This document shows, piece after piece, positions 1 through 64,000 of a stretch of DNA of 64,000 nt. The notes beneath the pieces were generated by a model that worked only from the letters and a program-made list of their open reading frames with translations, was not told the DNA's origin and made no database searches. This stretch comes from Bacillota bacterium (GTDB taxonomy: Bacteria; Bacillota; Limnochordia; Darwinibacteriales; JAAYFS01): positions 11,779 to 75,778 of the forward strand of contig JAAYFS010000055.1 in the NCBI GenBank assembly GCA_012728115.1. The letters run 5' to 3'. The position numbers were made by a program, and so were the translations under genes. Positions within the stretch are counted from its first letter, which is position 1. Every line of letters begins with the position of its first letter.

Positions 1-186
1 CAGTTATACTTTTTGATACCAGATATCGTATATTCGCATCCAAATGCTCATTTAAATTTTGTTCAAACCGAAAAATGGCTCGGAGAAGTATGTAGTAAGA
101 TTCAAAGAACCCAGGATATTAAGGAATATCCCAAAGGAAAAGATTGCGCTTTTTGTGGTTATGCATGCGAGTTGTTCCATATCTAA
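1..186 (+). CDS. 3' end of an upstream gene, product unknown (C-terminus ...KDCAFCGYACELFHI)
   Basis: Frame-1 ORF is open from the window edge to the stop at 184-186. The overlapping 61-aa ORF 59..244 is probably spurious. Confidence 0.25.
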   Translation, partial: QLYFLIPDIVYSHPNAHLNFVQTEKWLGEVCSKIQRTQDIKEYPKGKDCAFCGYACELFHI

Positions 187-256
187 CATGATCTATCATG
201 CGTGTCCAAAATTCTTATCTATCAATTTTGTCGAACAGTCTTAGGGAGGAAGATCC

Positions 257-1498
257 ATGCCATTTACCAAACAAGAAATCGGAGATGGTGTTCGGTTACA
301 TCTATGTGATAATAGCCGTTACAAAACGATTACGGTGAAAATCTTCATCCAACAAGAAATTTCGGAGGAACATGTTACTCAAACTGCTATCATCCCTTTT
401 TTATTGCTCCGCCAGCTTCAATATGAAGAATTCGCGGGGGTAAGCTTTAAAGGTGATATTATTAAAACTGGGGATCTCCAAATTATCGAATTCAGTATGG
501 AGATGGTATTACCAGAATTCCTTCCCTATGGTCAAAAAATGGCGAAAACGGCGTGCAAGACCCTTTGGAAACAGATTTCTGATCCTGAGTTAGTAAGGAA
601 GGCATTTAATAAAAAAGATTTTGAGCTTGAGCGATTAGCCTTAAAAAATAGACTTAATGATAGAGTGAATAATCGATCAACCTTTGCTCGATACCGTGCT
701 ACCCGTCATATAGGTTATTTAGAAGAAATGAAGATTCATCAATATGGGTTGGAAGAATACTTTGAGCAGCTCGAAGTAGAGGAGGTATACGAATACTATA
801 AAGAATTGATTCGCTACCACCCGATCGATATCTTTATAGTTGGAAAAGGGGTAGAGAGGCTTGCCAAAGTCTTTGATGTCTCTGGTTTAAATAGAAAGGC
901 AATTAAGAGATTGACAGTGGCAGAAGAAATTCCACGCGGAACTCCGATTGACTGCTACGATCGCCATAATGTTGAGCAAGGGATCTGTTTGATGTGCTAT
1001 CGAACAGGTCTTAGCTATGCTGATGATGAATTTTTTGAACTGGTAGTCCTTAGCGGAGTGTATAGTAGATTTTCACATTCTAAACTCTTTGTTCATTTGC
1101 GCGAACGAGCAACTTTATGCGAACGGTTACATAGTTTTATAGAACCCACCAAGGGCTACTTGATGGCTGGGGCAACCATCAATGTCCGTGTATATGGCAG
1201 TGTGTTAAGAGTGATGGATCGCCAGTTAGAAGCGATCGAACTAGGTAAGATCACTCCAGCCGAATTGGAAAACACCAAAAAAGCTTTGATCAGGGAATTA
1301 ATCTGTGTTGAAGATAATCCCGTAATGTTAATTTATCAATATCTGATCGCGGTTATTAACCAAAAAGTACGCTCGGTAGAAGAGAAGATCGACTTAATAA
1401 ACCAAGTAACCATCACCAATGTGCAAAAAAGAGCTCTAAATCTGACTCTTGATACTATCTACTTATTCCATGGAGTGCCTAGAAGGAGGAAAAAATAA
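257..1498 (+). CDS. M16 (pitrilysin/insulinase) family peptidase-like protein, probably the non-catalytic partner
   Basis: RBS AGGGAGGAAG lies upstream of the ATG. The 413-aa protein has a stop/start overlap with the next M16 gene, as in YmfF/YmfH-type pairs. Confidence 0.55.
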   Translation: MPFTKQEIGDGVRLHLCDNSRYKTITVKIFIQQEISEEHVTQTAIIPFLLLRQLQYEEFAGVSFKGDIIKTGDLQIIEFSMEMVLPEFLPYGQKMAKTACKTLWKQISDPELVRKAFNKKDFELERLALKNRLNDRVNNRSTFARYRATRHIGYLEEMKIHQYGLEEYFEQLEVEEVYEYYKELIRYHPIDIFIVGKGVERLAKVFDVSGLNRKAIKRLTVAEEIPRGTPIDCYDRHNVEQGICLMCYRTGLSYADDEFFELVVLSGVYSRFSHSKLFVHLRERATLCERLHSFIEPTKGYLMAGATINVRVYGSVLRVMDRQLEAIELGKITPAELENTKKALIRELICVEDNPVMLIYQYLIAVINQKVRSVEEKIDLINQVTITNVQKRALNLTLDTIYLFHGVPRRRKK

Positions 1499-2781
1499 TG
1501 TCCTATTCTTCTCTAATCAACGGCGAACGCCTTTTTTGCCACAGATTTGCTAATGGACTTCGAGCGTACATTTTAGAGAAACCTGGATATAAGCGTCAGT
1601 TAGCAACTCTAGCGGTTCGCTTTGGGTCACTGGATATTAAACACGAACTAATTGGTGTTGGTCAGATCGATGTTCCTGCGGGAAGCGCCCACTTGCTTTC
1701 TCATTTGCTATTGGAAGAGGAAGAAGGAGAAAATGTCTTTCAACGTTTTGCTAATTTAGGTGCTTCGATTGATACAGATACATTTAAGAATATAACTATT
1801 TTTCAAGTCTCAACCTGTGGGAATTTATTAGAGGTGATCACTGAATTAATTGACTTTGTGCACCGACCCTACCTAATTCCAGAACTAACCGAGAAAACCC
1901 GAAAAATAGTGGAACATGAAATCAGAACGTACCAGGGAGATTGTCGGTGGCTAGGAAACAATAATTTGCTTAGCGGACTGTACCAGGAAAACCCCGTAAG
2001 GGTTAGTGAGTATGGCACAGTTGGTTCCATTCGCCAGATTGATACAGAATTGATGTTATTATGCTATCATTCCTTTTATCATCCTGCTAATATGGCACTT
2101 TTTGTAGCGGGTGATGTTTCTGCGCAGAGGGTAGTCGGACAAATATCAAAAGCATTTGCAAAACACGATCATTTTCAAGCACCACAGGTTATTCGCCTTT
2201 ATCAGCATGAACCAGTGGAAGTTTTTCAAAGCAAGGTTGAGGATGAACTCTTTATTTCTCGTCCGTACTATCTTCTCGGCATCAAACAACTTCCTTACTA
2301 TCAGGGTTTTGATTTACTGCGCCATCAACTGATCATGGAGTTTGTCTGCAATATCATCGTTTCTAAAAGTCAATCGTATATAAAAGAACTGTACCGCAGA
2401 AATGTTTTTGACGAAACATTTTTTGCCGAATTTACTGCCAGTATTTATTATGCATATTTGACTATTGGTGGTTTCACCACAAATGTCGCCAGATTCGATG
2501 AAAATTTACGCAAGGCCATCCTAAAACTTAAGCAAGAGCGAATTCGACTTGATCATTTTGAAATTTTCAAGCATAATATTTGTGCCCAACATATTCGTTT
2601 ATTAGAATCAATCGAAACTTATGCGATCAAGTTTCTCGCCTTTCAATTTCAAGGTGTTTACTTTCAAGACTTTGCCCGAGCTTTAGCTAGTATCGACCAG
2701 AGTGATGTTAATAACGCGCTTGAAACAAGTCTTGATTTAAATCAAGCCACGGTCTCGGTGTTACTTCCCGATACCAGGTAG
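1498..2781 (+). CDS. M16 family zinc peptidase (insulinase-like)
   Basis: The 427-aa protein has an N-terminal region GSAHLLSHLLLEEEE at the position of the inverted zinc motif HxxEH...E. It is translationally coupled to the preceding gene. Confidence 0.6.
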   Translation: MSYSSLINGERLFCHRFANGLRAYILEKPGYKRQLATLAVRFGSLDIKHELIGVGQIDVPAGSAHLLSHLLLEEEEGENVFQRFANLGASIDTDTFKNITIFQVSTCGNLLEVITELIDFVHRPYLIPELTEKTRKIVEHEIRTYQGDCRWLGNNNLLSGLYQENPVRVSEYGTVGSIRQIDTELMLLCYHSFYHPANMALFVAGDVSAQRVVGQISKAFAKHDHFQAPQVIRLYQHEPVEVFQSKVEDELFISRPYYLLGIKQLPYYQGFDLLRHQLIMEFVCNIIVSKSQSYIKELYRRNVFDETFFAEFTASIYYAYLTIGGFTTNVARFDENLRKAILKLKQERIRLDHFEIFKHNICAQHIRLLESIETYAIKFLAFQFQGVYFQDFARALASIDQSDVNNALETSLDLNQATVSVLLPDTR

Positions 2782-2790
2782 GAGGTAAAT

Positions 2791-3360
2791 ATGTTAGATA
2801 AGCGTGCTTTAAGGAAAAAATTAATTGCGGAGCGAGATGGAATCGCAAAACAAAGAAAAGCGCGTCTAGAAAAAAGCATTCTAGACTCTCTTTTTAATCA
2901 CGAAGCATATCAAAAAGCTATATCGATCATGACCTATATTGGTTTCGGAAGCGAAATAGACACTTGGCAAATCATTGAACAGGCTTGGGCTAATGGCAAG
3001 ATTGTCTATGTTCCTAAGATCGTCAAAACAACTGAACGCTCAACTATGATCGCAGTAAAAATAAATGAGCGAGACGATTTAGCGGCAGGCACTTGGGGAA
3101 TTCTAGAACCAATAAACTCAGAACCAGCGGATGCAAGCGAAATCGACCTCATTATAGTACCTGGTTTGGCTTTTAATGCTCAAGGGTATCGGATCGGCTA
3201 TGGTGGCGGTTACTATGACCAATTCTTACCGCATGTTAGAGGGCGTACCATTGCCTTATGCTTTGACCGATTTTTGCGTGAAGATATTCCTGTTGAAAGC
3301 TGGGACATTCCTGTAGAAATAATAATTACTGAAAAAAGGGTACTTCCAACAAAGAGGTGA
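2791..3360 (+). CDS. 5-formyltetrahydrofolate cyclo-ligase
   Basis: The motif [27 protein letters not shown] is typical of the MTHFS/YgfA family. The size of 189 aa fits. Confidence 0.8.
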
Positions 3361-3364
3361 TAGA

Positions 3365-4150
3365 ATGGATCGAAAGTGGCTTGATAGGCAAGTTGAAGAA
3401 TTAGGAGAGGCTCTAGCTCAACAGAACCTGGCTTTGGCTGTTCCTGATTTATTTGAGAGTACCTTTAAGGCCAAGATAGAGAGCAATTTGGCAAGATTGA
3501 TTGACCATACTCTTTTAAAACCCGACGCAACTAAGGATGAAATCAAATCCCTCTGCCAAGAGGCAATCGAATATCAATTTGCTTCTGTTTGTGTCAATCC
3601 AAAGTTTGTTGCTTTTGCGTATGAATGTTTGCAAAATAGTGTGATCAAGATACCTGTTTGCACCGTTGTTGGTTTTCCTTTAGGTGCAAACACTACTTTA
3701 GTAAAGGTACTCGAAACTCGTGATGCAATCGCTAATGGTGCAACTGAAATCGATATGGTGCTTGCAATTTCCTCCTTGAAAGAGAAGGACTATGCCGCTG
3801 TTTATCAAGATATTGCTCAAGTAGTGGAGGCAGCAGGCGGTAATATTGTAAAAGTGATCCTGGAAACTTGTTACTTAACTAAGGAAGAGATTGTTAAGGC
3901 TAGTGTACTAGCGAGAATGGCAGGAGCATCTTTCGTTAAGACCTCAACAGGCTTCGGAAGCTATGGAGCCTTGGCGGAAGACGTGGCCCTAATGCGGAGA
4001 GTTGTAGGAGAAAGTATGGGAGTTAAAGCGTCGGGAGGAATAAGAGATCGTTCGACAGCTCTTCAAATGATTGAAGCTGGGGCGACCCGTATTGGAGCTA
4101 GCAAAGGCGTAGAAATAGTTACTGGAAAACCACAGAGCAAAAGTGGGTGA
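3365..4150 (+). CDS. deoC: deoxyribose-phosphate aldolase with an N-terminal extension of about 40 aa
   Basis: DeoC-type core: [17 protein letters not shown], the Schiff-base region FVKTSTGF and the C-terminal SGGIR. Confidence 0.8.
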
Positions 4151-4721
4151 TTACGATAACTGAACACTATTTTTCACAAAATCCGCAATCAAAAAGTACT
4201 CCTCATCGATTAGAAGAAGAGATCAAAGGACAGAGATTGAGAAAGGAACCAAGATCTTGCTTTCTGCTCTTGAACTTAATCCTGGTGAAACTGTTTTGGA
4301 TCTTGGGTGCGGTTATGGACCGATCGGGATTGTAGCTGCTAAAATGGTTGGTCCTCAAGGTAAGGTATACATGGTGGATATCAACGAACGAGCGGTAGAA
4401 TTAGCAAAACAAAATGCAACAATTAATGGCGTGGATAATGTTGATATTCGTGTAAATGACGGTTTGAACGGGTTAAATATTGATTTCGACTGTATAATTA
4501 CTAACCCGCCAATTAGGGCTGGAAAACAAGTGATATATAAAATGGTTGATGATGCCTACGAACGTTTAAAAGCTGAAGGGCGCTTGATCATGGTTATTCG
4601 CATGAAACAAGGAGCAAAAAGCATGGAACAAAAGCTCCAAGAACTATTTGATGAGGTACATACCATAGAGAGAAAATCGGGTTATCGCGTCCTATTAGCA
4701 CAAAAAATTACCTCCTCTTAG
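4147..4721 (+). pseudogene. RsmC/YbxB-like class I SAM-dependent methyltransferase split across two frames (frameshift or internal deletion)
   Basis: The N-terminal piece [17 protein letters not shown]...GQRL (frame 1) and the C-terminal piece LELNPGETVLDLGCGYG...ITNPP (frame 3, TTG at 4257) overlap. The expected TDxGVFS segment between them is missing. Confidence 0.5.
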
Positions 4722-4779
4722 CGCTAGTTCTAATGACTACTGTAGCTTGAATTATAGGAGGAACTGTGGAGGATAAAAA

Positions 4780-5826
4780 ATGTATCCCCGTATGTACTTT
4801 TATTTAAAAAAGCTCGAACATAATACCAGGATCATTGTTGAACGCTGCAAGCAAAATGGGATTAAGGTAGTGGGTGTAACCAAGGTTAGCTGTGGGATTC
4901 CAGAAATTGGACAAGCAATGCTTAATGGTGGAGCATTTGCATTAGGGGAATCACGATTGGAAAATATAAAAAGAATCCGTTCTGGATGTTGTGGAGATCC
5001 AGAAATTTGGTTGCTACGTTCACCAGCAATCAGTGAGATTTCAGATGTTATTGAATACGTTGATGTAAGTCTAAACACTGAACTATCAGTTCTTGCAGCA
5101 CTGAGTAAAGAGGCTGAAAAAAGAGGAAAGAAACATCGAGTAGTATTAATGGTAGAGATGGGAGATTTTCGGGAAGGCATCTTACCTTCAAAGCTACCGC
5201 AACTCTACCAAGAAGCAGCAAAATTTAACGGCATTAAAATAACTGGGATAGGTACTAATTTATATTGTTTTCAAAGTGGCCCACCGACGTGGGAAACCTT
5301 TACTGAGTTAGAAAATTTGAATGAGCAATTAAAAAACGATTTCGGGATAAGCAATCTCTTTATTACAGCAGGTAATAGTAGTGCTTTAGGTTTGCTCAAG
5401 AAAACGGCGGTAAGGGAAGCACCTTTATTTGATCCAAGTACAAGTAATCATATCTTTCGGATCGGCGAGAGTATTTTTCTAGGAAGAGATCTGGTGACGG
5501 GTGAACCGCTAGCAGAATGTTATCTTGATGCTTGTATTATTGAAGGAGAGGTTATCCAAGTCCAACCTAAGCCATTAGTTCAAAAGAGCGGGGATAATCG
5601 TATCGTTAACCAAGCAATTGTAGCGATAGGTACCCAGGAACTAGGGGCTGGCTCACTGTGTCCGATAGATCCTAATGTGCATATACTAGGAGCAAGTAGT
5701 GACCATCTAGTTGTTGTTATCGAACAACAGAACATCAAGGTTGGTTCAATTCTTAGTTTTATCCCAAACTACCAAGCATTGTTAGGATTATCAGATTCCA
5801 GTTATGTCAGCAAAGTGTTGGTTTAA
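4780..5826 (+). CDS. Alanine-racemase-fold PLP enzyme (ornithine racemase/YhfX-like predicted amino-acid racemase)
   Basis: The N-terminus MYPRMYFYLKKLEHNTRIIVERCKQNGIKVVGVTKV has a Lys in the VTKV motif that is typical of fold-III PLP racemases. Length is 348 aa. Confidence 0.55.
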   Translation: MYPRMYFYLKKLEHNTRIIVERCKQNGIKVVGVTKVSCGIPEIGQAMLNGGAFALGESRLENIKRIRSGCCGDPEIWLLRSPAISEISDVIEYVDVSLNTELSVLAALSKEAEKRGKKHRVVLMVEMGDFREGILPSKLPQLYQEAAKFNGIKITGIGTNLYCFQSGPPTWETFTELENLNEQLKNDFGISNLFITAGNSSALGLLKKTAVREAPLFDPSTSNHIFRIGESIFLGRDLVTGEPLAECYLDACIIEGEVIQVQPKPLVQKSGDNRIVNQAIVAIGTQELGAGSLCPIDPNVHILGASSDHLVVVIEQQNIKVGSILSFIPNYQALLGLSDSSYVSKVLV

Positions 5827-5835
5827 TAACCATGA

Positions 5836-5864
5836 TTGCCTAACCTAAGACTCTATGATATTAT
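5836..5864 (+). promoter_or_regulatory. candidate sigma-A promoter of the ADP-kinase-like gene
   Basis: TTGCCT (5836-5841), a 17-bp spacer and an extended -10 TGaTATTAT (5856-5864). Confidence 0.4.
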
Positions 5865-5922
5865 ATTTTAAGAGTTTATCGTTTATTATTGGAGGTATTA
5901 TCTAACTGGAGGTATTTTCTAA

Positions 5923-7359
5923 ATGGAAGCAGTCTGGGAACAAAGGGTTAAAGAAGCAGTAAAGCAAAAAATCACTGGTAGAATTTTTTCCGCATTTAAT
6001 ACTAATATAGATGTAATTGTTCATTTGAACAAACAAATTATTAAACAATGGATAGACTCTACAGAAGGCTGTACTGTAGAGGCTTTAAATTCTATAGACG
6101 TAGATAACCTCGAAGTAGTAAGAGATAAATTAGATTTCTTAGCAGTTATTAAAGATTGTTTAGGGAAGGGTAAGAGCTTCTACATTGTACTAGAAGATCT
6201 CTCTTTATTCGATTGGCTGGAGGAGAATACTCCTGCACGCAGAGAAGAAATGGGTGGACAAGCAGGAATTATCGCCAACCAAATGGCTGCTCTCGATGCT
6301 ACATCGGTAGTATATACCTCGCTTCTGTCACAAAAGCAAGCTAATCTTTTCTTCCCTGAAGTATTGACACCAGTGATTGATGATAATGGCTTAAAACTTA
6401 ATCCAGTAATCGAAAGTGCAAACAAAGAAGATAGTACCAAGATTAACTGGATCTTTGAATATGCAAAAGGCATAGAATTTGACTTTGGTGGCGAAAAAGT
6501 AATCACCCCGAGAGCAAATCGCGTAATTCTCTCAACTCGTCCTGAAGGTGCAGTAATGACCTTTAAAGGACAGGTAGCTGACCACTTACCAGAGTTAGGG
6601 GAAAAGATCGATGTTGCTTTTATGGCTGGCTATCACTACTGTCCAACCGAAGAAAAAGCAATGCAAGAATACCTCACTGATTGTATTGAGGGGTTAAGAA
6701 AATTAAAACAAAACAATTCTAATCTGCATTTACACTTCGAATATGTGCCAATGAAGGATCAAGAAGCAGAAAAGAAAATGCTAACAGCAGTAGCTCAAGA
6801 AATTCAATCCTTCGGTATTAACGAAAACGAGATCAAAAGAGTACTAGCTGGATTTGGTTTCCAAAAAGAAGCGGACGAGATCGAGAAAGACGAAAGAGCA
6901 TTCTCCTTATACGAAGGGGCCTTAAGGATAATGGAGACTCTTGGTTTCGAACGAATCCAAGTTCATAATCTAGGTTACTATGTCTTAGTGCTCAAAAAAC
7001 CTTATCCAGTAGCCTTAGATCAGGTGCGAGCTTCTTGTCTCTATGCGTCAGCAGTAAATGCCATTAAGGCTAAGTACGGCGGATACGTAAAAGCAGAACA
7101 AGTAAAAGAAGCAGCTTCATTTGGTCTATCCACTATCGGAATCGAACAAATAAAAGGTTTTGAGGCTGAAATGAAGAGAAAAGGTATAGTTGTTCCTGAT
7201 AACTTCCTGGAAGAAGGAATAATAGAGTACGACAACCATTACCTAATGATTGTTCCTGCCCATGTAGTCCCCAATCCTATTAGTACTGTAGGAATGGGTG
7301 CTACCATCTCATCTTCTTCGTATGCTTGCGAATTCAGCTACGTTAGTCAAATGCGATAA
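5923..7359 (+). CDS. ADP-dependent glucokinase/phosphofructokinase-family (archaeal-type ribokinase-superfamily) homolog
   Basis: Motifs present: the NxNxD motif FNTNID, MGGQAGIIANQM, KQANLFF, and C-terminal PISTVGMGATISSSSYACEFS at the position of the GXGD motif. An intrinsic terminator follows. Confidence 0.55.
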   Translation: MEAVWEQRVKEAVKQKITGRIFSAFNTNIDVIVHLNKQIIKQWIDSTEGCTVEALNSIDVDNLEVVRDKLDFLAVIKDCLGKGKSFYIVLEDLSLFDWLEENTPARREEMGGQAGIIANQMAALDATSVVYTSLLSQKQANLFFPEVLTPVIDDNGLKLNPVIESANKEDSTKINWIFEYAKGIEFDFGGEKVITPRANRVILSTRPEGAVMTFKGQVADHLPELGEKIDVAFMAGYHYCPTEEKAMQEYLTDCIEGLRKLKQNNSNLHLHFEYVPMKDQEAEKKMLTAVAQEIQSFGINENEIKRVLAGFGFQKEADEIEKDERAFSLYEGALRIMETLGFERIQVHNLGYYVLVLKKPYPVALDQVRASCLYASAVNAIKAKYGGYVKAEQVKEAASFGLSTIGIEQIKGFEAEMKRKGIVVPDNFLEEGIIEYDNHYLMIVPAHVVPNPISTVGMGATISSSSYACEFSYVSQMR

Positions 7360-7367
7360 AGTTGGAA

Positions 7368-7396
7368 ACTGCGGGATGTCTCGCAGTTTTCTTTTG
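7368..7396 (+). terminator. intrinsic terminator after the ADP-kinase-like gene
   Basis: ACTGCGG-GATGTC-TCGCAGT followed by TTTTCTTTT. Confidence 0.65.
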
Positions 7397-7483
7397 TAGT
7401 TTGGAAAGGAATATTCACAAAGATTACCGAATTACATCAATGAGTTAAGTGAAAAGGGTTATCTTCCGTGGAGGGATGCCAAA

Positions 7484-8431
7484 GTGTTAAATGAACTGAA
7501 GATATTCTCGGGTAGAGCCCATCCTGAACTTGCCCGCGAGATTTGTTCAGTATTGCAGGTGGAAATAGGCCGTTCGGAAATTATAAAATTCACAAATGAT
7601 AATTCTTTTGTTCGGATTTATGAAAGTGTACGTGAAGCAGATGTTTACGTTGTTCAACCATCATGCGAACCTGTGAATGATGGGATTGTAGAACTTCTTA
7701 TCATGGTTGATGCCCTTCGGAGAGCATCGGTAAAACGAATAACTGCAGTTCTACCCTACTTTCCGTACGGAAGATCAGATAAAAAGGACCAACCGCGAAT
7801 TTCGATCACTGCAAGATTAATGGCAGATCTTCTGGAAGTCGCTGGTGTGGATAGAGTACTTTCTGTAGATTTACATGCACCCCAAATTCAGGGTTTCTTC
7901 AAGATCCCTGTAGACCATTTGACAGCAATTCCGATTTTTGCCGCTTATTTTCAAGAAAAGAATCTTTCCGATCTAGTAATAGTTGCTCCAGATGCTGGCA
8001 GAGCGAAAATGGCACGTCAATATGCCAGAAGACTTAACTGTCCGATGGCGATCATTGATAAGCGCAGAGTTGCTAACGAGGAAAAAGTGGTTATGGAAAG
8101 CGTAATGGGGGATGTCGAAGGTAAACGTTGTCTATTAGTCGATGATGAAATAAGCTCTGGTGCTTCGATAGTTGCTGCAGCAAATACCCTAGAGAAATTT
8201 GGTGCAGCAGAAATATATGCTGCGATTACGCACCCGATTCTTTCAGGAATGGCGCCACAGCGAATAGCATCGTCACCGATTAAGGAATTAGTGGTAACTA
8301 ATTCGGTTCCCGTACCCGAAGAGAAACGGAATGGGAAAATCAAAGTACTTAGCATTGCACCTTTACTAGGGGAAGCTATTTGGTGTATTCATAACGGGGT
8401 TTCAGTCAGTAAGGTTTTTGAGAAGGAATAA
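7484..8431 (+). CDS. prs: ribose-phosphate pyrophosphokinase
   Basis: Full-length PRPP synthetase pattern: FSGRAHPELA...DLHAPQIQGFF...PRT domain. Confidence 0.9.
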   Translation: MLNELKIFSGRAHPELAREICSVLQVEIGRSEIIKFTNDNSFVRIYESVREADVYVVQPSCEPVNDGIVELLIMVDALRRASVKRITAVLPYFPYGRSDKKDQPRISITARLMADLLEVAGVDRVLSVDLHAPQIQGFFKIPVDHLTAIPIFAAYFQEKNLSDLVIVAPDAGRAKMARQYARRLNCPMAIIDKRRVANEEKVVMESVMGDVEGKRCLLVDDEISSGASIVAAANTLEKFGAAEIYAAITHPILSGMAPQRIASSPIKELVVTNSVPVPEEKRNGKIKVLSIAPLLGEAIWCIHNGVSVSKVFEKE

Positions 8432-8439
8432 AGAGAGGG

Positions 8440-8865
8440 ATGAAGAGCATGAGAGCACTGATACTACATACCGAAGAACCAAAGACAATTAAATGGGCTA
8501 ATGCATTGAGAGATGCTTTAGCAACCCATAATTGCAAAGTGGATCTAGTTGTCGCCAAAGAAAACCATTCCACTCCGATAGGTACTTCCCAGTATCGCTT
8601 GATCATAATGTTATCAAATTTTTCTGGTCTATTTAAGCCAAAACTACCTAATGCGGTTGATGATGCTCTCAAGCAATGTTCTCGTGTCCAGGGTAAGAGA
8701 GGAGCGGCATTCCTACCTGCAAAGCTTGGTTCTACTAAGGCCTTGAAAAACTTAATGGAAAAAATGGAACAACAAGGAATATTTGTCGAAGATTTTGGAG
8801 CCATTCGAAACCAAGTACAAGTCGAGAAAATTGCTGAAAGGCTGATGAATCTCCTAAATCCATAA
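8440..8865 (+). CDS. hypothetical protein, possibly with a flavodoxin-like fold
   Basis: A 141-aa ORF with a proper gene context and a downstream hairpin. No diagnostic motif was recognised. Confidence 0.4.
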   Translation: MKSMRALILHTEEPKTIKWANALRDALATHNCKVDLVVAKENHSTPIGTSQYRLIIMLSNFSGLFKPKLPNAVDDALKQCSRVQGKRGAAFLPAKLGSTKALKNLMEKMEQQGIFVEDFGAIRNQVQVEKIAERLMNLLNP

Positions 8866-8869
8866 ACGA

Positions 8870-8896
8870 AGAACCGCCCTCATAGAGAGCGGTTCT
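8870..8896 (-). terminator. hairpin between convergent genes, likely the nadE terminator
   Basis: AGAACCGC-N11-GCGGTTCT. The U-rich tail is on the minus-strand side only. Confidence 0.4.
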
Positions 8897-8905
8897 CACT
8901 TAAAC

Positions 8906-9685
8906 TTAAGACCGTTTGTATGCAGTAGGTACAGCTCGCTTATGGGCTGTAACTTTGTGGAGATGTTCGATCCTTTCCCGATCTTTGTCTGGGATCGGTT
9001 CTCCTTGTAAATATTTATCAATCATTTCATAGGTGGTTCCGATTTCAGCCTCATCAGTTTGCCCCTCCCAAAGGCCAGCAGAGGGGACTTTAGCTAAGAT
9101 TTCATCTGGGATGTTTAAAGCTTCAGCCAGCTTATATACCTCACCCTTGGTAAAATCGGCAAGGGGCAGAATATCGCAACCACCGTCACCGTACTTAGTA
9201 AAGTAGCCTGTATAAAGTTCGGCTGCGTTGTCGGTACCTACGACTAAGTAGTTTAAGAAATTAGCAACTGCATAAATAACAGACATACGTAAACGAGCAC
9301 GCAAATTGGCATCGGTCAGTTTAAGGATACTATCCTTAGTTGTAAATAACCCGATCTTTTTTAACTCATTGGATATTCCAGTTAAGATACTGGTGTGATC
9401 TTCGCTTAAATCGATTTCGAAACTAGTTAGACCGATTTTTTCGGCAACATCCCTTGCGTCAAGCGCATCTTGCGGATTAGAAAAGATGGGTATAATTACA
9501 CCAAGAGAGTGGTTCGGAAAGGCTTGTTTAATAAGGGCTGCAACCACAGCAGAATCGATTCCGCCACTGAGACCGACAACCAAACCTTGGCAATTTGCTT
9601 CTTTTACTCGATCTTGTAACCAATTAACTATATGTGGGATTTCGTTTGTGATATCCATTAATAATTCCTCCTGAAATAAATTCAA
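8906..9685 (-). CDS. nadE: NH3-dependent NAD+ synthetase
   Basis: The PP-loop motif GLSGGIDSAVV is present. The 259-aa size fits. Confidence 0.85.
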   Translation of the reverse strand: MNLFQEELLMDITNEIPHIVNWLQDRVKEANCQGLVVGLSGGIDSAVVAALIKQAFPNHSLGVIIPIFSNPQDALDARDVAEKIGLTSFEIDLSEDHTSILTGISNELKKIGLFTTKDSILKLTDANLRARLRMSVIYAVANFLNYLVVGTDNAAELYTGYFTKYGDGGCDILPLADFTKGEVYKLAEALNIPDEILAKVPSAGLWEGQTDEAEIGTTYEMIDKYLQGEPIPDKDRERIEHLHKVTAHKRAVPTAYKRS

Positions 9686-9765
9686 GAACCCTTATGGTGG
9701 AATAAACTATATACTATTACAGGCCCTTTGTCAATAAACCACGCTTGTGTTGGAGGTGTATGTTG

Positions 9766-10908
9766 GTGAAAAAACTAGACTTAAGAATACCTGGTCCAGT
9801 TCCACTACCTGAACAAGTACTACGTGCAAATGCTCAACCAATGATCAATCATCGCGGAAAAGATTTTACTGCAAGACTACCCGTGATTTTAAATAGATTG
9901 CGCCCCCTTTTTGGAACTAAAGAAAATATTCTCCTGCCACTCACTGGTTCTGGCACTGCTGCGATGGAAGCAGCAGTAGTCAACGTTGTAAGCCCAGGTG
10001 ATTCTGTCTTAGTCTTGGTAGGAGGATCTTTTGGTGATCGCTGGCTGCAAATGTGTCATCGGTTTGGAGCAAAAATTTATGCAATTCACTACCCGTGGGG
10101 AGAAGCAGCTGATCCTAATTTAGTAAGTGAATATTTAAAACAGCATCCCGAAATCAAAGCGATCTTTGTTACTCATAATGAATCTTCGACTGCTGTTTTA
10201 AATGACATTCAAGCGCTAGCCGAAGCTCGCAGCGATTCTGATGCATTGATTATAGTGGATGCGGTAAGTTCCTTAGGTGGCACCCCTGTTGAGATGGATG
10301 CTTGGGGACTTGATGTTGTTGTGACCGCTTCCCAAAAATGCTTAATGGCACCACCAGGACTATCATTTATTTGTTTATCTTCGCGTGCCAGAGAAGTTGT
10401 CAGTAAAACGGAATCGTTGAAATATTATTTCGATCTTAGTTTATATGAACAGATGCTCGAAAGCGGCGAAACGCCATTTACTCCTAATTTGTCTGCCTTT
10501 TTTGCTTTAGAAGAATCCTTAAAGCTAATCGAAGAAGAAGGATTAGAGCAAATCTTCAAACGCCATATTTTGTTAAGAGATATGGCACGCGCAGGAATCA
10601 GAGCGTTGGATATACCATTATTAGTTAAAGACGAGTGGGCATCGCCAACAACAACGAGCGTTGCACCTCTCGGTGTTGATGTAGACAAAATCAGGCTCAT
10701 GATCCGCGATGAACTTGGTGTGGAACTAGCTGGAGGTCAAGGACAACTAGCTGGAAAAATATTCCGGATCGGTCACATGGGATATGTTACTCCACTAGAT
10801 ATACTGACTTGTCTAGCCGCCATAGAAATCGCATTCAAGAAGCCTGGGCAAGCGGTCGCTGCCGCTGAAAAAACGTGGAGGTTTAAGGATGAAAGCGGTA
10901 TTGTTTGA
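9766..10908 (+). CDS. class V aminotransferase (serine-pyruvate/alanine-glyoxylate aminotransferase family)
   Basis: A PLP-dependent AGXT-like sequence. The frame is open from TTG 9745. The GTG at 9766 is chosen for its spacing from the RBS GGAGGTG at 9752-9758, but ATG 9760 is also possible. Confidence 0.7.
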   Translation: MKKLDLRIPGPVPLPEQVLRANAQPMINHRGKDFTARLPVILNRLRPLFGTKENILLPLTGSGTAAMEAAVVNVVSPGDSVLVLVGGSFGDRWLQMCHRFGAKIYAIHYPWGEAADPNLVSEYLKQHPEIKAIFVTHNESSTAVLNDIQALAEARSDSDALIIVDAVSSLGGTPVEMDAWGLDVVVTASQKCLMAPPGLSFICLSSRAREVVSKTESLKYYFDLSLYEQMLESGETPFTPNLSAFFALEESLKLIEEEGLEQIFKRHILLRDMARAGIRALDIPLLVKDEWASPTTTSVAPLGVDVDKIRLMIRDELGVELAGGQGQLAGKIFRIGHMGYVTPLDILTCLAAIEIAFKKPGQAVAAAEKTWRFKDESGIV

Positions 10909-11536
10909 TCTAGATGAAACACTATTACGCATCGATTTCGATAGATTTATGCACCAATATCTCGAGGCTATTTCCCGATATTTTTCCAATTATCTTGAGC
11001 CTAAGATTTTTGTGCAAGAATTACTCAATGGCGTGGAAGTTATGCTCAAAACCAATGATCCACAGCGAACTATTATTGAAGTATTTGCCGATTATTTTTT
11101 CTCAAGCACAGGTTTAGATCCCAATCTGATGCAGAAGTTTACGCAATTCTATCTCGATGAATTTCCCAAGCTTGCTCATGTTTCGCAAGAGATACCTGAA
11201 GCGAAAGAAGTCATTAAAACCGCTTTCGATAAAGGGTATAAAGTGGTGATCGCTACTAATCCTGTTTTCCCATCTGAAGCAATTCATGAACGACTAAGAT
11301 GGGCTAAGGTATCGCATTTTGATTATGATTTGATTACCTCAGGAGATAATATGCACAGTTGTAAACCACATCTGACTTATTATCAAGAAATTGCCCAAAT
11401 TATCGATGTTCCTCCGGAACAATGTTTAATGGTGGGCGACGATATTGAAAATGATGGTCCGGCAGCAAAAATTGGCATGAAAACATTCCTCCTTACAAAC
11501 GGACGCAAACTAATCGATGTAGTAAGTATTCTCTAA
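10889..11536 (+). CDS. HAD-superfamily hydrolase
   Basis: The N-terminal FDLDETLL matches the DxDxT motif. The 215-aa size fits. Confidence 0.7.
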   Translation: MKAVLFDLDETLLRIDFDRFMHQYLEAISRYFSNYLEPKIFVQELLNGVEVMLKTNDPQRTIIEVFADYFFSSTGLDPNLMQKFTQFYLDEFPKLAHVSQEIPEAKEVIKTAFDKGYKVVIATNPVFPSEAIHERLRWAKVSHFDYDLITSGDNMHSCKPHLTYYQEIAQIIDVPPEQCLMVGDDIENDGPAAKIGMKTFLLTNGRKLIDVVSIL

Positions 11537-11556
11537 GCCAAAGAAGGGACGTAGCC

Positions 11557-12333
11557 ATGGAATTCACTGTTTTAGATGCGATCGATATTCTCTTAGTTGC
11601 ATACATGATCTATCGACTTATGAATTTGATTCGCGGGACCAGAGCAACCACTTTAATTAAGGGACTAGCAATAATATTCGTCGCCAGTGTGGTCGCTCGT
11701 CTCTTTAATTTGAAAACTGTTAGTTGGCTTTTGGATCGAGGAACAACAGTGATTTTAGTTGCTCTCCCTGTAGTTTTTTACCCTGAACTTAGAAGAGCAC
11801 TTGAACAGATCGGGAAAGGGCAATTGTTTTCGCGCTTTAATGTAGCTTCACGTGCGGAGATCGACCAAACAGTTGAACAAATCGTTTCGGCGTGCGTAGG
11901 ATTAAGTGCAAGGCGGGTTGGGGCGTTAATAGCGATCGAGCGAGAAATTGGTTTACAAGAGTATGCTGATACAGGAATAAGGGTTGATGCCCTTGTTTCC
12001 AAAGAACTAATAAGCACTATTTTTGAACCGAAATCATTACTTCACGATGGCTCGGTGATTATTCGTGATGAAAGAATAGTTTCGGCTGCTTGTGTCCTGC
12101 CTCTGACTGAGAGACAAATAGATAAACGGCTTGGCACAAGGCATAGAGCTGCGGTTGGTCTAAGTGAGCAAACCGATGCTCTAATCGTAGTGGTTTCGGA
12201 AGAAACGGGAGTAATTTCCCTTGCTGTCGGTGGCCGTTTAATCCGATATTTAAATGAAAAACGCTTAAAAGAGTTATTGAATTATTATTGGCAAAGAATA
12301 AGCGACCATCCCTTTCGAAGGAGGGGTGAGTAA
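11557..12333 (+). CDS. cdaA: diadenylate cyclase CdaA (DisA_N domain, membrane-anchored)
   Basis: Three N-terminal TM helices are followed by a DAC domain (ALIAIEREIGL...HDGSVIIRD...TRHRAA). Confidence 0.85.
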   Translation: MEFTVLDAIDILLVAYMIYRLMNLIRGTRATTLIKGLAIIFVASVVARLFNLKTVSWLLDRGTTVILVALPVVFYPELRRALEQIGKGQLFSRFNVASRAEIDQTVEQIVSACVGLSARRVGALIAIEREIGLQEYADTGIRVDALVSKELISTIFEPKSLLHDGSVIIRDERIVSAACVLPLTERQIDKRLGTRHRAAVGLSEQTDALIVVVSEETGVISLAVGGRLIRYLNEKRLKELLNYYWQRISDHPFRRRGE

Positions 12334-12335
12334 GA

Positions 12336-12470
12336 AATGGCAAAATTCGGTAACCTAATTCGAGTTTCCTTTCGCAAACTTAAGAATATCATAAAAGATG
12401 AAACTCTTTACTTGCGCTTACTTGCCTTATTCTTAGCGATAGTTCTTTGGTTTTTGGCATCAAAAACTTA
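12336..12470 (+). CDS. 44-aa remnant of the CdaA regulator CdaR (YbbR), N-terminal TM helix only
   Basis: MAKFGNLIRVSFRKL...LRLLALFLAIVLWFLASKT* resembles the YbbR N-terminus. It sits between cdaA and glmM and has a GGAGG sequence upstream. Confidence 0.35.
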
Positions 12471-12508
12471 AGAGAACAGGGGGAATTTAATGTGGAGGTT
12501 GATTTAAA

Positions 12509-13846
12509 ATGACTAGACTATTCGGTACAGATGGAGTTCGAGGAGTAGCCAATGAAACACTCACACCAGAATTAGCGTTTAAACTAGGTCGGGCGGGTGC
12601 GGCAGTGCTAACAGAAGGTTCTTCACGCCCCAAGGTTGTGATCGGAAGGGACCCACGGATCTCGGGACAGATGCTCGAATCTGCTTTGATAAGTGGAATT
12701 ACTTCGATCGGTGCAGATGTTATTCTTCTCGGGGTGGTAACCACTCCTGCAGTAGCATACTTGACAAAGTATTTAAAAGCAGATGCTGGAGTTATGATCT
12801 CTGCATCGCACAATCCATACTATGATAATGGAATCAAATTTTTCTCTTCATCAGGATTCAAATTATCTGATGAGGTTGAAGACACGATTGAGCGGCTTTT
12901 AGATAGCCAGTTGCTTCCACGGGCGAAGGATGACAGAATTGGACGAGTTTACCCCTACAAAGAAGCTAATAGCCAATACCAAGACTTCTTAAAATCCTGT
13001 ATCGATTTTGACCTTAATGGAGTACATATCGCAATCGATTGTGCAAATGGTTCTAGCAGTGGGGTTGCTATTGAATTATTAAATTCCCTTGGAGCACGGG
13101 TATCTGTTTTTAACAATAATCCAAATGGACTTAATATCAATGTTAAATGTGGCTCAACTTATCCAGAGGCGATTCAAGAGTACGTCCAAAAGGTTGGTGC
13201 CGACCTTGGTTTAACCTTTGATGGAGATGCCGATCGTGTATTAGCTGTCGATGAGAAAGGACAGCTAATAGATGGAGATAAGATCTTAGCGATTTGTGGT
13301 CTAGCGATGCTAAGAGAAGGAACTTTGAAGAATAAAAAGATCGTTGCCACCGCGTATAGTAATGGTGGATTAATTCAGGTATTTAAGGAACATGGCGGCG
13401 ATGTGATCCTTGCTGGAGCAGGAGATAGGTATGTACTTGAAGCGATGCAAGAACATGATCTAGTTTTAGGAGGTGAGCAATCGGGCCATATCATTTTTTT
13501 AGAGCATAGCACAACTGGTGATGGTTTATTAACCGCTCTAATGCTTCTTTCTGTTTTCAAAAAAAGCGGGAAACCACTTAGTGAACTAGCTGAGGTTATG
13601 CCAGAATATCCGCAGATTTTAGTAAATGTTAGAGTGAGCTCGAAAGAAGGATGGGAGGAAAATCCTAGAATTCAACAAGCTCTCGGAGAGGCAGAAAAAG
13701 AATTAGGCTCACAAGGGCGATTGTTTGTAAGAGCATCGGGAACCGAACCACTCATTCGGATCATGGGTGAGCATCCAGATAAAGAAGTTGTAGAAAAAGT
13801 TGTCGATGCTGTTGCTTCCGTTGTCCGAACAGAACAGGGGGTATAA
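12509..13846 (+). CDS. glmM: phosphoglucosamine mutase
   Basis: MTRLFGTDGVRG and the phosphoserine loop SASHNPYYDNGIKFF are present. Confidence 0.9.
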   Translation: MTRLFGTDGVRGVANETLTPELAFKLGRAGAAVLTEGSSRPKVVIGRDPRISGQMLESALISGITSIGADVILLGVVTTPAVAYLTKYLKADAGVMISASHNPYYDNGIKFFSSSGFKLSDEVEDTIERLLDSQLLPRAKDDRIGRVYPYKEANSQYQDFLKSCIDFDLNGVHIAIDCANGSSSGVAIELLNSLGARVSVFNNNPNGLNINVKCGSTYPEAIQEYVQKVGADLGLTFDGDADRVLAVDEKGQLIDGDKILAICGLAMLREGTLKNKKIVATAYSNGGLIQVFKEHGGDVILAGAGDRYVLEAMQEHDLVLGGEQSGHIIFLEHSTTGDGLLTALMLLSVFKKSGKPLSELAEVMPEYPQILVNVRVSSKEGWEENPRIQQALGEAEKELGSQGRLFVRASGTEPLIRIMGEHPDKEVVEKVVDAVASVVRTEQGV

Positions 13847-13850
13847 GTTT

Positions 13851-15605
13851 ATGTCGGGTATTATCGGATATTTGGGAGAACAAGAAGCTTTTTCAAAAAT
13901 ATTAGCTGGACTAAAAAAACTTGACGATCGAGGATATGATTACACAAAGATCTCAGTCCTCAATCAGGGTAAGCTACAGCACGATAGTTTCGGTGGCTTG
14001 CTAGCAAATGGTCAAGATAGCAATAACTTAACTGGTTCGGTCGGCGTAGGTATTACCACATGGCAAACTCATCGCAGGCTAGTTACTGATGGAACAGAAA
14101 AGTTTACTGTAGTTCAGAATGGTTTCATTGAGCACCAAAGCGTAGATGGTAATGACACAGTCGGTTCTACAATTACTCATTTGCTCGAAGAAAATTACCG
14201 AGAAAATGATGCTATCTCAATTAATCGAGCTATTCAGCAATTAAACGGCGCATTTGCACTAATAGTGATTCATTCTAATCATCCCGAGCAACTTTTTGTC
14301 GGTTGCCAAAAAAGTCCGTTGCTGATTGGCAGAAGCGTAGATGGAGTTTTCGTAGTAAATGATTTTAAAGCACTACCTTCGACCATAGAAGAAGTATATA
14401 TTCTCAATAGCGGAGAAACAGGAATTCTTTCCTTAAATCAGTGTGAATTTTTTGATCAAGACCTAAAACCGATTGAGAAAACAGCCTTAAAATTAATTGA
14501 TAATCAAGAGTTAGTTACGAAATTAGGGTTCGACCACTTTATGTTAAAAGAGATTTGTGAACAACCACAGGCGCTTCAGGACACTGTCCAGGCATGTTTA
14601 AGAGAAAAAGATGGGGAATTCCTGGTTGATCCAAATTTGAAACTATCGCTGACGGATGTAAAAAAGATTCACATTCTTGGCATGGGTACAGCAAGACATG
14701 CAGGACTTTTGGGCAAGGATTTAATTGAAAAAATCTTACGAATACCAGTTGAAGTTCACTTTGGCTCTGAGTTTGCTTATAGCGATCCGATCGTGAATGA
14801 AGATCATCTAACTATCGTAATCAGCCAATCTGGTGAAACCGCTGATACTTTGGCGGGATTACGTGAAGCGAAGCGAAAGGGTTCACGAATTTTAGCGATT
14901 ACGAATGTGATAGGTAGTTCGATCGCTAGAGAAGCAGATGATGTGTTCTATACTCTTGCTGGTCGAGAAATAGCGATCGCATCAACTAAGGCGTATCTTG
15001 CACAAATTACCGCTTTGCTTATGATCACGCTCTACGTTGCTCAACAACAGAAGATTAAAATAGACCAGGAACTATTAAAGGATCTCCTTAGAATACCTTC
15101 CATCTTGAGTAGATTCATCGATGAGTTTAAAGATTTCGCCAAAGATCTTGCCAATAGGCTGAAAGATGAACGCAATATCTTTTATCTTGGTCGGGGACTC
15201 GATTATGCTGTTGTTGCGGAAGGATGCTTAAAATTAAAAGAAACCACCTATATCCACGCGGAAGCCTATTCTGCAGGCGAGTTTCGTCACGGAACGATCG
15301 CCTTAGTTGAAGAAGGTTTTCCAGTGATTTCGGTAGCTTGTACCCCTCAAGTTCATGATAAGCTTGTCAAAAACTTGGAGGAAGTTAAGGAACGAGGTGC
15401 ATTCCTAACAGTACTAACCACAAGCGATACCTTGGCCCTTAAGAATCTAGCAGATCAATTTTACGTACTACCTGTAGTAAATGATCTTCTTACCCCTCTG
15501 ATCAGTGTGGTAGCACTACAACTGATCGCATATCACACCGCGTTGGCAAAAGGAAATGACGTTGATAAGCCACGCAATTTAACAAAGAGTATCACTTCGG
15601 AGTGA
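13851..15605 (+). CDS. glmS: GlmS-family protein (glutamine-fructose-6-phosphate aminotransferase homolog). The isomerase (SIS) domains are intact; the N-terminal glutaminase domain is degenerate, with Cys1 replaced by Ser.
   Basis: It starts MSGIIGY where MCGIVGY is expected. The SIS motifs SQSGETADTL, TKAY, HAEAY..GE..HG and the C-terminal DVDKPRNLTKS are conserved. RBS GGGGG precedes the ATG. Confidence 0.8.
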   Translation: MSGIIGYLGEQEAFSKILAGLKKLDDRGYDYTKISVLNQGKLQHDSFGGLLANGQDSNNLTGSVGVGITTWQTHRRLVTDGTEKFTVVQNGFIEHQSVDGNDTVGSTITHLLEENYRENDAISINRAIQQLNGAFALIVIHSNHPEQLFVGCQKSPLLIGRSVDGVFVVNDFKALPSTIEEVYILNSGETGILSLNQCEFFDQDLKPIEKTALKLIDNQELVTKLGFDHFMLKEICEQPQALQDTVQACLREKDGEFLVDPNLKLSLTDVKKIHILGMGTARHAGLLGKDLIEKILRIPVEVHFGSEFAYSDPIVNEDHLTIVISQSGETADTLAGLREAKRKGSRILAITNVIGSSIAREADDVFYTLAGREIAIASTKAYLAQITALLMITLYVAQQQKIKIDQELLKDLLRIPSILSRFIDEFKDFAKDLANRLKDERNIFYLGRGLDYAVVAEGCLKLKETTYIHAEAYSAGEFRHGTIALVEEGFPVISVACTPQVHDKLVKNLEEVKERGAFLTVLTTSDTLALKNLADQFYVLPVVNDLLTPLISVVALQLIAYHTALAKGNDVDKPRNLTKSITSE

Positions 15606-15609
15606 GGTC

Positions 15610-15996
15610 ATGGAAAGCATCATCGGCAATGGGATAGATATTATTGAAATTGGCCGAGTCAAAAAAGCGATGCAACGTAAGGGCTTTATTGATCGGATCT
15701 ATACAAAGAATGAGCAAGAATATCTTAAGAATAAACCTTATGCCTCTTGGGCTGCGCGTTTTGCAGCCAAAGAGGCAGTTATGAAAGCATTAGGTCTAGG
15801 ATTACGCGAAGGAATTCGTTTTGTTGACATTGAGATCTCAAATGATCCATACGGAAAACCACATATCACTCTATATGGTAGAAGCCTTGAAATAGCGAAT
15901 GAGTTAGGGATTTCACGGTGGTTAATTAGTCTATCTCACAGCAAGGATTTGGCTATAGCCGATGTTTTAGCGATTAAAACTGAATGTCGAAAATGA
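15610..15996 (+). CDS. acpS: holo-[acyl-carrier-protein] synthase
   Basis: GNGIDIIEIGRV at the N-terminus and a size of 128 aa fit AcpS. Confidence 0.8.
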   Translation: MESIIGNGIDIIEIGRVKKAMQRKGFIDRIYTKNEQEYLKNKPYASWAARFAAKEAVMKALGLGLREGIRFVDIEISNDPYGKPHITLYGRSLEIANELGISRWLISLSHSKDLAIADVLAIKTECRK

Positions 15997-16012
15997 GGAG
16001 TTACTTAGTAGG

Positions 16013-17539
16013 ATGAGAGTTGTTACAAGTGAAGAAATGAAAACGATCGATAGAATTGCAATTCAGGAGAAGGGTATTCCAAGCCTGAGTTTGATGGAGA
16101 ATGCAGGAAGTAGCGTAGTAAGAGCTATTGAAGATAGATATGGTTCGTTAACTGCTAAACGGATCTTGGTGCTAGTAGGTCGTGGTAATAACGGCGGGGA
16201 TGGTTTGGTTGCAGCTAGGCATCTTCTAAACAAAGGAGCACAAGTAAAAGTATTTATGCTCCACCCAGCAAATGAACTTTCACCAGAATGCCTAAAGAAT
16301 TTCGAGATTTTTAAGGCTCTTAATGGTGAATACCACTATATTACCGAACGAGATATCCATAAACTTAAACTAAGTATTGGCATTTCGGATATTGTAATCG
16401 ACGCTATTTTAGGTATAGGTGCCAAGGGTCCGTTAAAGGGACTTTATGCTACTGTGGTTGAGATTTTAAACAGTATTGATTGTAAGGTAGTAGCGATCGA
16501 TGTTCCTAGCGGCGTAGATGCCACAACAGGTAAAGTGGAGAGTGTTGCAGTTAGGGCAGACCTAACCGTTGTTCTTGGTCTGATGAAGCAAGGATTACTG
16601 CTATTGTCTGGCTTGGAATATGTCGGTGATTGGGTGGTTGCAGATATCGGAATACCGTATTCGCTAGCCTCTACAGTCAGGCGCTTTGTTACGGATGAGT
16701 CATTATACAAAGCCATTCCAACTAGACCGCGTGATGGTCATAAAGGGACTTTCGGTCATGGGTTAGTGGTTGCAGGTTCTAGGACTATGGCTGGTGCGGC
16801 ATATCTAACAAGTATAGCGATGTTGCGTGCGGGTGCTGGCATGGTGACCTTAGCCGTTCCAGAAAGTATCGCAGGCTTGTTTCCACCGAGCGAAATTATG
16901 ATCGTTCCCATTCCAGATACGCGTGATGGTTGTTTTGGGCGGACAAGTATTGCCAAGATCCTTGAACTATTTCCAGGTAAGGATGCGCTAGTTTTAGGAC
17001 CTGGGTTGGCGAGAATTGATGAAATAACCGAAGTCGTGCTAGAACTATTACTCAACTGGAAAGGCCCGTTGGTTTTAGATGCTGATGGAATAAATGCTAT
17101 CAGCGGTCAAGTAGATATGATTTTGGCGATCAATGAAGAACAGCGAAAGAACTGGATCCTCACTCCGCATCCAGGAGAAATGTCGCGACTAACAGGGGTG
17201 GATTTAGTCAAGATTATCGAAGATAGAGTTTCAATTGCTTATGAAACACAAAAAAAGCTTCAAGTAAACGTTGTTCTCAAAGGATTTCCTACTATAGTGG
17301 TTGGACCAAAACAGCTCTATCTGAATATCACAGGAAATCCTGGAATGGCCTCAGCGGGTATGGGGGATATTCTTTCGGGAATAATCGGGGGCTTGCTCTG
17401 CCAGAAAGTAGCTCCGTTAGAGGCGGCAGCTTTGGGAGTATATGTGCACGGAAAAGCAGGTGATTGTGCTAAACAGACAAAAGGGGAACGAGCATTGATC
17501 GCATCAGATGTAATTGATGCCCTCCCAGCGGTTTTGTAG
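16013..17539 (+). CDS. nnr: bifunctional NAD(P)H-hydrate epimerase/ADP-dependent dehydratase (YjeF N+C)
   Basis: GRGNNGGDGLVAARHL marks the YjeF_N domain. A C-terminal carbohydrate-kinase domain follows. Confidence 0.8.
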   Translation: MRVVTSEEMKTIDRIAIQEKGIPSLSLMENAGSSVVRAIEDRYGSLTAKRILVLVGRGNNGGDGLVAARHLLNKGAQVKVFMLHPANELSPECLKNFEIFKALNGEYHYITERDIHKLKLSIGISDIVIDAILGIGAKGPLKGLYATVVEILNSIDCKVVAIDVPSGVDATTGKVESVAVRADLTVVLGLMKQGLLLLSGLEYVGDWVVADIGIPYSLASTVRRFVTDESLYKAIPTRPRDGHKGTFGHGLVVAGSRTMAGAAYLTSIAMLRAGAGMVTLAVPESIAGLFPPSEIMIVPIPDTRDGCFGRTSIAKILELFPGKDALVLGPGLARIDEITEVVLELLLNWKGPLVLDADGINAISGQVDMILAINEEQRKNWILTPHPGEMSRLTGVDLVKIIEDRVSIAYETQKKLQVNVVLKGFPTIVVGPKQLYLNITGNPGMASAGMGDILSGIIGGLLCQKVAPLEAAALGVYVHGKAGDCAKQTKGERALIASDVIDALPAVL

Positions 17540-17565
17540 TTTATAGAGTTATGGAGTGATTAAGC

Positions 17566-18675
17566 ATGGGAAAACAAACGAGGCCTGCATGGGTTGAAGT
17601 AAATCTAGCTAGCATTGCCTACAACGTTCAGTATTTCAAAAAATTGATCCATGAGAATTGTCAATTGTTGGCCGTCGTTAAAGCAAATGCTTATGGTCAT
17701 GGTGACTTAGCTGTTGTGAGAACAGCTTTATCCAATGGGGCTACTTGGATAGGAGTCGCTTTACCTGAAGAAGGAGTAAGATTAAGGCGAGCAGGGATCG
17801 CTGCTCCAATTTTGGTACTGGGTGCAGTTGGACAAGAACAACTAGAACTATGTGTTACTAAAGATCTCGCCTGTACGGTTTTTCAATGGAGTATTGCTCA
17901 AAGCCTCTCGAATCTTGCAATAAGATACAACAAAACAGTTAGAGTGCACTTAAAAATAGATACAGGTATGGGACGTTTAGGTATTTTACCTTCGGAAGCG
18001 TTACGATTTGCAATCGCGGTAAGTAGATTACCTGGAATTCAGATTCAAGGGATTCTTACTCATTTTGCGACTGCTGATCAACCAGAAGATCAATATGTTC
18101 ATTGGCAGTTAGAGCAATTTGAAAAAGTAATCGCTGAACTCAGCGCTCACCACATTAATATTCCAATTAAGCATTGTGCTAATACCTCTGCGGTGCTCTT
18201 TTTACCAGAGGCACATTTTGATTTGGTAAGAGTGGGAATCGGTTTGTATGGATTGCATCCCCAAGGGAAAAGAAGTAATTTACATCCCGCAATGAGTTTT
18301 AAGTGTCGGATAGCGGCAGCGCGTCGAGTACCAGCAGGGTCAGCGATTAGTTATGGAGCTAGTTATATTACCAAGAAGGAAACAACGATTGCAATTTTGC
18401 CTGTAGGATATGCAGATGGAGTTAGCCGTAGGCTAAGTAATCAGGGAGAGGTTTTGATCGATGGAAATAGGTTTCCGATCATAGGGAAGGTGTGTATGGA
18501 TCACTGCATGGTCGATGTCGGAGATTTTCCAATCGAAATCGGACAAGAAGTGACACTTATCGGACGTCAAGGGAATCAGGAAATAACAGTAGAAGACTGG
18601 GCAGATTGGTTAGGTACAATAAACTACGAGGTTCCTTGTATGATTAGTGAAAGGGTACCACGAATCTATACATGA
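17566..18675 (+). CDS. alr: alanine racemase
   Basis: The PLP-Lys motif AVVKANAYGHG is present. Length is 369 aa. Confidence 0.85.
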   Translation: MGKQTRPAWVEVNLASIAYNVQYFKKLIHENCQLLAVVKANAYGHGDLAVVRTALSNGATWIGVALPEEGVRLRRAGIAAPILVLGAVGQEQLELCVTKDLACTVFQWSIAQSLSNLAIRYNKTVRVHLKIDTGMGRLGILPSEALRFAIAVSRLPGIQIQGILTHFATADQPEDQYVHWQLEQFEKVIAELSAHHINIPIKHCANTSAVLFLPEAHFDLVRVGIGLYGLHPQGKRSNLHPAMSFKCRIAAARRVPAGSAISYGASYITKKETTIAILPVGYADGVSRRLSNQGEVLIDGNRFPIIGKVCMDHCMVDVGDFPIEIGQEVTLIGRQGNQEITVEDWADWLGTINYEVPCMISERVPRIYT

Positions 18676-18718
18676 GGAAGGAAGTTCTTTATCAGATATT
18701 GAATATATATATCTAGAT

Positions 18719-18907
18719 TCATGGAATTTTATTAGCTTTTCTCGAAATTACCTTCGTAGGAATTTGGATCGTCAGAATCGGATTGATGAAGGCTCGATCA
18801 AGTTCTTTTTTTATCTTCTTTGCGTCTTCCTCACTAGCTAAATAACGATCTGCAAAGGGTAACCTGACATTTACTTTTCTTTCAAATTGATCGGAATGTT
18901 GTTGCAT
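18719..18907 (-). CDS. small ribbon-helix-helix (CopG/antitoxin-like) protein, solo
   Basis: KVNVRLPFADRYLASEEDAKK resembles an RHH N-terminus. No partner toxin is present. Confidence 0.3.
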   Translation of the reverse strand: MQQHSDQFERKVNVRLPFADRYLASEEDAKKIKKELDRAFINPILTIQIPTKVISRKANKIP

Positions 18908-19020
18908 AGTGATTCCTCCTGCTACAACTTATTCCTGCTGAAATGAATTGGAATAGGAAAGACTTCCTGTTTTTTCTTTGTTCCAGCTTACTAATACCCA
19001 ATTTTGGAGGTGGATTGACC

Positions 19021-19419
19021 ATGAGTCATCCCGATATGCGTGATGTAATCCTGTTATATCAGAAACAAATTGGGCTTCTTTCCAGTTCTCAGCGCGATCA
19101 ATTATATAAGTTTTTTGAGGAAGGCATGTCTCCTTTTGTGTTAGGATGTGCTATCCTCAGAGCGAAGGAACAAAAACAAAGAAACAAACGAATTTCGTTT
19201 AATTATATAATTGCTATCATAAAAGATTGGATGGAACATGGGCTGACTACCGAAGAAGCTTTTAAGGATTATTGGATCGATAGTCATTCCTCATCATCAT
19301 ATAGGGGGGAAAGAAATGCTGCGGCTAAAGGATTGCCCAAGAGATTTGTTCGAAGCGATTACAAATATACAAAGCCAGATCCACCGCCCAAAGGTTTCTT
19401 TTCGTTCCTGGATGATTAA
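19021..19419 (+). CDS. DnaD/DnaB_2-domain protein (short; replisome-organiser-like)
   Basis: EEGMSPFVLGCAILRA...ISFNYIIAIIKDWMEHGLTTEEA matches the DnaD C-terminal domain signature. RBS GGAGGTGG precedes the ATG at 19021. Confidence 0.6.
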   Translation: MSHPDMRDVILLYQKQIGLLSSSQRDQLYKFFEEGMSPFVLGCAILRAKEQKQRNKRISFNYIIAIIKDWMEHGLTTEEAFKDYWIDSHSSSSYRGERNAAAKGLPKRFVRSDYKYTKPDPPPKGFFSFLDD

Positions 19420-20155
19420 GTATGGCTTACGTAGATTCTACTACACTTTAGCACATCACTGCCCAGATTGTAACGAGCCACGAAAAGCGGTTTTTCGCTT
19501 GCATCCATTTCCAGTACCAGCCAGGTACGGAAAAGGTGATTGGTTCTACTCAGACTGTTCCTGCATCTTTAGCGCGAGACGTCAAGAAAGAAATCAATTT
19601 CAAGCGATGATAAGCCAGGATTTTGTGGATCCTTTACCAGTGGCACTTAGAGGTCATAGCTTTGTGAACTTCAAAGTCGGAGAATACAATCGTGATGCAT
19701 ATGAGGCTTGTACAAGCTTTGCAAAAAATTTTGCTAGGATCAAGGACGGTAAGGGACTATTACTTTTTGGTAAGTCGGGTGCGGGTAAGACACATTTAGC
19801 ATGTGCGGTTGTCAATGTGCTTAAAGAAAAATATAGTGTAGCTTTTACTTATGTACCAGCATTGATGGAGGAGATTAGGGTTAGGCCAAACTGGCTTGAA
19901 AAATACTTAAATGTCGATTTACTGGTGTTAGACGATCTGGGAACTCAGCGCGAAAGCGATTGGGCTTTAGAAAAACTACTGATCATTATCGATGGAAGAT
20001 TGAATAACTACAAGCCAACTATTTTTACCACGAACTACGATTTACTAGATCTTGAACATCGTGTTGGTATGAGACAAGCATCGATGATTTTAGGCAATAA
20101 TCATCAAGTCTTAGTTGGTGGACCAGATTGGCGAACAATTCATCTTAGTTCATGA
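19316..20155 (+). CDS. DnaC/DnaI/IstB-like AAA+ ATPase (helicase-loader-like) with an N-terminal Cys-rich zinc ribbon
   Basis: Walker A LLFGKSGAGKTHLACAV, Walker B LLVLDDLGTQ and the CPDCNEP...DCSC motif are present. Start could also be ATG 19412. Confidence 0.65.
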   Translation: MLRLKDCPRDLFEAITNIQSQIHRPKVSFRSWMIKYGLRRFYYTLAHHCPDCNEPRKAVFRLHPFPVPARYGKGDWFYSDCSCIFSARRQERNQFQAMISQDFVDPLPVALRGHSFVNFKVGEYNRDAYEACTSFAKNFARIKDGKGLLLFGKSGAGKTHLACAVVNVLKEKYSVAFTYVPALMEEIRVRPNWLEKYLNVDLLVLDDLGTQRESDWALEKLLIIIDGRLNNYKPTIFTTNYDLLDLEHRVGMRQASMILGNNHQVLVGGPDWRTIHLSS

Positions 20156-20163
20156 GAAAGAAG

Positions 20164-20220
20164 CAAAAAAAGAGGTTGTTTATTGTGTGAACCACACACC
20201 GTAAACAACCTCTTTTGATT
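20164..20220. terminator. bidirectional intrinsic terminator
   Basis: A 14-bp stem AAAGAGGTTGTTTA/TAAACAACCTCTTT is flanked by A- and T-runs between convergent genes. Confidence 0.7.
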
Positions 20221-20288
20221 TAGCGTTACTTTCACTGTTACTCTTAAACTTTTTCTCTTATTTTTTCATTTTACTTCTTGTTACGTCT

Positions 20289-21035
20289 CTAAATAATCTT
20301 GCTTAAGAAACTCCGCGTTCTTGGGTTTTGAGGGTTAGAAAAGAGTTCCTCGGGTGAGTTTTGTTCAGCGATTTTTCCATCATCCATAAAGATTACTCGA
20401 TCGCCGACTTCTTTGGCAAAGCCCATTTCGTGAGTTACTACTACCATCGTCATTCCCTCGCGGGCAAGTTCTTTCATAACTTCTAAAACCTCACCGATCA
20501 TTTCTGGATCTAACGCAGAGGTTGGTTCATCAAACAACATAACCTTAGGTCTCATCGCTAAAGCGCGGGCAATTGCTACCCGTTGCTGCTGTCCACCAGA
20601 TAACTGGTCTGGGTAACTATTTGCCTTATCGCTTAAACCAACCTTTTCGAGAAGATTCAATGCCTGTTCGGTTGCTTCTTCTTTAGATTGTTTTCTTACT
20701 TTAAGTGGACCGAGAGTAATGTTATCGATTACCTTCTTATGAGGGAATAGATTAAACCTTTGAAACACCATTCCCATATCTTGACGTAGTTTATTAAGAT
20801 TGGTCTTCGGATTAATGACCTCGCCGTTAAAAATAATATCGCCTGAGGTAGGGGTTTCTAAATAGTTTAAGCATCTTAAAAAGGTACTTTTCCCACTTCC
20901 TGATGGTCCGATCACTACAACCACTTCGCCGACTTTAATCTCGGTAGTAATCCCTTTTAGAACTTCGAGCTTGCCGAAGTTTTTGTATAGATCAACAACC
21001 TGAATAATGTTGGAATTGTTGTTATTGGTGGTCAT
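20289..21035 (-). CDS. polar amino-acid ABC transporter ATP-binding protein
   Basis: Walker [10 protein letters not shown], the signature LSGGQQQR and Walker [12 protein letters not shown] are present. Confidence 0.85.
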
Positions 21036-21739
21036 GCTGAATCACCTACTCGCAAATTTTTCTCGGCTAGCGCGACCAAGCGAGAAATAGTAAATGTCAT
21101 TATCAAGTAGATCAAGGCTACCGCGAACCAGACCTCAAATGGGCGAAATGTTCGTGTCATGATAATGTTTCCTTTGCGGACTAATTCTTCTAGGGCGATC
21201 GCGGAAACTAAAGAAGAGTCTTTCAAGAGAGCAATAAACTCATTTCCTAGTGGAGGAACAATTCTTCGAAAGGTCTGAGGTAGAATAATATATTTCATAG
21301 TTTGAGTATAAGTCATTCCTAGCGATTGAGCAGCTTCCACTTGCCCCTTATCGATCGATTGAATGCCAGCCCTCACAATTTCTGCTACATACGCTCCGCT
21401 ATTAAAACTTAAAGCAATTACTGCGGATAAATAAGCAGGCAATGATGTATTTATAATAGCTGGAATACCATAGAATATAATGAATATCTGGACAAGTAAT
21501 GGGGTACCCCGAGTAAAATCGATATATACAGCAGCTAAATATCGGAAAGGAGTACGAGTGATTCTTAACATTCCCATGATCGTACCGATAATAATTCCAA
21601 AAAAGACTGCAATCGCGGTTAACTTGACCGTAAGCCAAGCTCCTTCGAGCAATAAAGGCATGGACTCCCATACTAAGTCCCAACGAAAATCCATTTTTTC
21701 ACCTCCGAAAAAAAAGTGCGCAACCAATAGGCGGCGCAC
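21032..21739 (-). CDS. polar amino-acid ABC transporter permease (HisM/HisQ family)
   Basis: A multi-TM protein with an EAA-like loop (AQSLGMT). It is coupled to the ATPase gene. Start may be the downstream Met (MDFRW). Confidence 0.8.
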
Positions 21740-21757
21740 TTTGGCTTATCTTTTTAA

Positions 21758-22549
21758 TTAATTTTCATCTGGGAACCATTTGTTATAAATCTCGTCATAC
21801 TTGCCGCTTTCTTTGAGCTGTTGTAAAGCAGCGTTGATTTTTTCAAGCAACTCAGGATTTTGCTTTCTAACAGCGATTCCAAAGAAATCTGGTTCACCAA
21901 ATAAAGAACCTAGCGACTTAAGTGGAGCATTTGGATTGTTTTTTAAATAAGCATTTACAACTGGCAGGTCAATGATCGCAGCATCTGCTTGACGATTGAT
22001 TACTGCTAAAATTGCTTCAGGAACTGTGTTGAAACGTAGTACTTGGTTGATTCCTTCAATGTCATATGTAGCTACAAGATCGCCAGTTGTTCCGATTTGC
22101 ACAGCAACTTTAGCACCTTCTAATTGATCAACAGCGGTAATCTTTTTGTTATCGTTTCTTACTAGAACAGCTAATTCAGCTGCGTAGTAAGGATCCGAGA
22201 AACTGACAGATTCTTCTCTCTCAGGTGTGATAGTTACACCAGCAATTACAACGTCCCATTGGTTAGCTAAGATGCCAGGAATTAAACCGTCGAATCCAAC
22301 GTTAACGATTTCTACTTCCATTTCAAGAATCTTACCGATTTCACGGATGAGGTCCATATCAAAGCCCACTAATTCATTTGTTTTTTCATCCACAAATTCA
22401 AAGGGCATGAACCCAGCTTCTGTTGCAACTCTAAGTACATTAGTGTTGGCAAGAGAACCAATACTAAACAAAGAAACAATGATAAGACCCATGAGCAACA
22501 GCGACGTAAATTTTCTCATCAAAAACACTCCTTTTTTTGTTTCAAACAA
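21758..22549 (-). CDS. amino-acid ABC transporter substrate-binding protein (SBP family 3)
   Basis: A signal peptide is followed by an SBP_bac_3-like sequence. It is the first gene of a minus-strand operon. Confidence 0.8.
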   Translation of the reverse strand: MFETKKGVFLMRKFTSLLLMGLIIVSLFSIGSLANTNVLRVATEAGFMPFEFVDEKTNELVGFDMDLIREIGKILEMEVEIVNVGFDGLIPGILANQWDVVIAGVTITPEREESVSFSDPYYAAELAVLVRNDNKKITAVDQLEGAKVAVQIGTTGDLVATYDIEGINQVLRFNTVPEAILAVINRQADAAIIDLPVVNAYLKNNPNAPLKSLGSLFGEPDFFGIAVRKQNPELLEKINAALQQLKESGKYDEIYNKWFPDEN

Positions 22550-22687
22550 TAATTATGAGGTAATTATACCAAGGAAGTAAAATTTATGCAAGATAATATT
22601 TTTGGAAATTCATGTAAACAATCCTTGAAACTGCAGGTTAAATATAGTTTGAGGCGAATAAAAAATTATTCAAAGGGGGAAGGCGAT

Positions 22688-23425
22688 ATGAATATTTATG
22701 CTGACTATCATACACATACCCGTTATAGTCATGGTAAAGGTACAGTGATGGAAAATGTGGCGGCAGCGGTCAAAATAGGCTTACGGGAGATAGCGATCAG
22801 CGATCACGGACCTGCCCATATGTTTGGAATAGGGATAAAAAATCTCTCTATTTTAGATCAAATCCGCCAAGATATTCAAGAAGCGAGTAGGATCTATAAA
22901 AACATAAAAATTTTGACTGGTATCGAAGCGAATGTAACTAGTATCAAAGGGGATATAGATTTGCCAGAAGAATGGCGGGATAAAGTAGATCTCCTTCAAG
23001 TAGGTTTGCATCTAATGGTACGCCCAACAAAGTGGGGCGAAGGTTTAGTTCGCTATGGCATCCATTATCTTAGAGGTCTCTCGCCATCTTTGCGGACAAG
23101 ATCTCGAATTATCAATACCGAAGCAATCACTAATGCTGTCTATCGGCATAAAATAGATATTATAACCCATCCTGGGCATCGAATGGATATTGATACAAGA
23201 GAATTAGCCAGAGCCTGTTATTTAAGAAATACTGCTTTGGAGTTAAATGCTAGTCACGATCATATTACGCCTGAATTTATCGAAATATCTGCTATGGAAG
23301 GAGCAAAATTTGTGATCGGTAGCGATGCCCATACACCTTCACGTGTAGGAGATTTTAAGAGAGTAGTCGAATTAGCTAAAGAAGCCGGCCTTGGCCCAGA
23401 GCAAATACTTAATGCCGTGAATTAA
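22688..23425 (+). CDS. PHP-domain phosphoesterase (histidinol-phosphatase HisJ/YcdX-like)
   Basis: MNIYADYHTHTRYSHG is the PHP motif. RBS AAGGGGGAAGG precedes ATG 22688. Confidence 0.7.
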   Translation: MNIYADYHTHTRYSHGKGTVMENVAAAVKIGLREIAISDHGPAHMFGIGIKNLSILDQIRQDIQEASRIYKNIKILTGIEANVTSIKGDIDLPEEWRDKVDLLQVGLHLMVRPTKWGEGLVRYGIHYLRGLSPSLRTRSRIINTEAITNAVYRHKIDIITHPGHRMDIDTRELARACYLRNTALELNASHDHITPEFIEISAMEGAKFVIGSDAHTPSRVGDFKRVVELAKEAGLGPEQILNAVN

Positions 23426-23628
23426 TCTGCATTCAGCTAAAGGTAGGTCAAAGGAGGCAAAACATAAGGGGCGATCAAGGTTGGCAAAAGTAAAAGAGGT
23501 AGGTAAAAGTAAACAAAGATAGAAAAAGACAGATAAAGATAGATATAAAACAGGAAGTAATTTACAGATAGTTGAAAGTAGGTAAGCGAAAGGTTGGTTA
23601 TTCTGGGGACTTGGGGGGAATAGAGGCT

Positions 23629-24933
23629 ATGAAACGTTTAAAGTGGTTCCTACCTGGCATGGGTGTTAAGAGATGGATTGGTCTCATAATGGCTGGCTTG
23701 GTATTAGTGATGCTAGGGACAACTCTTTTAATCAACACCCACTTTTTTGCAGAGGTGGAGGTTACCCTTTATCGTTTAGTACAACAGCTACAACAGCACC
23801 ATGGACTTTTTGGTATAGTAGTAGGGGTTGTGATAATCGCACTCGGTCTTTTTCTTGGAGGATTTGGCATTCGTCGAGCGATTGACTCTTTAGTGAAATC
23901 TATCCGTCCTGAAGAATCAGAAAATCTAGTAGATGTTGTTTATAAAAACAGGAGTCTCCAAAAGGGTCCAAAAATTACTGTGATCGGAGGCGGTACGGGG
24001 CTAGCTACGATGCTACGGGGTTTAAAAGAACATAGTTGCAATATCACTGCGATCGTAACCGTTGCCGATGATGGCGGTAGTTCAGGAAGAATTCGGGAAG
24101 AACTTGGAATGCTTCCACCAGGCGATATCCGTAACACTCTTACCGCTTTGGCAGATACCGAACCATTGATGGAAAAACTCTTCCAACATCGCTTTTCCCG
24201 TGGGAAGGGTTTGAATGGACATAGTTTCGGTAATCTTTTTATTGCTGCGATGACGGAGATCACTGGTGATTTCGAAGAAGCGATAAGAGAGTGTAGCAAA
24301 GTCTTAGCGGTCAGAGGGCATGTGATACCATCAACCTTAGAGACTGTGCAATTGCGAGCAGAGTTTTGCGATGGAACAGAAGTTACTGGGGAAAGCAAGA
24401 TTCCGCTTTCGAATAAAAAGATTGCTCGTGTATGCTTAGAACCAAGTAATGCGACCGCACTCCAAGAAGCTATTGAATCAATCCTTAATTCAGAAGTAGT
24501 GGTCTTAGGACCAGGTTCGCTTTATACCAGTGTGATACCAAACTTACTTGTCGATGGGATTGTTGATGCCTTAATGAAAACTAATGCCGCCCGCATCTAT
24601 GTATGCAATATAATGACTCAGCCAGGTGAAACAGATGAGATGACCGCTAGTGAACATCTTAAGGCACTATTTGATCATAGTGGTGGCAGGAAGATTGTTG
24701 ACTATTGCATTATAAATAATCAACGCCTTACTACCGCCCAGAGACAGAAATATAGTTTAGAAAAAGCTTTCCCTGTAGTTGCGGATTTGCAAAAGATCGA
24801 ACAGTATGGAGTTCAGCCAGTATTAGCGCCATTAATAAACCAATCCGACTTGGTGCGCCATGATTCTTTAAGACTTGCCGAGGAGATCTTAAACATTTCT
24901 CATCTAAAAAAGAACAATAAGTGGGTTATTTAA
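23629..24933 (+). CDS. YvcK/CofD-like gluconeogenesis-factor family protein (UPF0052) with an N-terminal two-TM extension
   Basis: The core ITVIGGGTGLATMLRGL...VADDGGSSGRIREELGMLPPGDIRN is present. About 90 aa of hydrophobic N-terminal extension precedes it. Confidence 0.75.
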   Translation: MKRLKWFLPGMGVKRWIGLIMAGLVLVMLGTTLLINTHFFAEVEVTLYRLVQQLQQHHGLFGIVVGVVIIALGLFLGGFGIRRAIDSLVKSIRPEESENLVDVVYKNRSLQKGPKITVIGGGTGLATMLRGLKEHSCNITAIVTVADDGGSSGRIREELGMLPPGDIRNTLTALADTEPLMEKLFQHRFSRGKGLNGHSFGNLFIAAMTEITGDFEEAIRECSKVLAVRGHVIPSTLETVQLRAEFCDGTEVTGESKIPLSNKKIARVCLEPSNATALQEAIESILNSEVVVLGPGSLYTSVIPNLLVDGIVDALMKTNAARIYVCNIMTQPGETDEMTASEHLKALFDHSGGRKIVDYCIINNQRLTTAQRQKYSLEKAFPVVADLQKIEQYGVQPVLAPLINQSDLVRHDSLRLAEEILNISHLKKNNKWVI

Positions 24934-24972
24934 AAATCTCGCCTCATAGATTTGTTTAAGGGGGCGAGAATA

Positions 24973-25812
24973 ATGAAACGGATGCTATCTATCTTAATTA
25001 TCGTTAGCTTACTCGGAATTGGTATTCCTACAGTGTTTCGCACCATTCATCGCCGAATCGTAGGAGTAAATTCTGGGGTAACCCTTAATGGGCGGAATAT
25101 GGAATATTATTACCCTAAGGAAGTTAGGATCATTGTTGAGCAGTTTGCTCGGTCAATGAACCAAGAGCCGATTAATGCTTCCTTAGAGAAAGTAACAGGG
25201 TCGATTGTGCCTGAGAAGAATGGACTAATTGTTGATATAGATAAAACGGTATATGATGTGATCCACGCACCAGCTGGTTCCCAATTAACTGTAAGCATAA
25301 TTGAAGTACTACCAGAGTTTCGGAAAGAACACCTAGAATTACTTACGGATATTCTCGGTGATTTTTCTACTCCTTTAATGGGTGGACCTGGTAGGATCAA
25401 TAATCTAAAACTTTCTTTAGCCGCGATGAATAATACTATCGTGATGCCAGGAGAAGTCTTTTCTTTTAATGAAGTAGTTGGGGAACGCACGGAGGAAAAA
25501 GGTTACAAACATGCACCAATTATTCTCGGTGAAACAGTGGTTCCAGGTGTTGGGGGCGGGGTGTGCCAAATCTCAACAACCTTGTACAATGCAGTGAAAC
25601 GCGCAGGGTTGGAAATAGTAGAACGAAGCATACACTCGTTACCACCAAGCTACATACGCCACGGAGATGATGCTGCGGTAGCATGGCCGTATACCGACTT
25701 TAAATTTCGTAACAACCGCTCAACCGCGATTATCGTAAAAGCAGAACCCCAAGGTTGGCGGGCGAGAGTATGGATCGTCGGTATTGACGAGGAGGAAGAG
25801 GGGGCTCGTTAA
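24973..25812 (+). CDS. VanW-family protein
   Basis: The VanW motif GGGVCQISTTLYNA is present. The N-terminus is a signal anchor. Confidence 0.7.
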   Translation: MKRMLSILIIVSLLGIGIPTVFRTIHRRIVGVNSGVTLNGRNMEYYYPKEVRIIVEQFARSMNQEPINASLEKVTGSIVPEKNGLIVDIDKTVYDVIHAPAGSQLTVSIIEVLPEFRKEHLELLTDILGDFSTPLMGGPGRINNLKLSLAAMNNTIVMPGEVFSFNEVVGERTEEKGYKHAPIILGETVVPGVGGGVCQISTTLYNAVKRAGLEIVERSIHSLPPSYIRHGDDAAVAWPYTDFKFRNNRSTAIIVKAEPQGWRARVWIVGIDEEEEGAR

Positions 25813-26712
25813 TTGAGTTTTTCGGAAAAGACTAAAAATGAACTAGCCAGATTAATTCCTGAGGCGCGTTGTTGTAAAATTGCTGAACTAAGTGCCTTTT
25901 ATGACTTTAATGGCTTCTTATTGGGAAATAATAACTATCAGTATCTGGACTTTTATCACTCCTCACCAGTGGTTGCGCGCAAAATTCTGCTTCTTTTAAA
26001 AGGACTGGTAGCTGATATTAAGACTCAAGTTCTCGTCAAACGAACGAAGGCGAAAAACCATATGTGCACTGTACGAGTCCTGGATCTGGTTGAAGCCCAG
26101 TTTGTTTACTCGCTAATGAAAAAAAGAAAATTCTTGGATGAACAAAAACGAGTTCCGTTTTTTAAGTGTTGTCGTCGTTCCTACCTACGGGGAGCGTTCT
26201 TGAGCCAAGGTTCGATTGCCGATCCAGGCAAAACTTATCATTTTGAGATCTCAATCGAAAACACTGAAGTTGCAGCTCGGGTTTTCGAAACGATGAATTC
26301 ACTCTTACTCGAACCAAAGATAATGATGCGCAAAGCCAATCACGTTATCTATCTTAAAGACGGCGAAAAAATCGTTGAGGTTCTCAATAACATGGGCGCC
26401 CATAACGCTTTGTTAAAGTTAGAAAACGTGAGAGTTATAAAGGATATGCGTAACCAAGTAAATAGACTAGTAAATTGCGAAACGGCAAATGTGGACAAGA
26501 CTGTCAAGGCCGCGATGAAACAAGTCGCCGAGATTCAAAAAATTGAAGATACGATCGGGATTACTAAACTTCCAGAAAAGCTTCAGGAAATAGCCAGATT
26601 AAGACTAGCTAATCCGTACGCATCCTTAAAGGAATTAGGTGAACTGGCGGATCCACCGATGAGTAAATCAGGGGTAAACTATCGGATGAAACAGCTTTTG
26701 GAAATAAGTTAA
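25813..26712 (+). CDS. whiA: DNA-binding protein WhiA
   Basis: TTG start after GAGGAGGAAGAGGGGG. A C-terminal HTH and a LAGLIDADG-like middle domain are present. It occupies the usual position after the yvcK-like gene. Confidence 0.85.
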   Translation: MSFSEKTKNELARLIPEARCCKIAELSAFYDFNGFLLGNNNYQYLDFYHSSPVVARKILLLLKGLVADIKTQVLVKRTKAKNHMCTVRVLDLVEAQFVYSLMKKRKFLDEQKRVPFFKCCRRSYLRGAFLSQGSIADPGKTYHFEISIENTEVAARVFETMNSLLLEPKIMMRKANHVIYLKDGEKIVEVLNNMGAHNALLKLENVRVIKDMRNQVNRLVNCETANVDKTVKAAMKQVAEIQKIEDTIGITKLPEKLQEIARLRLANPYASLKELGELADPPMSKSGVNYRMKQLLEIS

Positions 26713-26815
26713 GAAATTGATGAGGGACAGTATAAAGATTGTAATTTCAGATTTTGTGAAGGATTTTTCATTAGATGGCAAGAATAGAATAATCAGGAAG
26801 TAACTACAATGTTTG

Positions 26816-26855
26816 CGGGACAAATAAAGATTCCCGGGACAATTACGATCCAAAT
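26816..26855 (+). promoter_or_regulatory. putative CggR operator (tandem CGGGAC direct repeats)
   Basis: GCGGGACAAATAAAGATTCCCGGGACAATTACGATC carries two CGGGAC half-sites 19 bp apart. It lies directly upstream of cggR, as in the B. subtilis cggR-gapA operator. Confidence 0.5.
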
Positions 26856-26865
26856 AAGGGGATGA

Positions 26866-28909
<2,044 letters not shown>

Positions 28910-28970
28910 GAAGCTAATACCAAGCCCCCTGTCTGGGGGCTCCCCATTTTAATGGCAAGGAGGAGATCAG

Positions 28971-30152
28971 ATGAATAAAAAGACAATTCGCGATCTTGAT
29001 TTTAATAACAAACGGGTGTTGACCAGAGTAGATTTTAATGTTCCAATGAAGGATGGAGTCATTACTGACGATAAAAGAATTACCGCAGCTTTACCAACCA
29101 TTAAATATCTCTCAGAGCAAGGTGGCAAGGTAATTTTAATGTCGCACTTTGGCAGACCCAAAGGTCAAGTTGTCGACTCAATGAGATTAGACCCAGTTGC
29201 AAAAAGACTTTCTGAACTTCTCGGTAAACCAGTTTTAAAGCTTGACGATTGCATCGGAGAAGAAGTTCAAAAAGCGCTCGAAGGCATGCAACCTGGCGAT
29301 GTTGCATTGTTAGAAAACGTTAGATTCTACGCTGAAGAAGAGAAGAACGATCCCGAGTTTGCTAAAAAACTTGCATCGCTTGGTGATGTATACGTGAACG
29401 ACGCTTTCGGTGCCGCACATAGAGCGCACGCTTCTACAGCAGGTGTAGCAGAATATCTACCAGCAGTATCTGGTTTCTTAATGGAAAAGGAACTCCAATT
29501 CTTAGGCGAAGCTGTTAATAATCCGAAGCGTCCATTTGTTGCCATTCTCGGCGGAGCAAAAGTATCCGATAAGATCGCAGTGATCACTTCTCTCTTAGAA
29601 AAGGTTGATACCTTGATCATTGGTGGAGGTATGGCATATACTTTCCTTAAAGCTAAGGGATATGAGATCGGTAAATCACTATTGGATGCAGAAAGAATCG
29701 AATTTTGCCAAGGCTTAATTAAAGATGCTGAAGCAAAAGGCGTTAAGTTACTTCTGCCAGTTGATGTAGTAGTAGCTTCGGAATTTTCGGCAGATGCAGA
29801 CAATAAGGTTGTAGACGCTGATCAAATCCCAGCTGATTGGGAAGGTTTAGATATCGGTCCTAAGACCAGAGAACTCTTTGCAGAAGCAATTAAAAGCGCC
29901 GCAACAGTTATTTGGAACGGACCAATGGGAGTATTTGAATTCCCAGCGTTTGCTAAAGGAACAACTGCAGTTGCTCAAGCTTTAGCAGATAGCGATGCGA
30001 TTACCGTAATCGGCGGTGGGGACTCAGCTGCTGCAGTAGAACAAGCTGGATTAGCTGAAAAAATGACCCATGTCTCAACTGGTGGTGGCGCATCCTTAGA
30101 GTTCTTAGAAGGAAAAGAATTACCAGGGGTCGCTGCTCTTGACGATAAGTAA
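28971..30152 (+). CDS. pgk: phosphoglycerate kinase
   Basis: A 393-aa protein with the canonical PGK N- and C-domain motifs. Confidence 0.9.
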
Positions 30153-30171
30153 TGAAACTAGAGGTGAAACA

Positions 30172-30927
30172 ATGCGAAAACCGCTCATTGCAGGTAACTG
30201 GAATATGCATAAGACAGTGGCGGAGGCGATTGAGGCTTGCCGCATCCTAGAAACTTTGGTCCAAGATGATCAAGTTGAGACTGTTATTTGCGCTCCATTT
30301 ACCTGTTTATCCGCGCTAGCTGCCCTAGGAATGAAGAAAGTTAAAATCGCTGCTCAAAATATGTTTTATGAAGAACAAGGTGCCTATACAGGGGAAATCT
30401 CTCCTGTAATGCTTCGCGACGTTGGTTGTGATTACGTTATTATCGGACATTCCGAACGCCGTGAATACTTTGGTGAAACTGATGAAACAGTAAACAAGAA
30501 AGTACATACAGCGTTGAAGTTCGATATCAAACCGATAGTCTGTGTTGGTGAAAGTTTAGAACAAAGAAAGAACGGGCAAACCGAATCCTTGGTTACTTCG
30601 CAAGTTGAGCAAGCTTTCTCAGGGGTAGATGAGGCAGATGCGCAAAAAATAGTAGTTGCTTACGAGCCTATTTGGGCGATCGGCACAGGCGAAACAGCTA
30701 GCGCCGAAGAAGCGAATAGAGTGATTAAAATAATCAGGGCTACACTTAAGAATCTTTATAGTGAAGAAGTAGCCGCAAATATCAGAATCCAATATGGTGG
30801 CAGTGTCAAACTCGAAAACATCAAAGAATTGATGGAGCAATCTGATATTGATGGTGCTTTAGTCGGAGGTGCAAGTTTAAATCCTGAGACTTTTGCATCG
30901 ATGATAAACTATAAATCTCTAAAATAG
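30172..30927 (+). CDS. tpiA: triosephosphate isomerase
   Basis: MRKPLIAGNWNMHKT and AYEPIWAIGTG are present. The start is ATG 30172 with RBS GAGGTG. Confidence 0.9.
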   Translation: MRKPLIAGNWNMHKTVAEAIEACRILETLVQDDQVETVICAPFTCLSALAALGMKKVKIAAQNMFYEEQGAYTGEISPVMLRDVGCDYVIIGHSERREYFGETDETVNKKVHTALKFDIKPIVCVGESLEQRKNGQTESLVTSQVEQAFSGVDEADAQKIVVAYEPIWAIGTGETASAEEANRVIKIIRATLKNLYSEEVAANIRIQYGGSVKLENIKELMEQSDIDGALVGGASLNPETFASMINYKSLK

Positions 30928-30953
30928 TTGTAGCAGTGAGAGGAGGTCGCAAT

Positions 30954-33784
<2,831 letters not shown>

Positions 33785-33835
33785 CAGACTTGCTTCAAGG
33801 TCAAGGATATGCTAAAATAATGGTTGTGTAAATAA

Positions 33836-34078
33836 GTGGTGGCGGGAGGTGCCAGCAAGGTGCAAACATTTTTGATGGTGGTCCAATTCTTGGTTGCGTT
33901 AGGCTTAATCGTCGCAGTCTTGATGCAAAAAAGTTCCGCTGAAGGGTTAGGTTCCATCGGTGGTGGAAGCAAAATGTTTTTCGATAAAGCTTCAGCGAAA
34001 GAACGGGCTTTAGAAAAGGCCACTACTTATCTAGCCGTTGGATTTATGGTTCTATCCGTGGTCCTTGGGATTATTTAG
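33836..34078 (+). CDS. secG: preprotein translocase subunit SecG
   Basis: A small two-TM protein with a Gly-rich loop (GLGSIGGGS). It follows eno. The start may be the internal ATG at 33875. Confidence 0.7.
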   Translation: MVAGGASKVQTFLMVVQFLVALGLIVAVLMQKSSAEGLGSIGGGSKMFFDKASAKERALEKATTYLAVGFMVLSVVLGII

Positions 34079-34103
34079 ATGAAGTAAGAAAGCAAAATAT
34101 TAA

Positions 34104-34130
34104 GGGGAGTGCGAAGGCACTTCCCTTTTA
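34104..34130 (+). terminator. intrinsic terminator of secG
   Basis: GGGGAGTGC-GAAG-GCACTTCCC followed by TTTTA. Confidence 0.65.
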
Positions 34131-34176
34131 GTATTGGTCGATCGTAGTAATTGGCAAAGACTAAACCAAGAATATA

Positions 34177-34215
34177 AAACTAGATTGAAAAAGGGGCTAA
34201 ACATCAGATGTTTAG
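34177..34215 (-). terminator. intrinsic terminator of the RND gene
   Basis: A 13-bp stem AGGGGCTAAACAT/ATGTTTAGCCCCT, with a U-run on the minus-strand transcript. Confidence 0.65.
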
Positions 34216-34263
34216 CCCCTAAAAATCACCCCTAATTATACTTTGAACCAAGCCTTTAATTCT

Positions 34264-37200
34264 TTAAGACAATGTTGCTTGCTTTTCTTGTTTAACATCC
34301 GCTTTATCTCTATGGAATAAATCGTATAGAACTGGAATGAACACCAGTGTTAAAGCGGTTGCGTAGATCAAACCGCCGATCGTAGTAATCGCTAGCGGCT
34401 GAATCATTTCCGCTCCCATACCCAAACCGATCGACATGGTTGAAAGACCAAAGATGGTTGTGATTGCAGTCATTAGAATAGGTCTTAGACGGGTATTACC
34501 CGCTTCAATAATTGCTTTGCGTTTTTCCATGCCGCTTTCTCGCAATTGATTGACATAGTCCACGAAGACAATCCCGTTGTTAACTACAATTCCTGTTAGA
34601 ATAATCAAACCGAGAAACGCCACGATACTTAGAGGGTTGTTTGTAAACAGTAACGCTAAGAATCCTCCAGTAAAGGCTAGTGGGATGGTAAACATCACTA
34701 TGAACGGTGATAGCAAGCTTTGGAACTGTGCAACCATTACTAGGTAGATTAAGATCACTCCAAGAACTAGCATTAAAGTTAGATCGTCAAAGGCATCCGT
34801 GATCAATTCTTGTTCGCCACCGATTGCGATACGATATCCTTCTGGCATGTCAAAATCGTTGATTAGCGCTTCTACTTCACGACCGACAAGTCCGATGTTG
34901 TAACCATCGGCAACTCCAGCTGTGACCGTAACATATCTTTGGAGGTTCTCTCGATAAATCGATGAGAAGCCTTCGCTTTCGCTTATTTCAGATATTTCCT
35001 CAATACTGATTTCGCCACCAATCATCGAAGGCAAGGTTGTTTTCCGAAGCTCATCGATGGTTAGAGACTGCAAGCTCTTTTGGTCAGTAACTACTATATC
35101 GTAGTCTCTGTTGCCAACGGTTAAAGTGGTTGTTGCTTTCGGTGGAGAGAGCAGCTGATTTACCTTCAAGAACACCTGAGCAACAGTTATTCCATGACCG
35201 ATTCCCTTAGCTTTATCAACGTTAATCTTTAATTCAGCTGCACGTTTTCCGATACCATCCGAAACGTCAACTGTACCTTCGACGGAACGTAGCTTTTCGG
35301 CAAAATCCATTGCTAAAGCCTGGAGAGTATCAAGATCTCTACCAGAGATGGTAACTGCGATTTCTCCGCCAGCGAAGGTAGAGATGTCCATACTAGTATC
35401 AGTAACAGTAATTTCAGCATCGATATCAGCGGTTTTTTCTCTAATTATTTGCGCGATTTCATGAGTTGACTTGGAGCGTTCATCTTTTAAGAGTACATAG
35501 TAGGATAAGGAATCACTGTTATTTCCTCCTAAACTACCAAAACTGAGTCCTATGATTGAACCGCCACCCATTTGAGCTCCTACAGTTTCTACTTCATCGA
35601 TTTTGGAAATAAGCTCGCCTATTTTATCTGCGGTTGCAACAGCGTTTTCAAAAGATGTACCTGGGGTTAACGAAACTTGCACCATTAATTGGCCAGTATC
35701 TGCGGCAGGGAAGAACTCTGTTCCTACTCTTAATGAGCCAAGTAGGCTAAGCACGAAAAGAATAAGCACAAAACTAATGACAGCCCATTTTTTATTGAGT
35801 GCAAAGTTTAGTACTTTATTATACAATCCTTTGGGTTTATCAAGTGTACGATGGGTCTTTTTAGTATTCTTCAAGGTATTAGCAGCGATCACTGGTACCA
35901 AAGTTAGGGCAACGAGTAAACTTGCTAGTAATGAAAAAGTAATAGTTAGACCCATATCCGAAAAGACCTGTCTGGTTAAGCCCTTAGTAAAGACAATTGG
36001 TAGAAATACAGCGATTGTAGTTAGAGTGGAGGAAGCGATTGCTCCTGCAACTTGGTTAGCTCCTTGAATAGCCGCTTCTTTGGCGCTCTTTCCTTCGCTG
36101 CGCATTCTAAAGATATTTTCGATTACTACGATTGAGTTGTCGACTAACATCCCAACGCCAAGGGCTAGACCACCCATTGAGATAATATTTAATGACACAT
36201 TTGAAAAATACATTAATACGAAAGCTGTGACCAACGAAATTGGAATAGAAAGTCCAACAGCGATCGTTGGTTTAATATCTCTTAAGAATAGTAAAAGAAC
36301 TAGGATTGCTAGAACTCCACCAGAGATCAAGTTAGAAACGATCGAATCTAGCACGATATCGACGTATTTTCCTTGATCCATAAGAGGGACAATAGTAACC
36401 CCTTCATGTTTCTTCATAATCTCTTCGGCTCGTTGCCTGACTTCAGCTGCCACATCAGAGGTGGAATGTTCAGCTTGTTTTTGGATTGTCAACACTATGG
36501 AATCTTTCCCATTAACCTTGTTGTATGAGGTTTCGGAGTTATCCGTTATGCTAATGTCGGCAATGTCGCTAAGAACTACAGGAGGAATGTTTCCGATCGG
36601 GATAGAGAAGATAGGAAGTTGCTCTAATTCCTTTATACTCTTAATTCTATCACCAGTTCGGACCAGATAGTTAGTGCCTTGATCAGAGAGATACCCAGCT
36701 GGAACATTGAGATTTTGACCTTGAATCATACCCGCGATCAATTCTGGAGTAATCGCAAAATCCTCTAATCCTTCAAAATCAAAACCTTTAAGTAATCCAG
36801 GCATAAAGAACACAGCTGACATAATTGTTTGTTGGATCTCATCCGTTGTTTCTTGGATCTTTTCATCGTTTAGAATCACGTTGATGGTTGATTCTAATAA
36901 ACCGCTTGCGGAGACAGATGCTACACCATCAATTCTCTCGAATTCTGGGATGATAGTATTTTGAATAAATGCGGATGAATCAGCTAAAGATTGCCCTTCT
37001 ACAGCTACCGAGAGAACGGATATTGGAAGCATATCTGGGTTTATTCTTAAAATCATTGGGGAGTTGACGCTGTCTGGCATATAGGCTTTAATCATATCAA
37101 GACTTTCGCGTATTTCGATCATTGCGGTATCCATATTGGTGTCTCCAAAGAACTCGAGAATAACGATCGAAATATTCTCGCTTGATATGGAGTTAACGTT

Positions 37201-37440
37201 ACGGATATTGCTTAAAGATAGCATAGATTGTTCAATAGGTCTACTGACCGCTAATTCAACCTCTTCTGGACTAGCCCCAGGATAAATCGTTGCGACAATT
37301 GCATAAGGTAGATTCATACTTGGTAACAGATCCGTTGACATATTGATCACTGAAACCGCACCAAGAATTAGCACAACGATTACAGCTACTAATATAGTAT
37401 AGGGTTTGTTTACACTAAATCTAGGCAGCAAATCATTCAC
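34264..37440 (-). CDS. RND-family efflux transporter permease (AcrB/SwrC-like)
   Basis: A 1058-aa protein with 12 predicted TM helices and two large loops. No membrane-fusion-protein gene is adjacent. Confidence 0.85.
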   Translation of the reverse strand: MNDLLPRFSVNKPYTILVAVIVVLILGAVSVINMSTDLLPSMNLPYAIVATIYPGASPEEVELAVSRPIEQSMLSLSNIRNVNSISSENISIVILEFFGDTNMDTAMIEIRESLDMIKAYMPDSVNSPMILRINPDMLPISVLSVAVEGQSLADSSAFIQNTIIPEFERIDGVASVSASGLLESTINVILNDEKIQETTDEIQQTIMSAVFFMPGLLKGFDFEGLEDFAITPELIAGMIQGQNLNVPAGYLSDQGTNYLVRTGDRIKSIKELEQLPIFSIPIGNIPPVVLSDIADISITDNSETSYNKVNGKDSIVLTIQKQAEHSTSDVAAEVRQRAEEIMKKHEGVTIVPLMDQGKYVDIVLDSIVSNLISGGVLAILVLLLFLRDIKPTIAVGLSIPISLVTAFVLMYFSNVSLNIISMGGLALGVGMLVDNSIVVIENIFRMRSEGKSAKEAAIQGANQVAGAIASSTLTTIAVFLPIVFTKGLTRQVFSDMGLTITFSLLASLLVALTLVPVIAANTLKNTKKTHRTLDKPKGLYNKVLNFALNKKWAVISFVLILFVLSLLGSLRVGTEFFPAADTGQLMVQVSLTPGTSFENAVATADKIGELISKIDEVETVGAQMGGGSIIGLSFGSLGGNNSDSLSYYVLLKDERSKSTHEIAQIIREKTADIDAEITVTDTSMDISTFAGGEIAVTISGRDLDTLQALAMDFAEKLRSVEGTVDVSDGIGKRAAELKINVDKAKGIGHGITVAQVFLKVNQLLSPPKATTTLTVGNRDYDIVVTDQKSLQSLTIDELRKTTLPSMIGGEISIEEISEISESEGFSSIYRENLQRYVTVTAGVADGYNIGLVGREVEALINDFDMPEGYRIAIGGEQELITDAFDDLTLMLVLGVILIYLVMVAQFQSLLSPFIVMFTIPLAFTGGFLALLFTNNPLSIVAFLGLIILTGIVVNNGIVFVDYVNQLRESGMEKRKAIIEAGNTRLRPILMTAITTIFGLSTMSIGLGMGAEMIQPLAITTIGGLIYATALTLVFIPVLYDLFHRDKADVKQEKQATLS

Positions 37441-37443
37441 TCC

Positions 37444-37875
37444 TTAACTTTCTAAAATTTGATTAAATTTCTCTAGACCGGTGATAATGGTCAGCATTTC
37501 TGCTGTTGAGGATTTACAAAAGAGGTGACCGAAGAAGTCTTTGAACTTCTGCTCTATTTGAAGAGTTAACTCATCGACCTTTTCAGTTAACTCAACGGTA
37601 ACCACTCGACGATCGCTTGTACTTCTATTGCGGGCTACTAATCCGTCCCTTTCTAATCGATCGATTATTCCAGAAGTGGTACTTTTGGTTAGCCCCATTT
37701 CCGCACTAATTTCACTAATATTCATCGGGCCTTGCTCTAAAAGAAGTAGAAGGATAGACATCTGTGGAAGGGTTAACTCGGAACCCTCAAAATACTCTCG
37801 TATGTATTTTTGTAGTTTCTTCTGTATCTTACTCATAAGTTCGAAAATAATTCTAGAATGTTCCTCGTGACACAC
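37444..37875 (-). CDS. MarR-family transcriptional regulator
   Basis: A winged HTH (LTLPQMSILLLL...GLVAR) in a 143-aa protein. It is the first gene of the marR-RND operon. Confidence 0.8.
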   Translation of the reverse strand: MCHEEHSRIIFELMSKIQKKLQKYIREYFEGSELTLPQMSILLLLLEQGPMNISEISAEMGLTKSTTSGIIDRLERDGLVARNRSTSDRRVVTVELTEKVDELTLQIEQKFKDFFGHLFCKSSTAEMLTIITGLEKFNQILES

Positions 37876-37929
37876 TTAATCACCACCCTCCGAACATTTT
37901 GCTATTTTCCAGACAATTATATGAAAACA

Positions 37930-37958
37930 GTTCGGAAACGAATAGTTTGCATCCGAAC
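37930..37958 (-). promoter_or_regulatory. candidate MarR operator (perfect 7-bp inverted repeat)
   Basis: GTTCGGA-N15-TCCGAAC lies between the predicted promoter and the marR start. Confidence 0.35.
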
Positions 37959-37972
37959 CAATTACGATTCTT

Positions 37973-38001
37973 AGTATAATTTATGGAAATTTCACCGTCA
38001 A
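37973..38001 (-). promoter_or_regulatory. sigma-A-like promoter of the marR-RND operon
   Basis: On the minus strand, TTGACG (37996-38001), a 17-bp spacer and TATACT (37973-37978). Confidence 0.4.
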
Positions 38002-38023
38002 TAGCTAATAAGGAAAATTAATA

Positions 38024-38050
38024 AAAAAACCGTCATAAAGACGGTTAAAA
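38024..38050 (-). terminator. intrinsic terminator of ssrA
   Basis: Minus-strand AACCGTC-TTTAT-GACGGTT followed by TTTTTTT. Confidence 0.7.
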
Positions 38051-38057
38051 TCATATT

Positions 38058-38408
38058 TGGTGGAGGTGAGCGGAGTTGCACCGCTGTCCGCAAGTGAAAT
38101 TACATTGGCCTCTCCGAGCGCAGCTACAATTTTAGAATCTCGCCAAAACACACTCCTTGTAGCTGGATTATGTTCTAGCCAGCCCATTACATTCCCCCAG
38201 AGTGCTGGGCGATTCCTCTGAAGTAACCTGCTAAGTTGACACCAGGTTTATTCCCGCAGGTAAAGAACAAACTGGCGTAACTGCTATCTTAAGCAGCTAA
38301 AGCGTAATTATTATCTGCAATTATTTTAGGTCCCAAATTTAACGAGGTTTGGGGATCTCGGCTCGCTTCCAATGCTCTTCCTACCTACGTCGAAACTAAT
38401 TCACCCCC
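38058..38408 (-). ncRNA. ssrA: transfer-messenger RNA (tmRNA)
   Basis: The minus strand reads 5' GGGGGTGAATTAGTTTCGACG ... tag ORF GCAGATAATAATTACGCTTTAGCTGCTTAA (ADNNYALAA*) ... T-arm AGCGG-TGCAACT-CCGCT, then CACCTCCACCA 3'. Length is about 351 nt. Confidence 0.8.
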
Positions 38409-38449
38409 AAGTGTTTAACACAATTGGGTTCACTAAACGTGCATTAAAT

Positions 38450-38478
38450 ATAATATCATATTTTGGAGTTAGCGTCAA
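38450..38478 (-). promoter_or_regulatory. sigma-A promoter of ssrA
   Basis: On the minus strand, TTGACG (38473-38478), a 17-bp spacer and an extended -10 TGaTATTAT (38450-38458). Confidence 0.55.
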
Positions 38479-38765
38479 TGTTGAAACTCATTTGGCTCTA
38501 GATTTCACCATTGTTTATCATGGTTGATTTTATAAGCATCACAGGAAAATTACAAGGAATTATTTATTTCAAAACCAGCGAATGTAAAACAAGGAATTTT
38601 AAGATGTTAATTCTTAACTTCTTTCCTTATATTTAAAGGGAAAGAAGTGTATGTTTCGAACAGAGATAATTAAAAAGACACGTTTAATCATCTGGTAATG
38701 GTAAGGACATTAAATTTGAGGATTGCAAGGCGTAACTGTGGAAAATAATCCGTTCCGTAGGGGGA

Positions 38766-40340
38766 ATGATGATGAGAAAACCGATCGTATTGGTGGTAAT
38801 GGACGGTATTGGGAAGGGCAAAGGGGATTTTAGTGATGCTGTTAGTTTAGCCAATACACCCACTCTCGATATGTTAATGACTAATTATCCAAACATCTTA
38901 ATTAAGGCACATGGTACTGCTGTCGGGTTACCTTCTGATGCTGATATGGGAAACAGCGAAGTAGGGCATAACGCGTTGGGATGCGGACAAATCTATTCTC
39001 AAGGAGCGAAGTTAGTAAATGAAAGTATTGAAAGAGGAGAAATCTTTGAATCTGATGTTTGGCATGAAGTGATCTCAAATTGTCTTAACAATAATTCCAT
39101 CTTACATTTTATCGGACTTTTATCTGATGGGAATGTTCACTCGAATATCAATCACTTAAAGTCGATGATCATCAAAGCCAAAGAAAGCAATGTAACCAAA
39201 GTCAGGGTTCATATTCTACTCGATGGTCGTGATGTTCCAGCTACTTCTGCTCTTGAATACGTTGATGATCTAGAAAGCCTGCTTGCAGAACTTAATTGCG
39301 ATAACTTCGATGCTCGCATAGCCTCTGGTGGAGGTAGGATGAAAATTACGATGGATAGATATCAAGCAAACTGGGATATGGTAAGACTAGGTTGGGAAAC
39401 GCATGTGCTTGGTGAGGGTAGACAGTTTACTTCTGCTCTTGAGGCTATCAAGTCGTATCGCGAGGAATTTAACGTGATCGATCAAGATCTTCCGCCTTTT
39501 GTGATCGCTGAAAATGGAAATCCTGTTGGAAGAATGAATGATGGCGATAGCGTAATCTTTTTTAATTTCCGTGGTGATCGGGCAATTGAAATAAGTATTG
39601 CCTTCGACTATCAAGATTTTGATAAATTTGATCGGAAGTATGTTCCAAAGGTGGTTTACGCAGGGATGCTTCAGTATGATGGAGACATCAATGTTCCCAA
39701 GAAATATCTTGTTAGTCCGCCAAACATCAAAAACACCTTGTCAGAGCTATTGGTGGAACATAGGATAAAGCAATATGCTGTATCGGAGACCCAAAAGTAT
39801 GGGCATATGACCTACTTTTGGAATGGAAATAGGAGTGGAAAGTTTAGCGATGAGCTGGAAGTGTTTTATGAAGTACCATCGGATCAGGTGCCTTTTGAAC
39901 AGCGTCCTTGGATGAAAGCAGCAGAAATAACTGATAAAGTAATTGAAGCGATTGAATCGGGAGAATACGGCTTCATCCGTTGTAATTATCCAAACGGTGA
40001 TATGGTAGGGCATACTGGCAACATTGATGCGACAATTATCGGTGTAGAAGCAGTTGACTTAGGTTTGGCAAGAATACTAGAGGCTGTCACCAAAAAAGAT
40101 GCAATCCTAATTGTAACAGCTGATCATGGCAATGCGGATGATATGGTAGAGATTGATAAATCGGGGAATCTGCAAATGAAAACCGCTCATTCGCTGAACC
40201 CCGTACCTTTTATTATCTTTGACAAAAACAAGGCATACAGTATTAAACCAGGTAATTATGGACTCGCGAACGTAGCTCCCACCATCGCTCGCTTATTCAA
40301 TCTAGACATACCAAAGCATTGGGAGGAGAGTATGGTATAG
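38766..40340 (+). CDS. second, divergent 2,3-bisphosphoglycerate-independent phosphoglycerate mutase paralog
   Basis: The 524-aa protein has iPGM motifs (VLVVMDGIG, NSEVGH, LLDGRDV, ADHGNADDM). It is far more divergent than the operon copy at 30954..32498. Confidence 0.8.
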   Translation: MMMRKPIVLVVMDGIGKGKGDFSDAVSLANTPTLDMLMTNYPNILIKAHGTAVGLPSDADMGNSEVGHNALGCGQIYSQGAKLVNESIERGEIFESDVWHEVISNCLNNNSILHFIGLLSDGNVHSNINHLKSMIIKAKESNVTKVRVHILLDGRDVPATSALEYVDDLESLLAELNCDNFDARIASGGGRMKITMDRYQANWDMVRLGWETHVLGEGRQFTSALEAIKSYREEFNVIDQDLPPFVIAENGNPVGRMNDGDSVIFFNFRGDRAIEISIAFDYQDFDKFDRKYVPKVVYAGMLQYDGDINVPKKYLVSPPNIKNTLSELLVEHRIKQYAVSETQKYGHMTYFWNGNRSGKFSDELEVFYEVPSDQVPFEQRPWMKAAEITDKVIEAIESGEYGFIRCNYPNGDMVGHTGNIDATIIGVEAVDLGLARILEAVTKKDAILIVTADHGNADDMVEIDKSGNLQMKTAHSLNPVPFIIFDKNKAYSIKPGNYGLANVAPTIARLFNLDIPKHWEESMV

Positions 40341-41071
40341 GGGTTGGGTTTTTTAGCAAGCATACAAGCTAGCGGCGAGATCTGCCGTTACCCAGGGCAA
40401 AGCTGCACCAGATAACATTTCGCTCTTACGGCGTGATTAAGTTAATGATTGAGGTGGGGAATAGGGAAAATTTTTGAATCACCGCTAAGCCTCGAAAAAA
40501 TCGTTTGTGCAAGGAAGGCTTGTTATTAGACTAGATAGAGAAGTTGCATAGGAAAGTTACAGGTATCTTGATTGATAGGCTAACGTTATTGCTAATTAAT
40601 GGAAGATAGTTGGACAAAAGGTTTTATTTTGAAAGAGAACGTAGGCGCGGAATTTGCGAATAATACCAAATAGGTGTTGAACCAATGTGAAAAACTGGGG
40701 TTAATAGAACTCAACCATCTATCATTGTTAAAAGGAATAAAATGTGGATACGTCCTTTTACACAGACTATGGTGATGGTAAGACGCTTCTGGGGTAATAG
40801 CGGGGACGATTAATGATCAAATCAAGATCATATACTATGATGGTATTAATAACTCACCCATGATGGAAGTCCAGATGATCTGGAGGGTATTTTCCCCTTT
40901 AGCGGTCAGTGCGAACCACAAATGAACATAAAATCCTGGGAGGTTCCCACATAGCTCTAGAAGCCCATTACAGGGTCTTACAAGGAAAAATGTTAAATAA
41001 ATAGAAATAAAAAATGCGGTTCGCACACACTGCTTTTGAAACAAGCCTATGGAAAGGGTTTGTGCACCCTA

Positions 41072-41236
41072 CGGTCGCACCCTGTGCGGGTGCGTGGATT
41101 GAAACCGTCACTTAAATGTAACAGCCAAATCTCCTGCACTGTCGCACCCTGTGCGGGTGCGTAGATTGAAACTCTTTGCTTCGCGCATAATGTTTTCGCC
41201 TTCTTTGTCGTACCTTGTGCGGGTGAGCGGATTTTA
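41072..41236 (+). CRISPR. orphan CRISPR mini-array of 3 repeats and 2 spacers; 32-nt type I-C-like repeat GTCGCACCCTGTGCGGGTGCGTGGATTGAAAC
   Basis: Repeats lie at 41072-41103 (consensus), 41139-41170 (1 mismatch) and 41205-41236 (degenerate terminal copy). Spacers are 35 and 34 nt. The ...ATTGAAAC 3' end is typical of I-C/I-B repeats. No cas genes are in the window. Confidence 0.65.
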
Positions 41237-41657
41237 ATCTTAAGAAAACAATGTTTTAAATCTGAACCCTACTTTTTAGAACTATTTTATCTGAAATTCG
41301 CTAACAGCGAGTTTTTTTAAAAAAGGACTTTTTACTACGTTTTTAATCAAGGACTAGTACTCTTATTCCATCCCCTCTCTACTATTAAGAAATGAATACT
41401 ACCCTATTATCCCATGCATACTCTAACTGCATTCAATTTTTTATATATTAACAATGCCCCTACTGATTGGTCGGATGTCGCATCTTATTTAAGATGTTAT
41501 CCAAACTAATATCGCCTTGACCCAAAGAATCAGCGGTATTATCTTAAAAAGTGGGTGCGCAACCACCGGTTGCGACATTTCCAAGTGCAATATATAGAAT
41601 AGCAACCAGGGTTTTTGATAGGATAAAGCTAATTATTGAAGCAAAAGAGGTGGTAAA

Positions 41658-42248
41658 ATGAAATTGGATGAAAAAATCCTTTACTGTCGTAAAAGAGCGG
41701 GGTTATCGCAAGAGGAATTAGGTGAGAAAATAGGAGTATCTCGTCAAGCAATCAGCAAATGGGAGACAGGGGAATCTGTTCCAGAATTAGGAAAAATTAT
41801 ACTTTTGGCAGATATTTTTCAAGTAACAACAGATTGGTTGTTAAAGGATGGAGAAGGGGAGGAAGTTAGAGATTCAAAAGAAGCTCAGGCTGTGAATATA
41901 ACTCCTAATTGGGTAGAGTCCATTCCTGGTGTAATAGGCAATTTAATTAAAAAATATGGTTGGTTGTTCGGTGTATATTTGGCGATCTCAGGAGCAATAT
42001 CTATTGGTTTTGGAATTGCTGGTAAATTGATGTTCCGAAGTTTTATGCAAAACTCTCCTTTTTCAAATGAAACAACCTTCTTTTTCGATGCTCCAGGGTT
42101 TTCTGCCAGTAACTCTTTCGGCTTTGGAGTTAGTTCGGATCCATCCTCTTATATAACTGGATTCGTGATCATACTGGGAACCATTTTTCTTGTAGGTGGT
42201 ATAATTCTGGCTATCGTTCTAAAAAGAAAAGGGGTAGAGAAGGTATAA
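41658..42248 (+). CDS. membrane-anchored XRE-family HTH transcriptional regulator
   Basis: The N-terminal HTH_3 (LSQEELGEKIGVSRQAISKWETGE) is followed by two predicted TM helices (WLFGVYLAISGAISIGFGIAG and ITGFVIILGTIFLVGGIILAIVL). Confidence 0.7.
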   Translation: MKLDEKILYCRKRAGLSQEELGEKIGVSRQAISKWETGESVPELGKIILLADIFQVTTDWLLKDGEGEEVRDSKEAQAVNITPNWVESIPGVIGNLIKKYGWLFGVYLAISGAISIGFGIAGKLMFRSFMQNSPFSNETTFFFDAPGFSASNSFGFGVSSDPSSYITGFVIILGTIFLVGGIILAIVLKRKGVEKV

Positions 42249-42453
42249 AAAAGAAAAAATTATGGTAAAAGACCGCTACAGTTCTGATTTGCCTCTCCAA
42301 ATGCTAGGTTTTTCTGTCTAACATTTTGGGTGCAGATCATCACGCAGCGGTCGTTTTAATGTCCCTTGATTCTTAATCGACTTTAACGGGTCAGGCAACT
42401 CCGAATGACTCCTTCAACGCCAACATGCTCGAACAACGCAATCGGAGTGCTTC

Positions 42454-43539
42454 CTAAAATAGTAGAAGTAGATCGAATAGATCGAACATATAGTTAAACA
42501 ATTGAATTTCGGTTTCGGAAATACCAATCGAACTTTCATCAAAAATGAAAACCAGGTCAATTCTAGCGATCTCTTGAATTATTTCCGCTCGTTGCTCACG
42601 CGTGGTTAGCTCGCCTCGCGTTACTATCATTGCTAGGCGCTCTGACATCACAAAACCAAAAGAAAAAGCGTCGGTTTCTAAAATAAATAGTATTTTATCT
42701 GGTATCAGAGCTGCTTCGTCAAATAAATTTTCCATAATTACGATCGGATAACTTACCACGCCGTCGGAAGCTAGTGCAATAACAAAGATTGGTTCGGTTT
42801 CCATCACATCTTCATTATCGAGAACGGCAAGCAATTGTTCGAAAATATCCATCTGATGGATAGATATTATTTGAAAACCTTCTGGTAATGGTAAGGATGA
42901 GATGTTTGCCCAAGGTACAAGACTGCTAAACTCTTCCGTAGTAATTCTCGTTATGGTTGAACCAAGGGGAAATTCGGGAATACTAGCTAAATCAAGCTTT
43001 GAAATATCTGGATCATAATCTACGACAATCGTTTCTCGCACATAGATAATATTACCTTCATCATCGTACTGATAGAATTTTAGAATTAAGCCGCTTTCTA
43101 AATCGACGTATAATGTATTCACTAACCTATTATCCCTTTTATGGTAGAGTTCGATAACGATACAGTCTCGTTCTGCTACCTGTTGGAAATCAACTATTCT
43201 GAACTCATAGTTTGATAGAAGAAGACTAAGGTTGTCGCTTGTTCTTCGAAACTGTACTTCCTCCTTCAAATTATATTCCAATTGGAATTGTTGAAATGGG
43301 ATGATGGAATCTTCTCCATCTGAACCAGTTTGAAGAACGTAAATATTATCAACATAGTAGATCTCCGTTGTGGTAGCATACGTTTCATCTAAGTAAACAG
43401 TGGTAATTTGCTTAAAATATACGTTTTCGAACTTAGGTTTCGCAATAGGAAGCCAATAATCAATCTTTGCCGAAACCATCATGGAAAAACTTAGCAATGC
43501 AAGTACGCAGACCAACATACTGAACGCTATTCTTTTCAT
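42454..43539 (-). CDS. secreted protein of unknown function, paralog A of a tandem family (possible LolA/RseB-like fold)
   Basis: A signal peptide in a 361-aa protein. It shares blocks with the next two genes: NYEFRIVDFQQVAERDCIVIELYHKRDN, VDYDPDIS, PEGFQ and C-terminal TREQRAEIIQEIARIDLV. Confidence 0.6.
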   Translation of the reverse strand: MKRIAFSMLVCVLALLSFSMMVSAKIDYWLPIAKPKFENVYFKQITTVYLDETYATTTEIYYVDNIYVLQTGSDGEDSIIPFQQFQLEYNLKEEVQFRRTSDNLSLLLSNYEFRIVDFQQVAERDCIVIELYHKRDNRLVNTLYVDLESGLILKFYQYDDEGNIIYVRETIVVDYDPDISKLDLASIPEFPLGSTITRITTEEFSSLVPWANISSLPLPEGFQIISIHQMDIFEQLLAVLDNEDVMETEPIFVIALASDGVVSYPIVIMENLFDEAALIPDKILFILETDAFSFGFVMSERLAMIVTRGELTTREQRAEIIQEIARIDLVFIFDESSIGISETEIQLFNYMFDLFDLLLLF

Positions 43540-43689
43540 AGGCCTTTTCTGCCACCTTTCTTTTACTTTTCAAGCTTGCATCCATTTTGGGATTGACAAC
43601 CAAGAATCGCTGGTTTTGGCTACGGACATCAAAAAATGTCACTATAGCCTTAGATACGTTGAGTCCAATTAAAGACTTGGAACAGCTCT

Positions 43690-44730
43690 TTATTCCCTGG
43701 TTAAATCAAGAACCAGCTCAATATTAGTTAAAGCCTTTATAATCTCTATTCTTTCTTCGTGAGATATCACATCGCTGGTAATTGCTATAGCCATATCTTG
43801 ACCTTCATTTAAAACAATTGCAATGGTAGTAGCAGAAAGTTTTTCAACAATAGCAATTATTGCTTCTGGTAACAATTCAGCAACACTTTCTAAGAGCGAA
43901 TCGAACATTATTACGATATCTATGGTTTCTAGGCCGTCAGAGATTATAATGGTAAAACCAGTCGATTGATAGGTCTGCTGAGGTGATCTCGAAGAAGCAT
44001 CCTGAAAATCCAAAACCTCTGTTTCGTATATTGCATGAAAGAAATCTACTGCTCGAAACCCTTCTGGCGATAGTAAGGAGTCAAGATCCACCCATGGCAG
44101 GCGTTCGAGGAGTTCGGTTTTAGATATGCGTTCGAAATGAACTACCGTGTCATTGGTGGAAGTATTATCCAGATTGATATGAGAAACATCTGGATCGTAA
44201 TCTACACTTACTGCTTCGTAGGACTCGACCAATTTTCCATCCTCGTCGTAATAGTATTCGTTGAGACTTATTCCAGTTTTAAGATCGACTACATATTTTA
44301 TTTTCAAAGAATTTTGTTTTTTATCATGCAGCTCGATCACCACGCAGTCTCGAGCTAATACTTGTTGAAAACCAACTATTCGCAACTCATAGTTTGAAAA
44401 AAGGACTTCAAGATATTCGCTTAAACGCCATGTAGCGGTCTGAAGTTCTGGGTCGTATTCCTGTATTCTCTGGGCTGAGTCTGTGCTAAATAAACCTTCT
44501 GCGGTTTCCGTTATTTCAACAAACGTGTTATCAAAAAGATAGTATTCAACTATTGATGTATAAACCTCATCCGCATACTCGACATACTTTTGCTTTAGAT
44601 ATAATTTTTCAAAATTGTTTTCAATAAAAGGGAATCCTGGTGGTAGGGCATCAGATATCATTATTGACTGACTGACCAAAAACAATAAGCAAAAACATAA
44701 ACAGGAAATCGTTTTTTCATTTCGTCTCAA
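43690..44730 (-). CDS. secreted protein of unknown function, paralog B
   Basis: A signal peptide in a 346-aa protein. Shared blocks: NYELRIVGFQQVLARDCVVIELHDKKQN, VDYDPDVS, PEGFR, HEERIEIIKALTNIELV. Confidence 0.6.
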   Translation of the reverse strand: MRRNEKTISCLCFCLLFLVSQSIMISDALPPGFPFIENNFEKLYLKQKYVEYADEVYTSIVEYYLFDNTFVEITETAEGLFSTDSAQRIQEYDPELQTATWRLSEYLEVLFSNYELRIVGFQQVLARDCVVIELHDKKQNSLKIKYVVDLKTGISLNEYYYDEDGKLVESYEAVSVDYDPDVSHINLDNTSTNDTVVHFERISKTELLERLPWVDLDSLLSPEGFRAVDFFHAIYETEVLDFQDASSRSPQQTYQSTGFTIIISDGLETIDIVIMFDSLLESVAELLPEAIIAIVEKLSATTIAIVLNEGQDMAIAITSDVISHEERIEIIKALTNIELVLDLTRE

Positions 44731-44781
44731 TCCGCCTTATATTAAATTTTAATCCTTTAGAAAACCATTAGGCGAATCGCC

Positions 44782-45839
44782 CTAAAATAAATATTGTAAC
44801 CAAAAGTCGGAAGAGTTAACATTATCAATGTTGGTTAACGACTGGATGACCTCTGTTCGTTGTTCGTGTGTCATAAAATCGCCTTCGATCATGATCACAA
44901 TAGGAGTTGGGTCAAAAACTATGCCTATCGTTGAGTTTTGGTATTCAGCAATTGCAAGTATTGTTTCGTCGCTAAATTCAATACTATCTTCTGTGAGATA
45001 AGGGACTTGGATTTGAATCGTGAATAGATTCAAACCATCGGACACAATAATGATTAGGAAAAGATCTTGGTGTTCATCTTTGGTTTCCGTAATTGACTCA
45101 GTAATATATTCTGATTCGATGTCAAGAGCTACAGAAATAATCTCGGCGAAGCCTATAACTTGAAAGCCTTCTGGCAGAGGCAAGGACGTAAGATTTATCC
45201 ATGGAACAAGCTCAGCGAACTCTTCGGCGGTATAAATTAAACCGTCGAACTCAACACCGAAATTTGTAATACCATCTGCTTCAAGTACAGATAAATTGGG
45301 ATCGTAGTCAATTTCCAGTGTTTCCATACTAGCAATAATATTACCTTCGCTATCATATCGGTACTCCTTCAGAATATGGTTCGTCTCTATATCAACAATC
45401 ACTGTAAACACCAATGAATTGTCTTTTTTCTTGTAGACATCCATTTCGATACAGTCGCGTCCTGCAACTTCTTGGAAACCTACCATTCTAACTTCGTAGT
45501 TTGATAAAAAGACTTTTTTGCTTCTGTTGATCTTATTACTTTTTCCATAAAACCGAAATTGCTCTGCAATCTAAATGTTTCGTCCTCTACCCATTCGTCA
45601 AATTGTCGAGCCTTGAATTGAGTAATTATTGTATCCTCACCGAAGTAAAAGTCCGCCTCAAGTTTGAAAACTTCTGGTCCGTGATCAGTAAAGACTACTT
45701 TGGCATAAATGTTATCCACCTTTTTTTCAAGAAACATAAGTATAGGATACGCGAAAGTTATAGGCTCTGCTAGCGCAATGCTCGATACGATAAACACTAT
45801 CGCTAGACAAATCATAGAACTAGTTAACACTTTTTTCAT
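44782..45839 (-). pseudogene. paralog C of the same family, disrupted by a frameshift
   Basis: The N-terminal piece (45480..45839, with signal peptide) and the C-terminal piece (44782..45570, an open frame without ATG that contains FLSNYEVRMVGFQEVAGRDC) overlap in different frames. Together they are about 360 aa, like the intact paralogs. Confidence 0.5.
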
Positions 45840-46220
45840 TCATGAAGACCGCCTTTCATTGTATTTTATGGTTCAAAAAATATGTTGCATCTTTAAAAAA
45901 GTTAGCCAAAAAAATAAACAAAAACGGACATAAGTTTCTTGTTCTGCAAATACTAATTTTGACATCAATTTAATACAATACTTAAATTATTTATTCTAAA
46001 ATCCTTTACCAAATTGGACAAGAATCAATTAAAAAATAAAGGAGGACCCCATATTGATGTTGCCCCCTAATTCCGTGTCTGGATTTGAGGGTTCGCATCA
46101 TATCTGAGTATCCTCCTAAATCAACGCTATTTTTTACATGACTTTAATACCGTTCTCAATCTTAATCATTATTCCAAACTAAACTCAAATCAAAGCCAAA
46201 CCAAAACTAAAAACCCAACT

Positions 46221-46676
46221 TTAACGCTTACTTAAAGCTCTTTCAATTCGCCGTGCTGCATCTTTCTTGGCGATCGCGTCTCTCTTATCATATTTACGTT
46301 TACCCTTAGCTACCGCTAGTTCAATCTTACATTTCCCTCTTTTGAAATAAAGTCTCAAGGGAATCAAGGTATAACCTTGCTCCTGAGTTCTGCCTACCAA
46401 GCGATTAATTTCCCGCTTATGTAGTAAAAGTTTGCGGACACGTAAAGGGTCATGGTTAAATCGATTGCCTTGCTCGTAAGGGCTGATATGCATCCCGTGA
46501 AGAAAAACTTCGCCATCTTTAATTCTGGCAAAACTATCGCTAATATTAACTTTCCCTAAACGCAAGGATTTTACCTCTGTTCCTTGCAGAGCAATCCCAG
46601 CTTCGATAGTATCTTCGATAAAGTAATCATGTCGTGCTTTTCGATTATGAGTAATAATCTTAATTTCTTCCACCAT
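46221..46676 (-). CDS. smpB: SsrA-binding protein
   Basis: [30 protein letters not shown] is present in a 151-aa protein. Confidence 0.9.
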
Positions 46677-46811
46677 TCTTCACCCTCTCGTGTTATGATC
46701 TAAATTATAACAAAGAACGATGCGCATCTCAATCTACAGCAAAAAAAGCAGGATAAGACTTAAAAAAAGCGAAGTGTTTTCTCGCTACCATCAAAACAGG
46801 AGGGGCAAAAG

Positions 46812-48569
46812 TTGATTAGGAGCAGATGTTTTTTTTATTTATGTAGCATCATACTAATACTTGGTCTTGCAGCCCAAAATAATTATGCCAAAGCCTTTGA
46901 ACTATTTATCGGAGAAAGATCGATTGAGCTAGAATCGCCCCTAATGGTGGTCAACGGCAAAATTCTCGTTCCATTGCAGTTAATTTCAGATGAATTTGAG
47001 GCAATTACAAAAGTTGATCAAGAGAATAACTCTATCGAAATTGATATCCAAAACGACAAGATAACAATGTATCTTGGTAGCACAGATGTCCTATACAACG
47101 GGAAAAAAGAAACTTTGGAAGTCAGCCCACGCCAAAGTAATGATACAATAATGGTACCTTTAGGCTTCATTGCTGATAAATTAGGAGTAAACGTTTCGTT
47201 AGGTTTCTCTGAAATCCAGAATTTGGATTCAAAAGAAACAAATACTGATCACGAATCGCCAAATAATGAAAGAATAGTATATATTGGTGGTCCGCGTTCC
47301 CAGATCTTTCTTGATGTAAAAGAATATACTGGATATCGAAGCACTTTATTAACCAACCCAGATCGGCTTGTCGTCGATATCCTAGGTTATGAAGGCGAAC
47401 CTTTAGAGGAAACCATAATCGATGGAGCGATCGTAAAAAGCGTTGAAAGCACCTTGCTGGATGCCAATACTTTACGAGTGTTTTTTTACTTTAATATCTC
47501 TACGGGTTATGAAATTAAGAATCTTCCCGAAGGCGGGCTTACTGTTGATTTTAACTACTTAATCGATACGGTGGGTTTTGAAAGAATCAATAACAAACCG
47601 ATTATCTGGTTTAATGCGAGCGATAAACCAGAGATAACAGAAATAGAGTTAGTGGATCCACAACGGTTAGTACTTGATCTTCATGATTCTACCTTGCTTG
47701 GGCAAGCAAGAGAATATGAAGTTTCGGATAGTGTTGTGAGGCGTTTACGAATAAGCCAGTTAAACTCAGCAACCACTAGAATTGTGCTAGAATTAAATTC
47801 ACCGATGGTATCCTTACACTATGGCTTTGCTAACGAACGATTAGAGATGGTAATGTTCGAAGGAACCTCGGAAATGGCCCAAGAATATTTAGCGAAGCTT
47901 GAAATGCAGAAACAGGAATCAGAAACAATTCCTCAGGATTTTGAAGTAGATGAGTACATAGTCAGCGAAGGAACAATTCTTACAGATATTGAAAGTGAAA
48001 TTTCTCTTCTTAAAGGAAGAATTATTTGTATTGACCCAGGACATGGCGGGTCGGATCCAGGGTCGATTGGACTTCAAGGTACTTATGAAAAGGATGTAGT
48101 ACTGTCGATCTCACTCTTATTAGGTAATTTACTTGAAGGAGCGGGCGCTAAAGTGGTTTATACCAGAGACGATGATAGCTATATCTCGATCTTTGAAAGA
48201 CCAATGGTTGCGATGCGCCATGATTCGGAAATCTTGATTTCGATTCATGCTAACGGATATGTCGGAGGATTGGTGAGTGGAACCGAAACCTTGTACCATC
48301 CAAAAGATACCCTCAATCTTATATTAGCTGAAGCAATTCAAACACATTTGATTGATGCGATTCAATTACCCAACAGAGGTTTAATTCAACGACCAGATCT
48401 GGCACTTTTAAGAGTATCTGAAATACCGACGGTATTAGTCGAGGTCGCATTTATCACTCACCCAAAAGAAGAACAGCTACTTAAAGCTGAAGGATTTCAG
48501 CTGATGGTAGCGGAAGGAATTTTTCGTGGTATTCTAGAGTTTTTTGAAATTCTAGCAAGCGAGAGGTGA
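46812..48569 (+). CDS. N-acetylmuramoyl-L-alanine amidase (Amidase_3) with N-terminal copper-amine-oxidase-like and spacer domains
   Basis: A signal peptide is followed by KILVPLQLISDEF and MVPLGFIADKLGV repeats, then the C-terminal DPGHGGSDPG...SIHANG amidase_3 core. Confidence 0.75.
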   Translation: MIRSRCFFYLCSIILILGLAAQNNYAKAFELFIGERSIELESPLMVVNGKILVPLQLISDEFEAITKVDQENNSIEIDIQNDKITMYLGSTDVLYNGKKETLEVSPRQSNDTIMVPLGFIADKLGVNVSLGFSEIQNLDSKETNTDHESPNNERIVYIGGPRSQIFLDVKEYTGYRSTLLTNPDRLVVDILGYEGEPLEETIIDGAIVKSVESTLLDANTLRVFFYFNISTGYEIKNLPEGGLTVDFNYLIDTVGFERINNKPIIWFNASDKPEITEIELVDPQRLVLDLHDSTLLGQAREYEVSDSVVRRLRISQLNSATTRIVLELNSPMVSLHYGFANERLEMVMFEGTSEMAQEYLAKLEMQKQESETIPQDFEVDEYIVSEGTILTDIESEISLLKGRIICIDPGHGGSDPGSIGLQGTYEKDVVLSISLLLGNLLEGAGAKVVYTRDDDSYISIFERPMVAMRHDSEILISIHANGYVGGLVSGTETLYHPKDTLNLILAEAIQTHLIDAIQLPNRGLIQRPDLALLRVSEIPTVLVEVAFITHPKEEQLLKAEGFQLMVAEGIFRGILEFFEILASER

Positions 48570-48573
48570 GTAT

Positions 48574-49089
48574 ATGAACAACCGAAGATTCATAAGCATA
48601 TTACTGTTGCTGTTAGTAATATTTGCGAGTATTAGAATCGGGACTGAAAAATTGATCGACATCTTCTCGCCATCCCGTAACGAATACTTTATTGTCTACT
48701 TCGCTTCTGTGGATGCAACTAGATTAGTGCCCGAATATCGATCGGGTAAGGGAACGATCGAAGAAAGGCTCCTGGCTTTGCAAAATGGGCCACAGACCGC
48801 TGGTTTAGTTAATGTTTTAAGCAAGGGTGCGCGCCCATTAGCCTATGAAGTAAGAGGCGATACTCTTTTTGTTAGCTTTAGTAAAGAATTAGTGCTAAAT
48901 CATCCTGGCGGCAGTGCTGGTGAACTGATCACAATTTACGGGATCGTGAATACTTTGACGGAGATACCTGAAATTAAGCGGGTTCAAATTCTTGTGGAAG
49001 GCAGGTTTATCGAAACTTTAGCGGGTCATGTTTCATTACTCCAACCACTTGAAAGGGATCCCACACTTTTAGGTAGTTCTCTTATTTAA
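48574..49089 (+). CDS. GerMN-domain (sporulation/germination-associated) protein
   Basis: A signal anchor precedes a GerMN-like block (LQNGP...ITIYGIVNTLTEIPEIKRVQILVEG). Confidence 0.6.
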   Translation: MNNRRFISILLLLLVIFASIRIGTEKLIDIFSPSRNEYFIVYFASVDATRLVPEYRSGKGTIEERLLALQNGPQTAGLVNVLSKGARPLAYEVRGDTLFVSFSKELVLNHPGGSAGELITIYGIVNTLTEIPEIKRVQILVEGRFIETLAGHVSLLQPLERDPTLLGSSLI

Positions 49090-49129
49090 TGCATATAATA
49101 AGAAAAAGAATGGAAAGTGGAGGCACATT

Positions 49130-50005
49130 ATGGCAAAATCCAATGCTCCGATCGGAATTTATGATTCTGGTGCAGGAGGTTTGACTGTTTGGCAGGCTTT
49201 AAGAAAAGTTTTAAAAGAAGACCTGATTTATTATGCCGACACTGGTCATCTTCCTTACGGAGATAAAAGTCGGCAGCAAATAATTTCATACTCAGATACT
49301 GTAATCAATTTCCTGAAGAAATTCAAAGTCAAAGCGATCATCGCTGCATGCAATACATCTAGTGCCCTCGCTGTTCCGATTTTCCAACCGCAGAGTTCGA
49401 TCCCAATTTTCGGAGTAATCGAACCGGCTGTTCAAAGTGCTATTAGCATAAGTAAGAATAATCGAGTCGGGTTACTTGCTACCAATGCAACGGTTAATAG
49501 TGGGGCTTATGATAAAATATTCGCTCAACAGGCTCCATTAATAAAGCTTTTTTCCCAAGGCTGCCCCAAATTAGTGCCTTTAATCGAAGCGGGACAATAC
49601 GATGGACCAGAAGTGGAGGCGGCAGTGAAAGAATATGTGCTTCCGCTTTTAAAAAACGACGTGGATACCATCGTACTAGGTTGCACTCATTATCCTTTTA
49701 TTTTGCCCGTAATCAGGCGGATCGCTGGAGGAGATGTGGCGATCGTAGACCCTGCTTGGCAAACAGCTTTAAATGTAAAAAAATCGCTAGCTGATATGGG
49801 GATTTTGTCGAATCAAACTCAGGCAAATTATAGTTTTTATGTTAGTGGGGACCCGTGGGAGTTTTCGGTAAGAGCTCACCAATTCTTGGGTGAAAAGCTA
49901 GATAATGTTTCTAAGCATATTCAATCAGAAATCGAGGCAGAAACTGGCGCAGAAGCTGGATTAAAATCGTTGATTCCAATATGGAGAGGGAAAAAAGATG
50001 AGTGA
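49130..50005 (+). CDS. murI: glutamate racemase
   Basis: IGIYDSGAGGLTV and ACNTSS are present. Confidence 0.85.
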   Translation: MAKSNAPIGIYDSGAGGLTVWQALRKVLKEDLIYYADTGHLPYGDKSRQQIISYSDTVINFLKKFKVKAIIAACNTSSALAVPIFQPQSSIPIFGVIEPAVQSAISISKNNRVGLLATNATVNSGAYDKIFAQQAPLIKLFSQGCPKLVPLIEAGQYDGPEVEAAVKEYVLPLLKNDVDTIVLGCTHYPFILPVIRRIAGGDVAIVDPAWQTALNVKKSLADMGILSNQTQANYSFYVSGDPWEFSVRAHQFLGEKLDNVSKHIQSEIEAETGAEAGLKSLIPIWRGKKDE

Positions 50006-51380
50006 ATGGAAAGGGAAACGAGTGGTTGTTGTTGGTTTAGGGGTAAGTAACATACCTCTGATCAGATTTTTGTTGCGCAAAGGAGCAATTGTCGAAGGGC
50101 GCGACAAAAAATCGCCAGAGAAACTTGGTGAACGATATTTTGAACTCCGTGGCTTGGGAGTAGATTGTCTCCTTGGTGCCAACTATCTGAATGACTTAGA
50201 TAAATTTGACACCGTTTTTCTTTCACCAGGGATTCCTAAAAATTTACCAGAATTACGTGCTATCCAAGGTGTCGTTCCATTTTCCAGTGAGACTGAGCTA
50301 GTACTTCGCTATGCAAAAGCTCCCATTTTCGGTATTACAGGTAGCAGTGGTAAAACCACAACAACGACTTTAGTTGGTGAAATGTTAAAAGCAAGTGGGC
50401 TACCAACTTATGTTGGCGGTAATATTGGAGTTCCTTTGATTGAAGAAATAGAATCGATTCCTGAACATGCTAGAATAGTACTGGAATTATCGAGTTTTCA
50501 ATTAGAGCTATTAAATCAAAGCCCTCATGGAGCTTTGATTACGAATATCAGCGAGAACCACTTAGATATTCATGGAACCATGGATAATTATATCCAAGCC
50601 AAGAAACAAATTTTTACCCATCAAACAGATGAAGATATCGCTGTTTTTAATTTTGATGATCCTTTAACTAAAGAAATGGGTAAGGAAAGTACTGGAAGTG
50701 CTTTTTATTTCAGCAAAAATGAGCCTGTTCCGAGAGGGACGTTTACGTATGAAAAAATAATCTACTTTCGTAATGGACCGCATGCTTATCCTGTAATTGA
50801 TCAAGGCGATATTCGATTACGTGGCGAGCATAATTTGGAAAATGTGTTGGCTGCATCACTCTTGGCTCATTTGGCAGGAGCCGATTGGCATTCGATCAGA
50901 GGTGTAGCCAAAAGATTTACAGGTGTACCACATCGCTTAGAAAAGGTGCAAACCATCAAAGGGGTTACATATTACAATGACTCGATAGCGACTACTCCAA
51001 CCAGAGCTATCGCTGGAGTTAAATCGTTTAAAGAACCAGTGATTCTAATCGCGGGTGGCTATGATAAATTGCTCTCTTTCGATGAATTTGCTGATGTGGT
51101 TACCGATCGTACAGTAAAAACTTTAATTCTATTTGGGGCAACTGCCAAAAAGATCCAGAAATGTGTGGAAGAAACCGCAAAAAGAAAGGGTAATCCCAAA
51201 AAACCACAAATAGTTCTGGTAAGCGACTTAGAGGATGCGGTTGGTCTTACCTCACAAATAGCAAATCGTGGCGATATTGTGCTACTATCGCCAGCATGTG
51301 CATCTTTTGATATGTATAATAGTTTCCAAGAGCGGGGACAACATTTTCGGGATTTAGTTGCTCGTTTGCTCGAAAGCTAA
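49998..51380 (+). CDS. murD: UDP-N-acetylmuramoylalanine-D-glutamate ligase
   Basis: GITGSSGKTTTTTLVGEML is present. Length is 460 aa. Confidence 0.85.
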   Translation: MSEWKGKRVVVVGLGVSNIPLIRFLLRKGAIVEGRDKKSPEKLGERYFELRGLGVDCLLGANYLNDLDKFDTVFLSPGIPKNLPELRAIQGVVPFSSETELVLRYAKAPIFGITGSSGKTTTTTLVGEMLKASGLPTYVGGNIGVPLIEEIESIPEHARIVLELSSFQLELLNQSPHGALITNISENHLDIHGTMDNYIQAKKQIFTHQTDEDIAVFNFDDPLTKEMGKESTGSAFYFSKNEPVPRGTFTYEKIIYFRNGPHAYPVIDQGDIRLRGEHNLENVLAASLLAHLAGADWHSIRGVAKRFTGVPHRLEKVQTIKGVTYYNDSIATTPTRAIAGVKSFKEPVILIAGGYDKLLSFDEFADVVTDRTVKTLILFGATAKKIQKCVEETAKRKGNPKKPQIVLVSDLEDAVGLTSQIANRGDIVLLSPACASFDMYNSFQERGQHFRDLVARLLES

Positions 51381-51434
51381 GGAGATTTTTGATATCCTTA
51401 TTTATATATTTCTTTATATTCAGGAGGGGTTACT

Positions 51435-52172
51435 TTGAGTAGAGCTGATGGTAGGCTACCTCATCAACTGCGTGAGGTTGTCATTACGAGAGGATATTTA
51501 AAACATGCAGAAGGGTCGGTATTGATTGAGGTAGGCGATACCAAGGTATTATGTGCAGCATCCGTGGAAGATAAGGTGCCAACATTTTTGCGTGGACAAG
51601 GCATGGGTTGGATAACCGCGGAATATTCAATGTTGCCACGGGCAACTGAAATCCGAAACCCACGTGAATCATCTCGTGGCCGTATTGGTGGACGCACACA
51701 TGAAATTCAAAGATTGATCGGGCGAGCTTTACGAAGTGTAGTGGTTTTGACTGCTCTTGGTGAAAGAACGTTTTGGATCGATTGTGATGTTATCCAAGCT
51801 GATGGCGGTACGCGTACTAGCTCGATTACAGGTGCATACGTGGCGATGGTCGATGCTTTAAGTAAACTAGAGTTACCAACAATGCCTATAACTGATTATT
51901 TGGCAGCTGTGAGCGTGGGTATTGTTGAGGATGAACTGCTTTTGGATCTAAATTACCTTGAAGATTCCAGTGCCCAAGTTGATATGAATGTTGTGATGAC
52001 TGGAACAGGAAAATTAGTTGAAATCCAAGGGACAGCAGAGCAAAATCCTTTTACAAAGGATCAGATGCATGCTATGATGCAATTAGCGGAAAGCGGGATC
52101 CAAGAGTTAATTGCGATCCAGCGTCAAGTACTAACTCAAGATCTGGCAGAGCATTTCAAAGGACAATCATAA
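51435..52172 (+). CDS. rph: ribonuclease PH
   Basis: [13 protein letters not shown]...[12 protein letters not shown] is present. TTG start. Confidence 0.9.
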
Positions 52173-52792
52173 TGCAGAAGAATCGTTTAGTTATTGCCTC
52201 ACAAAATCTCAATAAAGTAAAAGAGATCAAAAGCATCTTAGTTGATCTTAATTATGAAGTACTACCAGCTTTCCAAGTAATCGGTACATTGGAAATTGAA
52301 GAAGATGGAAGTACCTTTGAGGAAAATGCTAAAAAGAAGGCGTTATTAACTGCTAAAGCAGCAGATTGTTTAGCATTAGCTGATGATTCAGGGTTGGAGG
52401 TAGCAGTTTTAAACAATCAACCTGGAGTTTATTCAGCTCGTTATGCAGGCGAACAGGCCACTGACGAGGATAATAATCAAAAGCTTTTAAGTGCATTAGC
52501 GGATATTCCCGAAGGTTCACGCCAAGCGAGATTCAGATGTGTAATTGCTATCGCCGATCCGCAAGGAAAAGTGGTCACGTGCGAAGGAATTTGCAATGGT
52601 CGCATAACTTTTAAGCCTCGAGGAGATAATGGATTTGGTTATGATCCTCTCTTTTTAGTTGAGGAATATGGCAAGACTTTTGCGGAACTAGAGACAGGTA
52701 TTAAGAATAAAATAAGTCATCGGGCGATGGCTTTACAAAAGGCAAAAGAGATTTTAGCAGGAGATTTAGCAAAAAATTTTTTAGGAAATTAA
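52172..52792 (+). CDS. rdgB: non-canonical purine NTP pyrophosphatase (RdgB/HAM1)
   Basis: The ITPase motifs (VIASQNLNK...FGYDP) are present. It is coupled to rph. Confidence 0.85.
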   Translation: MQKNRLVIASQNLNKVKEIKSILVDLNYEVLPAFQVIGTLEIEEDGSTFEENAKKKALLTAKAADCLALADDSGLEVAVLNNQPGVYSARYAGEQATDEDNNQKLLSALADIPEGSRQARFRCVIAIADPQGKVVTCEGICNGRITFKPRGDNGFGYDPLFLVEEYGKTFAELETGIKNKISHRAMALQKAKEILAGDLAKNFLGN

Positions 52793-52801
52793 ATAAAGTA
52801 G

Positions 52802-52830
52802 TTGACATCCATCGTATCGTATGGTACTAT
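52802..52830 (+). promoter_or_regulatory. sigma-A promoter of the tRNA cluster
   Basis: TTGACA (52802-52807), a 17-bp spacer and an extended -10 TGgTACTAT (52822-52830). Confidence 0.55.
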
Positions 52831-52844
52831 AAGTCTTGCGAGTT

Positions 52845-52922
52845 CGGGGCGTAGCGCAGTTTGGCTAGCGCGCCTGCCTTGGGAGCAGGAGGTCGGAGGT
52901 TCAAATCCTCTCGCCCCGCCCA
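52845..52922 (+). tRNA. tRNA-Pro (anticodon TGG)
   Basis: The cloverleaf has the acceptor CGGGGCG/CGCCCCG and the anticodon loop CTTGGGA. CCA is encoded. Confidence 0.8.
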
Positions 52923-52973
52923 GATATATAAAATTCTATCCCATAACAATTGTTATCATTGTTATCCAAATTA

Positions 52974-53047
52974 GCGGGTGTAGCTCAATGGTAGAGCACT
53001 GGCCTTCCAAGCCAGCTGTGTGAGTTCGATTCTCATCACCCGCTCCA
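52974..53047 (+). tRNA. tRNA-Gly (anticodon TCC)
   Basis: GCGGGTGTAGCTCAATGGTAGAGCA... with the anticodon loop CTTCCAA and the T-arm GTTCGATTC. CCA is encoded. Confidence 0.8.
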
Positions 53048-53058
53048 TTTTTCTATTA

Positions 53059-53134
53059 GCGCCTGTAGCTCAGGGGATAGAGCATCGGACTTCTAATCCG
53101 AGTGTCGCAGGTTCGATTCCTGCCAGGCGCGCCA
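53059..53134 (+). tRNA. tRNA-Arg (anticodon TCT)
   Basis: GCGCCTGTAGCTCAGGGGATAGAGCA... with the anticodon loop CTTCTAA. CCA is encoded. Confidence 0.8.
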
Positions 53135-53139
53135 GTCGT

Positions 53140-53217
53140 GGTGGGTATAGCTCAGTTGGTTAGCGCGCCAGGTTGTGGCCCTGGAGGTCGCCGGTTCGAG
53201 TCCGGTTACTCACCCCA
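53140..53217 (+). tRNA. tRNA-His (anticodon GTG) with an encoded G-1
   Basis: GGTGGGTATAGCTCAGTTGG... with the anticodon loop TTGTGGC. G-1 pairs with C73. CCA is encoded. Confidence 0.8.
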
Positions 53218-53231
53218 TTTTGAATAATAAG

Positions 53232-53258
53232 AGCCTAGCAAAACGCTAGGCTTTTTTG
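53232..53258. terminator. bidirectional intrinsic terminator (tRNA cluster and hydrogenase-like gene)
   Basis: AGCCTAGC-AAAAC-GCTAGGCT followed by TTTTTT. Confidence 0.7.
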
Positions 53259-53299
53259 TTACTTATTTTTACTAAATCCACAAAGCAATAGACTTCCTA

Positions 53300-54709
53300 T
53301 TACTTAGCGCTTAATCTACGTTTTGATGAAAGGAGCTCTTCGGTCGATGCAGTCCTTCTAAAGAAATCCAGAGCAGGTAGATTTTCTAAAGTCTCCAGAT
53401 AATCTGCCTGCTTCGCATGCTTGTTTACATAATTAGCACCGAGGCTACTATCGATCAATGTTCCAGGTCCGCCGACGCATCCATTGATACACGCCATCCC
53501 TTCCATGAAATTTGCTTTTAACATTCCAGCTAACCTTTGTTTTAGTAGTTCATTACATTCCTTGATTCCATTACCTCTAACGGCTACTATCTTACATTCA
53601 GGATCAATACCTTGAACTGCTCTTTTTATTGCTTGGGTAACCCCGCCAGTGTGAGCAAATATTCTTCCATCATGTGAAGCATTGCTTAACGATATTTCAG
53701 GCATAGTATTCAAATTTCCTATGTCGCTAACTTCAAAAATCAAACTCATTTCTTTATAAGTTAACACGCAATCTATTGCACCTTTCATATCAGGAAGTTT
53801 ACTTTCTCCTTTTTTGGCGGTGCACGGACCAATAAAGACCACACGGCAATCAGGTTCACTTCTTTTAAGTAATCTACCAAGAGCAATCATCGGCGATACC
53901 GAATTCGAGACAACTGCGGTGAGTGAAGGGAGAGTTATTTCAATCAAACGCATAAAAGCTGGACAGCAACAGGAAGTGATCATAAAAGGGTCCTGACTAT
54001 GGTAGCGTTCAACAAATTCTTTTGCTTCCAAAGTTGTGATTATATCTGCCGCCATAGCAACTTCATATACGTCAGAAAACCCAAGGATTTTCAATGCCCC
54101 AACAATCTGTTCGGGAGTAATTCCTGGTCCAAATTGTCCAACAAAGGAAGGAGCAAGAATAGCATAAATACTTTCGCCAGTGCTCGCATTAAAAAGAAGT
54201 TGAGCAACTTTCGCGATATCAGATCGTTCAGCTAACACTCCACCGATACAGGCATGTACACAATACCCACATTCAATGCAGTAGTCTTCGTTGATTATTC
54301 TAATTCCTTCATCGTTAATTTTGATCGCGTTGGTCGGGCAAGCTCTTTCGCAATCGCTCGGCGAATCACAATCGGTACAAGGTTTTAAAAATTTTACCAG
54401 GGGTGGTTTAACATCAGCGACATCAGTTTCTTCGAATAAGAAGTTTAAGTAATTCTTTGCAATTTCAATTTGGTCGTCGATGTGGCCATCGATTTGATCT
54501 CGCGCTTGCTCATTAAATTGTTTTTTAAACTGCGCTTCGTCTGCGTTTTGATTTCTGCCCTGATCTTCGCACTGATTATTGGCATTACTATCAGTGTAAA
54601 AACATTTCTGCAGAATATCATTGATCAATTCTTCTTTACTCTTTGTACTGCCGTTTTTGATCTCCCTGATTACGTGGAGAAGAAGGCGTTCCGAAAATGG
54701 ATTTGGCAT
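53300..54709 (-). CDS. [FeFe]-hydrogenase-like protein (H-cluster domain plus two 4Fe-4S ferredoxin motifs) with an acidic Q/D/E-rich N-terminal region
   Basis: Ferredoxin motifs CERACPTNAI and CIECGYCVHAC. H-cluster-like motifs TSCCCPAF (L1), FIGPCTAKKGE (L2) and EGMACINGCVGGPG (L3). ATG at 54709 follows GAGGTGA. Confidence 0.6.
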   Translation of the reverse strand: MPNPFSERLLLHVIREIKNGSTKSKEELINDILQKCFYTDSNANNQCEDQGRNQNADEAQFKKQFNEQARDQIDGHIDDQIEIAKNYLNFLFEETDVADVKPPLVKFLKPCTDCDSPSDCERACPTNAIKINDEGIRIINEDYCIECGYCVHACIGGVLAERSDIAKVAQLLFNASTGESIYAILAPSFVGQFGPGITPEQIVGALKILGFSDVYEVAMAADIITTLEAKEFVERYHSQDPFMITSCCCPAFMRLIEITLPSLTAVVSNSVSPMIALGRLLKRSEPDCRVVFIGPCTAKKGESKLPDMKGAIDCVLTYKEMSLIFEVSDIGNLNTMPEISLSNASHDGRIFAHTGGVTQAIKRAVQGIDPECKIVAVRGNGIKECNELLKQRLAGMLKANFMEGMACINGCVGGPGTLIDSSLGANYVNKHAKQADYLETLENLPALDFFRRTASTEELLSSKRRLSAK

Positions 54710-54788
54710 TTTATCACCTCGATGTTTGTTTTGGTCAAATGATTGAGAAAAAAATAACAATATGCTATAATGCTAGTGCTGGTGAATC

Positions 54789-55598
54789 ATGAAATGGGGA
54801 AGAATGATGAGATCGCTAAAAGTATTAAAGGGTGCTGTTTTCCCAATTTTTATCCTGATAATTTGGTTACTAAGCAGTCGTCACTCAACAAACAATCTAA
54901 TTCCAGCTCCTAACGAAGTAATTAACGCTATTAGTAATCTTTGGGCACGTGGCGAAATTCAAAAGCATGTCAGTATTAGTCTGATCCGTGTCCTAAAAGG
55001 TTTTGGCTGGGCAGCTATTATTGGCGTTCCGCTTGGATTATGCTTCGGTGTGTTTACTAAGTTCAGACTTTGGCTAATGCCTACTCTCCATTTCTTACGT
55101 CAAATTCCACCGATCGCTTGGATCCCACTTTTTTTAATCTGGTTTGGGATCGGCGAAGGTTCCAAAAGTGCCGTTATTTTTTACGCAGCCTTCTTTCCAG
55201 TATTACTAAACTCTTTGCTTGGGATTGAACAGATTCCAAGACGTTTTTGGGAGGTAGGCAAGGTACTCGAATTCGATTATTTAAAGTTTCTCTGGAGATT
55301 AGTATTACCAGCAAGCCTGCCATCGATTATGGCTGGATTAAGACTTGGGATGAGTATGAGTTGGCGGGCATTGGTAGCAGCAGAAATGATCGCCGCTACC
55401 AGCGGTCTCGGTTACTTGATTATGTCCGCTCGTTCTTTAGTACGAATGGATGAAATGGTGGTTGGGATCCTACTAATTGGTCTAATTGGTATCCTTATCG
55501 ATGCCTTCTTTATTTGGTTAGAGAGATTCTTAGCACCTTGGAATAAAGAAACTTTAGGAGTAGGGGAAAATGAGAGAAGCATTGCTTCAAGCGGTTAA
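54789..55598 (+). CDS. ABC transporter permease (SsuC/TauC/NrtB-type)
   Basis: A six-TM protein with the EAA loop (AAEMIAATSGLGY). It is the first gene of a permease-ATPase-SBP operon. Confidence 0.75.
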   Translation: MKWGRMMRSLKVLKGAVFPIFILIIWLLSSRHSTNNLIPAPNEVINAISNLWARGEIQKHVSISLIRVLKGFGWAAIIGVPLGLCFGVFTKFRLWLMPTLHFLRQIPPIAWIPLFLIWFGIGEGSKSAVIFYAAFFPVLLNSLLGIEQIPRRFWEVGKVLEFDYLKFLWRLVLPASLPSIMAGLRLGMSMSWRALVAAEMIAATSGLGYLIMSARSLVRMDEMVVGILLIGLIGILIDAFFIWLERFLAPWNKETLGVGENERSIASSG

Positions 55599-56322
55599 CA
55601 TCACAAAGATTTTTGAGGGTAAAACTAGGGTAGAAGCTTTGCGTTCGATCGATTTGGCAATAAACCAAGGAGAGTACGTGGCAATTCTTGGTCCAAGCGG
55701 ATGTGGCAAAACCACGCTTCTGCGAATTTTCGCTGGCTTAACCAAACCAACCACAGGAAAGTGTACTTTCTTGGGGGAGGAAATCAATAAACCGAATCGC
55801 CAAAGAGCACTCGTTTTTCAGGACCCCCGTTTATTTCCTTGGCTCACAGTTCGTGGCAATATTGAATTGGCGATAAAGAAGCAAGCTTTCATTGAAGCTA
55901 ATGAAAGAATAGTTGAGTTATGTAAAAAAATGCAACTATCCGAGTTTATGTATTCTTATCCTCATGAATTATCGGGTGGGATGGCAAAGCGGGTTGCCTT
56001 AGCACGAGCTCTAGCAGGGGATCCAAAACTTCTTTTGCTAGATGAGCCATTAGCTCATTTAGATAAAAACATTCAACTTTCATTGCTTAATGAACTACAT
56101 CGATTATGGAAGGATGGTCTAACATCAGTCCTTGTTACCCATGACGTTGATGAGGCTTTAATGCTTGCTACCAGGATCATTATTCTAAGTGCGAGACCAG
56201 CGCAGATCATCGCCAATCAACAAATTTCTCTTCCCTTTCCCAGGGATCCATTGGATGGAGAATTTGTTCAACTCAAAGAAAAAATAATGAAAATTAATTC
56301 AGGAGTAGGTGAACCAGAATGA
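55570..56322 (+). CDS. ABC transporter ATP-binding protein (SsuB/TauB-type)
   Basis: Walker A GPSGCGKTT, the signature LSGGMAKR and Walker B LLLDEPLAHLD are present. Confidence 0.85.
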   Translation: MREALLQAVNITKIFEGKTRVEALRSIDLAINQGEYVAILGPSGCGKTTLLRIFAGLTKPTTGKCTFLGEEINKPNRQRALVFQDPRLFPWLTVRGNIELAIKKQAFIEANERIVELCKKMQLSEFMYSYPHELSGGMAKRVALARALAGDPKLLLLDEPLAHLDKNIQLSLLNELHRLWKDGLTSVLVTHDVDEALMLATRIIILSARPAQIIANQQISLPFPRDPLDGEFVQLKEKIMKINSGVGEPE

Positions 56323-57230
56323 AAAGAATTTTAATAGCAGTTTTAGTGATTATTCTTGCGGCTGGAGCTGGGATGGGACTAGCAAATTCCGCATCTTTAT
56401 CGATTACGTACAACCCGATGCCTTTTAATCTTCCAAGTATGGTTGAGAAGGAGCAAAAACTTCTTGAACAGCAAGGGTTAAAAGTTGCTTACAGCAGTTT
56501 CCAAGCTGGTTTTGCCATGACAGAGGCGATGGCAGCCAAAGAGTTGGACATCGCAGTGGTAATGGGCGCAACTTCAGCGATCACTTCCAAAGCCGGGGGA
56601 AGAGATATTAAAATTGTCGCGGCTTATTCCCAAGCGCCATCAGCATTTGCTTTGGTAACTCGTCCTGATGGGATCGAACTTAAAGATTTAAAAGGAGCAA
56701 AAATTGCGGTTCCAGTAGGAACAGAAGCACATTATCTATTAGCCAAAATTCTAAAAGAGCAAGGACTTACCTTTAATGATATCGAGGTAATCAATATGAT
56801 GGTTCCCGATGGTGTCGCTGCTTTACAAGCAAAGCAAGTCGATGCAGCGATGGCGGTCGAACCTGTTTTAAGTAGGCTTGAAGGTGCAGGGCAAATAAGG
56901 GTGCTTCGGAATGGTGTTGGCCTGATTTCAGGTCTCACTGTAAGTACAATTCGTGGAGACCTAGTTGGTGATGAGCGAGTAGAAAAATTCCTTACCGCAC
57001 AACAACACGCACTCCAATTTATTAGTGAAAACAACGAAGAGGCCCTAGCGATTGCCCAACGCGATACAGGCTTACCACGAGCAATTATTGAAAAGATTGC
57101 ACCAAAGTATAACTTTAGTATGGAAATTACTGAGGAAGTGAAGGCTAGCTTAGAGGAAACGATTGAGTTTCTCTATGCAGAAGGTTTAATCCAAAGGAAG
57201 ATTTCGGTCGAGGATTTGTTGCTCGAATAA
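56319..57230 (+). CDS. ABC transporter substrate-binding protein (NMT1/SsuA/TauA-like)
   Basis: A signal peptide precedes a periplasmic binding fold. It is coupled to the ATPase gene. Confidence 0.65.
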   Translation: MKRILIAVLVIILAAGAGMGLANSASLSITYNPMPFNLPSMVEKEQKLLEQQGLKVAYSSFQAGFAMTEAMAAKELDIAVVMGATSAITSKAGGRDIKIVAAYSQAPSAFALVTRPDGIELKDLKGAKIAVPVGTEAHYLLAKILKEQGLTFNDIEVINMMVPDGVAALQAKQVDAAMAVEPVLSRLEGAGQIRVLRNGVGLISGLTVSTIRGDLVGDERVEKFLTAQQHALQFISENNEEALAIAQRDTGLPRAIIEKIAPKYNFSMEITEEVKASLEETIEFLYAEGLIQRKISVEDLLLE

Positions 57231-57294
57231 GTAAATAACTAATTGGCTAATAGCTCAGACAGTAAGTTAGCAACAGAATCAGCAAAACAATTAG

Positions 57295-57350
57295 AAAAAG
57301 CTCTTGATACCATAAGGGGACGTTCCACTTTGATATCAAGAGCCTTTTTT
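57295..57350. terminator. bidirectional intrinsic terminator
   Basis: A5-GCTCTTGATA...TATCAAGAGC-T6 (10-bp stem) between convergent genes. Confidence 0.65.
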
Positions 57351-58224
57351 ATTTTGGAACTACCACTGAAACAGCTTTTGGCATTAACTTTGCGTTCATC
57401 GGGGTTGAACTACGTAAATCCCCATCAAACATCTTCGGTAGTACCAAATCCGATTCGATTGTCACTTCTCGACCTTCGTAAAAAGAGCAAGCGGGATTGT
57501 TCACATGTTTGCCAAAATACACCCTGGGCAATGTCCATAGCAAACGAGGTTTAGAGATCTCATTAATCACAAGGATAGTAAACTTACCATCATCATACCT
57601 AGCTTCTGGTGCAAATTTCAAACCTCCGCCACCATAAGGCATATTCATCAGGAAAACACCAATAGTTGAAGTTTCAAAACTCTTACCATCGATAGTAATT
57701 TTAACGTGATGAATTGGAAGCAGGCGAATCGTTTGGAAGGTAGCGACTAGGATCGCTGGGGATCCACGAAGTAATCCGTCGCGATGCCGATTGACATAAT
57801 CGATAACGGACACTGGAAATCCGACCGAAGCTAGCACTCCAAATACTTTGTCGGATTCTAAGCCAACATCCATTTTTGTAAATCTTGGATTAAGGATGGT
57901 TTCCAACGCTTTGTTATAATCACGAGGTATACCAAGACCTCTTGCGTAATCATTACCCGTACCAGCAGGAATAATACCAAGAGAACTTTTTGTATTGTAT
58001 ACTCCTTCTAATACCTCGCCGATTGTTCCATCTCCACCGAGGGCACATACAATCTCGTGTTTTTCTGCTGCTTTATGTGCCAACTCAATGGCCTCTCTTG
58101 AGCGAGTAGTAAAAATAAATTCAAAATCGGCATTCTTACTAGCTAGTTGAGCACGTACTTCTTCTCCGACTTTTTTTCCGCGACCTCTTCCTGCCAGAGG
58201 ATTAGCGATTACGGCAAGACTCAT
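57349..58224 (-). CDS. diacylglycerol kinase-family lipid kinase (YegS/DagK/BmrU)
   Basis: The DAGK_cat motif (IANPLAGRGRG...ALGGDGTIGEV) is present. Length is 291 aa. Confidence 0.8.
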   Translation of the reverse strand: MSLAVIANPLAGRGRGKKVGEEVRAQLASKNADFEFIFTTRSREAIELAHKAAEKHEIVCALGGDGTIGEVLEGVYNTKSSLGIIPAGTGNDYARGLGIPRDYNKALETILNPRFTKMDVGLESDKVFGVLASVGFPVSVIDYVNRHRDGLLRGSPAILVATFQTIRLLPIHHVKITIDGKSFETSTIGVFLMNMPYGGGGLKFAPEARYDDGKFTILVINEISKPRLLWTLPRVYFGKHVNNPACSFYEGREVTIESDLVLPKMFDGDLRSSTPMNAKLMPKAVSVVVPK

Positions 58225-58299
58225 AAAATGCCCTCCCAGAATAATACCAAATTAATAACAACGGATTAATGTTCGGTATTCCTGGCGGTACTTCCTGCT

Positions 58300-59097
58300 T
58301 TATCCTAATTTTCCTTCACGAGATTTAGAAATATAGTTTAGGCAATATTCATCTTTACCCAATAAAGCTTCGGTAGCCCAAATGCTGATCATTAATTGAT
58401 TATCAAGCGGGTTGAGGATTGCACCGTCCATTCCCGCCGCCATAGCAGCCACCAAAAAGGCTTGATTAATGTATTTGCGTGAAGGCAGCCCATAAGAGAT
58501 ATTACTTAGTCCACATGCGATATGCACTTCAGGGAAAAGCCTTTTTACTTCCCTCATAGTCTCAAGCGCTACTACGCCAAAATGTGAACCAGTGCCGATC
58601 GGTTGAACCATCGGATCGATAAAGATATCATCACTAGCAACACCTTTTTGGGTTAGATCATTGATTAAACTCCCAGCGATCTTGACTCGTTTTTCAGCGG
58701 TTTCAGGCATTCCTGAATCATCCATACACAGGGCAATAACTCGTGTTTTGTATTCTAATACTAACGGAAGAATGCTATTAAACCGTTCTTTCTCATAAGA
58801 AATCGAATTAATGATCGGAGTGCCGTTACGATTGTGTTTTAAAGCTTTCTCAATCGCAACTGGATTTGGTGAATCGATCGACAATGGGGCATTGACCGCA
58901 GTTTGAACAACTTCAGTTAACCATGCTAATTTCTCAGGTTCGTCCTTTTCGAAAACTCCAGCATTAATATCTATATAATTAGCGCCAGCCTCAAATTGAG
59001 TTTTTGCTAAATTGGCGATCACTAATTCATCCATTTGAGCTATTGCACTATGAACTTCTTTGATCGAGCTATTAATCTTTTCGCCAATAATGATCAT
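58300..59097 (-). CDS. pterin-binding methyltetrahydrofolate:corrinoid methyltransferase-like protein (AcsE/MtrH family)
   Basis: IIGEKINSS plus a DHPS-like TIM barrel (GANYIDINAG, NSISYEK). The ATG at 59097 follows AAGGAGTG. The frame extends to GTG 59106. Confidence 0.6.
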   Translation of the reverse strand: MIIIGEKINSSIKEVHSAIAQMDELVIANLAKTQFEAGANYIDINAGVFEKDEPEKLAWLTEVVQTAVNAPLSIDSPNPVAIEKALKHNRNGTPIINSISYEKERFNSILPLVLEYKTRVIALCMDDSGMPETAEKRVKIAGSLINDLTQKGVASDDIFIDPMVQPIGTGSHFGVVALETMREVKRLFPEVHIACGLSNISYGLPSRKYINQAFLVAAMAAGMDGAILNPLDNQLMISIWATEALLGKDEYCLNYISKSREGKLG

Positions 59098-59267
59098 TAT
59101 AAACACTCCTTCAAGGATTTAATTACGGGTATTATAGCTTAAGTACCAATAATATTCAAGATTTTGCCAGAAACGATTGATTAAATTGGTTTTATAAATT
59201 AATATTTAAGTTGGGGTTAAAAAAGTTAACGTTTATGTTTAACCAATAATTAAAGGAGGCACAAAGA

Positions 59268-60947
59268 ATGGCAATTAAGACTGATATTGAAATCGCCCAA
59301 GAGGTGGAAATGAAACCGATTCAGGAAGTGGCTAGTTCGATCGGTATAAGCGATGATCGCTTGGAATTGTATGGAAAATACAAAGCTAAGGTCGATTACA
59401 ATATCTTAAAAGACAAGCAGAATGAGCCAGATGGAAAGCTAATCTTAGTTACCGCCATTAATCCTACTGCTGCGGGCGAAGGGAAGACCACAGTTACGGT
59501 TGGTCTCGGTGACGCACTAAACCAGCTAGGTAAAAAAGTCATGATTGCCTTGCGTGAACCATCAATGGGACCAGTTTTTGGCGTGAAAGGTGGAGCAGCG
59601 GGTGGTGGATATGCCCAAGTTGTTCCGATGGAAGATATTAACCTTCACTTCACGGGAGATATGCACGCGATCAGTGCAGCTAACAATCTTTTAGCCGCAA
59701 TGCTCGATAACCATATCTATCAAGGAAATCAATTAAATATCGATGTTAGAAGAATTACATGGAAACGCGTTGTTGATATGAACGATCGTCAATTACGTGG
59801 TATAGTGAATGGTTTGACTGGAAGAGTTAATGGAGTGCCTCGTGAAGATGGTTTTGATATCACGGTGGCTTCAGAAGTAATGGCTATTCTTTGCCTTGCG
59901 AGTGATATTGATGATCTGAAAGAACGACTCGGTCGTATCGTTGTCGGTTATACCTATGATGAACAACCTGTGACCGCAAAAGATCTTAAAGCTAATGGTG
60001 CTATGGCTGCGCTTTTAAAAGACGCTCTCAAACCAAATCTTGTTCAAACCTTAGAACATACCCCAGCCTTTGTCCATGGCGGCCCATTTGCTAATATTGC
60101 TCATGGTTGTAATAGTTTGATGGCTACCAAGATGGCTTTGAAGTTAGCGGATTACGTTGTTACCGAAGCGGGATTTGGTGCTGATTTAGGTGCAGAAAAA
60201 TTCCTCGACATTAAATGTCGTTTTGGTGGACTAACTCCAAGTGCTGTAGTAATTGTAGCTTCGATTCGGGCGCTTAAGAACCATGGCGGAGTAGCCAAGG
60301 ATAAATTAGGCGAAGAGAATCTGGAAGCCCTTAAGAATGGTATGCCAAACTTAATTAAACATATTGAAAACATTACGCAAAACTTTGGTTTACCTGCAGT
60401 AGTTGCTATCAATAGATTCCCAACTGATACCGAAGCTGAAATTAAGCTTGTTGAAGAACTTTGTCAGCAACAAGGTGTGAACGTTGCCTTGACCGAAGTT
60501 TGGGCGAAGGGTGGCGCTGGTGGAGTCGAACTGGGCAAGGAAGTACTCCGGTTAATCGACGAGGGCAAGAATGAGTTTAAGTTCACCTATGGTGATAGTC
60601 TCTCGATTAGAGAAAAGATTGAAACCATAGCAAAGAAGGTCTACGGCGCCGATGGAGTAGACTTTGTTGGAACCGCGGGCAAAGAAATTGATAAGATCGA
60701 GGAAATGGGTTTTGGTAACCTACCTATTTGTATGGCTAAAACTCAATACTCCTTATCGGATGATCCAACGAAGCTCGGACGTCCGAGTGGATTTAGAATT
60801 AGTGTCAGAAACGTAAAAGTATCCGCTGGCGCTGGATTTGTTGTCGCATTGACAGGTACCATTATGACTATGCCTGGTTTACCAAAAGTCCCAGCTGCCG
60901 AACGAATCGACGTTGATTCAACAGGAAAGATTTCAGGACTATTCTAA
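59268..60947 (+). CDS. fhs: formate-tetrahydrofolate ligase
   Basis: [11 protein letters not shown]..., the P-loop TPAGEGKTT, and full length of 559 aa. Confidence 0.9.
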
Positions 60948-61088
60948 ATTCGAGGGAATAAAAAAAGAGTTAAAGAAAAAATAAAGGAAATAAATAGAGG
61001 TTGTCGAATAAAATGAAAATAAATAAGTCGCCAACTTAGTTAATTTGGTCACAAAATCCCCATTGGTTTCCAATGGTAACAAAGGTGG

Positions 61089-61421
61089 ATGACTATGTAT
61101 TGGAATGACAACCTCATAAAAATTATGTTCGCTATTGGTATTTTAATGTCTACCCTCTTCTTTGGCTGGGTGTTTGTCTTCTCGGGAGATCTGAATGAAG
61201 TAGGCGTGACCAGTATCGATTTTGAGGAATTATCGCTTAAACCTGGTCAGCTGTATTTCTACCCGATTGTCAGTCTCTTAATTTTTGTTGCAGCATTCTT
61301 TTTTGCCAAGGAACTATACAACGCAAGCCCATCAATAGCGTACAGGGTGATTGTCTCAGGGGAGTTTGCCCAGCTCATTCTTCTCGCGATGTTTTTTTGG
61401 ACTACGAAACATGTTTTTTGA
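61089..61421 (+). CDS. hypothetical membrane protein
   Basis: A 110-aa protein with 3 predicted TM helices. RBS AAGGTGG. Confidence 0.4.
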   Translation: MTMYWNDNLIKIMFAIGILMSTLFFGWVFVFSGDLNEVGVTSIDFEELSLKPGQLYFYPIVSLLIFVAAFFFAKELYNASPSIAYRVIVSGEFAQLILLAMFFWTTKHVF

Positions 61422-61478
61422 TTAATAACCTCAACCTCTTTCGTAAATACTACATTCGAAGGAGGTGCGGTCTAGATT

Positions 61479-61625
61479 ATGGCAAAACAGAATAGATCCC
61501 AAAACAAAAATCGCAAAAAGAAGGACAGAGCGAAAGGGCTGGATACCAATAATCTTTTTGAGACAGCTGAAGAGTTGACTGAGAAGGATCGCAAAGAACA
61601 ACAAAATAATCGTGAAAATAGATAA
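61479..61625 (+). CDS. small (48-aa) highly charged hypothetical protein
   Basis: MAKQNRSQNKNRKKKDRAKGLD...RENR*. RBS GGAGGTG is 11 nt upstream. An intrinsic terminator lies directly downstream. Confidence 0.3.
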   Translation: MAKQNRSQNKNRKKKDRAKGLDTNNLFETAEELTEKDRKEQQNNRENR

Positions 61626-61651
61626 TTATTGAAGAAATAAGGGGCTAAACA

Positions 61652-61685
61652 AAGGGCTATCGCGAAGATAGCCCTTTTGTTATTT
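61652..61685. terminator. bidirectional intrinsic terminator
   Basis: AAGGGCTATC-GCGAA-GATAGCCCTT followed by TTGTTATTT. Confidence 0.6.
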
Positions 61686-62082
61686 CATGAAACTTTTGCG
61701 TGAGTTTTTGACTAGTACTCATTACCTCATCTACATCTTGTTCCCAGATATTTTGATAAAGGATACTAATCAAAGAATCGATTTCCTCAACAATACCTAA
61801 AGTGTTTTTGTTGCTTTGAGGACGAAATAATACCCAAGTTTCCTCAAGAGTCTTGGCTGTTCTGGAAGCGCTCCCCCATTTACCTTCATTCGCAAATTTG
61901 GCAACATCATCAATTAATCTTTGTAAATCGCCAGGATCGTTTGCAGTACTTTCTTTTGGGCTAGCAGTATCTAAGCGAATAAATCTAAGTTGAGATATTC
62001 TTGATTCCACATCCTGTTGTAATATTCCAATGGCAATTAGACACACTAAAATGAGAACCACGATAATAATTTGACCGCGCAT
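61657..62082 (-). CDS. hypothetical membrane-anchored protein
   Basis: An N-terminal TM helix (IIIVVLILVCLIAIGIL) and RBS AGGAGG before the MRGQ start. The frame extends to 62121. Confidence 0.4.
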   Translation of the reverse strand: MRGQIIIVVLILVCLIAIGILQQDVESRISQLRFIRLDTASPKESTANDPGDLQRLIDDVAKFANEGKWGSASRTAKTLEETWVLFRPQSNKNTLGIVEEIDSLISILYQNIWEQDVDEVMSTSQKLTQKFHEITKGLSSR

Positions 62083-62204
62083 TTTCATTCCTCCTGCTTT
62101 ACTTCTAGCAGTTATAAACATAGTTTTCCCAGTATTGAAATTTAAAATTAGTTCAAACTACACTTACGAACAGGTAAATATAGTATAAGGAGTGAGCCAT
62201 CCCT

Positions 62205-63326
62205 GTGAAAGTGGCTTGGATCGTTCGACAAGCAGAAGGGGGGATGTTAGTCCATCTGCGGCAGCTTTTGATGGGTATGAAAGACCAGTATGACATCTTG
62301 ATCGCTGGTCCGCGCAACTTAGAAACCATTGCCAAAGATGGTGCTAAATACTTTCCAGTGGAGATCAATGATGGGATTCTACCAGGAAAAGATCTAAAAG
62401 CCATCTGGCAGTTGACCAAGATTTTTAAACACGAATGTCCTGACATAATTCATCTTCATGGTCTCAAAACACTAGTAGTAGGTGTTCCTGCAGCCAAAAT
62501 AGCAAGAAAGGGTAAATTGCTATTTACAGCGCATAATTGTCTCCCCAAAAGAAATCCAGGAAGGATGTCTGCACTCCATACTCGTATCCAAAAAAGGCTT
62601 CTTAACAGCCTTGATTTGATTATCGCTGTCTCGGATTTCGTCAAAAAAGAGATTACGGAATATACCTCCTCTTACAAGGTAAGAACGATCCATAATGGTG
62701 TGGATTGTAGTAAATTTGAGGGCTTTAACCGGGCTGAAGCGCGAGTTCAATCTCATGCAGTATCAGGGGAGTTAGTGGTCGGTACAGTTGCAAGGTTATT
62801 TCCAGGGAAAGGCATCGACACTTTGTTACAAGCGGCATCTTTAGTGGTTAAGGTATTACCCAACATCCGTTTCGTGATCGTTGGTGATGGACCAGAAAGA
62901 GATAAATATAAAGCCTATAGCAAGGCGTTAGGGATAGATAACAAAGTGGAATTCTTAGGCTTTCGCAATGACGTTCCTCAGTTAATGGCTGGCTGGGATG
63001 TTTTTGCCTTGCCAACTCATTCCGAAGGGTTTAGTTTAAGTGTCTTGGAAGCGATGGCTTCTCGCTTGCCCGTAGTGGTTTCCGATGTACCAAGTCTACG
63101 GGAAATGGTTGTTCCTGGACGAAGCGGTTACTTAGTGCAACCAAAGGATAGCCCTGGCTTTGCTCGTGCTATCATCACTTTACTAAAGGATTTGCCACGT
63201 TCAAGAGCAATGGGTGAAGCCAATCTTCGTCGCGTTCGCCAATACTTTGGCACAGACCAGATGTTGAAAAACACCATCAAGGCATACTGTGATCTAGTAC
63301 GGGAGGATAGTTTTTATGATTTTTAA
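62205..63326 (+). CDS. glycosyltransferase family 4 (GT-B, group-1)
   Basis: EGFSLSVLEAMASRLPVVVSD is the E-x7-E motif region. GTG start after AAGGAGTGAG. Confidence 0.8.
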   Translation: MKVAWIVRQAEGGMLVHLRQLLMGMKDQYDILIAGPRNLETIAKDGAKYFPVEINDGILPGKDLKAIWQLTKIFKHECPDIIHLHGLKTLVVGVPAAKIARKGKLLFTAHNCLPKRNPGRMSALHTRIQKRLLNSLDLIIAVSDFVKKEITEYTSSYKVRTIHNGVDCSKFEGFNRAEARVQSHAVSGELVVGTVARLFPGKGIDTLLQAASLVVKVLPNIRFVIVGDGPERDKYKAYSKALGIDNKVEFLGFRNDVPQLMAGWDVFALPTHSEGFSLSVLEAMASRLPVVVSDVPSLREMVVPGRSGYLVQPKDSPGFARAIITLLKDLPRSRAMGEANLRRVRQYFGTDQMLKNTIKAYCDLVREDSFYDF

Positions 63327-64000
63327 AAAACAATATCCTAAACTCTTTTTAATCCTAGCTTGTTTACTTCTGAACGGATTTTTTTCTTTAAGGGGTTTTG
63401 CTCAAGAAACTGATCCTAAGGTATACCTGATCCTTTGGCATGGCATTAGGTGGGAACATTTAGTGGAAAGTGATTGGTTGAATGAAGGACAATTCGGTTT
63501 TGGCATTATGAACGTTCGTTCAGCTGGAGGTGCCCCTATTGAAGGGGGATATCTTTCGATCGGTAGTGGTTCCCGTGCTTATGGGATTACTGGAGCAGGC
63601 GAGGTTTTTATGAGCGAAGAACCGTATAAAGGTCAAGAAGCAGGTGTGGTATATAGAACTAGAACTGGTATAGACCCTTCGGAAATCGTTAATGTACGGA
63701 TAGCTAATATCCTTGATGTAAATAAACAGGCTAATTATCCTTTGGCAATCGGTTCACTCGTTGATTATTTGATAAAACATGGAAAAGAAGTAACTGTGTA
63801 TGGCAATAGCGACACTAAGGATCAACGAACTAGATGGGCTGGGCTGGTAGGGATGGATTCCTTAGGGAGAGTATTTAATGGGCAAATCAATGATGCTTTA
63901 TTGCTCGAAGATGATGAATATCCTTTCGGATTAAAAACCGATTATTCTTTACTACTTAAATTAGCTACTTCGACCGATGCTGATTTAGTAATTATCGATC
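63316..64000 (+). CDS. secreted protein of unknown function (5' partial; it runs off the window end)
   Basis: The ATG at 63316 overlaps the GT4 stop. A signal peptide (LFLILACLLLNGFFSLRGFAQE) is present, and the frame is open to position 64000. Confidence 0.5.
   Translation, partial: MIFKKQYPKLFLILACLLLNGFFSLRGFAQETDPKVYLILWHGIRWEHLVESDWLNEGQFGFGIMNVRSAGGAPIEGGYLSIGSGSRAYGITGAGEVFMSEEPYKGQEAGVVYRTRTGIDPSEIVNVRIANILDVNKQANYPLAIGSLVDYLIKHGKEVTVYGNSDTKDQRTRWAGLVGMDSLGRVFNGQINDALLLEDDEYPFGLKTDYSLLLKLATSTDADLVIID

Follow-up and report, generated by a model that had tools for sequence, protein, structure and literature searches.

Three tandem genes for 'hypothetical proteins' in an uncultured member of the Bacillota raise the question of what family they belong to and with what they might work. 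The window analysed here is the whole stretch of DNA available to us, 64 kb of a metagenome-assembled genome, in which the trio, called A, B and C below, lies downstream of smpB (Table 1). A preliminary description had presented it as three successive minus-strand genes of about 350 codons each, and the reading frames were found as claimed, C being 352 aa long once a frameshift is repaired.

Table 1. Coordinates in the window of the genes and sequence elements discussed in the text
Feature	Position	Strand	Remarks
acpS	15610-15996		
nnr	16013-17539		
alr	17566-18675		
XRE-family HTH protein	41658..42248	+	Two transmembrane segments, ~40-aa outside loop; Pfam HTH_3 E=1.4e-17; convergent with A
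Paralog A	42454..43539	-	361 aa; sole unambiguously intact copy; NLY11675.1 at NCBI, 'hypothetical protein'
Paralog B	43690..44730	-	346 aa if read from the TTG at 44730
A6 run directly 3' of the out-of-frame ATG of B	44712..44717	-	A6 in the window, A7 in assembly L001
Paralog C	44782..45839	-	Pseudogene; N-terminal ORF 45480-45839 (119 aa, with signal peptide) and C-terminal frame 44782-45513 (ORF 234 aa)
A6+G run, A_AAA_AAG	45513..45519	-	A6 = 45519-45514; frameshift site of C, in phase for a -1 slip
smpB-C intergenic spacer	45840..46220	-	381 nt; probable promoter region of the trio; sigma-70-like matches weak
smpB	46221-46676	-	Same strand as the trio; gene upstream of A, B and C

Paralogy and state of the three copies

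In BLASTP, A aligns with B over 337 aa (35% identical, E=3e-51), with the C-terminal fragment of C over 232 aa (41% identical, E=9e-51) and with the N-terminal fragment of C at E=7e-5; pairwise global identity among the copies is 31-35%, at which dS is saturated. The motif blocks reported earlier as shared were recovered in the form NYE.R.V.FQ.V..RDC, [VI]DYDP[DN].S, PEGF[QR] and E[QE]R.E[IV]I, although the regular expressions originally given do not fit all three copies exactly, the deviations being ELHDKKQN and EER in B, NYEVRMV and IDYDP in C, and a terminal IIQEIAR in A. In a neighbour-joining tree of the family the three copies group in a single clade, which bears out the suggested local paralog expansion and indicates a lineage-specific triplication of a detached module. 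Comparison with a 2x-coverage assembly gave 7 between-strain substitutions in 3.7 kb, too few, like the saturated synonymous sites, to lend support to the earlier suggestions of a decoy module or of a surface family under diversifying selection. In the spacer upstream of C, sigma-70-like promoter matches did not exceed the number expected from shuffled sequence.

The N-termini of A and C have the form of signal peptides, with a Lys/Arg n-region followed by a hydrophobic core and a cleavage site, VSA|K in A (the whole peptide being MKRIAFSMLVCVLALLSFSMMVSA|K) and ALA|E in C. Cleavage sites of the AXA|Q type are kept across the family alignment, and A and C are accordingly predicted from sequence to be exported to the extracytoplasmic space. 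Signal peptides had been described for all three genes; this holds for A and C, and for B alone it depends on the start codon. The only in-frame start of B in the window is a TTG, which has a Shine-Dalgarno sequence just 1 nt away. A well-spaced ATG (44720-44718), which follows the Shine-Dalgarno sequence AAGGCGGA at a distance of 11 nt, does not lie in frame, since the A-run next to it has six residues. In L001, another assembly of the same species, this run has seven, and the product read from the ATG begins MKKTISCLCFCLLFLVSQSIMISDA (given also as MKKTISCLCFCLLFLV...). Since the errors of L001 are almost all deletions, its extra A is probably real. The ATG is likely the ancestral start of B.

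Copy C is interrupted by a -1 frameshift at gcA_AAA_AAG. Its frames are stop-free apart from this single shift, and the repaired reading is a full-length paralog. The same A6 frameshift is present in C of L001 and L017, two other assemblies of the species, and the L001 copy carries an additional CA insertion, in agreement with the earlier view that C is pseudogenised. We considered programmed -1 frameshifting of the dnaX type, given that the heptamer is in phase and is found in three near-identical assemblies. No significant stimulatory structure was detected downstream of the heptamer (z = -1.43), nor any Shine-Dalgarno-like element upstream; moreover, the paralogs and homologs are single-frame, and the heptamer is the automatic outcome of shortening an A7 run to A6. 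We therefore do not favour this possibility as the main explanation: the frameshift is most simply accounted for by the loss of one A from the A7 run of an original gca-aaa-aaa-gtc.

Family membership and fold

RseB of Escherichia coli and MucB of Pseudomonas aeruginosa, which partner the anti-sigma factors RseA and MucA in the periplasm, are the classic example of proteins that sense outer-membrane (LPS) stress in Proteobacteria, the known RseB ligand being LPS-derived. A, B and C are distant relatives of these proteins, as judged for the N-terminal domain from sequence and for the whole protein from a structural model. The Pfam family MucB_RseB (PF03888) is matched by A with 30.3 bits and by B with 28.6 bits (gathering cut-off 22.3), so that the LolA/RseB-like character first proposed for the N-terminal halves stands. 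All 15 family members match MucB_RseB at E<=1 (best 4.5e-9), and five of the 15 match NCBIfam RseB, the only NCBIfam family that recurs. When the family profile was compared with PDB sequences, the top ones were MucB (6in9, E=2e-5) and RseB (2p4b, E=0.055).

In A, an N-terminal LolA-type domain (residues ~35-180) is followed by a second, C-terminal one (~195-335) and then by a hydrophobic tail. An AlphaFold2 model of A built from a three-sequence alignment was unusable (pLDDT 54.8), and we used instead a model based on 15 sequences (pLDDT 74.4, pTM 0.70). In a Foldseek search with this model the top 15 matches were all RseB or MucB, with E-values from 7e-13 to 1.5e-9 over ~320 aligned columns, followed by LolA-like proteins at E 2e-4; the overall predicted fold of A is thus closest to the solved structures of RseB and MucB, to which it is 13-20% identical in structure-based alignments. 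The C-terminal domain has no significant sequence similarity to MucB_RseB_C (PF17188), the part of RseB-type proteins in contact with the anti-sigma factor, which one of the 15 members matched at E 0.065, and the family profile of this domain found no match in the PDB. Its assignment to the RseB type, from a medium-confidence model, is tentative.

Relatives of the trio are rare. When 1.84 billion representatives were searched exhaustively with HMMER, 59 hits resulted, among them ~15 full-length relatives, and all of these came from that search, word-indexed searches with A or with the family profile having given almost no matches. The more distant hits are all named 'hypothetical protein', and some relatives have a duplicated C-terminal domain. 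The proteins form a rare, so far unannotated branch of the RseB/MucB family in uncultured Bacillota.

Operon context of the relatives and the neighbouring regulator gene

The genes around these relatives suggest a function. In six independent lineages the RseB-like gene is third in an operon, after genes for an ECF sigma factor (~180-250 aa, with Sigma70_r2 and r4) and a 105-121-aa protein with one transmembrane segment, with stop and start codons that overlap or abut; this is the rpoE-rseA-rseB layout. It was seen in L003/L005, L004/L006/L007, L009, L011/L012 and L014-L016, and in part in L013. In L010 the gene immediately downstream encodes an ECF-like sigma fusion, and L002, L008 and L019 have RseB-like relatives without a linked sigma factor. 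A literature search for RseB-linked ECF groups beyond the Proteobacteria turned up ECF02 alone. The small membrane proteins matched none of the Pfam anti-sigma families. Their tails have a common motif, [FY]SPYPSP[YH]...KGG, and from position and topology we presume them to be anti-sigma factors. Since the sigma-linked members are scattered and basal in the tree and A, B and C are one clade, sigma linkage is ancestral.

The preliminary description had left the function unknown. This now appears too weak, given that the whole protein models as a two-domain RseB/MucB fold and that the relatives sit in ECF sigma/anti-sigma operons. Homology to an anti-sigma partner, which that description had named as speaking against its own reading, is what these two results point to. 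Its suggestion of an envelope-associated sensing module fits the family context elsewhere.

In the window itself, neither a tblastn search with the sigma factors and small proteins of the relatives nor a scan for the tail motif found an ECF sigma or anti-sigma-like reading frame, so a partner in this organism is hypothetical. The neighbouring regulator gene, encoding an XRE-family protein with two transmembrane segments, had been described as divergent to the trio; it is in fact convergent with A, tail to tail, and shares no promoter region with the trio. One could imagine that the RseB-like proteins bind the ~40-aa loop of this protein, a membrane-tethered repressor replacing the sigma/anti-sigma pair. 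The two loci do adjoin, and the loop contains NSPFSNE, which is kept in the closest XRE homologs and is the only match to a loose anti-sigma tail motif in the six-frame translation of the window, the pattern having been chosen after the loop was seen. However, the XRE family is large (2959 hits at E<=1e-5, of which the best 120 or more are near full length) compared with the few RseB-like relatives, and no XRE neighbour was found among the relatives examined. Conversely, none of the XRE homologs examined had an RseB-like neighbour, including one that is 66% identical and keeps NSPFSNE, and a more distant one. On orientation, family size and the contexts of the homologs we thus rejected a functional pairing; the proximity looks coincidental, the XRE gene is probably not part of the system, and we regard the tethered-repressor reading as highly improbable.

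Proposed role and alternatives

On balance, and with moderate confidence, we favour the reading that the trio encodes two-domain RseB/MucB proteins that are exported and descend from a sigma-factor operon, whose module was detached and triplicated, and whose partner is encoded elsewhere. The ancestral gene of the branch would have been the third of an operon, behind an ECF sigma factor and a one-pass membrane protein. If the pairs RseB-RseA and MucB-MucA are a guide, the exported protein would most likely bind the anti-sigma factor at its short extracytoplasmic tail and shield this tail from the first proteolytic cut. A ligand in the LolA-like N-terminal domain, probably a lipid or another amphiphile, would then displace the RseB-like protein from the tail. 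In the lineage of the window the module would have lost its link to a sigma/anti-sigma pair, none being found in the 64 kb, and tripled in tandem downstream of smpB. The copies have diverged to about one third identity, the changes being densest in the N-proximal half of the ligand-binding domain; of the trio, C is dead and the start of B is compromised. Anti-sigma binding, ligand release and a partner elsewhere in the genome are inferred steps of this scheme.

The window proteins resemble RseB and MucB in predicted export, in length (~320-360 aa) and in an N-terminal LolA-like domain recognised by MucB_RseB, and their relatives occupy the position of rseB in its operon. They differ from RseB and MucB in a C-terminal domain unrecognisable by sequence, in low identity, in the duplication of that domain in some relatives, and in their arrangement, three tandem copies with no sigma or anti-sigma gene in the window. 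The small proteins of the relatives are likewise unrelated in sequence to RseA and MucA and have another tail motif. The host also differs, being a member of the Bacillota for which no outer-membrane genes were seen in the window. If the hosts are single-membraned, the signal to which the RseB fold responds in guarding anti-sigma factors would be something other than LPS, and this bears on the debated double-membraned ancestry of the Firmicutes. More speculatively, and with only a slim chance in our estimate of holding as a whole, the branch may constitute a Firmicute switch of the RpoE-RseA-RseB kind, with a miniature anti-sigma factor bearing the SPYPSPY...KGG tail and, where there is no outer membrane, a non-LPS ligand; in the organism of the window three diverged sensors, encoded apart from the switch and acting in trans on one anti-sigma factor, would form a multi-input array, two of them switched on and off through poly-A runs (A6/A7 at the start of B, A6 inside C). 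What the locus indicates is a third branch of the RseB/MucB type, very rare and seen in uncultured Bacillota, which in several lineages keeps the operon of sigma factor, membrane protein and RseB-like protein. As regards annotation, the 'hypothetical proteins' of the trio can be relabelled RseB/MucB-like, A being intact, B doubtful and C a pseudogene.

A different role is suggested by SsdC, which is interpreted as a repurposed remnant without a sigma-factor role. SsdC (YdcC) of Bacillus subtilis, a spore-shape determinant of ~338 aa with an N-terminal hydrophobic segment, is the only characterised RseB/MucB-like protein of a Firmicute, and its function is not in sigma control (PMC7769602). The trio resembles it in host phylum, length, RseB-like extracytoplasmic part and lack of linkage to a sigma/anti-sigma pair, and might likewise act in sporulation, helping to assemble cortex or coat at the outer surface of the mother-cell or forespore membrane, with no part in sigma-factor control. 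Near the trio there are genes of sporulation and cell-wall type, for an AMIN-domain amidase (best NCBIfam match CwlD, below cut-off) and a GerM/Germane protein. However, SsdC as described is membrane-anchored, sporulation-specific and single-copy, whereas the N-termini of the window proteins, with AXA sites conserved in the family, look more like cleavable signal peptides than like an uncleaved anchor. Their relatives lie within ECF sigma operons, a setting that has not been reported for ssdC. The B. subtilis gene sits between acpS and alr, and the corresponding acpS-nnr-alr stretch of the window (15610-18675) contains no RseB-like gene. SsdC homologs were moreover found, in a published survey, in Bacillales and few others, with one among 193 Clostridiales. 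We consider an SsdC-like role unlikely.

The LolA-type fold of the N-terminal domain, together with a weak match of seven of the 15 members to Pfam LolA_like, could also mean a generic carrier of lipoproteins or lipids, or, with an amidase gene 1 kb away, a helper that activates this Amidase_3 protein, as GerS of Clostridioides difficile activates its amidase. In the trio, LolA_like stays below its cut-off (B 18.9 against 30 bits, no hit for A), and neither A nor B scores as a single LolA-like domain (PF17131 or PF03548) at gathering level. The half-barrels of LolA, LolB, LppX and LprG are single-domain and, in structure comparison, score well below RseB and MucB; the modelled window proteins have an additional RseB-type second domain, and the trio lacks a lipobox. 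As to the amidase gene, it is on the opposite strand, on the far side of smpB, and none of the relatives has such a gene next to it, so that with weak structural similarity and no conserved linkage we rejected a GerS-like role. A carrier or helper function is in our view very improbable.

Finally, the trio may be a decaying remnant of a lost sigma/anti-sigma/RseB-like module, in which not only C is dead and the start of B disabled but A too may be non-functional and drifting. We give this a minor chance. It would account for the shared frameshift of C with a second indel in one assembly, the out-of-frame ATG of B and the lack of a partner in the window, and is in line with the long branches of A, B and C and with the GC content of the trio (0.35-0.37, below the ~0.41 of its surroundings). 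On the other hand, A is intact, as is B in the assembly that has A7, C reads through without stops but for its one shift, and all 13 family-invariant residues are present in A, B and the C fragment. The copies were clearly maintained long enough to diverge to ~33% identity without decay.

Distant RseB/MucB-family paralogs

Genes A, B and C, consecutive on the minus strand, are paralogs, as had been proposed: A is 35% identical to B across 337 residues (E=3e-51) and 41% identical to the C-terminal part of the split gene C across 232 residues (E=9e-51), and matches the N-terminal part of C with E=7e-5. Global identities are 31-35%. The motif blocks noted in the preliminary description are shared, although its regular expressions are inexact for some copies. 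Pfam MucB_RseB (PF03888) matches the N-terminal halves of A (30.3 bits) and B (28.6 bits) above its gathering score of 22.3, in agreement with the LolA/RseB-like fold suggested for them, and residues 103-231 of A align with the RseB model of NCBIfam (E=6.7e-4, well short of its equivalog cut-off).

Word-indexed homolog searches returned only the query protein itself. A profile built from the three copies, run exhaustively with HMMER against 1.84 billion cluster representatives, gave only 59 matches at E<=1e-3, about 15 of them full-length relatives (P0005-P0018) and the remainder fragments or N-terminal domain only; the family is rare. MucB_RseB is matched by all 15 aligned members and NCBIfam RseB by 5, and no further NCBIfam family recurs among them. 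The best matches of the family profile among PDB sequences are MucB (E=2e-5) and RseB (E=0.055). On its own the C-terminal domain is unrecognisable by sequence comparison: PF17188 was matched by one of the 15 members (E 0.065), and a C-domain profile found nothing relevant in the PDB.

Modelling of A with AlphaFold2 from the 15-sequence alignment gave a pLDDT of 74.4 and a pTM of 0.70. The top 15 Foldseek matches in the PDB were all RseB and MucB chains (E 7e-13 to 1.5e-9, about 320 aligned columns), followed by single-domain LolA-like folds (E 2e-4), and therefore the whole two-domain architecture of the model, beyond its N-terminal half, is RseB/MucB-like. The trio, initially described as of unknown function, is thus no family of unknown kind but a set of distant RseB/MucB-family genes.

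Identity among the three copies varies along the protein. The C-terminal domain (28-36%) falls between the two halves of the N-terminal domain, of which the second is the best conserved (45-54%) and the first the least (only 15-29%); the strong divergence of this first half, in the ligand-binding domain, would fit different ligand specificities or, equally, relaxed constraint. A and C end in hydrophobic/aromatic tails (...NYMFDLFDLLLLF and ...SSDFWLQYLF) that are found neither in B nor in most homologs; that of A is a low-confidence helix in the model. In relatives of 454-495 aa (P0006, P0007, P0009, P0010, P0012, P0014) the C-terminal domain is duplicated and its PW..L..P.GF ... SDG ... helix pattern occurs twice, an arrangement not seen in RseB or MucB.

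Coordinates of features (nt, in the window unless a contig, L-number, of another assembly is named)
Feature	Location	Strand	Remarks
A	42454-43539	-	361-aa ORF; NLY11675.1, 'hypothetical protein' at NCBI
A, C-terminal tail	42454-42530	-	
B	43690-44730	-	346 aa if read from TTG
B, A6 run	44712-44717	-	A7 in L001 (region 8819-8830)
C, N-terminal part	45480-45839	-	119-aa ORF
C, C-terminal part	44782-45486	-	234-aa ORF
C, A6 run	45514-45519	-	
C, C-terminal tail	44782-44810	-	
XRE-family regulator, two transmembrane segments	41658-42248	+	
smpB	46221-46676	-	upstream of trio; NCBIfam SmpB 222 bits
tmRNA gene	38058-38408	-	tag ADNNYALAA
iPGM, glycolytic cluster	30936-32498	+	
iPGM, second	38766-40340	+	
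CRISPR-like array	41074-41238	+	
ORF-free gap	40340-41658		1.3 kb
Amidase	46812-48569	+	585 aa
GerM/Germane protein	48574-49089	+	
acpS-nnr-alr	15610-18675		
ADP-dependent kinase family protein	5923-7359	+	478 aa; PF04587, E=8e-67
Relative with duplicated C-terminal domain	L002 9338-10774		
Relative with duplicated C-terminal domain	L003 4999-6447		
Small one-pass protein	L003 4658-5002		
Small one-pass protein	L004 3562-3927		
Small one-pass protein	L009 592-912		
Small one-pass protein	L011 3044-3361		
Small one-pass protein	L014 5687-6004		
Small one-pass protein	L013 3-260		
Protein with ECF-like sigma N-terminus	L010 7531-9693		720 aa

Reading frames of B and C

The start of B in the window is doubtful. 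Its TTG codon lies merely 1 nt from the Shine-Dalgarno sequence, and a well-spaced ATG (44720-44718) is present but out of frame, because the A-run that follows it is A6. L001, an assembly of the same species made independently and at low coverage, is 99.4% identical to the window; it has A7 at this place, and its gene begins ATG-MKKTISCLCFCLLFLV..., with a textbook signal peptide. Where L001 and the window differ by an indel, L001 nearly always has the deletion, so the extra A is unlikely to be an L001 error.

In C, all-frame translation extends the downstream frame upstream to ...KKVFLSNYEVRMVGFQEV, and a single -1 shift within gcA_AAA_AAG joins the halves; after this repair C is a full-length paralog of 352 aa. 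The frameshift is found in three assemblies (the window, L001 and L017, also of the same species), with a further CA insertion in L001, and C is therefore a real pseudogene, as first supposed. The phase of the heptamer A_AAA_AAG is right for a -1 slip. Programmed frameshifting is nevertheless disfavoured, since this heptamer necessarily results when gca-aaa-aaa-gtc loses one A (A7 to A6) and the RNA downstream of it has no unusual structure (z = -1.43). In both B and C, A6 breaks the frame and A7 would give a canonical ORF; this could reflect on/off variation in short tracts, or no more than the most frequent type of indel. Of the triplet, one gene is thus intact, one has a compromised start and one is a pseudogene.

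Operon context in relatives and probable function

In the DNA surrounding the relatives, the RseB-like gene is the third of a tight cluster with overlapping or abutting stop and start codons in six independent lineages (L003/L005, L004/L006/L007, L009, L011/L012, L014-L016 and, partial, L013). It follows a gene for an ECF-type sigma factor (about 180-250 aa, Sigma70_r2 and r4) and one for a protein of 105-121 aa with one transmembrane segment, the layout of rpoE-rseA-rseB. Pfam gave no match for the small membrane proteins; their outside C-terminal tails have in common the motif [FY]SPYPSP[YH]...L..L.KGG, a candidate site at which the RseB-like protein may dock. In L010 the gene directly downstream encodes an ECF-like sigma N-terminus (r2 and r4) with an extension of about 550 aa that has no Pfam match. 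Sigma linkage is absent in L002 (CheX and a CheY-type response regulator upstream) and L008 (a superoxide-dismutase-like ORF downstream, read from translation), and no sigma or anti-sigma gene lies upstream in L019. A neighbour-joining tree (no bootstrap) groups A, B and C in a single clade and has the sigma-linked members scattered, basal branches included. Sigma linkage therefore looks ancestral in this branch, and the trio a lineage-specific triplication of a detached gene.

An RseB- or MucB-type role is most likely for A, B and C, judging by homology and by the context in relatives. By analogy, the exported protein would use its C-terminal domain to clamp a membrane anti-sigma factor by the short tail outside the membrane; binding of an amphiphilic ligand by the LolA-like N-terminal domain would release the tail, and the freed anti-sigma factor would be exposed to proteolysis, liberating the ECF sigma factor. 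Of this, the fold, the family, the export signals and the operon layout of relatives are observed; the binding, the ligand and the existence of a partner are inferred. In related uncultured Bacillota the family comes with sigma and anti-sigma genes, from which the triplet is detached: neither an ECF sigma factor nor a tail-motif protein is encoded anywhere in the 64 kb, and a partner would presumably lie elsewhere in this genome. The main interest is at the family level, a three-gene switch resembling RpoE-RseA-RseB, with a different, putative mini anti-sigma factor, in Firmicute-like MAGs.

The sole described Firmicute RseB-like protein found in a literature search, B. subtilis SsdC (YdcC), is a membrane-anchored mother-cell protein that affects spore shape and cortex assembly, with no sigma-factor link reported (PMC7769602); an ECF classification paper linked RseB only with group ECF02. 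Set against this description, an SsdC-like function is unlikely for the trio, whose signal peptides look cleavable, in contrast to the membrane anchor of SsdC, and whose branch is sigma-linked elsewhere. Moreover, B. subtilis ssdC lies between acpS and alr, whereas A, B and C do not, and acpS-nnr-alr of the window holds no RseB-like gene.

A functional link of the trio to the neighbouring XRE-family regulator is more improbable still. The preliminary description called the genes divergent; the 3' end of the regulator gene, however, faces that of A, so they are convergent, with no common promoter region. The regulator family has 2959 matches at E<=1e-5; near-full-length matches make up at least the 120 best, several of them labelled Oscillospiraceae or Eubacteriales. 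The suggested pairing did not recur: no RseB-like gene lies beside the XRE homologs examined (L020/L021, 66% identity; L022/L023, more distant), and no XRE gene beside the RseB-like relatives. NSPFSNE, in the loop of the regulator, is the sole window match to a loosened anti-sigma tail motif, a pattern picked after the loop was seen, and the 66%-identical homolog retains NSPFSNE with no RseB-like neighbour. We treat the adjacency as coincidental.

Surroundings of the trio

The trio lies in core chromosome, among a cggR-gap-pgk-tpi-gpmI-eno cluster, an RND pump with a MarR regulator, tmRNA, a second iPGM, smpB, an AMIN-domain amidase, GerM, murI, a Mur ligase, rph, rdgB and tRNAs. GC is slightly lower across the trio, at 0.35-0.37 against about 0.41 around it. 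No integrase or transposase was seen. The tmRNA gene and smpB, on the same strand, are 7.8 kb apart, separated by the second iPGM, a CRISPR remnant, the XRE-family gene and the trio; this stretch may have been inserted long ago between smpB and ssrA. The two iPGM paralogs are 39% identical, the second standing alone between tmRNA and the CRISPR remnant. The latter comprises three repeats GTCGCACCCTGTGCGGGTGCGTGGATTGAAAC, which we take to resemble type I-C repeats, and two spacers (spacing 67 and 66 nt; third repeat degenerate, 71%). No cas genes were noted in the annotated parts of the window, and the gap around the array has no ORF >70 aa.

The amidase has a signal sequence, copper-amine-oxidase-like and AMIN domains and Amidase_3, its best NCBIfam match being CwlD, under the cut-off; AMIN domains occur more typically in bacteria with two membranes. 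GerM, murI, the Mur ligase, rph and rdgB follow downstream. Elsewhere in the window, one protein matches the ADP-dependent phosphofructokinase/glucokinase family, which is known chiefly from archaea and would be unusual in a Firmicute-like genome.
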